This document shows positions 1-64,000 of a DNA stretch of 64,000 bases, piece by piece. This stretch comes from Octopus vulgaris. Lineage: Eukaryota. The notes beneath the pieces were generated by a model. The model did no database searches. It saw nothing but the letters and a program-made list of their open reading frames with translations, and had not been told where the DNA came from. Within the stretch, counting starts at the first letter, position 1. The number at the start of each line of letters is the position of its first letter. Where the stretch lies: NCBI GenBank assembly GCA_951406725.2, contig OX597814.1:97216001-97280000 (forward strand), read 5' to 3'. Both the position numbers and the translations under genes were made by a program.

Positions 1-1829
1 CCTGGTGAGGTCTTTACATGCCGTGATCCTTTTGCTGTTTCAGTATAAATTTATGCGCGCGGAAACGGCCGTTCATTTTCGCTTTATACAACGGGATGGG
101 GTTGCATGAGTGTTTTGGAGTTTTTCATCAGAAATTTAAAAACTAAAATTTGCTCTCCCCCCCACCATATTCTTAATCTCCATATTTTTCGACGTAGATT
201 CTAAAAAAGAATATCAAATAAGAGTTGAAAATTAAAAATTTGATGGGGAGTGGGAAATAAACATTTTGAAAACGTGTTTTTTTTTTTGCATATTCGGAAT
301 CTCCGCCATCGTAAACATAGAAATCCATCGAAAAAAAAAAAAAAAACCGGAAAGGTCGGTGACTGTCCGCCCCCTAATCTTCCTTTCTTGAAAAGAGGAA
401 GGAGATAGAATAGGACTTGTAGAAATTTTATAATCCCGTTAGAGTTATCTCCCCTATAGTTTAATTATACAAACAGTATTCCTTCCTCGTCGGTTAAGTT
501 ACATTCAGGCAAAATATTTATCATTTCTTTAATATCTACATTTGTGACAAGGGATGGGTTGCAAGAGTGTTGTAGGTCAGTTTGGGAGTTTTTCATAAGA
601 AATTTAAAAATCACTTTCTTGCTACAAGGTCCAGGGTTTCATCTCACTCTCACGGCACTTTGGGAATTTTCTTCTACAATAGCTTCAGGTCAACCAAAGT
701 ATATGAATGAAATTGGATTATCAAATAAGAGTTGAAAATTAAAAATTTGATGGGGAGTGGGAAATAAACATTTTGAAAACGTGTTTTTTTTTTTGCATAT
801 TCCGATTTGAAGTAACTCTCTCTTTTCATCTCACCTAATCGCAAAATCCCTTAAGAAGATTATTGGACGCTACACTTATACTCTAACCAAGCTAGAACAA
901 GGAGAGAGAGAAAGAGAGAGAGAGAGAGACTACATCTGAATCAGTAATAGAATATTTCAATATTCCTTCGATAAACTTCCAAATTTACTCTTCTCATACA
1001 ACACTTTGCTGATAATTTATCCTGCCAGCATTATCAGAACTTGTTTTCCACCCTAAAAAGTAAGGAGTACTAATTTTAGAAGAAAATTAATATAACATAT
1101 ATATTAATAATAAAATCACATATTTTTCATACAGCGATGAGCAAGAAAAAAAAAATGATCTAAGCAGTACAAGAAACTAAAGCATACAAAAATACGAATG
1201 TAAGTAAAAGAAAAAAAAAAGCCACAGGTAAAAAATCACAAGAGTTTTGTCTGAGTACCATAAATTGTGTCTTTTTATTCTTGTCAAAATTGTGACTTTA
1301 TTACTGTGACTTTTTCCTGTGACTTTATTACCGGTCACCAAAAATAAAATTAGAATACCGATCAAACCACTTGTAATAAAGTTGTTGAAATACAGACAAT
1401 TCCTTGTTATTCAGTTACATAATTAAATGAGAATGATCTCCATAAGTATGAATGCTCATCAGTGAATAAATACAAGATAGAATTTTAATCGGTAGTGAGG
1501 GAAGTGGTCGGATTCATACAGTAGTAACTTGGTCAAACAGCATTTTTATCGTCATCCGTGTGAGTTGTTTTACTCTTGAACAGTGTTTGTGTCATAACGC
1601 TTCCAAAATGATAGTTATAATTTCATTACAATGTCAAAACAAAAGGTATATTAAATGTATAAAAGAAAGGGATGGTAATGATAATCAATATTTGTCTTAA
1701 TTTAACTTTATTAATGATTCGAAGTTGTATATTGATCAGTTATGTTATATTTTACATGCTAAATGTTGAGGAAGGAGCAATTTCCATGGCCTTCGCAGGA
1801 TCTTGGCCGATGATATTAGTGTCAATCAA

Positions 1830-2280
1830 TATTCTTCTTGGTCAAAACTTGCAGTAAAAAAACGAGCAGGGAGAGAATTCCAGAGTTGATAGTCTAGGGA
1901 GGAATGAAGGACTGGACATAATGCTTAGTGAGATATCGAAGGGTGAACCAGTGGGTGGCCTAGTGAGAATGATAAGAGGAGGAGAGATCAGTGAGCTAGG
2001 ATTGCTTGAGTGGAGGCAGGGCCGACCCTAGGGTTGCAGGCGCCTCAGGCAAGCTGAACTTCGGCGTGTAGAAGCTGATGGTCGTGAAAATTTCCTTGTT
2101 TTTGCTACGCCTTCCTTAGCGTCCCCTAGCACTTAGCATCCTGGGTGGCTGCCCGAGTTGCCGGCCTTGAGTGGAGGTAACACAAGCCGAGCTAACTCAG
2201 AGGAGCTGAAGTCATTATAGAATAGGTAGAAAAGGCAGAGAGAGGACACATCACACTTGTGGAATAGACGCTAAAAGACA
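1830..2280 (-). mobile_element. Degenerate jockey/CR1-group LINE 3' remnant
   Basis: Minus strand reads SFLPRLSTL then, after a frameshift, WNSL, like the C-terminus of CR1/jockey ORF2; ends approximate. Confidence 0.45.
2017..2169. mobile_element. hAT-type MITE nested in LINE remnant
   Basis: Termini CAGGGCCG...CGGCCTTG; exact 8-bp TSD AGTGGAGG at 2009-2016 and 2170-2177. Confidence 0.8.
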
Positions 2281-2604
2281 GTCTAAAATGTCCACATAAT
2301 TAAACGAGAATGATCTCCATATGTCTGAATGCTCATCAGTGAATAAATACAAGATAGAATTTTAATCGGTAGTGAGGGAAGTATCGTTTGGTTATGAAGA
2401 GAAAACCAGTTGTTGAAATATGGCTCTATGTTAATCATATGCTTTCACAAGGGGAATTTTTTTTTATCAAGCTTTTTAAAACATTCCACACAGAATTTTG
2501 GTTAATGTTTACTTTAACACTCGGCCACCAAACAAAAAAAAAAGTGTAATAGGATTAAAAAATGTGTATTAGAACAAAAATTTGCGCCAACGAACCGATT
2601 ATAA

Positions 2605-3455
2605 TAATAATAATAATAATAATAATAATTGTGTACAGTGCTCAGGTGCACTACAACTCATCTAAAGTGTATATATAATCAGGTGTAGTTTCGACGGATT
2701 TCGGGAAGCATGAGGGCCTTAAAGGATGCAGTGTCATGGCAGTCAACAACTGATGCAGGCAGTTTATTCCACGCTTCAGCAACCCTGAGCGTGAAAAAAT
2801 GTTTCCGAAAGTCATGGGAGCTGTGCTGTTTTCTGACTTTGTAGGCATGTCCACGTGTGTTAGACACATGGAGATCAAAAAGGTGTTCAGTGTTGTTGTT
2901 GGTGAGGTGGTTGATAACCTTGTGGGTGTTTACCAAGTCCGTCGCCAGACGCCGGAGCTTCAGTGAATCCATGCCCAGGGAAACAAGGCGCTCAGAATAT
3001 GGTAGGTGTCTGATGGAGGGTATGCGTTTGGTTGCACGTCTCTGGACAGATTCCAGGAGGTCAATGTTCTGAGCAAGATAGGGATTCCAAACTGATGATG
3101 CGAATTCCAAGTGTGGTCGTACCATAGCTGTATACAGTTTTAAATAGATGGCTGGAGAGCGGCTAACAAAAGTCTTGCTGAGTGATGCCAAGACACCCTC
3201 GGCCTTCTTGACAATTTTAGAGATATGCTTTGTCCAACGCAAGTCACTGCTGACAGTGATGCCTAGGTCACGCTCGCAAGAGGATTTCTTGATATCAGTG
3301 TTGTGAAGGGAGTATGTGGACGCAGGGTTTTTTCTCACAAAATGCATGGTGGTACACTTGTCCACAGCCAGTTTCAGTTGCCAGTCTGTGATCCATTGCT
3401 GCATTGTGTCTAGGTCTGATTGCAGGAAAGAGTTGTAGACATCAGGATCAGTCCT
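2605..3455 (-). mobile_element. 5'-truncated CR1/L2-group LINE, C-terminal RT region
   Basis: Open frame with ERDLGI, LYTAMVRPHLEFASSVWNP, LESVQRRATK, FFTLRVAEAWNKLP; (TTA)n 3' tail; candidate TSD GATTATAA at 2597-2604 and 3456-3463. Confidence 0.9.
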
Positions 3456-3831
3456 GATTATAAAGAAATTTGAGGAGGAAATTTTTTTCCGAGAGGGTAG
3501 GTAGAAGAGAAAGAAACTCATAACTTATTTTTTGTTTGAGTGCTTTGGAAAAAAGTTAAGGGCGATTTAGCAGTTGTTTTTAGTACATCTCACGACCATC
3601 TAATACTTTCCTTGTTTGTTTAATATGTTCGGTTAACTACAAGTTCTCTCGGTCGCCAATAAGCAAATTGACAAGCCTGATGGGGGGTAGAAAGAGCTGT
3701 ATTGAACGTTTTACAGTATTAAAAAAATGCGCCAAGTTATTAGTGAATGGCATCAAGTTATTGGTGAACCACATCATGATACATGGGATTTTTTTAAAAA
3801 CCATTTTCTGTTACTCAAACGAATTTAAAAG

Positions 3832-4237
3832 GGATCTTTTCGGTTTGAACGGCAGTTTTTTCTAGCGGTGTCATATGAAATTGTCACCCATAATTATGAC
3901 CCTAGTATCGATCTATTGCATTTCAATCTGTTTTAGGGTTAGGGGTGGGGGTAAGGGTATCTTTCTTTCTTCACAAATGTAAATAAACCCAATCTGTTTC
4001 TTAAACGAGGGACATATTCATACGGCACAGAATGTTTTTTTTACCTCAATAGACGTCAGTGATTGGTTGAAATTGAAGAAAAAAAAAACAACAAATATCT
4101 TACAAACCATAGAATTTTCTCAATAAAGCCAAGAGAAAAAGATGTTTTATAAACACATTCTACCAGTATACGAAGTTTAAAATTTTTTAGTTACCTAGAA
4201 ATTATGTTAAAAACTGCCGTTCAAACCGAAAAGATCC
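3832..4237. mobile_element. MITE with GG termini and 8-bp TSD (Merlin-like)
   Basis: TIR GGATCTTTTCGGTTTGAACGGCAGTTTTT and its reverse complement; TSD TTTAAAAG at 3824-3831 and 4238-4245. Confidence 0.85.
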
Positions 4238-4434
4238 TTTAAAAGTTCTATTTGTCAAACTTTTTCTATTTCACTCAGGCAAAAAAAATAATTTATGAAT
4301 TTCTTTCTCGTTGAAAGTCCTCTCCCCACCGCCTCAGAAAAAAGTTTTCTGCACTAACTTCTTTATAATCGGTTCGTTGGCGCAAATCTTTCTTCACATA
4401 TTCGTTTAATACACATCTTTTTACACCTATTTTA

Positions 4435-4790
4435 TTTTTACTTTTATTTGTTTCAGTCATTTGACTGCGGCCATATTGGAGCACCGCCTTTAGTTGAACA
4501 AATCGATCCCATGACTTGTAAGCCTAGTACTTATTCTATCGGTCTATTTACCGAACCGCTAAGTTACGGGGGTCGTAAACACGCCAACATCGGTTGTCGA
4601 GCGATGGTGGGGGACAAACATAGACATACAAATACATATATATATGACGGGTTTCTTTCAGTTTCCGTCTACCAAATCCACTCACAAGGCTTTGGTCGGC
4701 CCGAGGGTATATTAGAAGACACTTGCCCAAGGTGCCACGCAGTGGGACTGAACCTGGAACCATATAGTTGGGAAGCAAGCTTCTTACAGC
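4435..4790 (-). mobile_element. SINE, abundant family (CAGTCATTTGACTGCGGCC...CAGTGGGACTGAACC)
   Basis: Related copies at about 20460-20750, 21000-21365, 38775-39265, 43350-43830, 45550-45930 and 52590-52985; tRNA-like head (GGTTCAGTCCC B-box) on the minus strand. Confidence 0.75.
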
Positions 4791-5231
4791 ACGTTTTAGT
4801 GGTCGGGTGTTAAAGTAAACATTTACCAGAATTTTAAACTTTGCTATCATTAATTATTTTTGATCATTATTAATTTCAGGGTGTTTAGTGAATTATATCC
4901 ATTCTATTTTGTAATCTATCTGACTCATTTTATCGAAAGACTAAGATGATCTGAATGATGTCCCTTTAGAGAGTTACGTCCCCTCTTTGATCAAGAGCAC
5001 AACACATACATAGCTATTTACATCATCTGTCAAATTTAATGTGACCTAATAATGACCAAAATATTAAAAAAAAAAAAAAAGGCAAGATGCCCAGGGTTGT
5101 CTTACACGCATATACAAGTGTGCACGTACACTATCCAGATTTTTGTTTTCTTATGAACAGCTTTTGCTTGAGAAACAAGAGTTATCTCTCTCAGGGTTAT
5201 TGTATATTTTATGTATGTACGGATGTGTATA

Positions 5232-5447
5232 CAGTAATCCCTCGACTATCGCGGGTGTTACGTTCCAAAACCTCCAACAGAAATAATTAAAATTAAAAAA
5301 AATATAAATACCTATCGGCCACAGAAACCGCGATATAAATTTACATATATTAGCCAGAAAAATCCGTGATGTACTGAGTGCGGGATAGGTGAACCGCGAT
5401 GTACTGAATGCACGATAGGTGAACCGCTATATGACGAGGAAATACTG
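5232..5447. mobile_element. Tigger/pogo-like MITE
   Basis: TA-CAGTAATCCCTCG ... CGAGGAAATACTG-TA termini with TA TSD. Confidence 0.75.
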
Positions 5448-6049
5448 TATATTTGTATAATGCTTGTCCATATATATATATATATAGTTTAAATTTACGG
5501 AAAAACAAAAGATGAAGATAAGTGTATAAACAACAAACAAATGTATTAGTTCAACGCTTTGGAAAATGAGAAAGTCTTTTACGTTTCAAGCCTACGCTCT
5601 TCAACAGAAAGGGAATTAAAAACAAAAAAAACCTTTGGAGCTAGCGGTCAGTCATGTGTATATATATACACATACATGCACACAGATTTTAACGATGGGT
5701 TTGAAGTCTCCCTTGGTTTTACTACTGAACCATATATACCTTTATATAATATGTTTTGTGTGTACACTCGTGGAAGTAACAAAAAAAAAAAAAAATGATC
5801 TTTAAAATAAAAGTCACACTTTATTCCTCCATAAAGTGGTACAGTGGATGAAGTAAGAAACATTACAAATTCTGGTGGTTGTAGTTCATCCATCGGTTGA
5901 ATAATTTAGCTTGAGTTGTTGTTGGTTACACGTGCACTATTATATTAATTTTTCTCTTGTAAAAAATGGTAGGAAATCAGCATAACTTGCCTTGGTAAAA
6001 AATACCCACCCTTCTGTCCTTAGATAATTTGTGGCACCAATGTTCAAAC

Positions 6050-6915
6050 CTCACGATAGGTAAAATGACCAATCATTACAGATTAACATGCTGAACCTAT
6101 AAAAACCTCATTGTCTTCAATATGCCATACTAGAAATTGGTCTTGCTACAAATGTTTGTAGCAGTAATCTGATTATAAGTATTTTTTCTGGTTTTATAAA
6201 TCCCAGCTTCTCAAGATTGGTACTGTGGCAGTCACATAGCCACATACTTCAATAATTATTTGTAGAAATCTAAATATATAAACCTGTTGGCTTACCTTGA
6301 GATTTCTCATCAGTTCAGTATAGATGTTCTCTTTTTACTTTAACGGATTTGAACTACTGTGCATAGTTTCTTTTCTCTTCTTAGATTATTATGTCCAGTA
6401 TGTATTTTATTAAATTCATAACAGAGACGTTCCACCAATATTCTTTTGCATTATTTGTAGTTATACTCTCCATATCTCTGTAGCTTTGTGTTTGTGTATG
6501 TGTTTATATGTTATTATTCACTTTTATTTCACAATTTCTTTCCAACAGAGAAAGAGCCAGTTTTTAACCTAGATCCAAGGCTCCTTCATTGGAATTTCAA
6601 CATCAACAACAAGGTATTTTTGTATGTATGTATATGTGCAAATTTGTATGTATTCTTGTGCATATAGTTACATGTCTAGACATGCTCATATATTCTTAAA
6701 TGACAAACTTCTGGAAAGTTTTATAGATTTTTACAGTACCAGTGACATCTTGGATCTGTTGTCTTCAAATCAGCTTCCTCCTTTCTGGTTTTGAGAAGCC
6801 TAATTTCACAAGATTGGTAATTAGGCAGTGTGTTACATATCCCAATACCCCAATAATTACAGGTATAAACCTGAACTTGTAATCTGGGTAGAGTAACTAA
6901 ATTCCTCAATAGTTC
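6050..6915 (-). mobile_element. Degenerate R4/Dong-like LINE 3' remnant
   Basis: 6600-6910 is a reverse-complement relative of 28560-28860. Confidence 0.55.
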
Positions 6916-7109
6916 AGCATAGATAGGTGGGTTGTTTGTGTTTGTTCATTTGCCTGCCTGCCTTGGGTAAGACATTAAACTGCGCCCAGTTGTAGGAATC
7001 CAGTTTGGGAATTCTAGAGCTGTAGGGAGCATGGTGTCACCCTTTAATTACCATTACTCTCAGGTTCATTCTGACTCAGACTGGTAGTACTTGTGAGGGT
7101 CTCATCTAT

Positions 7110-7830
7110 GGGTTAAATAGATTTTCCCTGAATGCATTGAGCAGTGATATTGCACCAAGTTTTGTCAAAAGCTTTGTGATACTCAAGTTCAAACCATCCA
7201 GAAGATTCAGCAGGCCTTTGGCAATTATACCATGGACACAATTCAGATCAACCGTTTCAAATATGGTCACACCTAAGGGGAGAGAGGCACACTTGGGCAG
7301 GCCATCTACAAGCTGAAAAAAGAAACTGAGAAGATTCGGTGAATAGTCATGGAAGATTGTCATGTAACAATCCAGGAAATTACTTAGGAGGTGGGAATAA
7401 ACACAAGATCAGTGCATTCCATTCTAATGGAGGATTTGTGCATGCAAAAAGTTTCAGCAAAATTCATCCCACATGTGCTAGAAGAGCAGTAGAAGCAACT
7501 CAGCATGAAAATTGCTCAGGACATGCTGGACTGTGCAAACTATAACCCAGACTTCATAAAGACGATCATCATTGGTGATGAGACATGGGTTTATAGTTTC
7601 TTCTTGATGCATTCGGCCATCTTGCATGAAAACGAAAGGCTGATGAATGCACACTACATGTCTGTACCCAAGGCATAATAGCCAGTAACAGAAGCTGCTT
7701 ACCAGTGCAAAAATTTTCATGCATGAATAGGCAGGGTGGGGTCACTTACCACCCAAAGGATTTTGCCCATGCAGCATTGGTTTTGGTAGGAAAAAATACA
7801 ACTGGATACTTTTTGAATGCACCTTGTATA
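7110..7830. mobile_element. Degenerate mariner remnant
   Basis: IIIGDETWVY motif on + near 7566-7595; end GGATACTTTTTGAATGCACCTTGTA resembles a mariner TIR. Confidence 0.55.
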
Positions 7831-9084
7831 GTGAGAGTAAAAGAGAGATACAAAGGGAGATATCATAAGAGAAGCAGGATGAATGTACATGAGTAGACAT
7901 GGTAACAGGAGGAGGAGAGGGAGTAAATGGCAAAGTAGTTATGGGATGAGTTATAGAAATAAGAACATTTTCATTCCATTTTATTTTTGAAGTAATAAAT
8001 ATATTTTCTTTTCACCATTTTATATTAGCTCCAAGAAATTTGGCAAAAGTTGAATTATATTTGTATGTATGCCATATTTCCTAACATTACCCATGGTTGC
8101 AATAGTATATTTCCAAAATCACAAGTTATATGATGGTTAACATTTGTGTATGCATATGTTCTGCATACATACGGTGCTCTTCTGCTTTAAAAGCCAACAG
8201 ATTAAAGTTTAATACATATATTTCCTAATGCATTTTTCAATATATTCTTTCATTTTACTTATTTCAGTCATTGGACAAAGGACATGCTCAGGCACCATCA
8301 CCAAAGCTTTCTCTAGATGATCATATCAACTACCAGTACTCATTTCAGTTTAGTACTTATATTATTAATCTGTTTTTGCCAAACTGCCAAGTTATGGGAC
8401 ATAAAAGGACACAACAATTGCTTTGACAGCTCCTTAGAAATAGCTGAGAGCTTGTAACACTTAGGTGACCTAATAGGTAGTGGAAGTGGGTGTTCTGAAA
8501 GCATAATAGCCAGGACAAGATTGAGCTGAAAGAGGTTCAAGGAGCTTTTACCTCTTCTGATAACAAAAGGTTTCTGTCTCAGAGTTAAGAAAAGTACAAT
8601 GTTTGTGTACAAAGGGCGATACTGCAAGGGGGTGACATGTAGGCACTGAATGTAGATTTGTGAAGTATAGAAATAAATAAAGCCAGCATGTTCGATGGGA
8701 TGGATTATGTTAGTGTGCCTGAATGATGATGAGACAATCTATGTATAAAAAGAATCAGATGTAGTGTGCAAGAGAAAAGACTAATTTGGTTAGATGGGCA
8801 TCGAATCTGGCTGCTTGTTTCCCATGTCCAACCAGGTCCATCTTAGATTTTTGTTGAGATCATTTATTTACACAAAACTTTACAGTATTTACAATGGTTA
8901 CTTGCTGGAGGCTGTATCACGGGTACCAGTAGTCATATAAATATGTTGTGTTTGGTTAAGAATTGGCTAGCTACATATTTGTGAGGTAAAAGGCAGGAAA
9001 ATTACATGTTCATGATTCTTCTTAACCTCAGGTCAAGCAGCAACCAAAAATCCTGCTTTTTAAGACTTCTGTATTTATAACCAC

Positions 9085-9380
9085 CAAAAGCACCGTCTGA
9101 ACATGGCAGATGCCAGTGCTGCCTGACTGGAGTCCGTGTCGGTGACACATAAAAGCATCAACCGATCGTGGCCGTTTGCCAGCCTCCTCTGGCCCTTGTG
9201 CCGGTGGAACGTAAAAAGCACCCACTACACTCACGAAGTGGTTGGCGTTAGGAAGGGCATCCAGCTGTAGTAACACTGCCAGATCAGACTGAAGCCTGGT
9301 GTAGCCTCCTGGCTTCCCAGACCCCGGTCGAACCGTCCAACCCATGCTAGCATGGAAAACGGACGTTAAACAATGATGAT
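9085..9380 (+). mobile_element. SINE/LINE-tail repeat
   Basis: GGCGTTAGGAAGGGCATCCAGC...AACCCATGCTAGCATGGAAAACGGACGTTAAA followed by a (GAT)n tail; related copies recur in the window. Confidence 0.65.
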
Positions 9381-10379
9381 GTTTTGGCAGGAAAATCGTG
9401 GAAATTTTTTCTTGAAATTGTACAATGGAATTATTGTAACAGAAGTATCATTGATTGACAATTAGGCAGATGTTGCCTGATATGCTGTGACCTATCTCTT
9501 GTTACTGAGCTAATGCAGTTTCGATTCTACACCTCACTACAACTTTACTTGTACAGACATGCAGCGCATATGGAGGTTGTCGATTGTACAAACAAATGTA
9601 GGACATTTAGAGTGGATGAAACCTGTGGCAGAAGGAGACACAAGACATGGGATGAAATGGTAAAGACTGATCTCAAGATATTGAGCCTCATGTAAGTGAT
9701 AACAGGGTACTACAAAGATTGGTGACATACAGCACTGGAAAGAATTTGTCCAGTCATGTGTGCATGGTGAAACAAATGCTGAAATATTAGCAGTGATAGA
9801 GTCTTGGAGATATAATATATAACTACATTTGTATTTCTTGTCTAATAGATCCTTGTGGAGTCTACATCTACCGCTTGACCTGCTTCTCTATACCTTTCTT
9901 TCTAATACATGCTATCCTTTCACAGTATCACACCACTTAACGATGGATGGAACTAAATCTACCTACACTTAATCCTCACCATCATCTTATACTCAACACC
10001 CACTTTTCTACGCTAAAAGTCAACTTGCCCTTTCTCCCCCTTTCCCACCTGCACCCCACTAGCCCTTGTTGCTTTCGACCGTTTTGTTTATGAATGATAC
10101 TTGTCTCGACAGTGGTTGTGTATATATGAAAATGAATTTTTAAAATTAATAAAAAGTGTTTGCTTTCTTTTTACGACGTTAAAATAAGAATTGGCAGCTG
10201 TTAAAAGGAAGATTACTGTCTCTTTCTCTGAGGGTCAACTGTATAAATATTAAAAAAAAATAGAATTCGAGGAACCAGTAATACTTATCGTTGACCAGAA
10301 AACGTGCATAAAATTCATATAATAAGCCAAATAATTGTATAGTAGGAAGAGTCAGGTTCAGCTATTTCGCAAATAAACA

Positions 10380-10563
10380 TTTTCTCCCCTTTACGTAGCA
10401 ACAAATAATTTCACAGCGCGTTACTTGATTTTAACCAATGAAATTTCTTCATTTCATTGCATCGGGGATTAAATTCGTACACCACGTGCCGGTTCCGGTT
10501 GATCTTGTTCATTTGTGTGGAAGAAATTTCTTAAGAGTTTTTATTTTCGTGCATTTTTGAACT
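10380..10563 (+). promoter_or_regulatory. Putative TIMM13 proximal promoter/5'UTR
   Basis: Locally CpG-richer; CCAAT at 10435, CACGTG at 10483-10488 and TTCCGG at 10493-10498, just upstream of the ATG. Confidence 0.45.
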
Positions 10564-10671
10564 ATGGATTTAGGATCTTCGTCGGCACCTTTTGACTCTA
10601 GTCAACGGGATCAACTTATGGACACAGTTAAACAACAAATAGCTCTTGCAAATGCTCAAGAAATTTTACAG
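10564..10671 (+). CDS. TIMM13: TIMM13 exon 1
   Basis: MDLGSSSAPFDSSQRDQLMDTVKQQIALANAQEILQ; donor CAG|GTACGT, phase 0. Confidence 0.93.
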
Positions 10672-11851
10672 GTACGTATATGTTGTTGCTATGAATATAA
10701 ACCACAGCCTACCTCACAATAACCTTGGGAACTTTGGATTTATTCTTTATTGATTTGGTGTTTTGCTTTATCTTCTCGTATTTTTTTTGTTACAAGAATT
10801 GGAATTTTCCTGATTGCTTTGACAGGATATTACTTTACTCTGTGACCTTAGTGTCCTTTGCATCAACGTACTGTTTTCATCACGAGCCAAACAGATCTCT
10901 AGCTTCTTACTCGACTTGCTAGAAATAGCAGCCAAAATTCCTGTAGATTCATCAGCTATAACAGGATTACAGGATTCTCACGGCTTGAAAACTATTTTCG
11001 CCTAATTTTAGTTCCATGTATTTTGCCCTCATGTTTATTTCAGGCTATTTATCCGTCTATCGTTTAAACCTAATATTCGATTCAAGTGAATTCCTGATCT
11101 TGAAATATTTGTACATCTTTACGAAATATAAGCACATGCTTTAGATATGTCATCGAATTATTTCATCAGATCAATAAACGGCGATGTTAAGGTTAACAGT
11201 TCAAATTTTATCTGTAGTCATTGTTTTGTCTACTTAACTGTGAACGATTTGATCCAGAGTGTGTTAGAAAATGCATTCAGCTCCCCCCACACCCAGTTTT
11301 GCAAATAACTAAATTTAATGACGAACACAACTCATTAATGTTATGCAAAATTGTAAATCTTTGAAGGAAAGGGTTATATCAAAGGATTGCCAAGGAAAAC
11401 CTTCTGAAGACCTTGTTAAAGTTTGTAGTTTGTCTTTCGATAACGCTTTAAGGAACGAAAGTATTTCGTAATGAAATGTCATTGATGGGATCCATATCTG
11501 CCTCTCATACGCCTTTGCATAGTCATTCATTTTTATGTAGCGAAGATCTGACCTAATTTTTCATTTCCAGCCAAGACATAAGTAAATAAGACGATGTTAG
11601 AGCTCAGCGTCCTACATTAAACGAAACTTGTGTTACGGTGAGACGACGGCTTGAAACTGGCAACTAATGAATAGCTCCCCTGACTCTTGTTCGATGATTT
11701 CCATCATTCTTCCAGTGTATGTTTGCTTGGCCCCTAATCGTTTAGATATATAACGGACGTACATAAACACAACTTTTCGTGTGTTTTTTCATAAATGACT
11801 CAATCTATGTATACAAAAAATTCACGCACATGGTTGTAACAATGAATTCAT

Positions 11852-12438
11852 GGGGCCAATGCAGTTTCGCACCTCACCTTGAAAAATGCATTTTTTCGGA
11901 TTCCTACGTTTTAGATGTTCACGATTACGAATATGCAAAAAAAAAAAAAAAAATTACCCCCCCCACCTCACTACCCTCCCCCCTTAAAATTTTGAACTTT
12001 TTCGAATTTCCCATAAAATGGTGTATACATTATTTACATTTGACGGATATTTGTCCTCATCTTGTTTGTTGTTAACACAACGTTTCGGCTGTAAAGAATG
12101 TACATAATTCCTCGTCTCTTAAATATCGAACAGAAATGGTGTATATTTAATTTACATTAAATTATTATTTACGATTATTTTAGGCAAACAAGTAAAACAC
12201 TAATTCTTTTCACTTTAATCATTTTGTCTGTATTTAATTTCTATTTGCATATGTTCGGCAGTTCGCTACGATCTCTTTAAAGGAAAACAAAATCAAAAAT
12301 TTAAATGGGTGGAGGAAGGGGGTGAAATAATTTTTTTTGCATATTCGTAATCTCCCATATCTAAAACGTAGGAATCCGAAAAAGGTTTTTCGAAAAAAAT
12401 GCATTTTTGAAGGAGAGGTGCGAAACTGCATTAGCCCC
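11852..12438. mobile_element. Long-TIR non-autonomous DNA element (Merlin/MULE-like) in TIMM13 intron 1
   Basis: GGGGCCAATGCAGTTTCGCACCTC ... GAGGTGCGAAACTGCATTAGCCCC; exact 8-bp TSD GAATTCAT at 11844-11851 and 12439-12446. Confidence 0.85.
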
Positions 12439-13734
12439 GAATTCATTTGATGCCTATACATGTTAGGTATATTTTATTACTGTTCTCTCTTCATGTAGGG
12501 GTGGAAAAGTAATCCTGATATTTGTCATATAAAGTGATTGGAGTGTGCAAATTGTATAAGCACATCGATTTTAGGTTATTTGCAGAATTGAATGTAATTC
12601 AAAAACTATAACTGTTGGTGACACTGTAATCATGTGGACATAATCTATTTTCTCCCGAACTTCAAAGTCTATTAATTGTATGGATTTGTTATAGAACAAA
12701 TCTTTGCCATTGTCAACTGGCTATCATAACAGTTTATGCACTTTTCCACTTGATATAACTAACTGTAATTTCAGTTGGTTTAATATTTCATTATTGTATT
12801 TCCAAAGAAATACACTCCTGTATTTCAGTTATTTTGAAAATAATCTGGAATTCGGATTTATTTGTCCATCTTGCTTTAATTCATCATTTTAGTTATATGA
12901 TCTTTAAAAACTAACTCTCACACTGAATGTATGTGTATCCTCAACATGAAGTAATAACTAAGGCTATAACTTCTTAAACTTAAATGTTTTATTGATTTGT
13001 GTATATTTTGTAATAATTTCCTCCCTTTTCTCATTCTGAAAATCAGATTTAGTAAAGTGAGATCAAAATGTTTCTTCTGTCAGTGTTAGAAGTGAATCAG
13101 ATTAATAATCAACTCTGGCTGAAAACATTTGTTGTTGATATATTGAATTCAAATTCCACCAAAGTTAACTTTAGCTTTTGTCCTTTCAAGGTTGGTACTG
13201 GTGTCAATATAGCCAAATATACCTGCTGTTAAAGTTAGCAGCTTTGTGTAAGTTAAAGATAGTGGATTGGCAAACTGTATAAAGCACAGGATAAAATATC
13301 TTGGAGTGTTTGGTTGTCTCTTCACATTTAGTGTTCAAATTCTGTTGGAGTTTACTTTGCATTTCATTTTTCTAGGTATACAAAGGAAGCACTAATTATA
13401 TAGTAGGGTTGGTTTAATCTACTGCTACCAAATCCTAAAGGATTTGGAGTGGCTTAGTGGGAAGGGTGTTGGACTCATGATTGTAAGATTGTGGTTTTGA
13501 TTCCCCGACTGGGTGACATGTCGTATTCTCGAGCAATACACTTCATTTCACATTGCTCCAGTCCACTCAGCTGGCAAAAATGGGTGATCCTGCAACAGAT
13601 GAGTGTTCCGTCCAGGTGGGGAATATATACGCCATGAAACTTGAAAACTGGCCCTTAGACTTAAGAAAGTAACTTTACCTAAAATCTTAAATTTCTGGTT
13701 GTGGTGACAACGTTAGTGCATGCTAATTTAGTAT

Positions 13735-15290
13735 GTATTTTATCTTGATTTTTGGCAACAAGTCTCCTCAATTCTCAAGAATCTTTCTTAGGATTCTTGC
13801 AGAATATAGGATGGTACTTTTCTGCATGTTGACAATGCGAGATTCAATTCCAATCTCTTAGTCTTTTAGATAGCATTTTGGGTGTTGCACCAAGTGCACT
13901 GATTTCTACAGGAATAATTGTTGTCTTGGTCTTCTACAATCTCTTCAGTTCTCTGACTAGATCTTGATATTTCTCTATTTTTTCTTTAGTATCAACTCTG
14001 CTATCATAGGGAATTGCAAAATCTATAATCTTACAAGGTTCATAGGCTGACTATGAAAGAGCTGTTGAATTTCGCATGAATTAATTTCAGCCCTTCTCAT
14101 TAATAGTTGGATTGTTTCTTTTCAGGTAAAAAGTAACTAGTGACTTCTCTTGAAAATGGACAAAATTTGGCATTGTGGTGTTATCAAGTACCAAGAGAAA
14201 AAGGGTTTAGCCCCCAAGGACATTCATACTGACATGGTTGTTACATTAAGGGATGACGCTCCAGCTTCATTAACAGTGCAAAAGTGGGTAACTGATTTTA
14301 GGAGACGAAGGCAGAATCTTGAAGATGACCCAATGTGTGAATGTCCTACAACTGCCACCACCAAAGAAAACATTAATCAAGTTCACCACATGCTGATGAA
14401 TGACAGGTGATTGACTATATGCTAATAGCCAATGTTGTTAGCATATCCTGTGAGAGAGTTGAGAATCTCTGCACAATGAACTTGGCATGATACAGGTTTC
14501 AGCTCAGTGCCACACCTGACACCTGATCAAAAGTGCACCAGGCTGATCACCTCATGGGAAAATCTGACATTGTTTGAGGTAGATCCAGATGGTATCCTTG
14601 AACATTTCTTAATCCAGGATGAGTGTTGGCTTCATCACTTGAGCCAGGGACAAAGAGACAGACCATACAGTGGAAAATCCCCTTCTCCAAAGAAAGCCGA
14701 GCTCGTTTTATCTGCAAGGAAGGTGATGGCCTCAGTTTTTTGGGATGCAAAAGGCATCGTGTTTATTGACTATTTTCAAAAGGACCACACTGTCAGTGGA
14801 GAGTACTATGCCAACTTGCTGAGGTGGTTACAAAACATTGTCAAGACGAAATACCCAGGAAAACTGATGAAAGGTGTCTTGTTTCATGAGGACAATGCTC
14901 TAGAACACAGTCCAGTCCTTGGTTTCAATGGCTGCTGTGCATAACTGTGGCTTTGAACTGGTTAATCAGCTTCCCTATTCTCCTTCTGTTTCCCAACATA
15001 AGAAAACACTTGGCTGGGAACTAGTATTGCAGAAGTCAGATGTCATTTTAACTGGAATGAAACAATGCAGTTATTAATAAGAATGGTTGAAATCAATGCA
15101 TGCAAGATTTCACAGCTCTTGCATCACTCCTATGAACTTTTCAGCTCAAGCTCAGACACTGTTTATTTTGTCCTCTGTAATAATGCCTGGTCTTCTTGCT
15201 TCAAAAATATGGTCAGTCTTTAGTGGAAAGTCCCACAAGATCTTGTAATTCACATTTTCTATCACAGCCTCTGATTCATGTTCATCATCA
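13735..15290 (-). mobile_element. R4/Dong-like LINE endonuclease remnant split by a mariner insertion
   Basis: KILWDFPLKTDHIFEARRP (about 15180-15250) continues as CKIIDFAIPYDSRV...KIEKYQDL (about 13960-14035). Confidence 0.7.
14039..15152 (+). mobile_element. Mariner (Mos1/SETMAR-like) transposase pseudogene
   Basis: HTH region (TVQKWVTDFRRRRQNLEDDP), DECWLHH, KVMASVFWDAKGIVFIDY, VLFHEDNA; stops and frameshifts; GTTCATAGG/CCTATGAAC TIR remnants. Confidence 0.88.
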
Positions 15291-15404
15291 TCACGTACTG
15301 ATGTCATGACTTGATTTTGGTTATTGTTTGTAATCAGTTTACATTCTTTGTTGCCATGAAAGTTACAAATCTAATGAGAAATTATGTATTTATTTTTTTT
15401 GTAG

Positions 15405-15473
15405 AGAATGTCAGAGAAATGTTTCAAGAAATGTATAGTGAAACCTGGTTCTTCTCTAGATAATTCTGAGCAG
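15405..15473 (+). CDS. TIMM13: TIMM13 exon 2
   Basis: TTTGTAG|RMSEKCFKKCIVKPGSSLDNSEQ|GTAAGT; first CX3C motif. Confidence 0.95.
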
Positions 15474-16284
15474 GTAAGTTCAATTGTTATAGAGAATACA
15501 ATATTTGTGCAAAGAGAAAAAAATATAATTTTTTTCATATCTTGTAATAATTCTGCTTGTCATTCTGTTACTTAGCCCGTTGGTAATGCTTCCACATGAT
15601 TAGGGAAAAAGAGGGAGTTAGTGGGGATGTAATTGTAATGGTTTCTTGTGATTAGTTGAAGGGAAAGATAGGAGAAAGAAAAAGGAGAGAGAAAAAGAGG
15701 ATAAAGCAAAGAGGGAGAGAGAAGCATCCATGATGTGAGGTAGGGAGAACGTAATATTTATTATGTGGTTAAAGAGTTAAAAATATAATTTTAGCAGAGG
15801 GGTAAGGTTTTGATGGTGAGATTAAAGAAAGGTGTGGTGTTGATTGGATAGTGAAAAGTGTATTTTTTTTCTTAATTGAATTAAGTCTTTTATATCATCT
15901 ATCTCTTAACACATGCACATAAGTGCAATTCCATGAAATATTCATGCTTATTTATGTGGTAGTTATATGCAATTTAATATAATGGTTGCATCATATGTAT
16001 GGGATATTTTTTTTGTTTATAGGAAAAGTAAGAGTGAATATTTATTTTATGAGTACTGTGTATTAAGCCTATAAAACTGTATATAAAAAGTATATAAATT
16101 GTATATAGAAAGTACATTAAGTAATCATCGTATTCCAATATTTTCATTTTTCAATGAGTAGCAGATGAGCAACTATCTTCCCATACAGGCACAACATAGG
16201 CTACACTTTCAGTTTTTTTTTTCTTCAGAAATAACCCAGTAGATTTACAATTAATTCCGTGAAATATTTAAGAGTTAATCTTAA

Positions 16285-17368
16285 CCCTTTCGTTACTATA
16301 TTTCTGACCAAATTACACCCCTTATGTGTTTCAATTAATTTCTAACGTAATCATAAATTTAGTCTGGTTTCATTAAATAACTATAACTTTTTTATTTATC
16401 GATATATTAATCTGATTTTTGGAAGATAATTTAATGAAATATTCTCAACCAATTCTATACTATAATTTTTGTCACAAAGTGACTCTAATTACAGGTAGAT
16501 ACAGGTAAATTCAACAAAATATAATATTATTAAAATTTTGTTCAAACATCGCTATAGAAAATGGGTTATTAGCTAATATTCAATTGGGTATACAACAAAA
16601 TTTTATGATAGAATTTGTTATTCTGGGTAACTTTCTGATACCCATAATAATATTTATGGCAAAATAGTCTTAATTTCATTTAAGGTTGTGGGAAACCACA
16701 AACTATCCTTTCTTTCGCTTTGTTTACATTTAGCGTAACGGTTTGTTTTCGCCTAATGATTTCAAATGGGCTCATTCGAAAAAGTAAATAGAAATAGTCT
16801 AAGGCTTTACTCTCCTGGGAAAGTCTGTGGCTTGGTCCAGTTTCTTCAGAAAAATCACTGAAAGAAACAGTTTTTAAATTTTCACTCCATTCAGGTGCCA
16901 ATTCGTTTTCTTTATCGCTGTCGGAGCTCTCGAATTCACTGTTTTCACTTTCGGAAAATGAAACATCAGATTCATTATCAAATACCATGTGCTTTTTTTT
17001 TCAGTCATAGAGTTAGATTTATGAAGGTCTTCAGTAGAAAATCCTTCGAATTCTGACTCGCTGCTTGATATAATGAAATTCGTATCCATTTTTTGTCAGA
17101 ATTACAAATTTTGAAAACACAATAGGAACAAATTTCGGAAAAAAATCTCCCAAAATTCACGGAATTAAAATTACACTTTGATTATTGTACAAAACTGTAG
17201 TTGAACTGTTTACTAAGTATAATACGTGTTTTCACGAATGTACTGAAGAGATTTGCTCTGATATTCTCATTTAAATATGAATAGGTAAATTCGGGCGGCT
17301 TTGGGTGGTTTGGTCTCATAAACCAAAATTTTTTTCGGGCGGCTTTGGGCGGTTTGGTAACGAAAGGG
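16285..17368 (-). mobile_element. Internally deleted piggyBac element in TIMM13 intron 2
   Basis: TTAA TSD both sides; TIR CCCTTTCGTTAC/GTAACGAAAGGG; frameshifted acidic N-terminus followed by FSEETGP...ALDYFYLLF, typical of piggyBac transposases. Confidence 0.9.
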
Positions 17369-18991
17369 TTAAAGTGTTCATCACTCATCTCATCTTCTAC
17401 TAGTCTCTCTCTGTCCACTCCCTGCATTGTATAACAGTAAATTTCTGCTATTCATTGTACCCTACAGTTTGTGCAGGAATGTCTTTGGATCTATCCTTTC
17501 ATCTTTCTGACACTCACCTACTCTCCTCTCAACAGGTTATACTGCTTATGTAATGAGGGATTGAATTGTCTCTACCTGTACTCAAGCCCCCTACCTCCAC
17601 CAGTCTCTCTGTACTAGCAGTCAACATTGCATCTTTCCTCCAGTCACCCCTCGTCCCTATCTCAGCCATCACACACTTGTTCCCTTCATTCACATATCCT
17701 TCTTTCTGTCATCACTCTTGGTCAATTAACCAAATGGTCACAGCATGATGCAGTGAGGACCATTTAGTCTTACAGAGCAAAAGGCAACCCCACAGTTGCA
17801 GTACCTTGATAAAATACATTCAGTACACTTTGTAAAGTGGTTATTAAGTAGAAGCAACATAAGTTTGAAAGGACTCTTTAGCTTTGTCAGAGACATGAGA
17901 AACTCTCTAATGTTGGTGTTACAATAAAATGCACCTAGTACAATCTGTAAATTAGTTTGGTGATAGGATGGGCATCCAGCCATAGAAATCAAACCAAAAT
18001 TAAAATGTATGTGCGAGATGTCTAAGAGGGCAGTAACTCTCAATAAAAACTAAGTTGGACTGTGATGATCCATCTAACCTTTAAAATGATAATGTTAAAT
18101 TGTTGGGTACTCTGTCAGGTTTAGGTTGAAATGCTTAAATTTGCAAAACTACTAGTCACAGGCATTTTCATATGGGTAAGGAATTCACTTTTTGCAACTA
18201 TGTAGTTTAAGGTTTGTTGTTGCTGTGTAACACTGGGCAGTTGCCTTCTGTTATAACTTCAGGTTGATTAGGATCTCATGAATGAAATTGGGATTTGGAA
18301 ATTGTACTGAAGCTTGTGTGTTTTTGTGTTTGTATCCACCTATTGCCTTTATTTTATAAACATACTACATAAAAACATTGTCACCATGTATACATTGTCA
18401 TTCAAACTGTATCTTGGAAAAATTTCCTCTATAAGTCATTTCTAACCCATGCTAACATGGTAGAAGTGAGTGTGAAAATGAGGATGATGACTCCACCTAT
18501 GTTGACACAACCTACAAGCTTTTCTGCTTAACAAATTGTTGCAGAGCCTTTTGGCTAATGAGTTTCTACCAACTTTGCAGAATAATCCTGCTCACCATTT
18601 CACAGGCCTACTGACACTCTTGTAGGTAAAGGAGGCCTCCATATTTGACAATCTCTCCTCTTCCATCTGTACATGTCACACTTTCAACACATAGCTCTTC
18701 TTCAGACTTCACTATCCACACCTATAATCTCACTCCCACATAGACACAACTGTTATTTTGCCTGGAAAATAAAGATGATGACAATGATGTCTATATTATA
18801 CACCTAGTGAGTAGGCTTTTAAGAGGTGTTGAGAGTTTAGAGCTTAATGTATTATTTTGATAGACTATGTCTTAGTTTTTAATTACCAGTATCTTAAAAT
18901 TAGTTGATGTCATGTTTGTTTTGGATACTACTAAACTAAAATAAACTGTATTTTTCAGTAACTCATTTCATTTTTAATTTGTATTTTACAG

Positions 18992-19090
18992 AAATGCATA
19001 GCTATGTGTATGGATCGCTACATGGATTCTTGGAATTTAGTTTCCCGAGTATACAGCAGCCGTCTAAGTAAAGAACGAGCAAAAATGTAA
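18992..19090 (+). CDS. TIMM13: TIMM13 exon 3 with stop
   Basis: TTACAG|[32 protein letters not shown]; second CX3C motif; total 91 aa. Confidence 0.95.
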
Positions 19091-19396
19091 ATGTGGGTTC
19101 CAATATTCATGCTGCATTGGATTTATTCAGGATTGTAGATCATGTACCCTTTGTACTGACCTGTTTTGAATTTTCAATAGTAATACTGAACAAACTTTGG
19201 AGTTCTCTGCAGCTCTTTCTTGTAGCAATGATGTTATATATATCAACTATGGGAGATATAGATAACGACTTGATTCATTTTTATTTTTTGTCTTTCTTTA
19301 TCACCCATGTGGGAAAATATTCATTGAAACAGTTCATTTCTGTTTTATTTATTTGAAAACAAAAAAATAGAAATTTAAAAATTGTATAATCAAAAT

Positions 19397-19449
19397 AATA
19401 AAAAAAACATGCATAGTGCAATTTTGTTGACAAATAAGTTTTTAATAAA
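19397..19449 (+). terminator. Candidate TIMM13 poly(A) signals
   Basis: AATAAA at 19397-19402 and 19444-19449 followed by T-rich sequence. Confidence 0.5.
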
Positions 19450-21613
19450 AAAAAAATATTGTATTTTGAATTGTTTTTCCTTTAATTCAGTAATTGTCTT
19501 GTTTATATTTCACCATTTGCTTTCATTGAATAAATCATCATCATTGCCACAGTCATCACTTAAAGCCTGGTATGGTTTGGTTGGTTTAACAGTCTAATGT
19601 ATTAGAGCACATGCCATGCCAAATATCTACATTAACATGGTTTCTATGGCTGGATGTCCTTCCTAATTTCAACCACTTTACAGAGAGTACTGAATGCTTT
19701 TTACATAGCATCAACACTAGTGATGATTACCTTGTAACTTAAGTTGGTCTGATAGATAAAGTGATGGAGAACAGAAGAGAGTGGATAATGATCCTAGGTG
19801 GAGAGATGAGGGATGACAAGTAGGAGGATAGAATGAGGGGGTATGGCAGAGAATGGGAGAGGCAAAGGATTTGCGTCAGGGTTGAGAAAAATGAAAGGAC
19901 AAACTTGAAAATGTGATTGAATAAATCGTGTGAAATAATCTGACAGAGGTGTTATACTATTTTACTTAAACAATCTTGCTGAAATTTTAGAACATGTTTG
20001 GAAGTTTAGAAACTTCAACAAAATGTGCATATTCAATAAGAAAATTTTTCTCATGATAGTTTCCATGAAATGTAGAATTGGTTTTTCAGTTAATATTTCT
20101 GTTTTAATGCAAAATTTATATATTTGCTAAGTTTAAAAATACCTGTTGAATATGAGAAGCCTCTATGCTTGTGGTTCTCAAACAATGTACTGCAGAATAC
20201 TAGTGTGTTGCAAAGGGTATTTAGGTAACTCTTGGAAAATATATAATTCCTGATTTTGTTATAAACAATTAATAAAAACCAGGGAAGAAGTAATTTTCTA
20301 TATATTTAAAGAAAAAAAAAAGATTTTAAACTTTCTAGGTGAAGTGCACCATCAAATTTTTTACTTACCATAATAAAAGGACACATTAGACAACGTAAGG
20401 CTGGAACATCTGTGATCAGGGGTCTGTTTTGTCTGAGATGACCTGAGGCTAAACAACATGGATTGTGGCCATACTGGGGCATCACTTTGAAGAGCTTAGT
20501 CAAATAAATTGACTGTCAGTCACTTTTTGCTGAACTGCTAAATTATGGGGATGTAAACAAACCAACATTGGTTGTTAAGCAGTGATGGGGGACAATCACA
20601 CACACACACACAATCTATTTGATGGACTTCTTTCACTTAAACATCTATCAATTCCACTCACAAGTCTTAGGTTGGCCCGGGGCTATAGTAGTAGACACCC
20701 AAGGTGCCATGCAGTGGGACTGAACCTGGATTCATGTGGTTGGGAAGCAACCTGTTAAACATTTATAAATATTTTTGTGTGGTTAATAAGTTTGTCCTCC
20801 AACTACACGGTTTCAGGTTCAGTCCTGCTGTGTGGCACCGTGGGCAAGCATCTATTAGAGCCTTGGGTCAACCAAAGCTTTGGTAGTAAATTTGGTAGAT
20901 GGAAAGTGAAAGAAGCCTGTTGTATATTATGTGTATGGTGTGTGTGTTTGTATATCTTGTATTTTTTACTAGTTTTAGTCATTGGGACATTACCTTGAAG
21001 GGTCTAGTCAAACAATTTGACCCCAGTGCTCGTATTGTTTTTGACCTTATTCTTTTGGTCTCTTTTGCTTAACCATTAAGTGACAGGGATGTAAACAAAT
21101 TAATACTGATGGGGGACAAACACAAAGATGCACACATAGATAGATAGATAAGTTGTTAAGCAATGATAATGATGAGATATATACACATGCATATATACAT
21201 ACATACACTCACATGACAGCCTTCTTTTTAATTCTGCCTACCAAATCCATTTACAAAGCTTTGGTCAGTGCAGTGCTATAGTAGAAGACACTTGCCCAGG
21301 TACCAAGCAGTGGAATTGAACTTGGAACCATGTAGTTGGAAAGCAAACTTCTTATCACACAGCCACATCTGTGTGTGTGTGTCTCCTTGTCTTGATATCT
21401 TTCAATCTTTTATGAAATCATGTCTGGTCATGTGGAAATATTACCTTGTTTGGAAACAGGTGAGTGTTGGCAACAAGGAGAAAATGTTGCAGAAGAAAAT
21501 ATTTGCATTAATGTATTTTATCTGATCTAAGCAAGCATGCAAAAGCAAACATTAAAATGGGAATAAAGACAAACAATTTTTGTGTTTTTTGTTGTTTTTG
21601 TTTCTTTAAATCA

Positions 21614-21619
21614 TTTATT
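21614..21619 (-). terminator. Candidate poly(A) signal of the SLC6 long isoform
   Basis: AATAAA on the minus strand at the end of a repeat-free ~1.3-kb stretch below the stop at 22909. Confidence 0.4.
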
Positions 21620-22908
21620 TAAAAGATCTTAAAAGTGGAGGTTAAACTGAGAGTAATTGATGGATGGAATACTTTTTTGTTATGAAGAAATGAAAGTTCA
21701 TGGTCATGCTGAGATCCAGATTAAATGAAAGTGATTATAATCTCTTTCATGTTTTCTATTTACAGCATCTATATTTCCCATAAAAAAAAAAACATTTCAA
21801 ACTAGAGTAATATATGCTCAACTATATAACTTATACAGTTATCTTCTCATTTTCTCAAAATCTAGATTATGAAAAACCTATCTTTCCAGTTCATTGTGGT
21901 TTTACACATCATAATATTGCTTTTCTCATGATAATAGTTTTATCTCTATCCAGCAATAAAGCAGTCTTAGTAGAATTATTACTCCTACTGTAATTTCAGT
22001 TTCATAATTTAAACAACTGGAGTCTTCTTTGTGGTTCTAATCACCAATGCAGAACAAATCTCTAATAATTTTATACAATTTGTAAAAAAATAGATTTAAC
22101 CAATAAAAAGACAAGTATTTTTTTTTTGTTTCGTTATACCTCCACTTATAAAAATGGCTTTAATGTTTGATTAGCTCAACTGAATTATTAATCAATTAAT
22201 GGACAAATTGAGTTTGCAGGGGTGTTGATTTTATTTTGGAAGAACCCAATAGAGGTACTAATCATGTTGTAGCTAACATTCATTTGAGCATAATTACTAA
22301 CATTCAACATTGGAATAATTCTAGGGTGGCTTATGTTTCTCTAATGTACATATTTTCTTAAAGCTTTCATTTGGAAGTTTGATATTAATATATGTACATA
22401 ACACCACTGAACTGAATTATGTAACACCACTAAAACTTACCAATTGTTTTTCTTTTTCACAATGGCCATAGGTCATCATTATTATTAGTGTAAATATCTG
22501 ATTACTACATAACCATGGTATAATTTTCCATGGATATTCATCAGGTTTTAGAAAATAGATTTTACTGATATTATAATTAGTAACCAATTAAAATACCATT
22601 TAAAAATTAGTTTGCACAATTAGACTTTTAGTTTGTATTGAGTTGGTATTAACAAAACATCTGGGAAAGATCTATACTATGAGTAGTTTAACTAACGGTG
22701 GTTTAACACATTTCTCCTGTATCATATTGAAACCTACTATTCATTTGTAACAATACAAGAGAGCATTTTCCCACCACTAACTTTTGGTCACTATGACATC
22801 AGGCTGCTGGTATCAAAACCATTTGATGAAGTGTTCAGCTGTGAGATTTTGCTCAGTACCTATCACATATCATCAGATAAAGTTTTAAATTAAACCAGTT
22901 GTGTTGAT

Positions 22909-23019
22909 TTACAGCTTGGTCATTTGTGTTACTTCAATTTCCAATACAGCAGGTCCGTCTTCAGTGTCTGGCAATGATGTTTCACTGGACTGTGATGTGG
23001 AATGAGTAAACCCAACTTC
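22909..23019 (-). CDS. SLC6 transporter terminal coding exon (long isoform)
   Basis: TTTACAG|EVGFTHSTSQSSETSLPDTEDGPAVLEIEVTQMTKL*; phase 0 matches the donor at 25427. Confidence 0.75.
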   Translation of the reverse strand, partial: EVGFTHSTSQSSETSLPDTEDGPAVLEIEVTQMTKL

Positions 23020-24862
23020 CTGTAAACAATGATATAAAATGTAGGTTAGCATGTACTTATAACTTAATAATTCAATATGTCTAGATGCAAGTTACACAAA
23101 CATATACTTGCTGCTACTAAAATTTGTGTTAGTGTCTATATTTGTAATGTGCGCTATAATGGAATCCCACCCAAACCTGTTAATCCTTAGGTTGTGGTCT
23201 CCCGAGCAAAAAACTATTGTTGACAATGGATGGATGTCTGTGGTTTGATGATAAGGATTCTGTTGTTTGGTCAACTGAATTACATATTCGTGAATTACCT
23301 TGCTAAATATGTCGCTTGTGAGTTGCAACACATTATTTCTGTAGTTTCTGTTAAATAAATATTGAAATCAACTAAATATGCAGGAAATACTTCTTCGTTA
23401 GTCAAGTAGTATAGAAATAAGTACACAGATTGTTGACTAGTTTTATTAACGTCTTGATGAAATGATTTGATGTAGAGATACTTAAGGAAGGAGTGGAGTT
23501 AAGAATTAATAAAATTTAACAATATTGCCAAAATACGGGCAATGGTGATTATCAAGACAATAACATAGTAAATGTATTGTAATATTTTTGTTTGTACATT
23601 ATGTCCTGTGTTCAAATCCCTTATCTGTTCTCCTTGAGTGGGTAAAGTAAGTACCAATGGTATATTAGTATATTCACTTAATTAACCTTACCCTACACAT
23701 TTTGAGAAAAGAACCAAGATTACCAAAGTTTTAGCTGTAGTAGAAGCTAATTCAATCACTTGAGGGCATACAAAATGTCTTGTATTTCTTTCAACTCTTT
23801 ACATTCTGACTTCAAATACAATTAAAATCAATTTTGCCTTTCATTCATTCAGGGCCAATGAAATAAAGTATCAGTTAAGTGTTGGGGCTGATGCTATGTA
23901 CAATCCCTGCTTCCCTCAAAACTGCTGGCTTGGAGCCTAATTTAGGAATAATAGTTAAGTGAGCCATCCAAATTTTCTATGTGGTTGAGAAGTTCACATT
24001 TAATCACACAGTTCTGGATTTGTTTCTGCTGACAAGCACCTTGAGAAAATGTCTCCTGGTTTGTGTGTAGAATTTGGTGGATGAAAGCTATTGAGTGTGT
24101 GTATCTGTGTGCGTTTGTGTGTGATGTTGCCCTCTTTAAATTTAAAGGTAATGGCCCAGAAGAGTTTCCGAGACCATAGCATGTTGAAACCACTTTAGTA
24201 AGTTTACATTATCATTAAAGTAATCAAACTTTTACTTGTTTGGCTAATTGCAAATAATTCTAATTTCATTGGAAGACTAACTGATAACTTGAAATATGAA
24301 TTTCTGCTTCATTCATTTGCTAAATCATTGAATACTTTAATCAAATATTTAAAAGTTTGTTTTATGCAACAGAAGCAGTATTAGATTAAAATAGCTATCT
24401 GTCTCTCATATTTAATGTAAATATATTGGGGAAAGGCAAATGAACTGTAGTATTCATCCAGAGATAATATTCCTTATGGAAGTACTGTGTTTAAAAAACA
24501 CAAACACATCAGTAGCAAACAAAAATCAACCAGCAGCAATTTTTTAAACATTTAGAAGTTTAAAAACAAATTGTTCAAAACAGACCTACACACGAAAATT
24601 AATTTCCAATATGGAATGAATTTTAATGACTGGACAAAGTTTAAAACAGAACAGAACTAACTTTTACTGCAAAAATCAGATGTGTATACTCAAAATTTCA
24701 TTACCCTTACCAACAAAAAGAAATTTTATATACCAGTCTATATCTTCTTGAGGAATGTCATATTTGAAGCTATTTCCCATTGAGATGTGTCAAGTTCATT
24801 GAAGCAATGTGACTCGCAGAAAATATCAATTCTATTTTTAGGTAGATATTTAACATCATTGT

Positions 24863-25170
24863 GGAGGCGCAATGGCCCAGTGGTTAGGGCAGTGGATTCG
24901 CGATTGTAGGATCATGGTTTTGATTCCCAGACCGGGCATTGTGAGTGTTTATTGAGCGAAAACACCCAAAGCACCATGAGGCTCCGGCAGGGGGTGGTAG
25001 TGATCCCTGCTATACTCTTTCACCACAACTTTCTCTCACTCTTTCTTCTGTTGGTCTGCTCGCTTAGCCAGCAGGGTGGCGTCATTTGAAGGCTAAAACA
25101 ATGCGAAGTGCATTGTGACTAGCGATGTGTAGCAACATCTGATAGCCTGGTCGGTCACGTGATCATGTGA
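24863..25170 (+). mobile_element. tRNA-derived SINE
   Basis: tRNA-like head GGAGGCGCAATGGCCCAGTGGTTAGGG...GGTTTTGATTCCC (A and B boxes) and a short-repeat tail GTCACGTGATCATGTGAT. Confidence 0.8.
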
Positions 25171-25426
25171 TTAAATATCATTACTGGAAAACATTGAAAA
25201 CATGCCTGGCCATGGGGAAATATTACCTTGCTTTGAGACAGGTGAGAGGTTAACGACAGGAAGGGTATCCAATTATAGAAAATCTGCCTTAAATTCCATC
25301 TGATTCATGCAAGCATGAAAAAAGTGGACATTAAAAATGGTGATGATGATGATAATAAGGAGGCAGAGGAGGAAAAAATAGATAATAGTATGCAAAATAA
25401 ATGTGATGTAAAGATAAATCACTTAC

Positions 25427-27414
25427 ATCTGAAGGATACGTTTCGGTATGATTACCAATCTGTTCTTGTTTTAATTCTTCAAGTTCTGATTCCTTGTCAC
25501 TCATGCTGACATTGTGCTTTGGTGAATTTTGAAATAACACGACTGAATGATGTTCAGGTGAGTTTTCCATTGATACGCTTGCATTATGTTCGGGTGAGTT
25601 TTTCATCGATGCACTTGCATTGTGTTCAGGTGAGTTTTTCATCGATACACTTACATTATGTTCAGGTGAGTTTTTCATTGATAGACTTGCATTATGCTCA
25701 GGTGAGTTTTTCATTGATGCACTTGCATTGTGTTCAGGTGAGTTTTTCATTGATACACTTGCATTATGTTCAGGTGAATTTTTCATTGATACACTTGCAT
25801 TATGCTCAGGTGAATTTTTCATTGATACACTTGCATTATGCTCTGGTGAATTTTTCATTGATACACTTGCATTATGCTCAGGTGAATTTTTCATTGATAC
25901 ACTAGCATTATGCTCAGGTGAATTTTTCATTGATACACTAGCATTATTCTCAGGTGAATTTTTCATTGATACACTTGCATTATGCTCAGGTGAATTTTTC
26001 ATTGATACACTTGCATTATGCTCAGGTGAATTTTTCACTGACACTCTTCCATTATGTTCAGGTGAGTTTTTACTAAATACATTTGTATTATGTTCAGGTG
26101 AATTCTTCATCAAAACATATGCATTGCTATCCGGTGATTTCTTAACTAACACATTCATAGGATTTTTTGATGAATTCTTAATCAAAATACATTGATTGTT
26201 CTCAGGAGAATTTTTCACCAGCATGCTTGTAGTCTTCATCAATGAACTGTCAGGATTGTCAGGTGACCTCATTACCAAAACATTTGCATTGCTTCCAGAT
26301 AAACTCTTAATCTTTAGACCTGTATTACCATTGGATAAATTGTCACCCAACAAATTAGTATTGTCAGGTGAGCTTTTAGTAAGTGCATCTATATTGCTTT
26401 CATTTGAATTTTTGCGTTCAAATAAATTTTTTCCTCGAAGTCCATCTGAAGATGCTTTACCTAATATAGGCTTGATTTTATCTTTGCTTGACTTATTTAC
26501 TTTCTCCAAACTTTGTGGAACAGGAACTGCTTTCCTTTTGATACTTGATTTCAGGGCTTTATTTGGTATCTTGTATAGCTTGTCTGGGATATTTTCTTCT
26601 TTTTGTAGCATCCGTTCATCTGCACATTTTTGAGGATCACTATCAATTTTGACATTCAGTTTGTCTTTTTTTAACATTGTGACTTTCTTTAATTCAACAT
26701 TTTCAACATTCTTTGCTCCGGTTGGACTCACAGGAGAACTTGCTGCCCTTGTATCTTTTCTGTATTCTTTTTGTCGAACAATTTGATCATTTTTTTCCAC
26801 TAAAATATTTGGTTCAAGTTTAGGAAATGAATAGTCTTGTTGTGGAAGGGATTGATTGTCTTCTGTATTTTTTATTCTGTCCAATTTGACTGAGTTGATA
26901 AAATTGTCTATATCAGGAGCCGCTTTTTGGTTCACTTTACTTTTGTCTGCTGAATTCATTACTTCAGGATGTTTTTCAAATTGTACTTCACATATGCCAT
27001 TGGTAGCTTCGTAAGTACGTAAGGACCCCTCATTTTCTGCATAATCAAATGTAAGTTCTTTACTGAATCTACATTTTGGCATTTTATTTTCTAATGTCTT
27101 ACTTTTACGCAGTTCTTCTCGGCTGTCAGCCATTTTAACTTTTTCCATTGATCCTCGGTAATCACTAACACTATGTTCACTATGCAAGCTTGTTCTGTCC
27201 AAACTTATGGTGCTGCTTTGACTGAAGATGCTATTGTGACTCATCCTGACATTTTGCCAAGAAGCACCATTTGCATTATTTAAATCAGCATTTCTTGAAT
27301 CTGTCTGAGTCGCAACATCATGCATCTGTACTTTGATCTGATTCCTTGGTACAATAATTATTTCATCATCAGAATGCTCATAAAGTAATGGACGAGTTAA
27401 TCTCTCTGTGGAAC
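25427..27414 (-). CDS. Giant 1988-nt exon of the SLC6 C-terminal tail (low complexity, repeat-containing)
   Basis: Acceptor TTATAG|GT at 27414 (phase 1), stop-free for 662 codons, donor GAT|GTAAGT at 25427. Confidence 0.82.
25496..26215 (-). repeat. Coding minisatellite, 36-bp unit (KNSPEHNASVSM), 20 in-register units
   Basis: 13 near-identical units at 25568-26035, with 2 diverged units on the low side and 5 on the high side. Confidence 0.95.
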
Positions 27415-27620
27415 CTATAAGAGAAAATTAGCATGAAATCTTATATTTATTATTTTAATACATCCATCCAGCCAGCCAGCCATACATCCATATATCCATA
27501 CATACATAGGCTCGTTAGCTTTGGCAGAGACAAAATTGATCCTCAAACGCAGAACCATTCACATGGCAAAAATCTACTGGCCAATTGCATGCCATAACTT
27601 AATGTATAAGATACATACAT

Positions 27621-27850
27621 ATTTCTTTATTACCCACAAGGGGCTAAACACAGAGAGGACAAACAAGGACAGACATAGGTATTAAGTCGATTACATCGAC
27701 CCCAGTGCATAACTGCTACTTAATTTATCGACCCTGAAAGGATGAAAGGCAAAGTCGACCTCAGCAGAATTTGAGCTCAGAACGTAACGACAGACGAAAT
27801 ACTGCTAAGCATTTCACCTGGCGTGCTAACGTTTCTGCCAGCTCGCCGTA
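27621..27850 (-). mobile_element. tRNA-derived SINE (GGCGAGCTGGCAGAAACGTTAGC family)
   Basis: Same family as 44438-44670 and the 56445-59300 cluster. Confidence 0.75.
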
Positions 27851-27869
27851 TAAGATACATACAGTATGC

Positions 27870-28800
27870 TTAATCCTCTTCCCCCAGGACCATTGTGAAA
27901 CCAATAACATCATCACAGCAGAACAAGCAGCTGGGAATAAGAGTGTCTGGGGATGTGCTGAGCAATTGTTAATCAACAAAACTGTGATGTCAGAGGTGCA
28001 AGAGCATAGGAGGAACCTAATTATAATGAGGCTAGACTACAAGAAAGCTTTTGACTCTGTTCCCCACTCATGGATGTTACAAGCCCTTCAACTTGCTAAA
28101 GTTCCAGTGAGAATAGTCAAAGCCATAGCTGACCTGACTTCATCATGGGCCACCATCTTGAAATTAAGCACAAAGTATGACTGTATTATCACTGATAGAA
28201 TACAGTATCACAAAGGCATATTCCAAGGGGACAGCCTCTGTGATATTTATACTTTCTGTAAACTCCTTGTCATTCATGTTAAGGAAATCTGTAGGATATC
28301 TCACTGATTCCCAAGGAGACATGATGTTGTAGCTGGGACACAGTAATGAAATCCATCGGAAGGATAATCCTGAGGACAAAGAAATAAGAACCCACAATAT
28401 ATCAGAAGTCACAGCCACTCATAATAAAAAGGAATACTGGTGGAATGTACCAGGGAAGACCTCAATAAAATATAAGCACAACAGACCTGATATAATGATT
28501 TGGGATAAGAAGAGAAGCTGTACACAGTTGTGGAAATTAGCTGCCCATTGAATGTGAAAAAGAAAACACCTATGCTGAACTATTGAGAAATTTGCAGTTA
28601 CGCTATCCAGATTACAAGTTCAAATTTATACCTGTAATTATTGAGGCCCTGGGATATGTAACACACTGCTAAAATATCAATCTTGAGAAATTAGGCTTCT
28701 CAAAACCAGAAAGGAGACAGCTAATTCAAAGACTACAGATCCAATCCATCACTGGAACTGTAAAAATCTGTAAAACTTTCCAGAAGTTTATCATTTAAAT
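27870..28800 (+). mobile_element. R4/Dong-like LINE remnant (RT plus endonuclease, internally deleted)
   Basis: LDYKKAFDSVPHSW, GIFQGDSL and KHNRPDIMIWD motifs; frameshifted. Confidence 0.8.
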
Positions 28801-28889
28801 ATATATGAGCATGGCTAGATATGCAAGTATATCCATGAAAATACATACATAAAGCAAAACATGCAAATCTGCACATATGCATACATACA

Positions 28890-28922
<33 letters not shown>

Positions 28923-29299
28923 GTGTATATACTGTTGCATCTTGGGAGGGTCATTACACCAATAATAACAAACACATTAACTGGTTCAATATCACTTCTT
29001 TATTGTTATTCAATTGGTTAAATATTTAACCAACTAACTAATTGATTGCTTGTTTAACTTGCAGGTTATACAACTGATTGATTGCTTGTTTAATGTGCTG
29101 GTTAAAGAATTAATCTGTTGTTTGTCAAAGTTCTTTCATAATTATTTGCTATCTCATCAATAACATACCCTCTCTTCAAGGTCTGCAAGAATATTGCAAA
29201 CCAAATGCAAAAACGATATATCTGTATCAAAGTTGATAATGTAATTTTGCATAGATTATGAAACAACTGTAACCTTTACAGGCATATTAAAACTCTTTG

Positions 29300-29940
29300 C
29301 CTCTCCATGAAGCTAGCCCTGAATGAGGACTTTCACTGCTACTCATACAAGAGATGCAAGGGACAAATTCTGACAGCTAATGCCAAGGGGAACTACTTGA
29401 CAAAGGCAAAGAAGCTCCTGAATAAGCTGAGGTATCCTGTTGAGCTGAGGATGATCTGGTTCTTCTCAGATGAAAAGAGCTTCTGCTAGAATCAGTTGCA
29501 CAACACCCAGAACAACAGATGACTTGCCTACAATCCATGTGATGTCCCATGTATCATGAAAACCAAGTTCCCTCAAACTATGATGGTCTTTGGGGTGTAT
29601 CTCTAGTGAGAGTGATGTCATGCCACCCCAAATCTTTGAACAGGGCCTTGGGCTCAATTAAGATGGCTATGTGAAGCTGTTGGAGACTGTAGTCAAAATT
29701 TGGCTACAGAAGGTTACTGTTAGAAAGCTATATGTGAGGCAGCAGGGTTCAGCATGTTGTCAAACCTCCCAGAAAGAGTCAGTAGTGGAGAATTTCTCTG
29801 ATTTCACCAACCTCAATTTCTGACCCCCTCCCCACCAGGGATTGTCATCCCATGGATTACTATGCATGTGTTGCAGTTGGGAAAGACACCAACTGCTTTG
29901 CCTGCAACACCAAGGCTGAGCTGGTGGCTAAGATCGAGAA
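29300..29940 (+). mobile_element. Tc1/mariner transposase remnant
   Basis: IWFFSDEKSF, KTKFPQTMMVFG and a CHPMDYY-like motif, with stops. Confidence 0.7.
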
Positions 29941-30242
29941 CATAGTGCTCCAGCATGGCCACTGTCCAATGAATGAAAACAGGAAAAGATACAAATAAAA
30001 GATAATAGTGACTTAACTGAAAATATATTTAAACAGAATTAGGAACATGCCATGCAGTCTGCAGAATAAATAAGTGGAATGAATATCCAAGTAACTATGG
30101 TAACAAATGTAACACCACAGACTTTGATTTGTACCTTTGATTTGTTTTTAAACTGAGTGTCCTTGCACTTTTTATAAGAAATTTGCCAGATCCTTATATT
30201 TTAATAATTAATAAAAAAAATTGCATATACATTAATACTTAC

Positions 30243-30410
30243 CAGCAGAAGAATTGCATTGAGGATTGCTGTATGCATGGTTTAGTATTGCTCTTTGGCG
30301 CATATCTAATTGCTTGCGATTACGAGCTAATTTTGGTGATAAGGATATCAAACTTGTTGTTTCAGACAAACTTGGGACCCGAATACCAGAGGTAGTGAAT
30401 TCAACGTGAT
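30243..30410 (-). CDS. SLC6 C-tail exon (not in the ORF track)
   Basis: TGTTTAG|DHVEFTTSGIRVPSLSETTSLISLSPKLARNRKQLDMRQRAILNHAYSNPQCNSSA|GTAAGT; 168 nt, phase 1-1, links 41831 to 27414. Confidence 0.8.
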
Positions 30411-30796
30411 CTAAACATATTTAAAATAAATCTATTAGACATTGGTGCAAAAATTCATTAGATAATTCTTTATTAGAAAATTCATGCACAAACATAATGT
30501 CATAATATCAACAATGTAATTAGGAAATGATGAAGGATGATATAAAACCAGAAGAAATCTGTTAATTTGTGAGAAAACATTTTAGACATATATGAATAAA
30601 TTTCAAGTTATTTAACGGATAAATCTGCTTTTATATGTGTATAGAACTCCGCTTAGTTTTTAAAGGCTGAAATAATCTTGAATGAAACTAAATGACCTAA
30701 ATTTCTTTCAATGTAAACATTTTCTTTCTACTGGCACACACAACGCGATGTCTTTGATCAGAATTATAACAACTATAAATGCGTGTTAAAAATACC

Positions 30797-31193
30797 GGAT
30801 CTTTTCGCTTTGATCGGCAGATTTTTAAAATTTCTTTGCAACTAAAAAATTTGAAACTTCATATACCGGTAGAATGTGTTTATAAAACATCTTTTTCTCT
30901 TAGCTTTCTTGAGAAAAATTTGTAGTTTGTAAGCTATTTCTTGTTTATTTTCTTGCATTTCGGCAATTTCAACCAATCAATGACGTCTATTGAGGTGAAT
31001 TCAATATCTCCGGAGCATTGTCAACAACACTAATTTCTGGTGTCATATGAAATTGTCCCTGTTATTTATGAGAAAAAAGATACCCTGTGGCCATAAACTG
31101 AGGGGTCACATATTCTACCGGTATACGAAGTTTAAAAGTGTTTAGTTACAAAGAAATTATTTTAAAAATCTGCCAGTCAAAGCGAAAAGATCC
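30797..31193. mobile_element. Second GGATC-terminal MITE (Merlin-like)
   Basis: TIR GGATCTTTTCGCTTTGA / TCAAAGCGAAAAGATCC; TSD AAAATACC at 30789-30796 and 31194-31201; related to 3832-4237. Confidence 0.85.
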
Positions 31194-31564
31194 AAAATAC
31201 CATATATAACTTTGGAGCTGTAAAATTGAAATGTAGATATAATTTTCTCTGAGTAAGAGCTTTATATAGATTCTTATTCAGGACTATTTGCTAGTTGCAT
31301 AAATTAGTCATTAACTACTAAGTTAAACTTAATGGAAGTAATTTTAGTGAGTCTTTTACTCTGTCATTGATCATAGTTACTGGATTGCAGTCATGCTGCA
31401 GTACGATTATCAAAGGTTTTAGTTGGTCATTTAGGTCCCAATACTTTGTGTAGTATTTGTTTTATTGGTCAGATGAGAGGAAAGCAAAAATTGATCTGGA
31501 CAAGTTTTGAGCTCAGAATGTAAATGGGTGTAATTAGATACCAAAAATATTTTGTCCAGCCTGA

Positions 31565-31567
<3 letters not shown>

Positions 31568-31618
<51 letters not shown>

Positions 31619-31621
31619 ACA

Positions 31622-31676
<55 letters not shown>

Positions 31677-31705
31677 ATATCTATCTAACTATCTATCTAT
31701 CCACC

Positions 31706-31739
<34 letters not shown>

Positions 31740-31870
31740 TCTAGCATTACAGCTCGTGAGCTGAAACTAGAATCAATCAATCAATCAATATATATATATA
31801 TATATATACACATATATATCTAATTACACACACACATACACACACACATATATATATATATATACATATA
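31568..31870. repeat. Compound microsatellite (GT)n/(ATCT)n/(AT)n
   Basis: Directly visible. Confidence 0.95.
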
Positions 31871-34449
31871 GTACTAATTAATGACTGGACTCAAACCTCC
31901 TCGACTCAAGCCTACTTGTCTTTCCTCTGTCTTTCTCATCTCGCCTCTGACCTACTTGTCTCTCCTTTGTCTTCCTCCTTTCTTCACCTCTCATTTTCCT
32001 TGTTGCATCCACTCCTCCAGCCCTACACTAATCATTATAGCCAGCTCTTCCCACCTAGAACATTGATCCTCTGGAATCTTCTCTCTGCTCATGTGTTTCC
32101 TACAGGTGTTGGCCTGCAATATGCTAAACAGAACATTAATGGCATCAGGATCACTGGTCTTGGAGGATCTACAAAGCTCATGGTTGCTTCCAGACTGAGT
32201 AAGTAAAAACAAAATGCCATAACTATTCAGTTGCTATATTATAGCAAAACCATCAATGTAGACTGTAATATAACAGACTAATAATACCTTATGAACCTAA
32301 GCCCAAATTGGATAAGATGGATACATTTCATAAAAAGCAAAAATAGTTTTCAAAGTGCAGACTATTATAATCAACCAAACTTAATTATTTTTTTAATTAA
32401 ATTCTTACAGGGCATTAGTTAGGTTGCATTTATAAATTTCTAGTTTTTGCAAGTTCTCTGTTTTTACCACCCAGATAATAAATTAAATATATTCATAATC
32501 AAGTGTCTAATTATTTGAGTTAAACTGTGTGTGTACATATCTAAGTTGATATTAAAAAATGCAACTAAAAACAGACTTGAATGAGGATGTTTTTGCTTTG
32601 ATTTCACAAATCATTTATTTTCTTAGATATTTTATTAGCATAATTATACTATTAAATATATTAATAACTAAATATATTGTCATATTTTCATTAAAATTCT
32701 TTCAGTTTCACATAAAGAAATCATATATTTATGTCAGAATGCAAATATCTAACATTTTAATTTTTACACTCACCACTAATGTTAATTAAATAACAGCTGA
32801 AAACAAACTTTTACAAACATGTTTGTGACTCAGGTTTATAATTATTTGTGCATTTACAGAAACAAAGCTAACATGCAAAAAAAAAAAAAAATTAAAAATT
32901 AAAATTAAGCTGAAGTGAAATAAGTTTGTGCCCAGTAGAAAAATCAAGATTAATTCAGTGAAAAGAGTTAAGTGAGTCAATTATAATTTGTAGAGAATAT
33001 TGTTTTAAAAAACTAATAAATGGTTATAAATTCCACAGATGATTTAAATTCAGAAACATGGCAAAAGAAAATAAACACATCAAAAACACTTCAGACCAGT
33101 GCTCTACTGCCTCAGTCATTTCTACTGTTTCTTTGTAGAGAATATTAAATATAAACTGTTGTTCTGGGGTCTAGTTTTGAAAGTTAAGTAATTTCATGTC
33201 ATAAACACAACACTCATGCATACATATACATATATACAAACACCACAATCACAGAACCCATACATATATAGCATGTCATTCATATAGAGTTGCCAAAAAT
33301 TTTAATATACTATAAATTTGTAAGAAAGAAATTTGGTACATGATACTAGTAAATTAAGTAAATTTTCATGATTTACTTGTTTTGATGTATGATAAAAGAT
33401 TGTTCCCAATTCAAGGAAAGTTAGCTTTATGAGAGTTTAGGAATATAGAATATGAGAGGTGTGTTTATAAAATATGTTTTAAATACAGAAATATAAATGG
33501 AAAAGTATAAAGAATTTTTTTCGATTTCTGTATTGTAAAATGCAACAGATTGCTGGGTCAAAAGAAATGTAGAGTCATAGAGGCAAAGAGTAGAAGTCAA
33601 TTATTATGGCATAAACACAACTCAGAGAGGATCAACACAGTTATGTTAGATAAAAATTTTGAAACATGGAATATTGGACTGATGAATGATTGAAAGACAG
33701 GGGTTGATGCATCAAGGTGTCAACTAGAAGATGGGTTGATTCCCATGAAATTCTCAATTTTGACTTGCTTTCAGATGTGATAAGGATATGCATCCATAAC
33801 TGGTTTAAATATTGAAATGTAGAATATTTTATATCAGTAGATATAATAATTGCAACAGTAGAGATAAAGTAGTAATTTAATAATTTAAACAAAAATAAAT
33901 TTTATGAGGCTTGTACTACTTTTTAATTTTCGCAAGTAAATTCTTGTTGATAGAATCAACATCTCACCTTAGAGATGCATTACTTGATGTTGTTTACTTC
34001 TGAGTGTTGGGAAGGTTACTGTACTCTGACCAGACTACTAAGAAAACCGGTGGCCAAATGATCAAGCATGGTTTTATTTACATCTGTGAAACTTCAAGTA
34101 ATGCATCCCTAATATCAATTTGTCAACATAAATATTCAAACTCCATGTCACAGATATTGAGCAATTTTATGCCTTTTTTGTGATGTTTATATATATATAT
34201 ATATATATACACATATATATATATATATGAGATGGGTGCAAAACAAGTTCCTGGTGTTGTGAAAGGTCTGGTTAGAGACCCAACCTCCTGAGTTCTTTTA
34301 CAGGGATTAGAAAATCTGAAGGACCACTGCAATAAGTGTGTGTGAATCTCAGGGGAATATGTTAAATAAAATCATAATTAACTGATCCTCCTGTATTTTC
34401 TTTTATCCAAAGCCAAAAACTTTTCAGTTCCACCTCTTGAGTGTGTACA

Positions 34450-34610
<161 letters not shown>

Positions 34611-35795
34611 CACATATATAAATAAATATAGATATTTATACAAATAAATTATATGCATAAATCATGGACATTGAATTATGATGAAGATATACTCTGAATA
34701 GTAGAATTAAAAAGCATTACTACATTTTAAGAATTTGTTTTTGATAACCTCTTTTTGTCTGAGGCAACGGATTGCTGAAGTAGACATATCTTTTTATCAA
34801 TAGAGTCTCACATAAGAATAAGGAAACCTTCTAGTAGTGTTTAATACCTAAGTTTGGATCCATTTCAAAATGTTTACTTGTTTTTGTTTGAGAGTAGATT
34901 TAAATTGAAAAAGCAAGACTTCTCATGTGAAAAATACTATTATAACAGAGTATATGATATCTTAAAACATTGCATCTTGTAAAAGTGTTAAAGTTCTAGC
35001 TATTTTTGGGAAGTCAAGGAATGATACAACTTTGCTATTTACATCACTAATAGTCGGCTGATGAGTGGTTGAGTTCAGATGCTCGGATGTCCATATTAAA
35101 AAAAGATTTATTATTATTTAGCATTACTGATTCATAGTTAGAAATGTTCCTATCCTGTCTACACTTCTGTAATATTACAGTAAAAGAAATGACAACTGTC
35201 CTCTTTGTTGCTCTTTAACTTTGACATTTTAACATTTTAACATTCTAAAAGTATTCTGACCTCAGGTTGCTTTCTTTACTATAAATATTAAAGAAGTATA
35301 GATACACTAAGGTCTTTCTTTAGTAATGAAAAATGTTGAATGCAATGTAGCTACTTCATATTTTACTGTAAAATATAAATACTAAGGTATTTGCAGATAT
35401 TAGCTTATATTTATGGAATTATGTTTGTAATGATTATGTATTATGTAGATATTGGTTAATATTTTATTGTTTATAAACTGATGTTTACTGTTGATACCAC
35501 TGTTGCATGTTGCATTTAATTTTTCAACTTTGGTTGTAATGCACATTTGCTATATGAAGTATGAATAAAATTGAATTGAAAATTAATTTTAGAATATACT
35601 AGAGTTGTCATGGTAAGATATCAGTAGTCCAACATGTTAGTATGGAAAATACAAAGCTGCAAATTAATTCTCATGATTCACTTCAGAACTTTGCAAATTT
35701 TAATTTATTAATTTATGTTCTAAAAGAATCCTTGTTAGCTAGCAGCCATTAGATTCATCAAAATGTAAATTTGACCACCATACCGATGTGAATTA

Positions 35796-36004
35796 CTATT
35801 GTACACATCGATAAAAAAAGGAAGCTTGACCTTTAGTGTCTTTGGGATTCCAAACTTGAGGCTGTAGAAAGTCCATTGATTCAGATCGAATGTCTAGATG
35901 GAGTTGTCTGGAAGGTTCTTTATCTGCATTCCTCATAACCTGCTTGTGCCGGCCATGATGCTTGATGGAGTGCAGTTCTAGTTGTGTTTTGTAAGTCCGT
36001 GCAC
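35796..36004 (-). CDS. Candidate alternative terminal exon of the SLC6 gene (short tail)
   Basis: Acceptor TCCGCTTCAG|GT in phase 1 with the donor at 41831; GARTYKTQLELHS...GQASFFYRCVQ*; AATAAA on minus at 35704-35709. Confidence 0.5.
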
Positions 36005-39000
36005 CTGAAGCGGACACATAAAATTATGCATATATATATGTAAACATATGTATACACACATGTACACAAGTATGGACACACACATATGGACACATATAGT
36101 TTAGTATATGTTGGTATCTGTTCCCCAGAAAAGGGAATAAAGCTGGAAACCAAATTGAATTATTTTATTATAAACTAAATCTTAAATTAATTTGCGTATA
36201 ATTGCATCTTTGAAAATGAATATCCAAAACATAATATAAGCCAATCTACAAGATAGATTAACTACAATTGAAAACTTACTCTCTAATAGCAATCAAATAG
36301 AGAGATAAATCTAAGACCATGCTATGATCACTTAAAAGAGTTTTCTCATTCAAATCCATGTTTATTATATTCAATATTATGATTAGCTCTTCACAATAAC
36401 CAAAGAACCGTTTCTCTAATCTACAGAACAAAACAGATCACATATTGATTGAAAAAAATAAAATACTGAAATTATAAAAATAAGGTAATACTAATTTATG
36501 TAAAAATCACCTGCAAAAACTTATATGTACATAATAACTTAGTAAAAATAATTTAATAAAAAAAAATTTACCCCAGTCAATGGGAAACCAGTATAAACAA
36601 AATTGCTTAGAAATTTGTCTAGTACTGCCTTATCACAAATCGTTAACCCACTTGCCATTTAAAGGGCTAAACATAGGGTATAAACTTTGAGTAAATTTTC
36701 TATGTTAACAAAAATGTTAGAATATACAAACAAAATAATGTGATGATGTTTATGGTTATAGAACTTAACAGAACAGAACTTTCCATGCTATTGTGTAATC
36801 TTGAAGATTTAGCATGGTGAACAATATATACCATTATGGTTATGTATCATGACAAGCTTACAAATCATGTACCTGCTTCAAACATACATTTTTTTCCAAG
36901 GTTTAAATTACACACATCTGCATGCATGTGTGCACACACATGCATGCATGCACACATGCACTCACATGTATGCAACATATGCACATGCACACACGAGCAT
37001 ACATGCATACACACACACACACACACTATCTCATACTCACATGCTCACATTTTTTAATGTTGTTCTAAAATATCAGCGCGAATTATGAAAAAGTATTTGA
37101 TATACTAACAATGGAAAAATTTCCAAAAAATGTGATCAAAGAAAAATGTTACATAAATAGACATGGCTGTATGATTAATATGCTTGCTGGTTTCAGGTTC
37201 AGTCTCACCACAAGGGCATCCTGGGATTTTACTATAGCCCTAGGCCAACCAATGCCTTGTGAGTGAATTTGGTACATGGAAGCCCATCATATGTGTGTCT
37301 TTGTGAGTTTTCCCCAATACTGCTTGATAATGGTATTAGTTTGTTTACATCCCTGTAACTCAGCAGTTTGACCCAAGTGACCAATACAATAGGCACCAGA
37401 CTTAAAAATAAGTAATGAAGTCAATATGTTTGACTCAACCTTCAAGCATTGTGACCAGCATAGTCGCAGTCCAGTGATAGAAACCAGTAAAAGATAATAG
37501 ATTTTCAGAGAATCAAAAAATGCTTTATTCTACATTAAAGATTAGGTAAGGTTGATTTTCAGTTGTTATCAGATGTAGACATAGCACTAGATTGGATTTG
37601 AACTTGGAGCCTTTATTTCTAAACTTAACGGTAGTAATGCTCACATCCATATGCCCAGTGCATGTACATGCATCCATGAGTAAAACATCTGATAATGATT
37701 GGAGAACAACCAATCAATATGTAATGAAAATTTAAAATATCTCTTATGTCTAAAGGTGAATATAATAGTCTCAAAAACTATAATTGTATTAGAAATAACT
37801 CATCTAAGGTATTTAAACATGTAATCATGTCATATGAATGACATTCAAAAATAGCATGTGGTCTACAAGTTAGGGTGTTTGACTCCCAGGCACTCATAAA
37901 GTAAGATCTTTATGATTGTCTTTTATTCAATCAATCAAGTTGAAGCATATAAAGATGCATACTATGCTCAACATAAAAGCTTACAGCTTAGGCTTGAACT
38001 AATAGTTATGGGATTTGTAGTTTAGTACCATAAATCTACAAACATTTCTCTTTCTCTCTTCCCCTCCCTCACCTATCTCTCCACTATCTGCTCCCTCCCC
38101 ATCTTACACAAAGAAAAATGTAATGTACATATAAAAGAGACAAAGTTAAAAATGCAATCTGTTTCCTGAGCTTCAAATATAGGAAATTTATTTCTAATTA
38201 ATTGTGCAGAATGAGTTGTCCAATATCTAGAAATGTAGGTGACAACAACTTCTCCCACCTATCAATTAACTTCTTATAAAAAAAGATCATATACTATAAA
38301 TGATTAATTTTGATTCAGCTATTGCATAGGTAAGTCAATATATATTGGTTCTATATTTAGAGCACCATTATTCTGCTATTGTTTTTTGGATAGTTTTCAA
38401 AACCTTTAATGATGTTTATGTGGAAGTTGTTAAGCTACTCTGTTTCATTATTGAAATTTTTTTCCCATTCTCTTTTTATTGCTTCATTCTTTTCCACAGT
38501 ATCACAACCACAACAATTACATCCCTCCCCTTTCACTGAAGAATGAGCACTTAACTGAACTGCTGGATAACCTACAGTTTTTCTAATCTTTCTCCCTCTA
38601 TTCCAATTACAGAACAAGAAAAATAAAAATTGCTTCTTTAGTTGTTTTAAAAGCAATTCATCCTGAAAGTTGGACACTCCAAAAAGAAACACCAGTGCAA
38701 TCAACATGCTTTTTGTCCTCATGTTCATAAGACTTGGGTTCCATAAGTTGTAATGAAAGCAACTGAGTACTATAGGTGCAGGCGTGGCTGTGTGATAAGA
38801 TGCTTGCTTCCCAATCACATGGTTCTAGGTTCAGTCCAACTGTGTGACACCTTGAGTGCATGTTTTCTACTATAGCCTTGGGCTGATAAAAGACTTCTGA
38901 TTGGAATTGGTAGATGGAAACTGAATGAAGCCTGTCGTAAATACACACACACACACACACACATACACACACACACACATATATATATATATATGTGTGT

Positions 39001-39011
39001 GTGCGTGTGTG

Positions 39012-39046
<35 letters not shown>

Positions 39047-39814
39047 ATGCATGTGTGTCATTGTGTATGTTTTTCCCCACCCCATAGCTTGACAACCGAT
39101 TTTGGTGTGTTTACGTCCCCATAACTTAGTGGTTCAGCCGAAGATTGATAGAATAAGTTCTACGCTTACAAAGAATAAGTCCTGGGGTCCACTTCTTCGA
39201 CTACAAAACCTATTCAGGCAGCGCTCCAGCATGGCCTCAGTCAAATGACAGAAACAGGTAAAAGAATAACTAGGAGAGCAGCTTCTATGAATTTAAACTT
39301 AAAAGGCATAGAAACGACTTTAAGACCTACAATATGGGATCACTTGTGTCAGTGGTTTTATAAATATTCTATTACACTCTGCTGCTGGTTGACAATAGGA
39401 AGGGCATCAGTTATAAAATCCCTGCTATTCTAACAAGACTGAAGAGATCTGTTATATCAGGAACACTTTAGAAGTAGAACCTGTACCAAGTGCCTCATCA
39501 TCGGTCACAACTTCCTTCTTTTCAGATCTTAATTTTAAGCTCCTTATCTGTCTATGCGACGCGAAGGTTTAACTTAGCGTATTTACTAGTTAGAAAGAAC
39601 TTTTAAATTTTTACTAGGGGAGGCAACTCTAAAGGCTTGTGTCAAGGTTATACAAAAGTCTTTTAGAATCAAGGGGAAATCACTCTGGAAATTTATTAAA
39701 AAAAAATTTATTACCTACTGTTTAAAATTCTGTGAAGAAATATTTTCCCTATGAGGGCTTAGGAAGAATATTTAATACCCGAAGTAGATTTCAGGAGTCA
39801 CAATCAGTCAGTCA

Positions 39815-39817
<3 letters not shown>

Positions 39818-39887
<70 letters not shown>

Positions 39888-39930
39888 GCGCACACACACA
39901 GAGACAGACAAACACACACACACACACACA

Positions 39931-39970
<40 letters not shown>
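39818..39970. repeat. (CA)n/(CT)n microsatellite
   Basis: Directly visible. Confidence 0.95.
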
Positions 39971-39973
<3 letters not shown>

Positions 39974-40906
39974 TGGTAGTCTCACATAGTCTGGGAAAGA
40001 CATGCAATTTCTTGCTGAAAACTGGTACAGATGATTTGATTATCATGATCAACTGTTTGTGCTCAATCTCTCCATCAAATCGACATTGGTGGAACAGGTG
40101 GAAGGTGTACCACACGTCAGGTGTTGAAGTGATTGCAGAGCCACGTGTGATGAAGTGCTTTGCTTAAGAACACAGCACACCACCCAGTTCAAGATTGAAG
40201 TCATGGATCTTGTGATTGTGAATGCAGCACCTTAACCACTAGGCCATGTGCCCTCATACATACATACATACATACATACATACATACATACATACATACA
40301 TACATAGATACATACATGCACACAAAATAATCTAGGGTAAGGAGGAAGCTATCTACAAATGAGAAAGGAGTGAATTTGGTAGAGCTAATCTTCATATCTG
40401 GAGCGTAGGAGTGTAACTACAGCTATTGGCTAGCTTCCATTCTGAGGTGATCAAATTAGTAGTTGAGTAGAGTGTTCTGAAAACATAGTTGCCACAGTAA
40501 GAACAAGGTGATGAAGTTCAGTGAGCTTTGTCAACAAAGACATTTTACTTTGGGAGAAGTGCAAATTGTATCAGACTTGTGTACTTAATGTGATGTTCTG
40601 GATGAGGGAAACATGGATGCTAAATGTTGAAGATAATCCCAGAACAGAAAGAAATGCAATGAATATGTTCCATTGGATGTGTAATGTAAGTGTACATGAC
40701 GATGGAGGACAAATGAGCTAAGAAAAGAAACTGGGTATGAGAGGAATCAGATGTAGGTGTGTAAGAGAGAAGACTTAACTGCTATGGACATGTGGTGCAC
40801 ATATAGGATGAGAACTAGACAAAGAAATGCCAAGCAAATATAGAGGGAAGAACCTGCAAAGATAAATAGACTCTGCAGTCCATTTCGGACAAACACTCAG
40901 ACAGAA

Positions 40907-40948
<42 letters not shown>

Positions 40949-41830
40949 CGACAAATGCACACATAGTTTACCCTCCCACCCAAGCCACCCACAAACTCAC
41001 GCACATTAGATGCAGGCATTCCTATAAGGTTAAGAAGTGCACTTCTCAACCATGGTTATGGGTTCAGTCCCACTGTGCAGTACCTTAGGCAAGCGTCTTC
41101 TACTATGGCCCCAGGCTTGCAAATGTGAGGGAAGTTGGTAGACAGAAATTTCATGAAGCCTGTTGTGTATGCACCCCCCCACACACATATGAACATGCAT
41201 GTGTGTGAGAATGTATGCATGTGTGTGCATATGAGAGGGTATATGAAGTAAAAAAAAAACTTGATTGATAATTCATTAAAGAATAATCTCTTTTAGACAC
41301 CAACTAAGATATTAGAAACCTTTGTGCTTGAAGTATTACAAATCACATGGATACAAAAACATAGAGACAAATAAAACTGATGAACTCTATATATGATATT
41401 AACTACAGTTAATACTTTCATCAAAATTATTTCTGAAGATTTTGAGTAGTCAAAGAAAAAGTTCCTGAAACAAAGTTTTGTAAACCATATTTCTTTCCTA
41501 TTTCTTATATTTCAGTCAGGACAAGTAGAAATCAATGGAAAAAAAAAAAGAAGCTTCTTACATTTAAAGAACATTTTATTGTTGTAAGAGGATATAAATG
41601 TGTTACAGGAAATGATATAATTAAACTGAATCTAATAACTTTACTGATAATATGTGCAAGATATTTAAATATATTTGATACATTTTTTTAAAAATGAAAT
41701 TATATGTGCACTAATGGTGATATTTAACATAAAAGCAAATCAAGAACTAATATGCATGCATAAGAGCAATAATAATAAAATATATAAATTTATTAATAAC
41801 AATTTAGTTCTATATACATTGAAGTCTTAC

Positions 41831-41981
41831 CTGACACCGAAGAGATCGGTAATTTCTCCACCCCAAATCCACTAAAAGATCCTGAGCAAGTGAATACTGT
41901 TGGCACATATTCAATGTGTTCCCAATGTTTCTCAAGTGCAGGTCCCCAATCAGCTTCAGATTCACAAAGGAACCGTATTCT
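41831..41981 (-). CDS. SLC6 exon, proximal C-terminus
   Basis: ACAACAG|RIRFLCESEADWGPALEKH...PISSVS G|GTAAG; the WGP motif is typical of SLC6 C-termini; ends phase 1. Confidence 0.9.
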
Positions 41982-42329
41982 CTGTTGTAGTGTAGTTATT
42001 GCAAAGATATTATTAGGTATTTTGTCCATGTATAGAATAAGGTTAAATTATTTGTGAATGAGAAAACATTTACAGATCATGTCTCAGATGTATGGTAAAT
42101 GTAAACATTATGTATATCTTATTATTTTAATTTGTGAGCAATAGAAATACATTTTATAAAAACAAAAGCTACTGGTTACATAAAATACTACAAAGTGTTC
42201 AAATGAAATTACTTTTGATACAAAAATTATTGATTTCTAACTTATGGCCCAAGGCTCTACATTTTGAGTAACTTTGGTAAGGATCAGATCTAGAACTCAA
42301 AGAATCATAGCTAAATACTACAGGAATTT

Positions 42330-42905
42330 TGTCTGATGTTTTACTGATTCAGGCAAACCATTGCAATTGCTTTTACAATTAAAGGTGAGAAGTAGGAGGT
42401 TCAATTGGATGCTAGTATTGCAGGTGCTGACACTGTAATGTACCAGCTCCAGTATTTGAACCTCAGCAGAGGAGAGGTTAGGAAAAAGGCCAAACTTACT
42501 ATCTTCAGTTTGGTTTTTGTGCCTGTCTTCAGCTATGGTCATGAATACTGGGTAAAGACTAAAAGAGTACAATCATGAATACAAACAGCTGAAATGGGGT
42601 TTATCTGGAGGATTTCTTGGATATCAGGATGTCTCTCCATGTTGAGCTGAGACTTCTCTGCATTAAGAGGTCACAGCTCTGGTACTATGGGCATGGGATA
42701 AGAATATTTTAGGAAGGAATTGCAAAACAGACTCTTCATGTCAAGCCAGCTGGCAGGAGACCTAGGGACAGACCAAGAATAAGATGGTTGGATAATATCC
42801 AAAGTCTCAGATGGTCATGCTTGGAAATCCAGCTGGAAAGTGTAATGATGGTTACTTTTGATTGGATCCTATGATGGAGGTGATTGAGGACTCTAACCTC
42901 ATGAC
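42330..42905 (+). mobile_element. RTE-like LINE 3' remnant
   Basis: IQTAEMGFIWRI, SQLWYYGH and RPRDRPRIRWLDNI motifs. Confidence 0.65.
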
Positions 42906-43015
42906 CCTCATTGCAGAAATAGTAGGCAAAAAAAAAAAGGAATACTTAATATAATGATAAAATATAAAAAGAAAGAAAAGAATGAAAAATAAGCAAAGCA
43001 ACAAATTTAACATAC

Positions 43016-43189
43016 TTCTTTGAATGTTCCTTCAGCATAAATTAATTTGGTAATTATACAGAATGGAATTGAAATAACAGGAACTGTCATGATAAAAAAT
43101 GCTGCTATATCTGACCAGTATGGATAGGCTGATGACACGAATTTTTCAGCTAAGGGTTTGTAGTCTATTACAGAGAAGATGAGCACAAA
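43016..43189 (-). CDS. SLC6 exon, TM11 end to TM12
   Basis: CAACAG|FVLIFSVIDYKPLAEKFVSSAYPYWSDIAAFFIMTVPVISIPFCIITKLIYAEGTFKE|GTATGT. Confidence 0.92.
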
Positions 43190-46149
43190 CTGTTGGAAGT
43201 AAAGTTAAAAAAAGGAGAAAAAAAAAATAATCATGCATTTTGATATGGTATTTTATTTGATATTAATGTCATTTACTGCATAAGTGAATTAATGTTCATT
43301 TGAATTAATGTTCATTTAAATCAGTTAATTTTGCTATCCATATCACAGAGGCACAGACGTGACTATGTTGCTAAGTAGACTGTATCCCAACCATGTGGTC
43401 TCAAGTTCAGTCCTAGTGTGCACCTTAGGCATATGTCTTCTACTGTAGCCTAGGGTTGACCAAAGTCTTGTGAGTAGATTTGGTCAACAAACTGAAAGAA
43501 ATCTTTATATACATAGGCACAGGCGTGGCTATGTAGTAAGAAGCCTGTCGTATATATATAGTTCAAATTTACAGAAAATAAAATATGAAGACAGGTAAAA
43601 GAACAACAAGTAGGTGTATTAGTTTAACTATGTGTGTGTGTCTTTGTGTCTGTGTCTGTCCCCCTATCATTGGTTGACAACCGGTGTTGGTGCATTTACA
43701 TCCTTGTAACTTAGTAGTTCAGCAAAAGATACTGTTAGAAAATGTACTAGGCTTAAGAAATAAATCCTGGGGTTGATTTATTCAATTAAAAACCAGCATG
43801 GCTACAGCCAAATGACTGAAACAAGTAAAAGAATGTGTGTGTGTGTGTGTGTGTGTTTAACTTTGTCTTGACATCACATAACATCTGTAAACAAGCATTC
43901 CCATTATACAAGTGATATTACTCATTTCGAGTCTTCCTTAATTTTGCTTGGAAACAGGTGAGGGTTGGTGACAGGAAGGGCATCCAGCCATAGAAGGTCT
44001 GTCTCAGCAAATTTTGTCTGACCAATTCAAGTATGAGAAAGTGGATGTTGAATGATGATGATGATGATAATAATAATGATGACAATGAGGATGAGGAAGA
44101 GGATATCAAATTAAAGAGCAGCTGCTAATTAGCTATCAGCATTTTCTGTTTTGGTATTTTATTTATAGATAAAAGGAGAATGGAGTCCTTTGAAAATTTA
44201 CAAATTTTCATATTTTTTAACCCTTTAGCATTCTGATTACTCTGTTAAATGTAATACTTAGTTACATTGTTTTGAATTGATCATACCTTATCTCCTGGTT
44301 TTGAGATTTTGATGGTACAATGGTTTATCTTTAGGATCTCATTGTAGAGTAGGTGCAAGAAGACAAATTTGGCTGGTTAAACATAAAACAAGTGGAATTT
44401 TGGGCCAGGTTTAGATGCCTGGTTTAATTGCAATATATATTTCTTTATTTCCCACAGGGTGCTAAACATAGAGGGGACAAACAAGGACAGACAAACGGAT
44501 TAAATTGATTACATTGAACCCCAGTATGTAACTGGTACTTATTTAATCAGCCCCGAAAAGATGAAAGGCAAAGTCGACCTTGGCAGAATTTGAACTCAGG
44601 ACGTAGTGGCAGACGAAATACCACTAAGCATTTCGCCTGGCCTGCTAACGTTTCTGCCAGTTCGCTGCCTCAGTAACAAAAATAACAACAATAATAAAAA
44701 CAAGAGCACTCAGAGAGTGCAAACTTCTGCCAAGGCAACACCAATGTCTTCTCAATGATTAGCCAGAGATGATTAGAATGGGAATATCTGAAATAAACTG
44801 GACTGCTCTCACAAACGAGAATACTAAAAATTAACCTGACCGCTTTCAAACAAAAAATAATCTAAATATGTAACAGTAGACAAAATACTGCTAAGCATTT
44901 CGCCCTGCATGCCAACAATTTTGCCAGCTCGCTACCCTCAAAAGCTTTACTGCAGTATAAGAGAATAGTTTAAGGCAGTGAGATGGCAGAATAGTTAGCA
45001 CACCGGGGAAAATGCTTAGAGGCATCTTACCGATCTTTACTTTCTGAGTTCAAATACCACTGAGGTTGACTTTGCCTTTCATCCTCTCAGGGTTGATAAA
45101 AGAAGCTCAAGTTGAGCACTGAGGTTGATGTATTCACACAACCTCTTCCCTGAAACTGTTGGCTTTGTGCCACAATTTGAACCAATGTAGGAGAATAGTA
45201 TCTGTTACAAACAAGTTGCTGAATACAAGTAGAATAAATCATTAAAAAAATTATCTAATTTTAATTATGAACTCTCAAATTTTACTTATTAAAATTGCTT
45301 AGATCAATTACATGATACTGACTATGTATTGTGACGCATCTGTAAGATAAGATGATAACCCCTGACAGCAATTGAAAGAATTTCTCTATGAGGGACAGAA
45401 TATTTTGAATATGTCCATAAGTATAAATATTTTGTCTTGCTCTAAGATATGATCTTCAGAAAGATATTGTAAAGTACAAAGAAAATATCGAACGTATGAC
45501 AATACAATGTATATATCTTTTATATATATATGTATATATCTATATATATTTTACTTGTTTCAGTAATTAAACTCTGGCCATGCTGGGGCACCACCTTGAA
45601 TAATTTTTAGTCAAATGAATCAGCCTCAGTACTTACTTTTAAGCCTGGTACTTATTCTATTGGTCTCTTTGCCAAACTGCCAAGTTATGGGGACATAAAC
45701 AAACATCACTAGTTATCAAGCAGCAGTGGGCAACAAGCACAAACACAAAGTCACACACACACACACACACATACACACACACACCCACGTATATATATGA
45801 CAGGCTTCTTTCAGTTTCTGTCTACCAGATCCACACACAAGACTTTGGTCCACCCAAGGCTGTAGTAGAAGACACTCGCCCAAGGTACCACACTTTGGGA
45901 CTGAACCTGGAACCATGTGGTTGGGAAGCACACACAAAATATAAAGAGAGACAGGATGAGATAACCAAGATGATCTTTGCAAACCTACTACAGCAATATA
46001 ACATAAAAAAAAAAAAAACCCAGAAAATCAGAAACGTACAAATAGAAAAGGTAACAACAAGTGAAAAGATTAAGATTTTAGCAGATAGCCCAGTAATAAC
46101 ATCAAACCATATAGAAACAATAAACCTGATATTACAACTTATAAAAGCA

Positions 46150-46790
46150 GTGAACCTGAAGTAATTTTTTCATCAGGCTCCTATAATCACTCTGCAAACA
46201 GAGCACAAGTTAATGCCCAAAAAGTAGTTGACTCAATGAAGAATGAAGTAATGAAAACTGGTACAATATCTTCACAGGAAGTAATTGCTACTACTGTACA
46301 AAATCTCCATGAGGAAACAAAATCACGGTGCAAACAATCCCTGGACTTTCACATAACATAACTGGAGGCAGCATGCTTTAGAGATTCCAGCACTTCCAAC
46401 TTGCAGGTCAGGGTTTGAAATTCCTGATACAGTTAAGTATTTAGAAGATAGGTCCTTGTTTTTGGGCCTTGACAGTGGCATTGATGACCCAAACAGAATT
46501 TTAGTTTTTCCCTCAGAAAAAGGTTTGGCTGATTTAGAAAGCTCCTAGAATTGAGCCTGTGATGGGACTTTCAAGGTATCTCCTAGTTTGTTGAATCATT
46601 TAGTGACACTACATATCATCACTGGAAGTTTGTATGTGCCCCAGCTATTTGCCTTACTTTCCGACAAAAAGAAACCTCATATCATCTTCTTCTGTCTTCT
46701 GTGTGTTATTTAAGACCAAATTGTCAACCCGTAACCTGTCTCATGGACTTTGAAAAAGCTCCCCATAATGCATTTATTTCTCTATTTTTC
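46150..46790 (+). mobile_element. MULE transposase remnant
   Basis: CDGTFKVSP, LFALLSDKK and MDFEKAPHNAF motifs, broken frames. Confidence 0.7.
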
Positions 46791-47135
46791 TTTTAGGATG
46801 ATGCAGAAATTACCAAAATTTTTTTTAAAATTCCAAAATATCCTCCAAGAGTTCTCCATGAATCTTGGAGTATTTTTAAAAATTTAAATCTTCAGATTCA
46901 GTCCTCATGAATTTTCAAGGCATTAAACATTAGTTTAGAGAAAAATTAATGAAATTTATCACTTGGGTTAATTATAACATATTACATTAGACCAAGTTAA
47001 TACTTGGCTGAATAAAAGAATATTATTCTTATCTCAGTTAAATATTCATCTGAAAAGGAAAAACAAAATTGCACCCTTAAAATACAATCATTAAGATATA
47101 CTAGAAAATAAATAGAAATAAGTACATATACTAAC

Positions 47136-47333
47136 CAGAAGTATGACAGGGGATACACCCATCCACAATATTCGCCAAAACCAGCTGACTTTGTGTTGAA
47201 TCATATGTGTGATATTTGCACAAAACCGTTTTACACCGTAAACCCATGCAATTGCTACACACATACAGATACCTATAATCATCACGGGGAATCCTGTACA
47301 CTCGTCCATCAGTTGTAAAATATAGAGTCCTCC
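47136..47333 (-). CDS. SLC6 exon, TM10-TM11
   Basis: TTTCAG|GGLYILQLMDECTGFPVMIIGICMCVAIAWVYGVKRFCANITHMIQHKVSWFWRILWMGVSPVILL|GTTAGT. Confidence 0.93.
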
Positions 47334-47391
47334 CTGAAAATTGAATCAATATAATTTAAGTAAAGTTAAAATAAATTTAGTAAACTTATCA

Positions 47392-47430
<39 letters not shown>

Positions 47431-47489
47431 GTAATAGAAATAACTACAAGGGTATCAAACTGAAGGTCACAGTGAGGGTCATAGACCAT

Positions 47490-48690
47490 CTCATTAGGGA
47501 CAGAGTCTGCTTACATGAGATGCAGTTCGGTTTTGTGCCAAGTAGAAGCACTACTGATGCCATATTCCTGGTTTGACAACTGCAGGAGAGATACCTAGCT
47601 AAAGATAAACCCCTATACTTAGCTTTTGTGGAGTTGGAGAAAGCCTTTGACAGGGTCCCTCAATCCCTTATCTGGTGAGCGATGTGGAAACTGGAGATTG
47701 ATGAATGGTTAATATGGGCTGTACAGGCCCTATACAGAGAGGCCATTAGTAAGGTTAGGATTGGCAATGAGTATAGTTAAGAATTCTGGGTAGAAGTAGG
47801 GGTCCACCAAAAGCCCTCAGTCCCCTTTTATTCATCATGGTCCTCCAGGCAATAACAGAGGAATTCAAGATGGGTTGCCTCTGGGAGCTCCTCTATGCTG
47901 ATGACCTGGCCCTCATAGTAGAATCACTAGCGGAACTAGAAAAGAAATTTCAGGATGGAAGCAAAGTTTAGAATCAAAAGGCCTTAGAGTTAATGTCGCA
48001 AAGACCAAAGTTCTAGAAAGTAGGAAGGCAAATTCATCACACACACCCTCAGGTAGGTGGCTCTGCACAATCTGTAGGTAGAAACTCCATAAGATGTACC
48101 CAGTGTAAGCTATGGGCACATAAGAGGTGCAGCAACATCAAAGGAAGATTAACCGAGAAGATAGCTTTCGTGTGCGGCAGATGCACAGGGGCAATAAATA
48201 CCACAGATGCTCAGAAAACAGATTCCATCACACTCCAGGGGAAGAAACTAGAAGTAGTTGATAGCTTCCATACCTAGGTGACCAAGTTAATAGTCAGGGT
48301 GGATGCTCAGAGAGTGTTATCACTTGAATAAGAATAGCCTGAGTAAAGTTCAGAAAGCTTCTACCCCTACTGGTGACAAAGGGCCTCTCGCTCAGAGTGA
48401 AAGGTAGATTGTACGATGCATATGTGTGAACTGCCATGCTTCATGGCAGTGAAACATGGGCCGTGACTGCGGAGTACATGCATAGGCTCAAAAGAAATGA
48501 AGCTAGCATGATCCGCTGGATGTGTAATGTCAGTGTGCACACATGACAGAGTGTAAGCACCTTGGACATAAGAAGCATTGGATGTGGCGTGCAAGAGAGA
48601 CGTTTGCGCTGGTATGGTCATGTACTATGGTTGGATGAAGAGAAATGTGTGAAGAAGTGCCACTCCCAAACAGTTGAAGGAATTCAGGGT
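47490..48690 (+). mobile_element. RTE-clade LINE fragment with PHD-like finger
   Basis: AFVELEKAFDRVP, LLYADDL (YADD at 47894), C4HC3 pattern at 48064-48184, RRLRWYGHV; several stops. Confidence 0.85.
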
Positions 48691-48858
48691 AAAGAGTCTT
48701 GCTCAAGAACACAACACGCAGCCTGGTCCGGGATTCGAGCTCACAATCTCACGATCGTAAGCTCGACGCTCTAACCACTGAGCCATGTGCCTTCACTATA
48801 TATGTATATATATATATTTAGTGAAGGGAAGAAATGGAGCTGAGCGAAGATTCTACAT

Positions 48859-48965
48859 AATTCCTTTTATTATCTTCTACACATGTTTCAAAGGCCGCAA
48901 ATTTCCAAATTCGGATTGAATAAGGAGACCATTTGCAGCATTCTCTTCAGGAAAATCCAGGAATT
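48859..48965 (-). ncRNA. Type I hammerhead ribozyme (sense to the SLC6 pre-mRNA)
   Basis: Reverse complement of the 49433-49539 motif; CUGAAGA core at 48950-48944, GUA triplet at 48880-48878. Confidence 0.72.
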
Positions 48966-49432
48966 TAAAAATCCAAAACAAATGCGCAGCAAGGTAGAAC
49001 AAAGCGCTCCTTAGGAGCCCATGAAAGCACAAAACTGTCTCTCACTGTACGTTGACGTCTGGGGGGTGGTGGTGGAGGCCGACGAAAATGTCCGTTGGAA
49101 TCAATCGGGTTCAGACAGCGGTCAATCCTGGTAGTGGGAGAAATACTGAAAACCAAATGGTGTGAATATATTCTGTGTAATTAATGTTCAGATTGTTTTA
49201 AGAATTAAGGCTATCTAATATAGGTGTGGGACCCTGCCTACATGTATGTGTGTGCATGCCTGTGTAAGTGTGGGAGTCTGTCAAGCAGCGGGTGGAGGGA
49301 AAGAGAACTGCTGATTTTGTTGGTCGTGTCTGTGTGTCCGTCTGTGGTCAGTTTGTAAAGAGATAACTTGTCAAATCAAGGAGAACATAATTCTTGATCT
49401 CGCTTCTAAAAAAGTAGCGGACCAAACGCTAA

Positions 49433-49539
49433 AATTCCTGGATTTTCCTGAAGAGAATGCTGCAAATGGTCTCCTTATTCAATCCGAATTTGGAAATTTG
49501 CAGCCTTTGAAACATGTGTAGAAGATAATAAAAGGAATT
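49433..49539 (+). ncRNA. Type I hammerhead ribozyme
   Basis: Stem I AUUUUC/GAAGAU plus AAUUCCU/AGGAAUU beyond an internal loop; core CUGAAGA 49448-49454; stem II GCUGCAAAU/AUUUGCAGC; GAAA 49509-49512; minimal stem III C-AUGU-G; GUA triplet 49518-49520. Confidence 0.75.
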
Positions 49540-49729
49540 GTGTAGAATCTTCGTTCAGCTCCATTTCTTCCCTTCACTAAATATATCGAACTTCAATTAT
49601 CCGCGCTAAGGCACGGTTGAGACACCCCAAGGTCGTAACTTCAATCGTGTCTTTTCTGTTGTGATTTTTGCTACCCGGGATCGGTTAAATTTTGAATAAT
49701 CCTTAACAAGATAATTCATTTATCCATTT

Positions 49730-49770
<41 letters not shown>

Positions 49771-51118
49771 ATCAAATATAATGTATGCACATACACACAC
49801 ACACACATATATGCATGCATATGTGTGTTTGCATATATATATATATGCAAACACACATATGCATGCATATATATGTGTGTGTGTGTGTATGTGCATACAT
49901 TATATTTGATAAAAAGCAAAAAAAAAAAAAAAAACTATGAAAATCTGTTGGTTTCTTTGGTGCCACTGTAGAAATGCAAAGAGAGTTGTAAAGCACTGCA
50001 GGGTCATCAATACAGGTGCAGAAGTAGCCAAAATAAAATATGGAATAATATTGTTAATTTCAGCCAAGTTATTATGTCTTTTCTTGGTTTTATTTTTCGA
50101 CACTGGCTAATAGAAGTAAAACTTGATCTCTAACTTAGAATCACATGAATATGCATGTTAGTAAAATGAATATGTATATGCATGGTAAGTGTATATGCTT
50201 TCTCAATTACACATTCTGAGGACGATATATTATTGTTCTCTGTTGTCCTGAGAAAGTTGTTATCTGGTAGTTACAAGGATGACAAGATATTTGTTAAAGG
50301 AGACTTTAATGCTAGATTAGGGACTGAGCATGATATATAGCTTTCCCTGGGAAAACATGGCCTTAGTAAAACCAACAGCAATATACTGCATCTCCTGCAT
50401 TTATGCAATGACTATAACCTGGCTATCAGCAAGACTGTTTTTCTTCAAAAAAGCAAGTACATCTAGCAGTAGGAAATTCATGTGAACATAGAAAATGGAT
50501 GATAATAATGATGATAATGATGATATATATATAATACATGCAAACATATATACATACATAATATACATACACACACACACACACACATGCATGCATGCAT
50601 ACATACATTCATGCATGCATACATACATACATACATACATACATACATACATACATACATACATACATACATACATACATACATACATACACACATACAC
50701 ACAGAGCAATAGAAACTGATGTGGATTCTCCTAATCCAATTAATTTGTGGCACAGCAAAGATAGGTAAGACATTCCCAAAATTCTCCATCTGAGATTCTA
50801 ATGTGAATAGGTGCACACACCTGGGTGTATGCATCGACAATTCAACCAACATACCAACTTAACCACATATTTACAAACACTGGGAACTCTCTTAACTCAA
50901 AAAGTCTTGTTGCTTTGTTAGCAACCAGCTTGAACTCTCTCAAGAAGAACTCAAAGAAAAATCAATCATTCATTCATTTATCCATACATGCATACATACA
51001 TACATACATACATACATACATACATACATACATACATACATACATACATACATACATACAAACATACATACATTCATACATATATACATACATCAACAAA
51101 AATAGTTATGTTTCTTAC

Positions 51119-51363
51119 CTCTGTTGTCATAGGTAAACCCATGAAGTAAAGTAACATACAAACAATAAATAACACTGTCACTCTCTTTTTACGCAAAACT
51201 TCAATTTTTTCATCAATAATAGCAGTGACAACAGTTTCGACAACGGTAATTTCTGTGCTTAAACCCATCATTACAAGCATCAGGAAGAAAAGGATTGCCC
51301 ACAGTGGGGCTGCTGGAAGGTATGTAAGGGCAGCAGGATAAGCTGTAAATGCAAGTCCAACAT
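51119..51363 (-). CDS. SLC6 exon, EL4-TM8-TM9
   Basis: CTCCTAG|DVGLAFTAYPAALTYLPAAPLWAILFFLMLVMMGLSTEITVVETVVTAIIDE...GLPMTTE|GTAAG. Confidence 0.94.
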
Positions 51364-53172
51364 CTAGGAGAAAAAAAAAAGGGATTTTAAATGTTAAAAT
51401 TAGTTTATAGAAATGTAAAATATTTAAATAATATCAAGAATAATTTAATTTTCATTTTTTGTTTCGTTTTTAAGTTTACAATATAATCTCATAGAAAATA
51501 TATGACAACTTAGCACGTTTTGTTTTTACCCATCTGAATCTAATATCGGCAATTAAGGCATAGAACAGAAAGTCATGATATAGGGAGCAGTCATGAGCAA
51601 ACAGCAGCCTGCAGGACTTTCTGAATAGCATGCCTAAGTGAAAATTTACCTTGTATTTTTTTAGCAGTATGGCCTGTCTGATGGTTAGCCATGTCTCATG
51701 CAACCTGCTTCTCATAAAAGTTGCCCATGCCTGTTTGAGAAACTTAAACATTCTTGTTCTTATGTCACTGATAAAGCAAATGTTCATCTATTAACAACAT
51801 TAAATGTTTATTACTGACAATAAAGCTGGTGTTATTTTTCTTTCTTCGAAACCTTACCCTTTCTTATTACATAAAAGCTGATATGTTTAAGCTTATAAAG
51901 ACCCTTCTGGGTGACCACTTGACCGACTAGAATAGTATCCAAGTCTTATAAACAAAAGTATTCAGGTTACATCCATTTTGTCTTTTATTCAGGTATATTG
52001 TACACTGGTTGATATTACAGGATGACTTTAAAAGTGGCATATATAGTGGTTGTTGTACTGGGTGCACTGCCACACCCAATGCCACCAAATTTCATGCAGG
52101 AGTAAACAAAAGTTTTCATTAAAATTTGCAATTAAATTTATGAGTAAGGTTAATATTTATAATGAATTTGCCATTTTTGATGGGTGTACAGTGCACATCT
52201 AGCACACCCAGAATATACACCCCTGGACCTTAGAGCAACAAGTTGACAGAATTGTTAACATGCCGGGTGAAATGCTTAGCAGTATTTCATCTATCCTTAT
52301 GTTCTGTGTTCAAATTCTACTGAGAGTGAATTTGCGTTTCAGCCTTTTGGGATCAATAGAATAAGTGCCAGTTGAGCATTGGAGTTGTGTAATCAACTCA
52401 CCCCCTCCTTCGAAGTTGCTGGCCTTGTGCCAAAATTTGAAGTCGATATTACTGGATGACATTATCCAATACATGATTCTTTTTAAAGATGGCAAGTTGT
52501 GATTTAAAGAGAATTTGGTTATTTCTATAAGATCTAATTGATAACTTAGATTTTAAATGTCAAATTACAACTGAGAACTCTTTTATTCTTTTACTTGTTT
52601 CAGTCATTTGACTGCAACCATGCTGGAGCACCCCTTTAGTCAAGCAAATCGACCCCAGGACTTATTCTTTGTAAGCCTAGTACTTATTCTATCAGTCTCT
52701 TTTGCCGAACCACTAAGTGACGGAGACATAAACACAACAGCATCGGTTGTCAATCAATGCTAGGGGGACAAACACAGACACACATACATACACACACACA
52801 TATATATATACATATATATGATGGGCTTCTTTCAGTTTCCATCTACCAAATCCACTCACAAGGTTTTGGTCAGCCTGAGGCTATAGTAGAAGACACTTGC
52901 CCAAGATACCACGCAGTGGGACTGAACCCAGAACCATGTGGTTGGTAAGCAAGCTACTTGCGATGCATGCAGCCACTCCTATGCCTATAAAATAAATGCA
53001 AGCTCACCAGGAAATGTAGTCTTACCAAACAAAGCAGTGCAATGTAAAGTTTAAACTAATTTCATTCGACTGAGTAATTTGACATCTTAAAATTAGGTAT
53101 TAAAAGCAAGAAAGTGGTAACTGTAGGCATTTAATCAGTGATAAATGAAGTAAAGTATTATAAGAGACTTAC

Positions 53173-53297
53173 CAGACTCAACAACGTTTTCAACAGTGGT
53201 GTTAAGTTCTTTGCCTAGGACTCCCATCACGGCAAAAACTGAGAAACCAGCCAAGAGACTCATTAATGAATCTCCTAAACATACAAAAATGGCATCT
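53173..53297 (-). CDS. SLC6 exon, TM7
   Basis: TTTTTAG|RDAIFVCLGDSLMSLLAGFSVFAVMGVLGKELNTTVENVVES|GTAAGT; phases 2 and 1 fit the neighbouring exons. Confidence 0.93.
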
Positions 53298-53409
53298 CTA
53301 AAAAAAAGTAACAAATATTATTATATTGTGTGTGTGTGTGAATGTGTGTGCATATATGTATCATCCGTGCTAGCATGGAAGGTAGACATTAAATGATGAT
53401 GATGATGAT

Positions 53410-53458
<49 letters not shown>

Positions 53459-55954
53459 ATGTGTGTGTGTTTGTATGTTTTCTTTGAGATTTATTTCAGT
53501 TTTTTTTTTCATAATGATAAGACTTTTTAGTTAAAACAATTCCCAGGGTTGTAAACATGTGGTTAAGTTAGTGTGTTATGAATGAGTGAAATGTGAATGA
53601 TCTGCCAATGTCATGAAGGAAACAACCATTTCCACACTAGCTGCTTCAGTAAATTTCTTGACAGAAAGTGACAAGACAAAATCCCAGACATTGACTCACC
53701 TGTGCTAGTCTGCCTAACATATACACCATCCCAATGCAGTCACAGCCTCACTGAGTAGGCATGTAGTTCCCATGTCAGACAGCTAGCTTTCACAGAAACT
53801 ATTATATGGTGAACTTCAACAAGGCAAACTCTTCCAGAGAAGCCAGAAGTGCTTCAAAGATAATTTAAAAGCTTTCTCAGAGGTCTTCTGCATCAGCCAT
53901 GTCATATAGGGGCAGACAGCACAGAACAGAGGCAAGTGGAAATCAGTCGTCTGCAAGGGCATAGCAACTTGTGAAGCCAACAGGACTGCTGTAATGCAGG
54001 CAGGCCAGGAAAACAAATGCCATTAAGTTCCTAACTACTACCAACATTTCTTGACCACATTGCCAGAGAACCTTCTGGATGCATCTTGGTGCTTTGAAAT
54101 CATGAAGTCCTAGGTTCAATCTGACTGTGTGGCATCTTGGGCAGGTGTCTATTATTTCTACTCTAGCTGTGAATTGTGGGTGAAACTGGACAAACAGAAA
54201 CTGTGGAAGTTCATTGGACAGATTGTATCTGCAACAAAAGGGCTCAAACTTGCTGTGTGCACTTTGTTGTACTGATTCTTACAATGGATTACATTAAAAG
54301 AACAATGTATTCTTATATGCTAATTGAATGAACAGGTAATTCAGTTGATCAAATATTCATTATCAAAATGGGCAAAGTTCCATTTATTCATGTGTCTATG
54401 CATGTACATGTGTGTGTGTGTGCACACATATGCTTGTGTGTGTATGTGTTTGTGTGTACAGTGCATTATTAACTAACTACTAACTCAACCCTGATGGACT
54501 AGCCTAAAATCTTTCAACTATGACCATCTTTTTGTTTAGCTGTACTATTTTTAAAGTAGGTCTACATTCTAATACATTCATTCCTTATTCAAGACAGCAT
54601 GTGATTCGGCTGCTATTTCTAGCAGACTGAACAACCACGTAGCAGTTCCATTGTTGTTGGCCCATGTGTGATATGTGTAGGCATTAGCAACGTTAGCAAC
54701 ATTAGCAACAGCATTGTTTCTGGGTTTTATACAGATTTTAGTTTTAGTTTTACTTATTTGACATTGAGAACCCTTTTCAATTTATTTTCTACCTTTAGTT
54801 TCCTTTTGTAGAGAGTAACCTTTCAAGTTATGTCAACTTCATTTAATATACATTTCTTTTTTTTACTTCAATCATTATAACTAACAGATGTATGAAATCC
54901 TATGATGCAGGATTATGGATCACTATAATCTATTGACTTGCAAAACATCTTAATAAGTATTGTGTCATGATAAGAGAATGCAAATGTATGAAGAGGAGAG
55001 AAGAGGAGACAGAGAGAAGTTGGTGATGTTATTGTCACTATTAATTTTATCCTTGGCCTACATCTTGTCACAGAATTCTTTCAAAAACAACTTATATGAA
55101 AAGAAAATGACCCTTTGTCCATGAAATCAATACTCTACTTAACTTCTTTCACCTGAACCAACAAAAAACCTTGAGATTATGAAGCAGCTTGAGATTATGA
55201 AGGAGGGGCTTGAAGTTAAAGGAGAACTCCTGTTTATGAATGAAACAATGGTCTGCATATTTATTCTTAATAAATTCTGGCAGATTCAAATGCAATTATG
55301 CTGATTGCTGTTGTGTATGTCACAGGGGAACAATTTCTCCTTTTACAAAGACAATGTTTTCATAATGCACCCAACTCATTGGTACAAAGAAAAATGTCTC
55401 CTTTTTATAACGACAATGTGTTCACACATTCCAGAATCCCTTGCAGTAATGAGTCAAGTGTGTTATGAACACATTGTCTTTCTAAAAGAAGTTGTTCTTC
55501 AGTGACATACACAACAGTGACCAGTGTATTTGTTCTTGAATGTCAGAATGTATTATGAATATGCAAGTCATTGTTTCAGACCTCACTGTTCACAGAGAAA
55601 ATAACAGTTTAATAACTTTTTGCTAAATTTTTATCTTAAATATTTGAAATATTAATCCCTTAGACATCTTGTTTTGGACAGATAACAAGGTCATTTTAGA
55701 GAGTCAAAAATCAGTTTCTAACACTGTTGCAATGAAGCCAATTTAATAGAGTACACAAAGGTGTACACTATTTAACTGGATCCATTACTTGATTTTGATT
55801 TTTACTTTTTACCTCAGACCCAGAAAAATGACAAAATAGTGTTTACTCTGGTAGGCTTTGAACTTAGAATATGATGCAAGTGGATTGAAATAATCCAGCT
55901 AAGCTCTGAATAAGTTCAGTGGCCATATATCTCAAGGAAAATAAATCCTCTTAC

Positions 55955-56193
55955 CTGAATATATTATTGTGAAATTTGTTGTAACTGGAAAGTGTTGACA
56001 GTCCTCCCCAGCACAGTGAAAGGGAGAAAAACACCTGTGCTGCTGCATCACCCCAGACGTGGACTTTTTTCAACTTCTCCCATTTTGGTGTGAGGTAAAA
56101 TTTTATTCCTTCGAGATGGCCATCTACTGTTATTCCTCGTATCAACAGTACAAACATAATGATATAGGGAAATATCACAATTAGGTACACAAC
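55955..56193 (-). CDS. SLC6 exon, TM5-TM6 (glycine-transporter-like)
   Basis: [10 protein letters not shown]...[13 protein letters not shown]...[32 protein letters not shown], closest to GlyT-type [23 protein letters not shown]. Confidence 0.96.
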
Positions 56194-56444
56194 CTAGAAA
56201 AGAAAAAGAAAAAGAAAGAAAAACATAATAAAAAACTGTAATAGTTTGTTCTACAGATTAAGTGTATTTGTAGTTTCCATTTGTATATTATAGTGTTTTG
56301 AAGGTAATTTAAGCCAATTCCCAGAGGTCAAAAGAACAAGCTTTAGATTATAATATTTTCTTTTATGCTTGTTGGTGATAAATGCTGGTTGTCATTGTCA
56401 CCATGCTCCTAATAAAGAAATAGTATTGATGATGATGAAAATAA

Positions 56445-56659
56445 TTCTTTCTACTATAGGTACAAGGCCTGAAATTTTAGGGGTGGGGGCAAGTCAATTA
56501 CACCAACCGCAGTGTGTAACTGGTGCTTATTTCACTGACTCTGAAAGGAGGAAAGGCAAAGTCGACCTGGGTGGAACTTGAACTCAGATCGCAAAGACAG
56601 AAGAAATGCCACTAAGCATTTTGCCTAGCATGCTGCTGCTGCTGCTGCTGCTGCTACTT

Positions 56660-56752
<93 letters not shown>

Positions 56753-58435
56753 ATAATAATAATAATAATGGTTTCAATTTTTCAAATTTTGATACAAACC
56801 AGTAATTTTTGGGGAGGGGCTAATCACTTACTTTGACTCCAATACTCAACTGGTACTTATTTTATCAACCATATAAGGATGAAAGGCAAAGTCAACCTCA
56901 GCAGAATTTGAACTCAGAGTGTAAAGAGTCAAAAGAAATGCTACTAAGCATCTACTCTGACATACCAGCAATTCTGCCATCTCACTGCCTTCATAATACT
57001 AATAATAATCCTTTTTACTATAGGCATCAGGCTTGAAATTTTGGCAGAAGGGGTGAGGTTAGTTGATGACACTGACTCTATTTTCTAACTGGTACGTATT
57101 CTATAAACTCCAAAAAGATGAAAGGCAAAGTCAAAATGCATAGCTGGAAGAAGTACTTCAAAGAATTTTGTCTGGCATGGTAATGATTCTGTTTGCCTAC
57201 CACCTTAAAAATGATAATAACAATCCTTTTCTTCTGTAGGTACAAAGCCTGAAATTTTGAGAGTGCTCAACTGGTATTTATCTTATCAACTCTGAAAGAA
57301 TGAAAGGCAAAGCCAAACACTCAGCAGTATTTGAACACAGAATGTAAAGATGGATGAAATGCTGCTAAGCATTTTGTCCGGCATGCTAACAATTCTGCCA
57401 GTTCTCTGCCTTAACAACAACAACAATAACAACAACAACAACACCAACAACAATAATAATGATCTTTTCTACTAAAGCAACAAGGCCTGAAATTTTGGGG
57501 GAGGGGGCCAGTCAGTTACATCAACCTCAGTATTTCACTGGTACTTAATTTATCAACCCTTGAAAGGATGAAAGGCAAAGTTGACCTTGGTGGAATTTGA
57601 ACTAAGAATGCGGTGACGGGTGAAATACCTATTTCTTTACTGCCCACAAGGGGCTACACACAGAGGGGACAAATAAGGACAGACAAACGGATTAAGTCGA
57701 TTATATTGAGCCCAGTGCGTAACTGGTACTTATTTAATTGACCTCAAAAGGATGAAAGGCAAAGTTAACCTCGGCGGAATTTGAACTCAGAACGTGGCGG
57801 CTACACACAGAGGGGACAAACAAGGACAAACGGATTAAGTCGATTATATTGATCCAGTGCATAACTGGTATTTATTTAATCGACCCTGAAAGGATGAAAG
57901 GCAAAGTTGACCTTGGCGGAATTTGAACTCAGAACGTAGTAGCGGCACACAAAATACCGCTAAGCATTTCACTTGGCCTGCTAGCGATTCTGCCAGCTCG
58001 CTGCCTCAATAACAAAAGCAGCAGCAACAACAACAACAATAATAAAAACAAGGGCACTCAGAGAGTGCAAACTTCTGCCAAGGCAACACCAATGTCCTTT
58101 CAATGATTAGCCAGAGATGATTAGAATGGGAATATCTGAAATAAACTGGACTGCTCTCACAAACGAGAATACTAAAAATTAACCTGACCGCTTTCAAACA
58201 AAAAATAATCTAAATATATATTTATTGAGTGAGAAGTGAAGGGAGAGGAGATGAAATACTAATACAATGAAGAAGTAGTGAGAGTAATAGCCATGACTGA
58301 GAGGGAGTGGGCAAAGAGTGTCCTATGAATGAGAAAGGAAGAGGTGATTAATGAATAATGAAGGAAGGAGTGAAAATGCCAATAAACAGTGTTTGAAGTG
58401 TGTGTATATGTGTGTGTAAAAGAGAGGTATGTTTG

Positions 58436-58530
<95 letters not shown>

Positions 58531-59300
58531 ATGTGTGTGTACAATGGAAATGGGATGGTAATGTTCAATGCTGAAAATGTGTGAGTATATGTGTGTGAAC
58601 TATGTGAAACTTTACATATACAAGTAAAGTAAAAAAAATCGGAAAAATAATCCAGAATCCTTGTCCAGTACAACTGGATCAATCCCAAAATCTAATGAGA
58701 CTGAGCAAGTCACAAGGTCACACATCCCTGAAAGTTTCATCCAAATCCATCCAGCCGTTCTTGAGATATCTTGTCCACAGACAAACAAACATGACTGAAA
58801 ATAATACCTCTGCCTTTGCTAGGGTGGAAGTAATAAGTACAATCCCCCAGTAGACACAATATCTTCAATCCACAACATCACGATATTGGATAATTGTGTA
58901 ACGTCTTCAATAATAATAATAATAATCCTTTCTACTATCGTCACAAGGCCTGAAATTTGTCGGGAGGGGACTAGTTGATTATATCAATACCCAGTGTTTC
59001 ACTAGTACTTAATTTATTGACCCCGAAAGGATCAAAAGCAAAGTCGAACTTGGCAGAATTTGAACTTAGAATGTAGAGATGGACAAAATGCTGCTAAGCA
59101 TTTTGCACAGCATGCTAACAATTCTGCCACCTCACTGCTTTAATAATAATCCTTTCTACCAAAGGCACAAGGCCTAAAATTTTGGTGGGTGAGGAAAATT
59201 GATTATATTGGCCCTAATATCTGAATGGTGCTTATTTTATTGACCCTGAAAAGATGAAAGTCAAAGTTTACCCCTGCAGAATTTGAACTCAAATCGTAAA
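56445..59300 (-). repeat. Cluster of about 9 same-orientation SINE copies separated by trinucleotide microsatellites
   Basis: GAAAGGCAAAGT-like motif near 56551, 56881, 57120, 57302, 57570, 57754, 57896, 59030 and 59255. Confidence 0.8.
58027..58833 (-). mobile_element. Helentron/DINE-1-like (HINE) element
   Basis: Subterminal repeats (TACCTCTGCC, AACTTCTGCC), terminal hairpin GCACTC-AGA-GAGTGC and an internal (GT)n tract. Confidence 0.6.
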
Positions 59301-59510
59301 GATGGCCTGGTTTCTATCACTGGATGCCCTTCCTAATACCGACCACTTTACAAACTGTACTAGGAACATTTTCTAATGGCACCGACACTAGAGAGGTTGC
59401 CCTCCTCTTGTTTTTATATTAACTATGTCGCACATCCCTACATATTTTTGATTTACTCTTGTAATAAGTCTGTCGTATATGTAAATGGGTACTACTACTA
59501 TTGCTACTGT

Positions 59511-59552
<42 letters not shown>

Positions 59553-59561
59553 AACTACTAT

Positions 59562-59611
<50 letters not shown>

Positions 59612-60731
59612 TCATTATTAGGCAGTGAAATGGCACAACATTTAATGTGTTGGTAAAAATGCTTTGTGGTGTTTCTTCCAACTTTTTATATTTTGAGTTC
59701 AGATACTGCTTAGGTTGACTTTGCCTTTCATCCTTCCAGGGTTGATAAAATAAGTACCAGTCAAGTACTGGGGTTGATGTAATTGACTTATCTCCATCCC
59801 TAAAATTGCTGGCCTTCTGCCTATAGTATAAAGGATGATTATTATTATTATTATCATTATTATCATAAAAAGGACAAATATTCATCACATATATTCATGC
59901 AATTAGTAGCATCAATTACTTGATTTTATGTGATCAAAGATCCCTATCAAGATGTGATCATCTCTAGATATAGGATAAAGTGATTTGGCCTGATATACAA
60001 TGGAACTGGAATACTAGTAGCATTTTTAAACTCCTGATTTATGAGCAGATAGTGTTCAATATTTATATAATGTACCATATTTGTCTCATTGTTATTATTG
60101 TTTTCAGTTAAAATATGAAGATAATATTACCATCTCAGACGAAAATGTTTTAGAAGAATAATAATAATAAAAGAAAAAAAGTCTTCCTTCACCATACTCA
60201 CATATACCAAAACAAAAATAAGTACAATTCTCTTTTGGAACAGTGAATCTTGAAGCACATAAAGCAATAAATAATCCTTTCTACTACAGCCATGTGGCCT
60301 GAAATTTTGTGGGAAGGGATAGTCAATTACACTGACCCCAATGCTTGCTTGGTACTTAATTCATTGATCCACAGATTTTGAACTCAGAGTGTAAAGTATT
60401 GGAAAAATGTCACTAAGCATTTTATTTGGCATGGTAATTATTCTGTCAGCTCACTATCTTTATAAAATTCTAAATAACAGTATGTAATATTGGGTTGAAA
60501 ATCCCTTTGGGACAGAAGAAGTCGAAGGCTGCCTGCAGGATATAAACCCATGTCTCTTGCTGACATGACAGCCTTCAACTTTTTCTATCTAAAAGGGTCT
60601 TTCAATCCAATATTTATATGCTATTATTTATAGCTTCATGTGATGTGATTCAAGATCCAATGTTCTAAAAATTAACTATTCCACAGAATCTTAAAAGTTT
60701 ATGAAATACTTCAAAAATGTTTCATACATAC

Positions 60732-60864
60732 CTTCCCAGAAGATTTAATTCCTTTGAAGACACATAAAAAGACAATCACCCAGCAAAGAAGGAGACACAA
60801 AGCCAACTGCCAGCGAATGGTACCAAGCTGGCCTATACTTTTACTTGTATTTAAAACCCATATA
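60732..60864 (-). CDS. SLC6 exon, EL2 end to TM4
   Basis: ATTACAG|YIWVLNTSKSIGQLGTIRWQLALCLLLCWVIVFLCVFKGIKSSGK|GTATGT. Confidence 0.95.
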
Positions 60865-61199
60865 CTGTAATAACAAATATTTTAAAAGAGGCGATTCATA
60901 GTAATGCTAAAAAAAAAAGGTAAGAAGACAACATACAAATTTATGTGAATTTTAGAATATTGTAAGTAATATTGTTTTCTAATTTTGGCACAAGGCCAGC
61001 AATTTTAGGGGAGGGTGTTCAACAGGTACTTATTTTATCAACCCTGAAAGGATGAAAGGCAAAGTCAACTTTGGCGGAATCTGAACCCAGAACATGAAAA
61101 TGGATGAAATGTCATTAAGCATTTTGCAAGGCATGCTAACAATTCTGCCAGTTCATTGCCTTAATATTGAAAGTAATATTGATTTCAAATTTTGGCTGC

Positions 61200-61660
61200 T
61201 CTCGTCAAGAGAGTGACTGCTGGAACACCCTAGACTCTGCACCATACCACAGAAGCAGGAGAACCTAGTCATGGCTGTCAGATAATTTCTGCGACCACAT
61301 CACCCTTAATATCTAGCCACCTAACTCCTCAGATTGCAACACCCTTGATTATTATGTGTGGGGTGCAGTTGAGTGAGAGATCAACAAAACTCCTTGTAAC
61401 ATCAAAGATGAACTGAAGGGAAGAATTATGGCAGCATTCACCAACTTAAACAAGGAAACCATCCAGAAGAGTTGCAGGAGATTCCAAAGTCGTCTGGGGG
61501 CTGTAGTCAAAGCCAATGGTGATTTTATTTAATAACTTTACTCTTTAGTATTTCAAAATATTTTTATGTAATTTTAGTAAATATATCTGTTAAAATAAGA
61601 TGTCAGTAGTATTTTCATTTTTGCGTAACTTAGATGACAATTTATTCACCGCACTCTGTA
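61200..61660 (+). mobile_element. Tc1/mariner 3' fragment
   Basis: PNSSDCNTLDYYVWGAVE motif; end ATTCACCGCACTCTG-TA. Confidence 0.7.
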
Positions 61661-61799
61661 TGTGTGTATGTATATATGTATGTATGTATATATATAAATA
61701 TATATATATGTATATAAATAATGAAGCTAAAGCACTCAGAGTAATGCTTCCTGGTACAGGTTGACCTTGACCTCTGCTGGGCCTGTGCACTAAGTTTTA

Positions 61800-62530
61800 A
61801 TGTTCTAACTCACTTCCGCTGTTTACAGCAGTGCTTCAAAGTAACATGTGTAATGTGTCACCATGACAAAGTTGTCATGGTGATACCTACTCAGAGGCCT
61901 ATGCAAAGTTGCAGAAAGTATAGAAAGGAATGTATGAGCTGCACACAAATGTATGAGTGGTTCAGACATTTTCAAGATGGCTGAAAACATTTTGATAGTG
62001 CGAATGTTCTGGGAGACCAACAGCCAGCAGAACTGAGAAAACATTGCAAATGTGCGTGCAGCTGTGAGGGGAAATCATCAAGTCACCATCCATGAGTTAT
62101 CAGAGGATGTGCAGATTAGTTACAGTTCAGTTCTGTCTATTGTCTCAGAAGATTTGGGTATGAGATGTGTCTGCCAAGTTTGTATCAAAACTGCTTTCAG
62201 CTGACCAAAAAGACACTTGGGTTTCAGTTGCACAAAATCTTGATTGTGTCAAGAATGATGAAAACTGTGTGTAGACCTCTGAGCAGGTAATGCCAAGCTT
62301 TTGGGAAAATTTGATGCAGATTCTCTGCTCAGTTTTCTTTGTCATGGTCAATGCTACGAATACATGCTATACACGTTACTTCCAGGCACTGGAAGTGAAT
62401 TAGAATGTTAAAACTTAGTGCACATGCAAAGCAGAGTTCAAGGTCAATCAGTGCCAAGTGGCTTTACTCTGCATGATTTAGCTTTGTTACCACGGCAACA
62501 GTTCAGATACTTATTGATCAGACCATGTAT
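61800..62530. mobile_element. Mariner remnant
   Basis: HTH-like segments (EQRICIKFSQKLG; ENIANVRAAVRGNHQVTIHELSEDV; KFVSKLLS). Confidence 0.6.
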
Positions 62531-63642
62531 ATATATATATGTATTTATAAACAAACTTTGGAGAGCAAGTGTATGCACACACACACACAAACACGTACAT
62601 ATGTATGTAATTAATAATGTAATAGCATGTATGATACATTATTAGTGAGTTTAGAGCTCAGTGATTGGTTCCACATTAAACTCCTCTATTTTATGCATAA
62701 TGAATTCAATCAACACATTGGAAAGTAAACACAAGTGCAATGTCTGAGTGACATAAAATTAAAAGAAGTCAGGTTACTGATGTTCTTATGTTTTAATATA
62801 CACGTGTTTCAATGAATCAGCAGCTCACTTCCTCAGTATTTCAGCAAAATATCAAGAAAATAAATGATTAAAGAAATAAAAAGCCTAAATGTTTACTGAT
62901 AGCATTTATGCTGTTTGGCACAACAGAAGGCAGCAATACTGCAAGATGCCAAAATCATTGTAATCTTCAGATGTCAACAAATGAAGTGAATGTCACACAG
63001 ATCAAATTGTGTGTAGGGTGCATGCACACACACACGCACACAGCTATGTGGTTAAGAAGTTTGCTTTGCAACTACCTAGTTTAATTCTTCAGTGTTTTAA
63101 CTAGTCATATCCGACCAAAATATTCTACCTGTTTGATGTTCAAACCAGCCAGACCTGACCTCTCACACTTATCTTACTTTACAATGTCATTCTAAAAGAA
63201 TCAATCACATCATTGAAATCATGAAGCTATGAGACAACGTATGATTAAATCAAGTCAATGTGAATAAATAATCAACACATTTGACAATAATCTGAAAGCT
63301 AAAGGGTTAGGTTTCATTCCTACTGTCTGGCTCTGTGGTCAAGTGTCTTCTATCGTAGCCTTGGGTTGACTAATGCCTTGTGGGTAGAACTGGAAATAGA
63401 TACTATACTGAATCATGTGATGTGTGAGTGAGTGTTCATGACAATCTATGTATATGTACATGTTCTCTTACATACATATAAGATGAAAGAGAAAAAGAGA
63501 AAAAGGAATAATACTTGGATTTTATAGTGAAGTGTCAAGGGATTTCACTATTGTTGACTTTGTAAGAACAAAATAAGTTCAGTTGTAATTTTCTAATTTG
63601 GTTCAATTAACAAGAGATAATCAAAACTAAGCCTGAACTTAC

Positions 63643-63844
63643 TAAAAATACTCCTCACTGGGAGTCTTGAAAGTGACATTGGCTTCCAAGCTTCCTGATG
63701 AGGAACCTTCAGCAAACAACGAGAAAGATGCATTCCACATACAATTAGTTGAGACGGAAATATTAGTCAAGTTCAATTCTTGTTCTTTGGTGTTGTTCAT
63801 GATGTCGGAACAATTTGGCAGGTGATATTTTTCCGTTTTGCAAT
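63643..63844 (-). CDS. SLC6 exon, extracellular loop 2 (most 5' exon in the window)
   Basis: ATTTCAG|DCKTEKYHLPNCSDIMNNTK...NVTFKTPSEEYF|GTAAGT; PSEEYF motif and 6 N-glycosylation sequons. Confidence 0.92.
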
Positions 63845-64000
63845 CTGAAATATAAGGATAAAAACAAGCTAAGTCATTCAGAAAATATTGCATACGGTGT
63901 GATAAAAAAACATAATAATAAAAATGAATAAATAAATAAATAATAATAATAACAACAACAATAACAATAATAGAGATTGACTGTTTATTAAAATGAAAAT

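Follow-up and report, generated by a model that had tools for sequence, protein, structure and literature searches.

Among retroelements with hammerhead ribozymes, Penelope-like elements (PLEs) are the closest described counterparts of the motif considered here. Their minimal hammerheads, as set out by Cervera & de la Pena (2014, PMC4209133), are of type I topology, lie in the pseudo-LTR and combine a weak palindromic stem III with an enlarged stem II; where that study deals with metazoan elements, it reports no cleavage for monomers and weak activity for multimers, and it already records opposite-strand copies 100-700 bp apart. For the Poseidon element PAc of Anolis, the published account describes two start points of reverse transcription downstream of the hammerhead and uncut RNA as the main template, with a ribozyme that needs protein and is dispensable for insertion in vitro (Frangieh et al. 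2024, PMC11167929). The Hydra clade, which includes Hydra-1_Obim, is described as having a single reverse transcriptase (RT)-endonuclease ORF with DKT for DKG, KDHK, no CCHH, and CxxC and CxH near the C-terminus, as well as a (TA)n target, inverted 5'-truncated copies and, close to the 3' end, a hammerhead whose stem III is palindromic (Craig et al. 2021, PMC8557442). The role of the hammerheads in PLEs is presented as still open (PMC8557442, PMC11167929).

The window analysed here, a stretch of 64,000 nucleotides from Octopus vulgaris, very probably contains a hammerhead of a PLE end repeat (pseudo-LTR), present twice in a truncated fold-back insertion within an intron; intact tandem elements would cut only as a dimer, and the window copy is predicted to be inactive. 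The literature found on octopus hammerhead ribozymes and cephalopod Penelope hammerheads does not describe the family, which may be catalogued in Repbase or Dfam or in subscription papers.

The motif occupies 49433-49539 of the plus strand, antisense to the host gene. An initial annotation, made from the sequence alone, had listed a complete set of core nucleotides, and they lie where it placed them: CUGAAGA (C3-A9) at 49448-49454, GAAA at 49509-49512 and GUA at 49518-49520, with cleavage predicted after A49520. The conserved elements C3-U-G-A-N-G-A9, G12-A-A-A15.1 and U16.1-H17 follow one another in order. Stem I, also as first described, has an outer helix of 7 bp (49433-49439/49533-49539) and an inner helix of 6 bp including one U·G (49442-49447/49521-49526), separated by an internal loop in which GG (49440-49441) faces AAUAAA (49527-49532). 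The long stem II with a large loop is equally real: its arm of 54 nt (49455-49508) separates the core halves and runs from the closing pair G49455·U49508 through two A-U pairs, a U·C mismatch and 9 bp to a 28-nt loop able to form a second short hairpin, in total 12 pairs and one mismatch. Stem III is minimal, as proposed, but the palindrome ACAUGU with which it was said to overlap is not its working register. The predicted dimer register is the self-complementary 8-mer ACAUGUGU (49512-49519), with two central U·G pairs, and ACAUGU (49512-49517) competes with it at equal predicted energy. With three helices, of which stem I is open-ended, the topology is that of type I, and stem III would have only 2-3 bp in a monomer. 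The assignment to the known class of type I hammerheads of PLEs is well supported, and cleavage after GUA is predicted from the sequence.

A type I descriptor matches twice in the window, at this motif and at an inverted copy, and in none of 100 shuffled windows. Taken alone, the 107-mer folds with z = -2.1 (6/200 shuffles equally good); its best fold, in which AUUUUC pairs with GAGAAU, is not the hammerhead, and a hammerhead-compatible fold is predicted 1.1 kcal/mol above it. The search with the Rfam model Hammerhead_1 (RF00163), suggested initially as a check, gives an alignment that falls short of the gathering score of 34 bits: in a 201-base search the model covers 49442-49526 and scores 17.7 bits (E 0.081). 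The core positions are all aligned, as are stems I and III, whereas the 10-position stem II region of the model has to hold 50 nt here. A search of the whole window at the gathering score returned no matches, and an E-value search over 5 kb returned microsatellite noise with no hammerhead among it.

Stems I and II are longer than the minimal consensus of PMC4209133, and the 54 nt between the core halves compare with 12-26 nt in 26 Hydra rows of File S2 (PMC8557442, our count). A long stem II arm has a printed PLE precedent because PLE-X1_sMoe (File S2, PMC8557442) has an arm of about 54 nt as well; that element, unlike the octopus family, comes from a plant, lacks an endonuclease, targets rDNA and belongs to another clade. 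The G·U closing pair had been taken initially as possibly lowering activity, and G10.1-C11.1 is called highly conserved in PMC4209133. In our reading of the 26 Hydra rows of File S2, only seven close with G-C, against four with G·U, 14 with U·U and one with U·C (PMC8557442). Among 18 related octopus copies there are 13 G·U, four G-C and one G·G, the young subfamily having G-C. Because G·U is ordinary for the Hydra clade and is carried by the whole window subfamily, it is not read as decay.

An inverted repeat with 155-bp arms (48812-48966 and 49432-49586, 98% identical) includes the motif in one of them, so that there is a second hammerhead on the minus strand, at 48859-48965, which the initial annotation had overlooked. 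It differs in a single place, where G·U replaces an A-U pair of stem II, has its predicted cut after 48878 and is sense to the host pre-mRNA; the pair is inverted like the opposite-strand copies of PMC4209133. The arms belong to an insertion of ~920 bp, from about 48812 to 49735, that is flanked by TA-rich runs and in which no coding sequence was found. Its minus-strand part (48812-49434) is a 623-bp 3' fragment that begins about 105 nt past the ORF stop in the 3' UTR, includes the hammerhead and finishes at a 'short' end 66 nt past the cut site. It is 97.8% identical to its closest relative, the ORF-bearing copy L080, which continues into frameshifted RT-endonuclease sequence (aa 176-897 of the element protein P0001). 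The plus-strand part (49432-49735) is a 3' fragment of about 300 bp from the same element in the opposite direction, with the hammerhead and a 'long' end, which lies about 215 nt beyond the cut. The two meet over a common AAA at 49432-49434, and the target is preserved as a TA-rich run on the left (48797-48811) and an (AT)18 microsatellite on the right (49732-49767). The insertion is thus a pair of 5'-truncated ends of a Hydra-like Penelope-like retroelement in fold-back arrangement.

It lies in a GT-AG intron of 3785 bp (47334-51118, minus strand) of an SLC6/SNF-family transporter gene. The flanking exons, at about 51119-51363 and 47136-47333, are in frame, their outer ends being read by eye, and the host gene has Pfam SNF matches with E 5e-21 and 3e-16. 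The same intron contains a decayed RT fragment of a non-LTR retroelement (47500-48700, plus strand). This fragment includes part of a PHD finger (Pfam E 9.5e-6), and a piece of a tRNA-like SINE comes after it, at about 48690-48795. Directly to the right of the insertion, at 49767-49914, is a near-perfect inverted repeat built of microsatellite (46-nt arms at 100%, 52-nt arms at 94%), which yields spurious miRNA matches. Elsewhere in the window, a 698-aa open frame on the minus strand (25331-27427), in which a 36-bp unit encoding 12 aa is repeated 15.6 times in tandem, probably represents a large exon of a host gene.

The motif has 1377 first-look genomic candidates, 40 of which were scored; exact patterns give 158 copies of the window subfamily and 1933 of a younger one, and a third subfamily has 1382 candidates. 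The copy numbers are lower bounds because they were counted from exact patterns, and the copy count named as a check in the initial annotation comes out at hundreds to thousands for the family. Tandem units with a period of 3625 bp occur in L065-L067, and L031 is a near-full element copy with an inverted end. An 899-codon open frame is found in 20 of 114 scored RT matches (counted by eye), and the intact element protein P0001 (L066:4286-6985, minus strand), counted from its first Met, has 895 aa. Among runs recorded as RNA, none was found to contain the stretch. When the intact element is divided into 30 bins, 28-29 of them are covered by contigs from four runs that were guessed to be RNA; these contigs may contain DNA and show neither ends nor strand. 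Five rows (L014, L015, L077-L079; G000:C20, 4.24-4.40 Mb) represent one fold-back insertion beside an arm of subfamily B, the fivefold occurrence of which apparently arose by segmental duplication.

P0001 carries the motifs RWL, DKT, KDHK and YRDD, a C-terminal YxG (YVG), CxxC and CxH. It is 29-42% identical to the best 120 of 411 database homologues, 10 of which were aligned. Pfam gave no match on P0001 and a GIY-YIG match in one of the 10 aligned homologues (E 0.0011), so the assignment of the endonuclease rests on the motif alignment. By motifs and alignment, the family has the single ORF of EN+ Penelope-like elements, with a PLE-type RT and a putative C-terminal GIY-YIG-type endonuclease. 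It also has their arrangement, with tandem or inverted truncated copies, a hammerhead in the end repeat and an optional tail; a Naiad reading was ruled out on domain order and arrangement.

The traits given above for the Hydra clade (PMC8557442) recur in the octopus family, from the single ORF with DKT, KDHK, no CCHH, and CxxC and CxH at the end of the endonuclease to the (TA)n insertion, the inverted 5'-truncated copies and, near the 3' end, a canonical-core hammerhead in which stem III is palindromic. The protein motifs of P0001 also fit Hydra-1_Obim as given in the supplement of PMC8557442, and the core start CUGAAGAG is common to both; that element is a different family with a short hammerhead. 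RWL stands at the aligned place of the N-terminal RWK of the Hydra clade. Other features set the octopus family apart. The CxCX5C linker, present in 106 of the 120 best-listed homologues, is absent from P0001 and replaced by a long low-complexity stretch; the unit of 3625 bp encodes 895 aa, whereas Hydra-clade elements are generally under 3 kb (PMC8557442) and the homologues among the best 120 listed have a median of 706 aa; and about 149 nt separate the long end from the short one, where the published tail measures 30-40 bp (PMC8557442). The long stem II, the missing linker and the long tail are traits of the family. The element is called 'Hydra-like' rather than filed as a member of the clade because CxCX5C is missing, the unit is longer than usual and the named members were compared by motifs and published descriptions. 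P0001 also has two long insertions relative to its homologues, at residues of about 490-560 and 630-775, the second being low-complexity and rich in N, S and G; this one replaces the cysteine linker thought to help microsatellite targeting, and the family still targets (TA)n.

For covariation, 18 related copies were hand-picked across subfamilies, all chosen with intact cores. The named structure pairs 91.7% of cells, against 33-49% for slid controls. Two-sided change is seen in 6/35 pairs, and five of these are in stem II, which supplies the compensatory changes that the initial annotation had looked to genomic copies for; the outer stem I has none in seven pairs. None of 500 shuffles matched the cell count or the covariation score; two of the five measures, both of pair type, are weak, being reached by 24/500 and 35/500 shuffles. 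As the 18 copies are related, the covariation is supportive and does not amount to a probability. Unguided RNAalifold recovers stem II and neither stem I nor stem III, with a covariation term of -0.11. The core bases are invariant in 18/18 copies except for the free N7 (A/U) and the cut base (A/C).

The eight nucleotides of stem III are self-complementary across subfamilies, as ACAUGUGU, ACAUAUGU or ACACGUGU, and in a further family (L089) as ACGUACGU. The central pair is U·G in 11, U-A in five and C-G in two of the 18 copies. In a survey of 143 redundant matches, made with a pattern that fixed the outer bases, ACAUGUGU was found 90 times, ACAUAUGU 31, ACACGUGU 17, and ACAUGCGU and ACGUACGU twice each, with one unrelated 8-mer. 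The predicted self-duplex energy is -6.0 kcal/mol for the window 8-mer and -7.0, -10.3 and -9.8 kcal/mol for those of other subfamilies. Pairable central bases of stem III matter only between two molecules, and this favours the known dimer mechanism; the short self-complementary stem III is that of dimer-type PLE hammerheads, and the initial view of a Penelope-like type I ribozyme suited to dimer action stands.

The word 'extended' in the initial annotation fares less well. A family hammerhead that works as an extended monomer, with the AAUAAA loop of stem I contacting stem II, is unlikely. The tertiary contact of type I hammerheads canonically involves a short loop 2, and stem II here has a 28-nt loop in its place. 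Besides lacking two-sided change, outer stem I is poorly kept in the young subfamily, and AAUAAA, which follows the cut site in all three aligned subfamilies, a point in favour of such a contact, is absent from the L089 family. The G·U in place of G10.1-C11.1 and the 54-nt stem II arm are further departures from the canonical extended type I. The energetics are kinder to a monomer, a fold with a 2-bp stem III being predicted only 2.2 kcal/mol above the best fold, and axolotl hammerheads with a stem III of 2 bp are reported to reach 22% cleavage in an hour as monomers (PMC7229834). In a monomer, however, the two central bases of stem III would be free loop, yet they stay pairable (U·G, U-A and C-G).

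Dimer cleavage in the intact tandem elements can be placed in the following scheme. Transcription would run through tandem 3625-bp units, in which the cut site of each hammerhead follows the ORF stop by 670 nt and precedes the next ATG by 267 nt. Pairing between two hammerhead copies through stem III, whose 8 nt are self-complementary, would then lead to slow cleavage after GUA, probably with help from the protein of the element. The double hammerhead is predicted to lie 6-10 kcal/mol below two monomers in 5/5 sequences tried. Insertions would mostly be copied from uncut (or re-ligated) RNA, with copying starting at two preferred points that lie 66 and about 215 nt downstream of the cut, to leave one short and one long end. 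The element ends have this form: 86 arms comprise 39 short, 46 long and one other, and 25 of 27 divergent pairs join one long and one short end, the remainder being one internal tandem junction and one pair with a deleted end; five of the rows in this tally stem from a single duplicated insertion. The pairing of a long with a short end agrees with a two-start 'tail' signature, the gap here being about 149 nt instead of 30-40 and, since both ends lie beyond an intact motif, the templates would have been uncut or re-ligated. Two start points downstream of the hammerhead and an uncut template are likewise features of PAc, whose starts are inside the ORF and 30-40 nt apart (PMC11167929), whereas here both, as judged from genomic ends only, would precede the ATG and be about 149 nt apart. 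A more speculative and rather doubtful addition is that the 54-nt stem II arm serves as a docking site for the protein of the element, coupling the dimerisation of tandem units 3.6 kb apart to two-start copying. Were this so, the family, with its many intact copies and its natural variants of stem III and the closing pair in one genome, would allow the function of PLE hammerheads to be tested directly.

Frequent use of cut RNA as template would make arms begin at the cut site, and 5' junctions were examined on this rationale. In the window subfamily there is one foreign junction at the cut site, with 6-nt microhomology, against 158 intact copies; the inverted arm of L080 also starts there. The young subfamily has 17 rows at the cut site, which reduce to 14 arms in 12 insertions when one small deletion and two likely duplicates are set aside, compared with 11 rows at -5 (eight without three local indels) and eight uninspected rows at -20 (binomial P = 0.09). 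Several of the cut-site arms are near-perfect hairpins with their apex at the site, and in 41 short hairpins judged by eye the apexes are spread from +8 to -7, with six falling on the stem III palindrome. In subfamily B, which is independent and whose junctions are uninspected, one lies at the site against six and two at the control positions. Because the hairpin apexes are spread over the neighbourhood and subfamily B did not replicate the result, a cleavage footprint was rejected, enrichment of 5' junctions at the cut site being unsupported in the window, young and B subfamilies. This agrees with the uncut RNA template published for PAc (PMC11167929).

The same observations could be turned against any part for cleavage in the cycle of the element, the motif then being kept for its shape, as a protein docking site. 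The cut site shows no excess of 5' junctions, both element ends are downstream of an intact motif, so that the templates would be uncut, and core mutants of the anole ribozyme left insertion in vitro unaffected (PMC11167929). The invariance of the core in the 18 copies, albeit ones chosen with intact cores, is nevertheless the pattern expected of catalysis, and retention for shape is considered very unlikely.

Whether cleaving or not in its parents, the ribozyme is likely silent where it lies in the window. With the minus strand folded, the whole insertion is predicted to form an inter-arm duplex of -387.6 kcal/mol (z -20). On either strand the antisense arm would be transcribed first, trapping the ribozyme in 155 bp of duplex and leaving the insertion at this locus a passive relic; in co-transcriptional folding a hammerhead could form briefly ahead of the long duplex. 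No same-strand partner for a dimer was found at the locus, and for the window sequence the double hammerhead is predicted 7.6 kcal/mol above the best cofold, as against 0.6-3.6 for three other subfamilies. Inactivity in place is predicted by folding from the pairing of the inverted arm, the missing partner and the unfavourable double hammerhead, and an alternative local fold also makes activity of this copy doubtful. The inverted arm, the partner and the double hammerhead bear too on the idea that the minus-strand copy (48859-48965) cuts the SLC6 pre-mRNA within the intron and so affects the host gene. The core of that copy is intact and its orientation is that of the host transcript, but transcription reaches the antisense arm about 470 nt before it, and the two pair over 155 bp at 98%; the dimer partner and a favourable double hammerhead are wanting as just described, and the copy, which belongs to a large family and is young, shows no sign of selection specific to this locus. 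Cutting of the host transcript is accordingly held to be most improbable. Finally, retrozymes derive from PLE end repeats (10.64898/2026.07.22.740005) and the window insertion is without coding sequence, but a non-autonomous retrozyme unit or a chance match can be virtually dismissed, as the copies are inverted rather than tandem, the longer fragment runs into ORF sequence in L080 and chance gave no match in 100 shuffled windows. A non-LTR retrozyme, as a direct tandem of short non-coding units, was rejected likewise, the locus holding an inverted pair from an ORF-bearing element.

The window copy itself matters little, as one of hundreds of truncated ends and predicted to be silent. The family, by contrast, is a usable test set, since its dimer palindrome and closing pair vary naturally, intact parents exist and its long, covarying stem II is missed by the Rfam model.

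Two further hammerhead-like loci were noted. The L089 locus (G000:C10:40114300-40119700) holds, at 5234 and 4641 on the minus strand, two identical hammerheads with a long stem II, in direct repeat 593 bp apart; they belong to the other family, with ACGUACGU as stem III, and are a candidate retrozyme-like unit. In the window, a third and unrelated hammerhead-like motif lies on the minus strand at 62773-62855, with a short stem II, a CUGAGGA core, ACACGUGU as stem III and a weak stem I. Model R1 gives it 26.7 bits, its folding is not superior to that of shuffled sequences, and it has six other genomic matches at 79-85%; it is probably an old, decayed PLE end.
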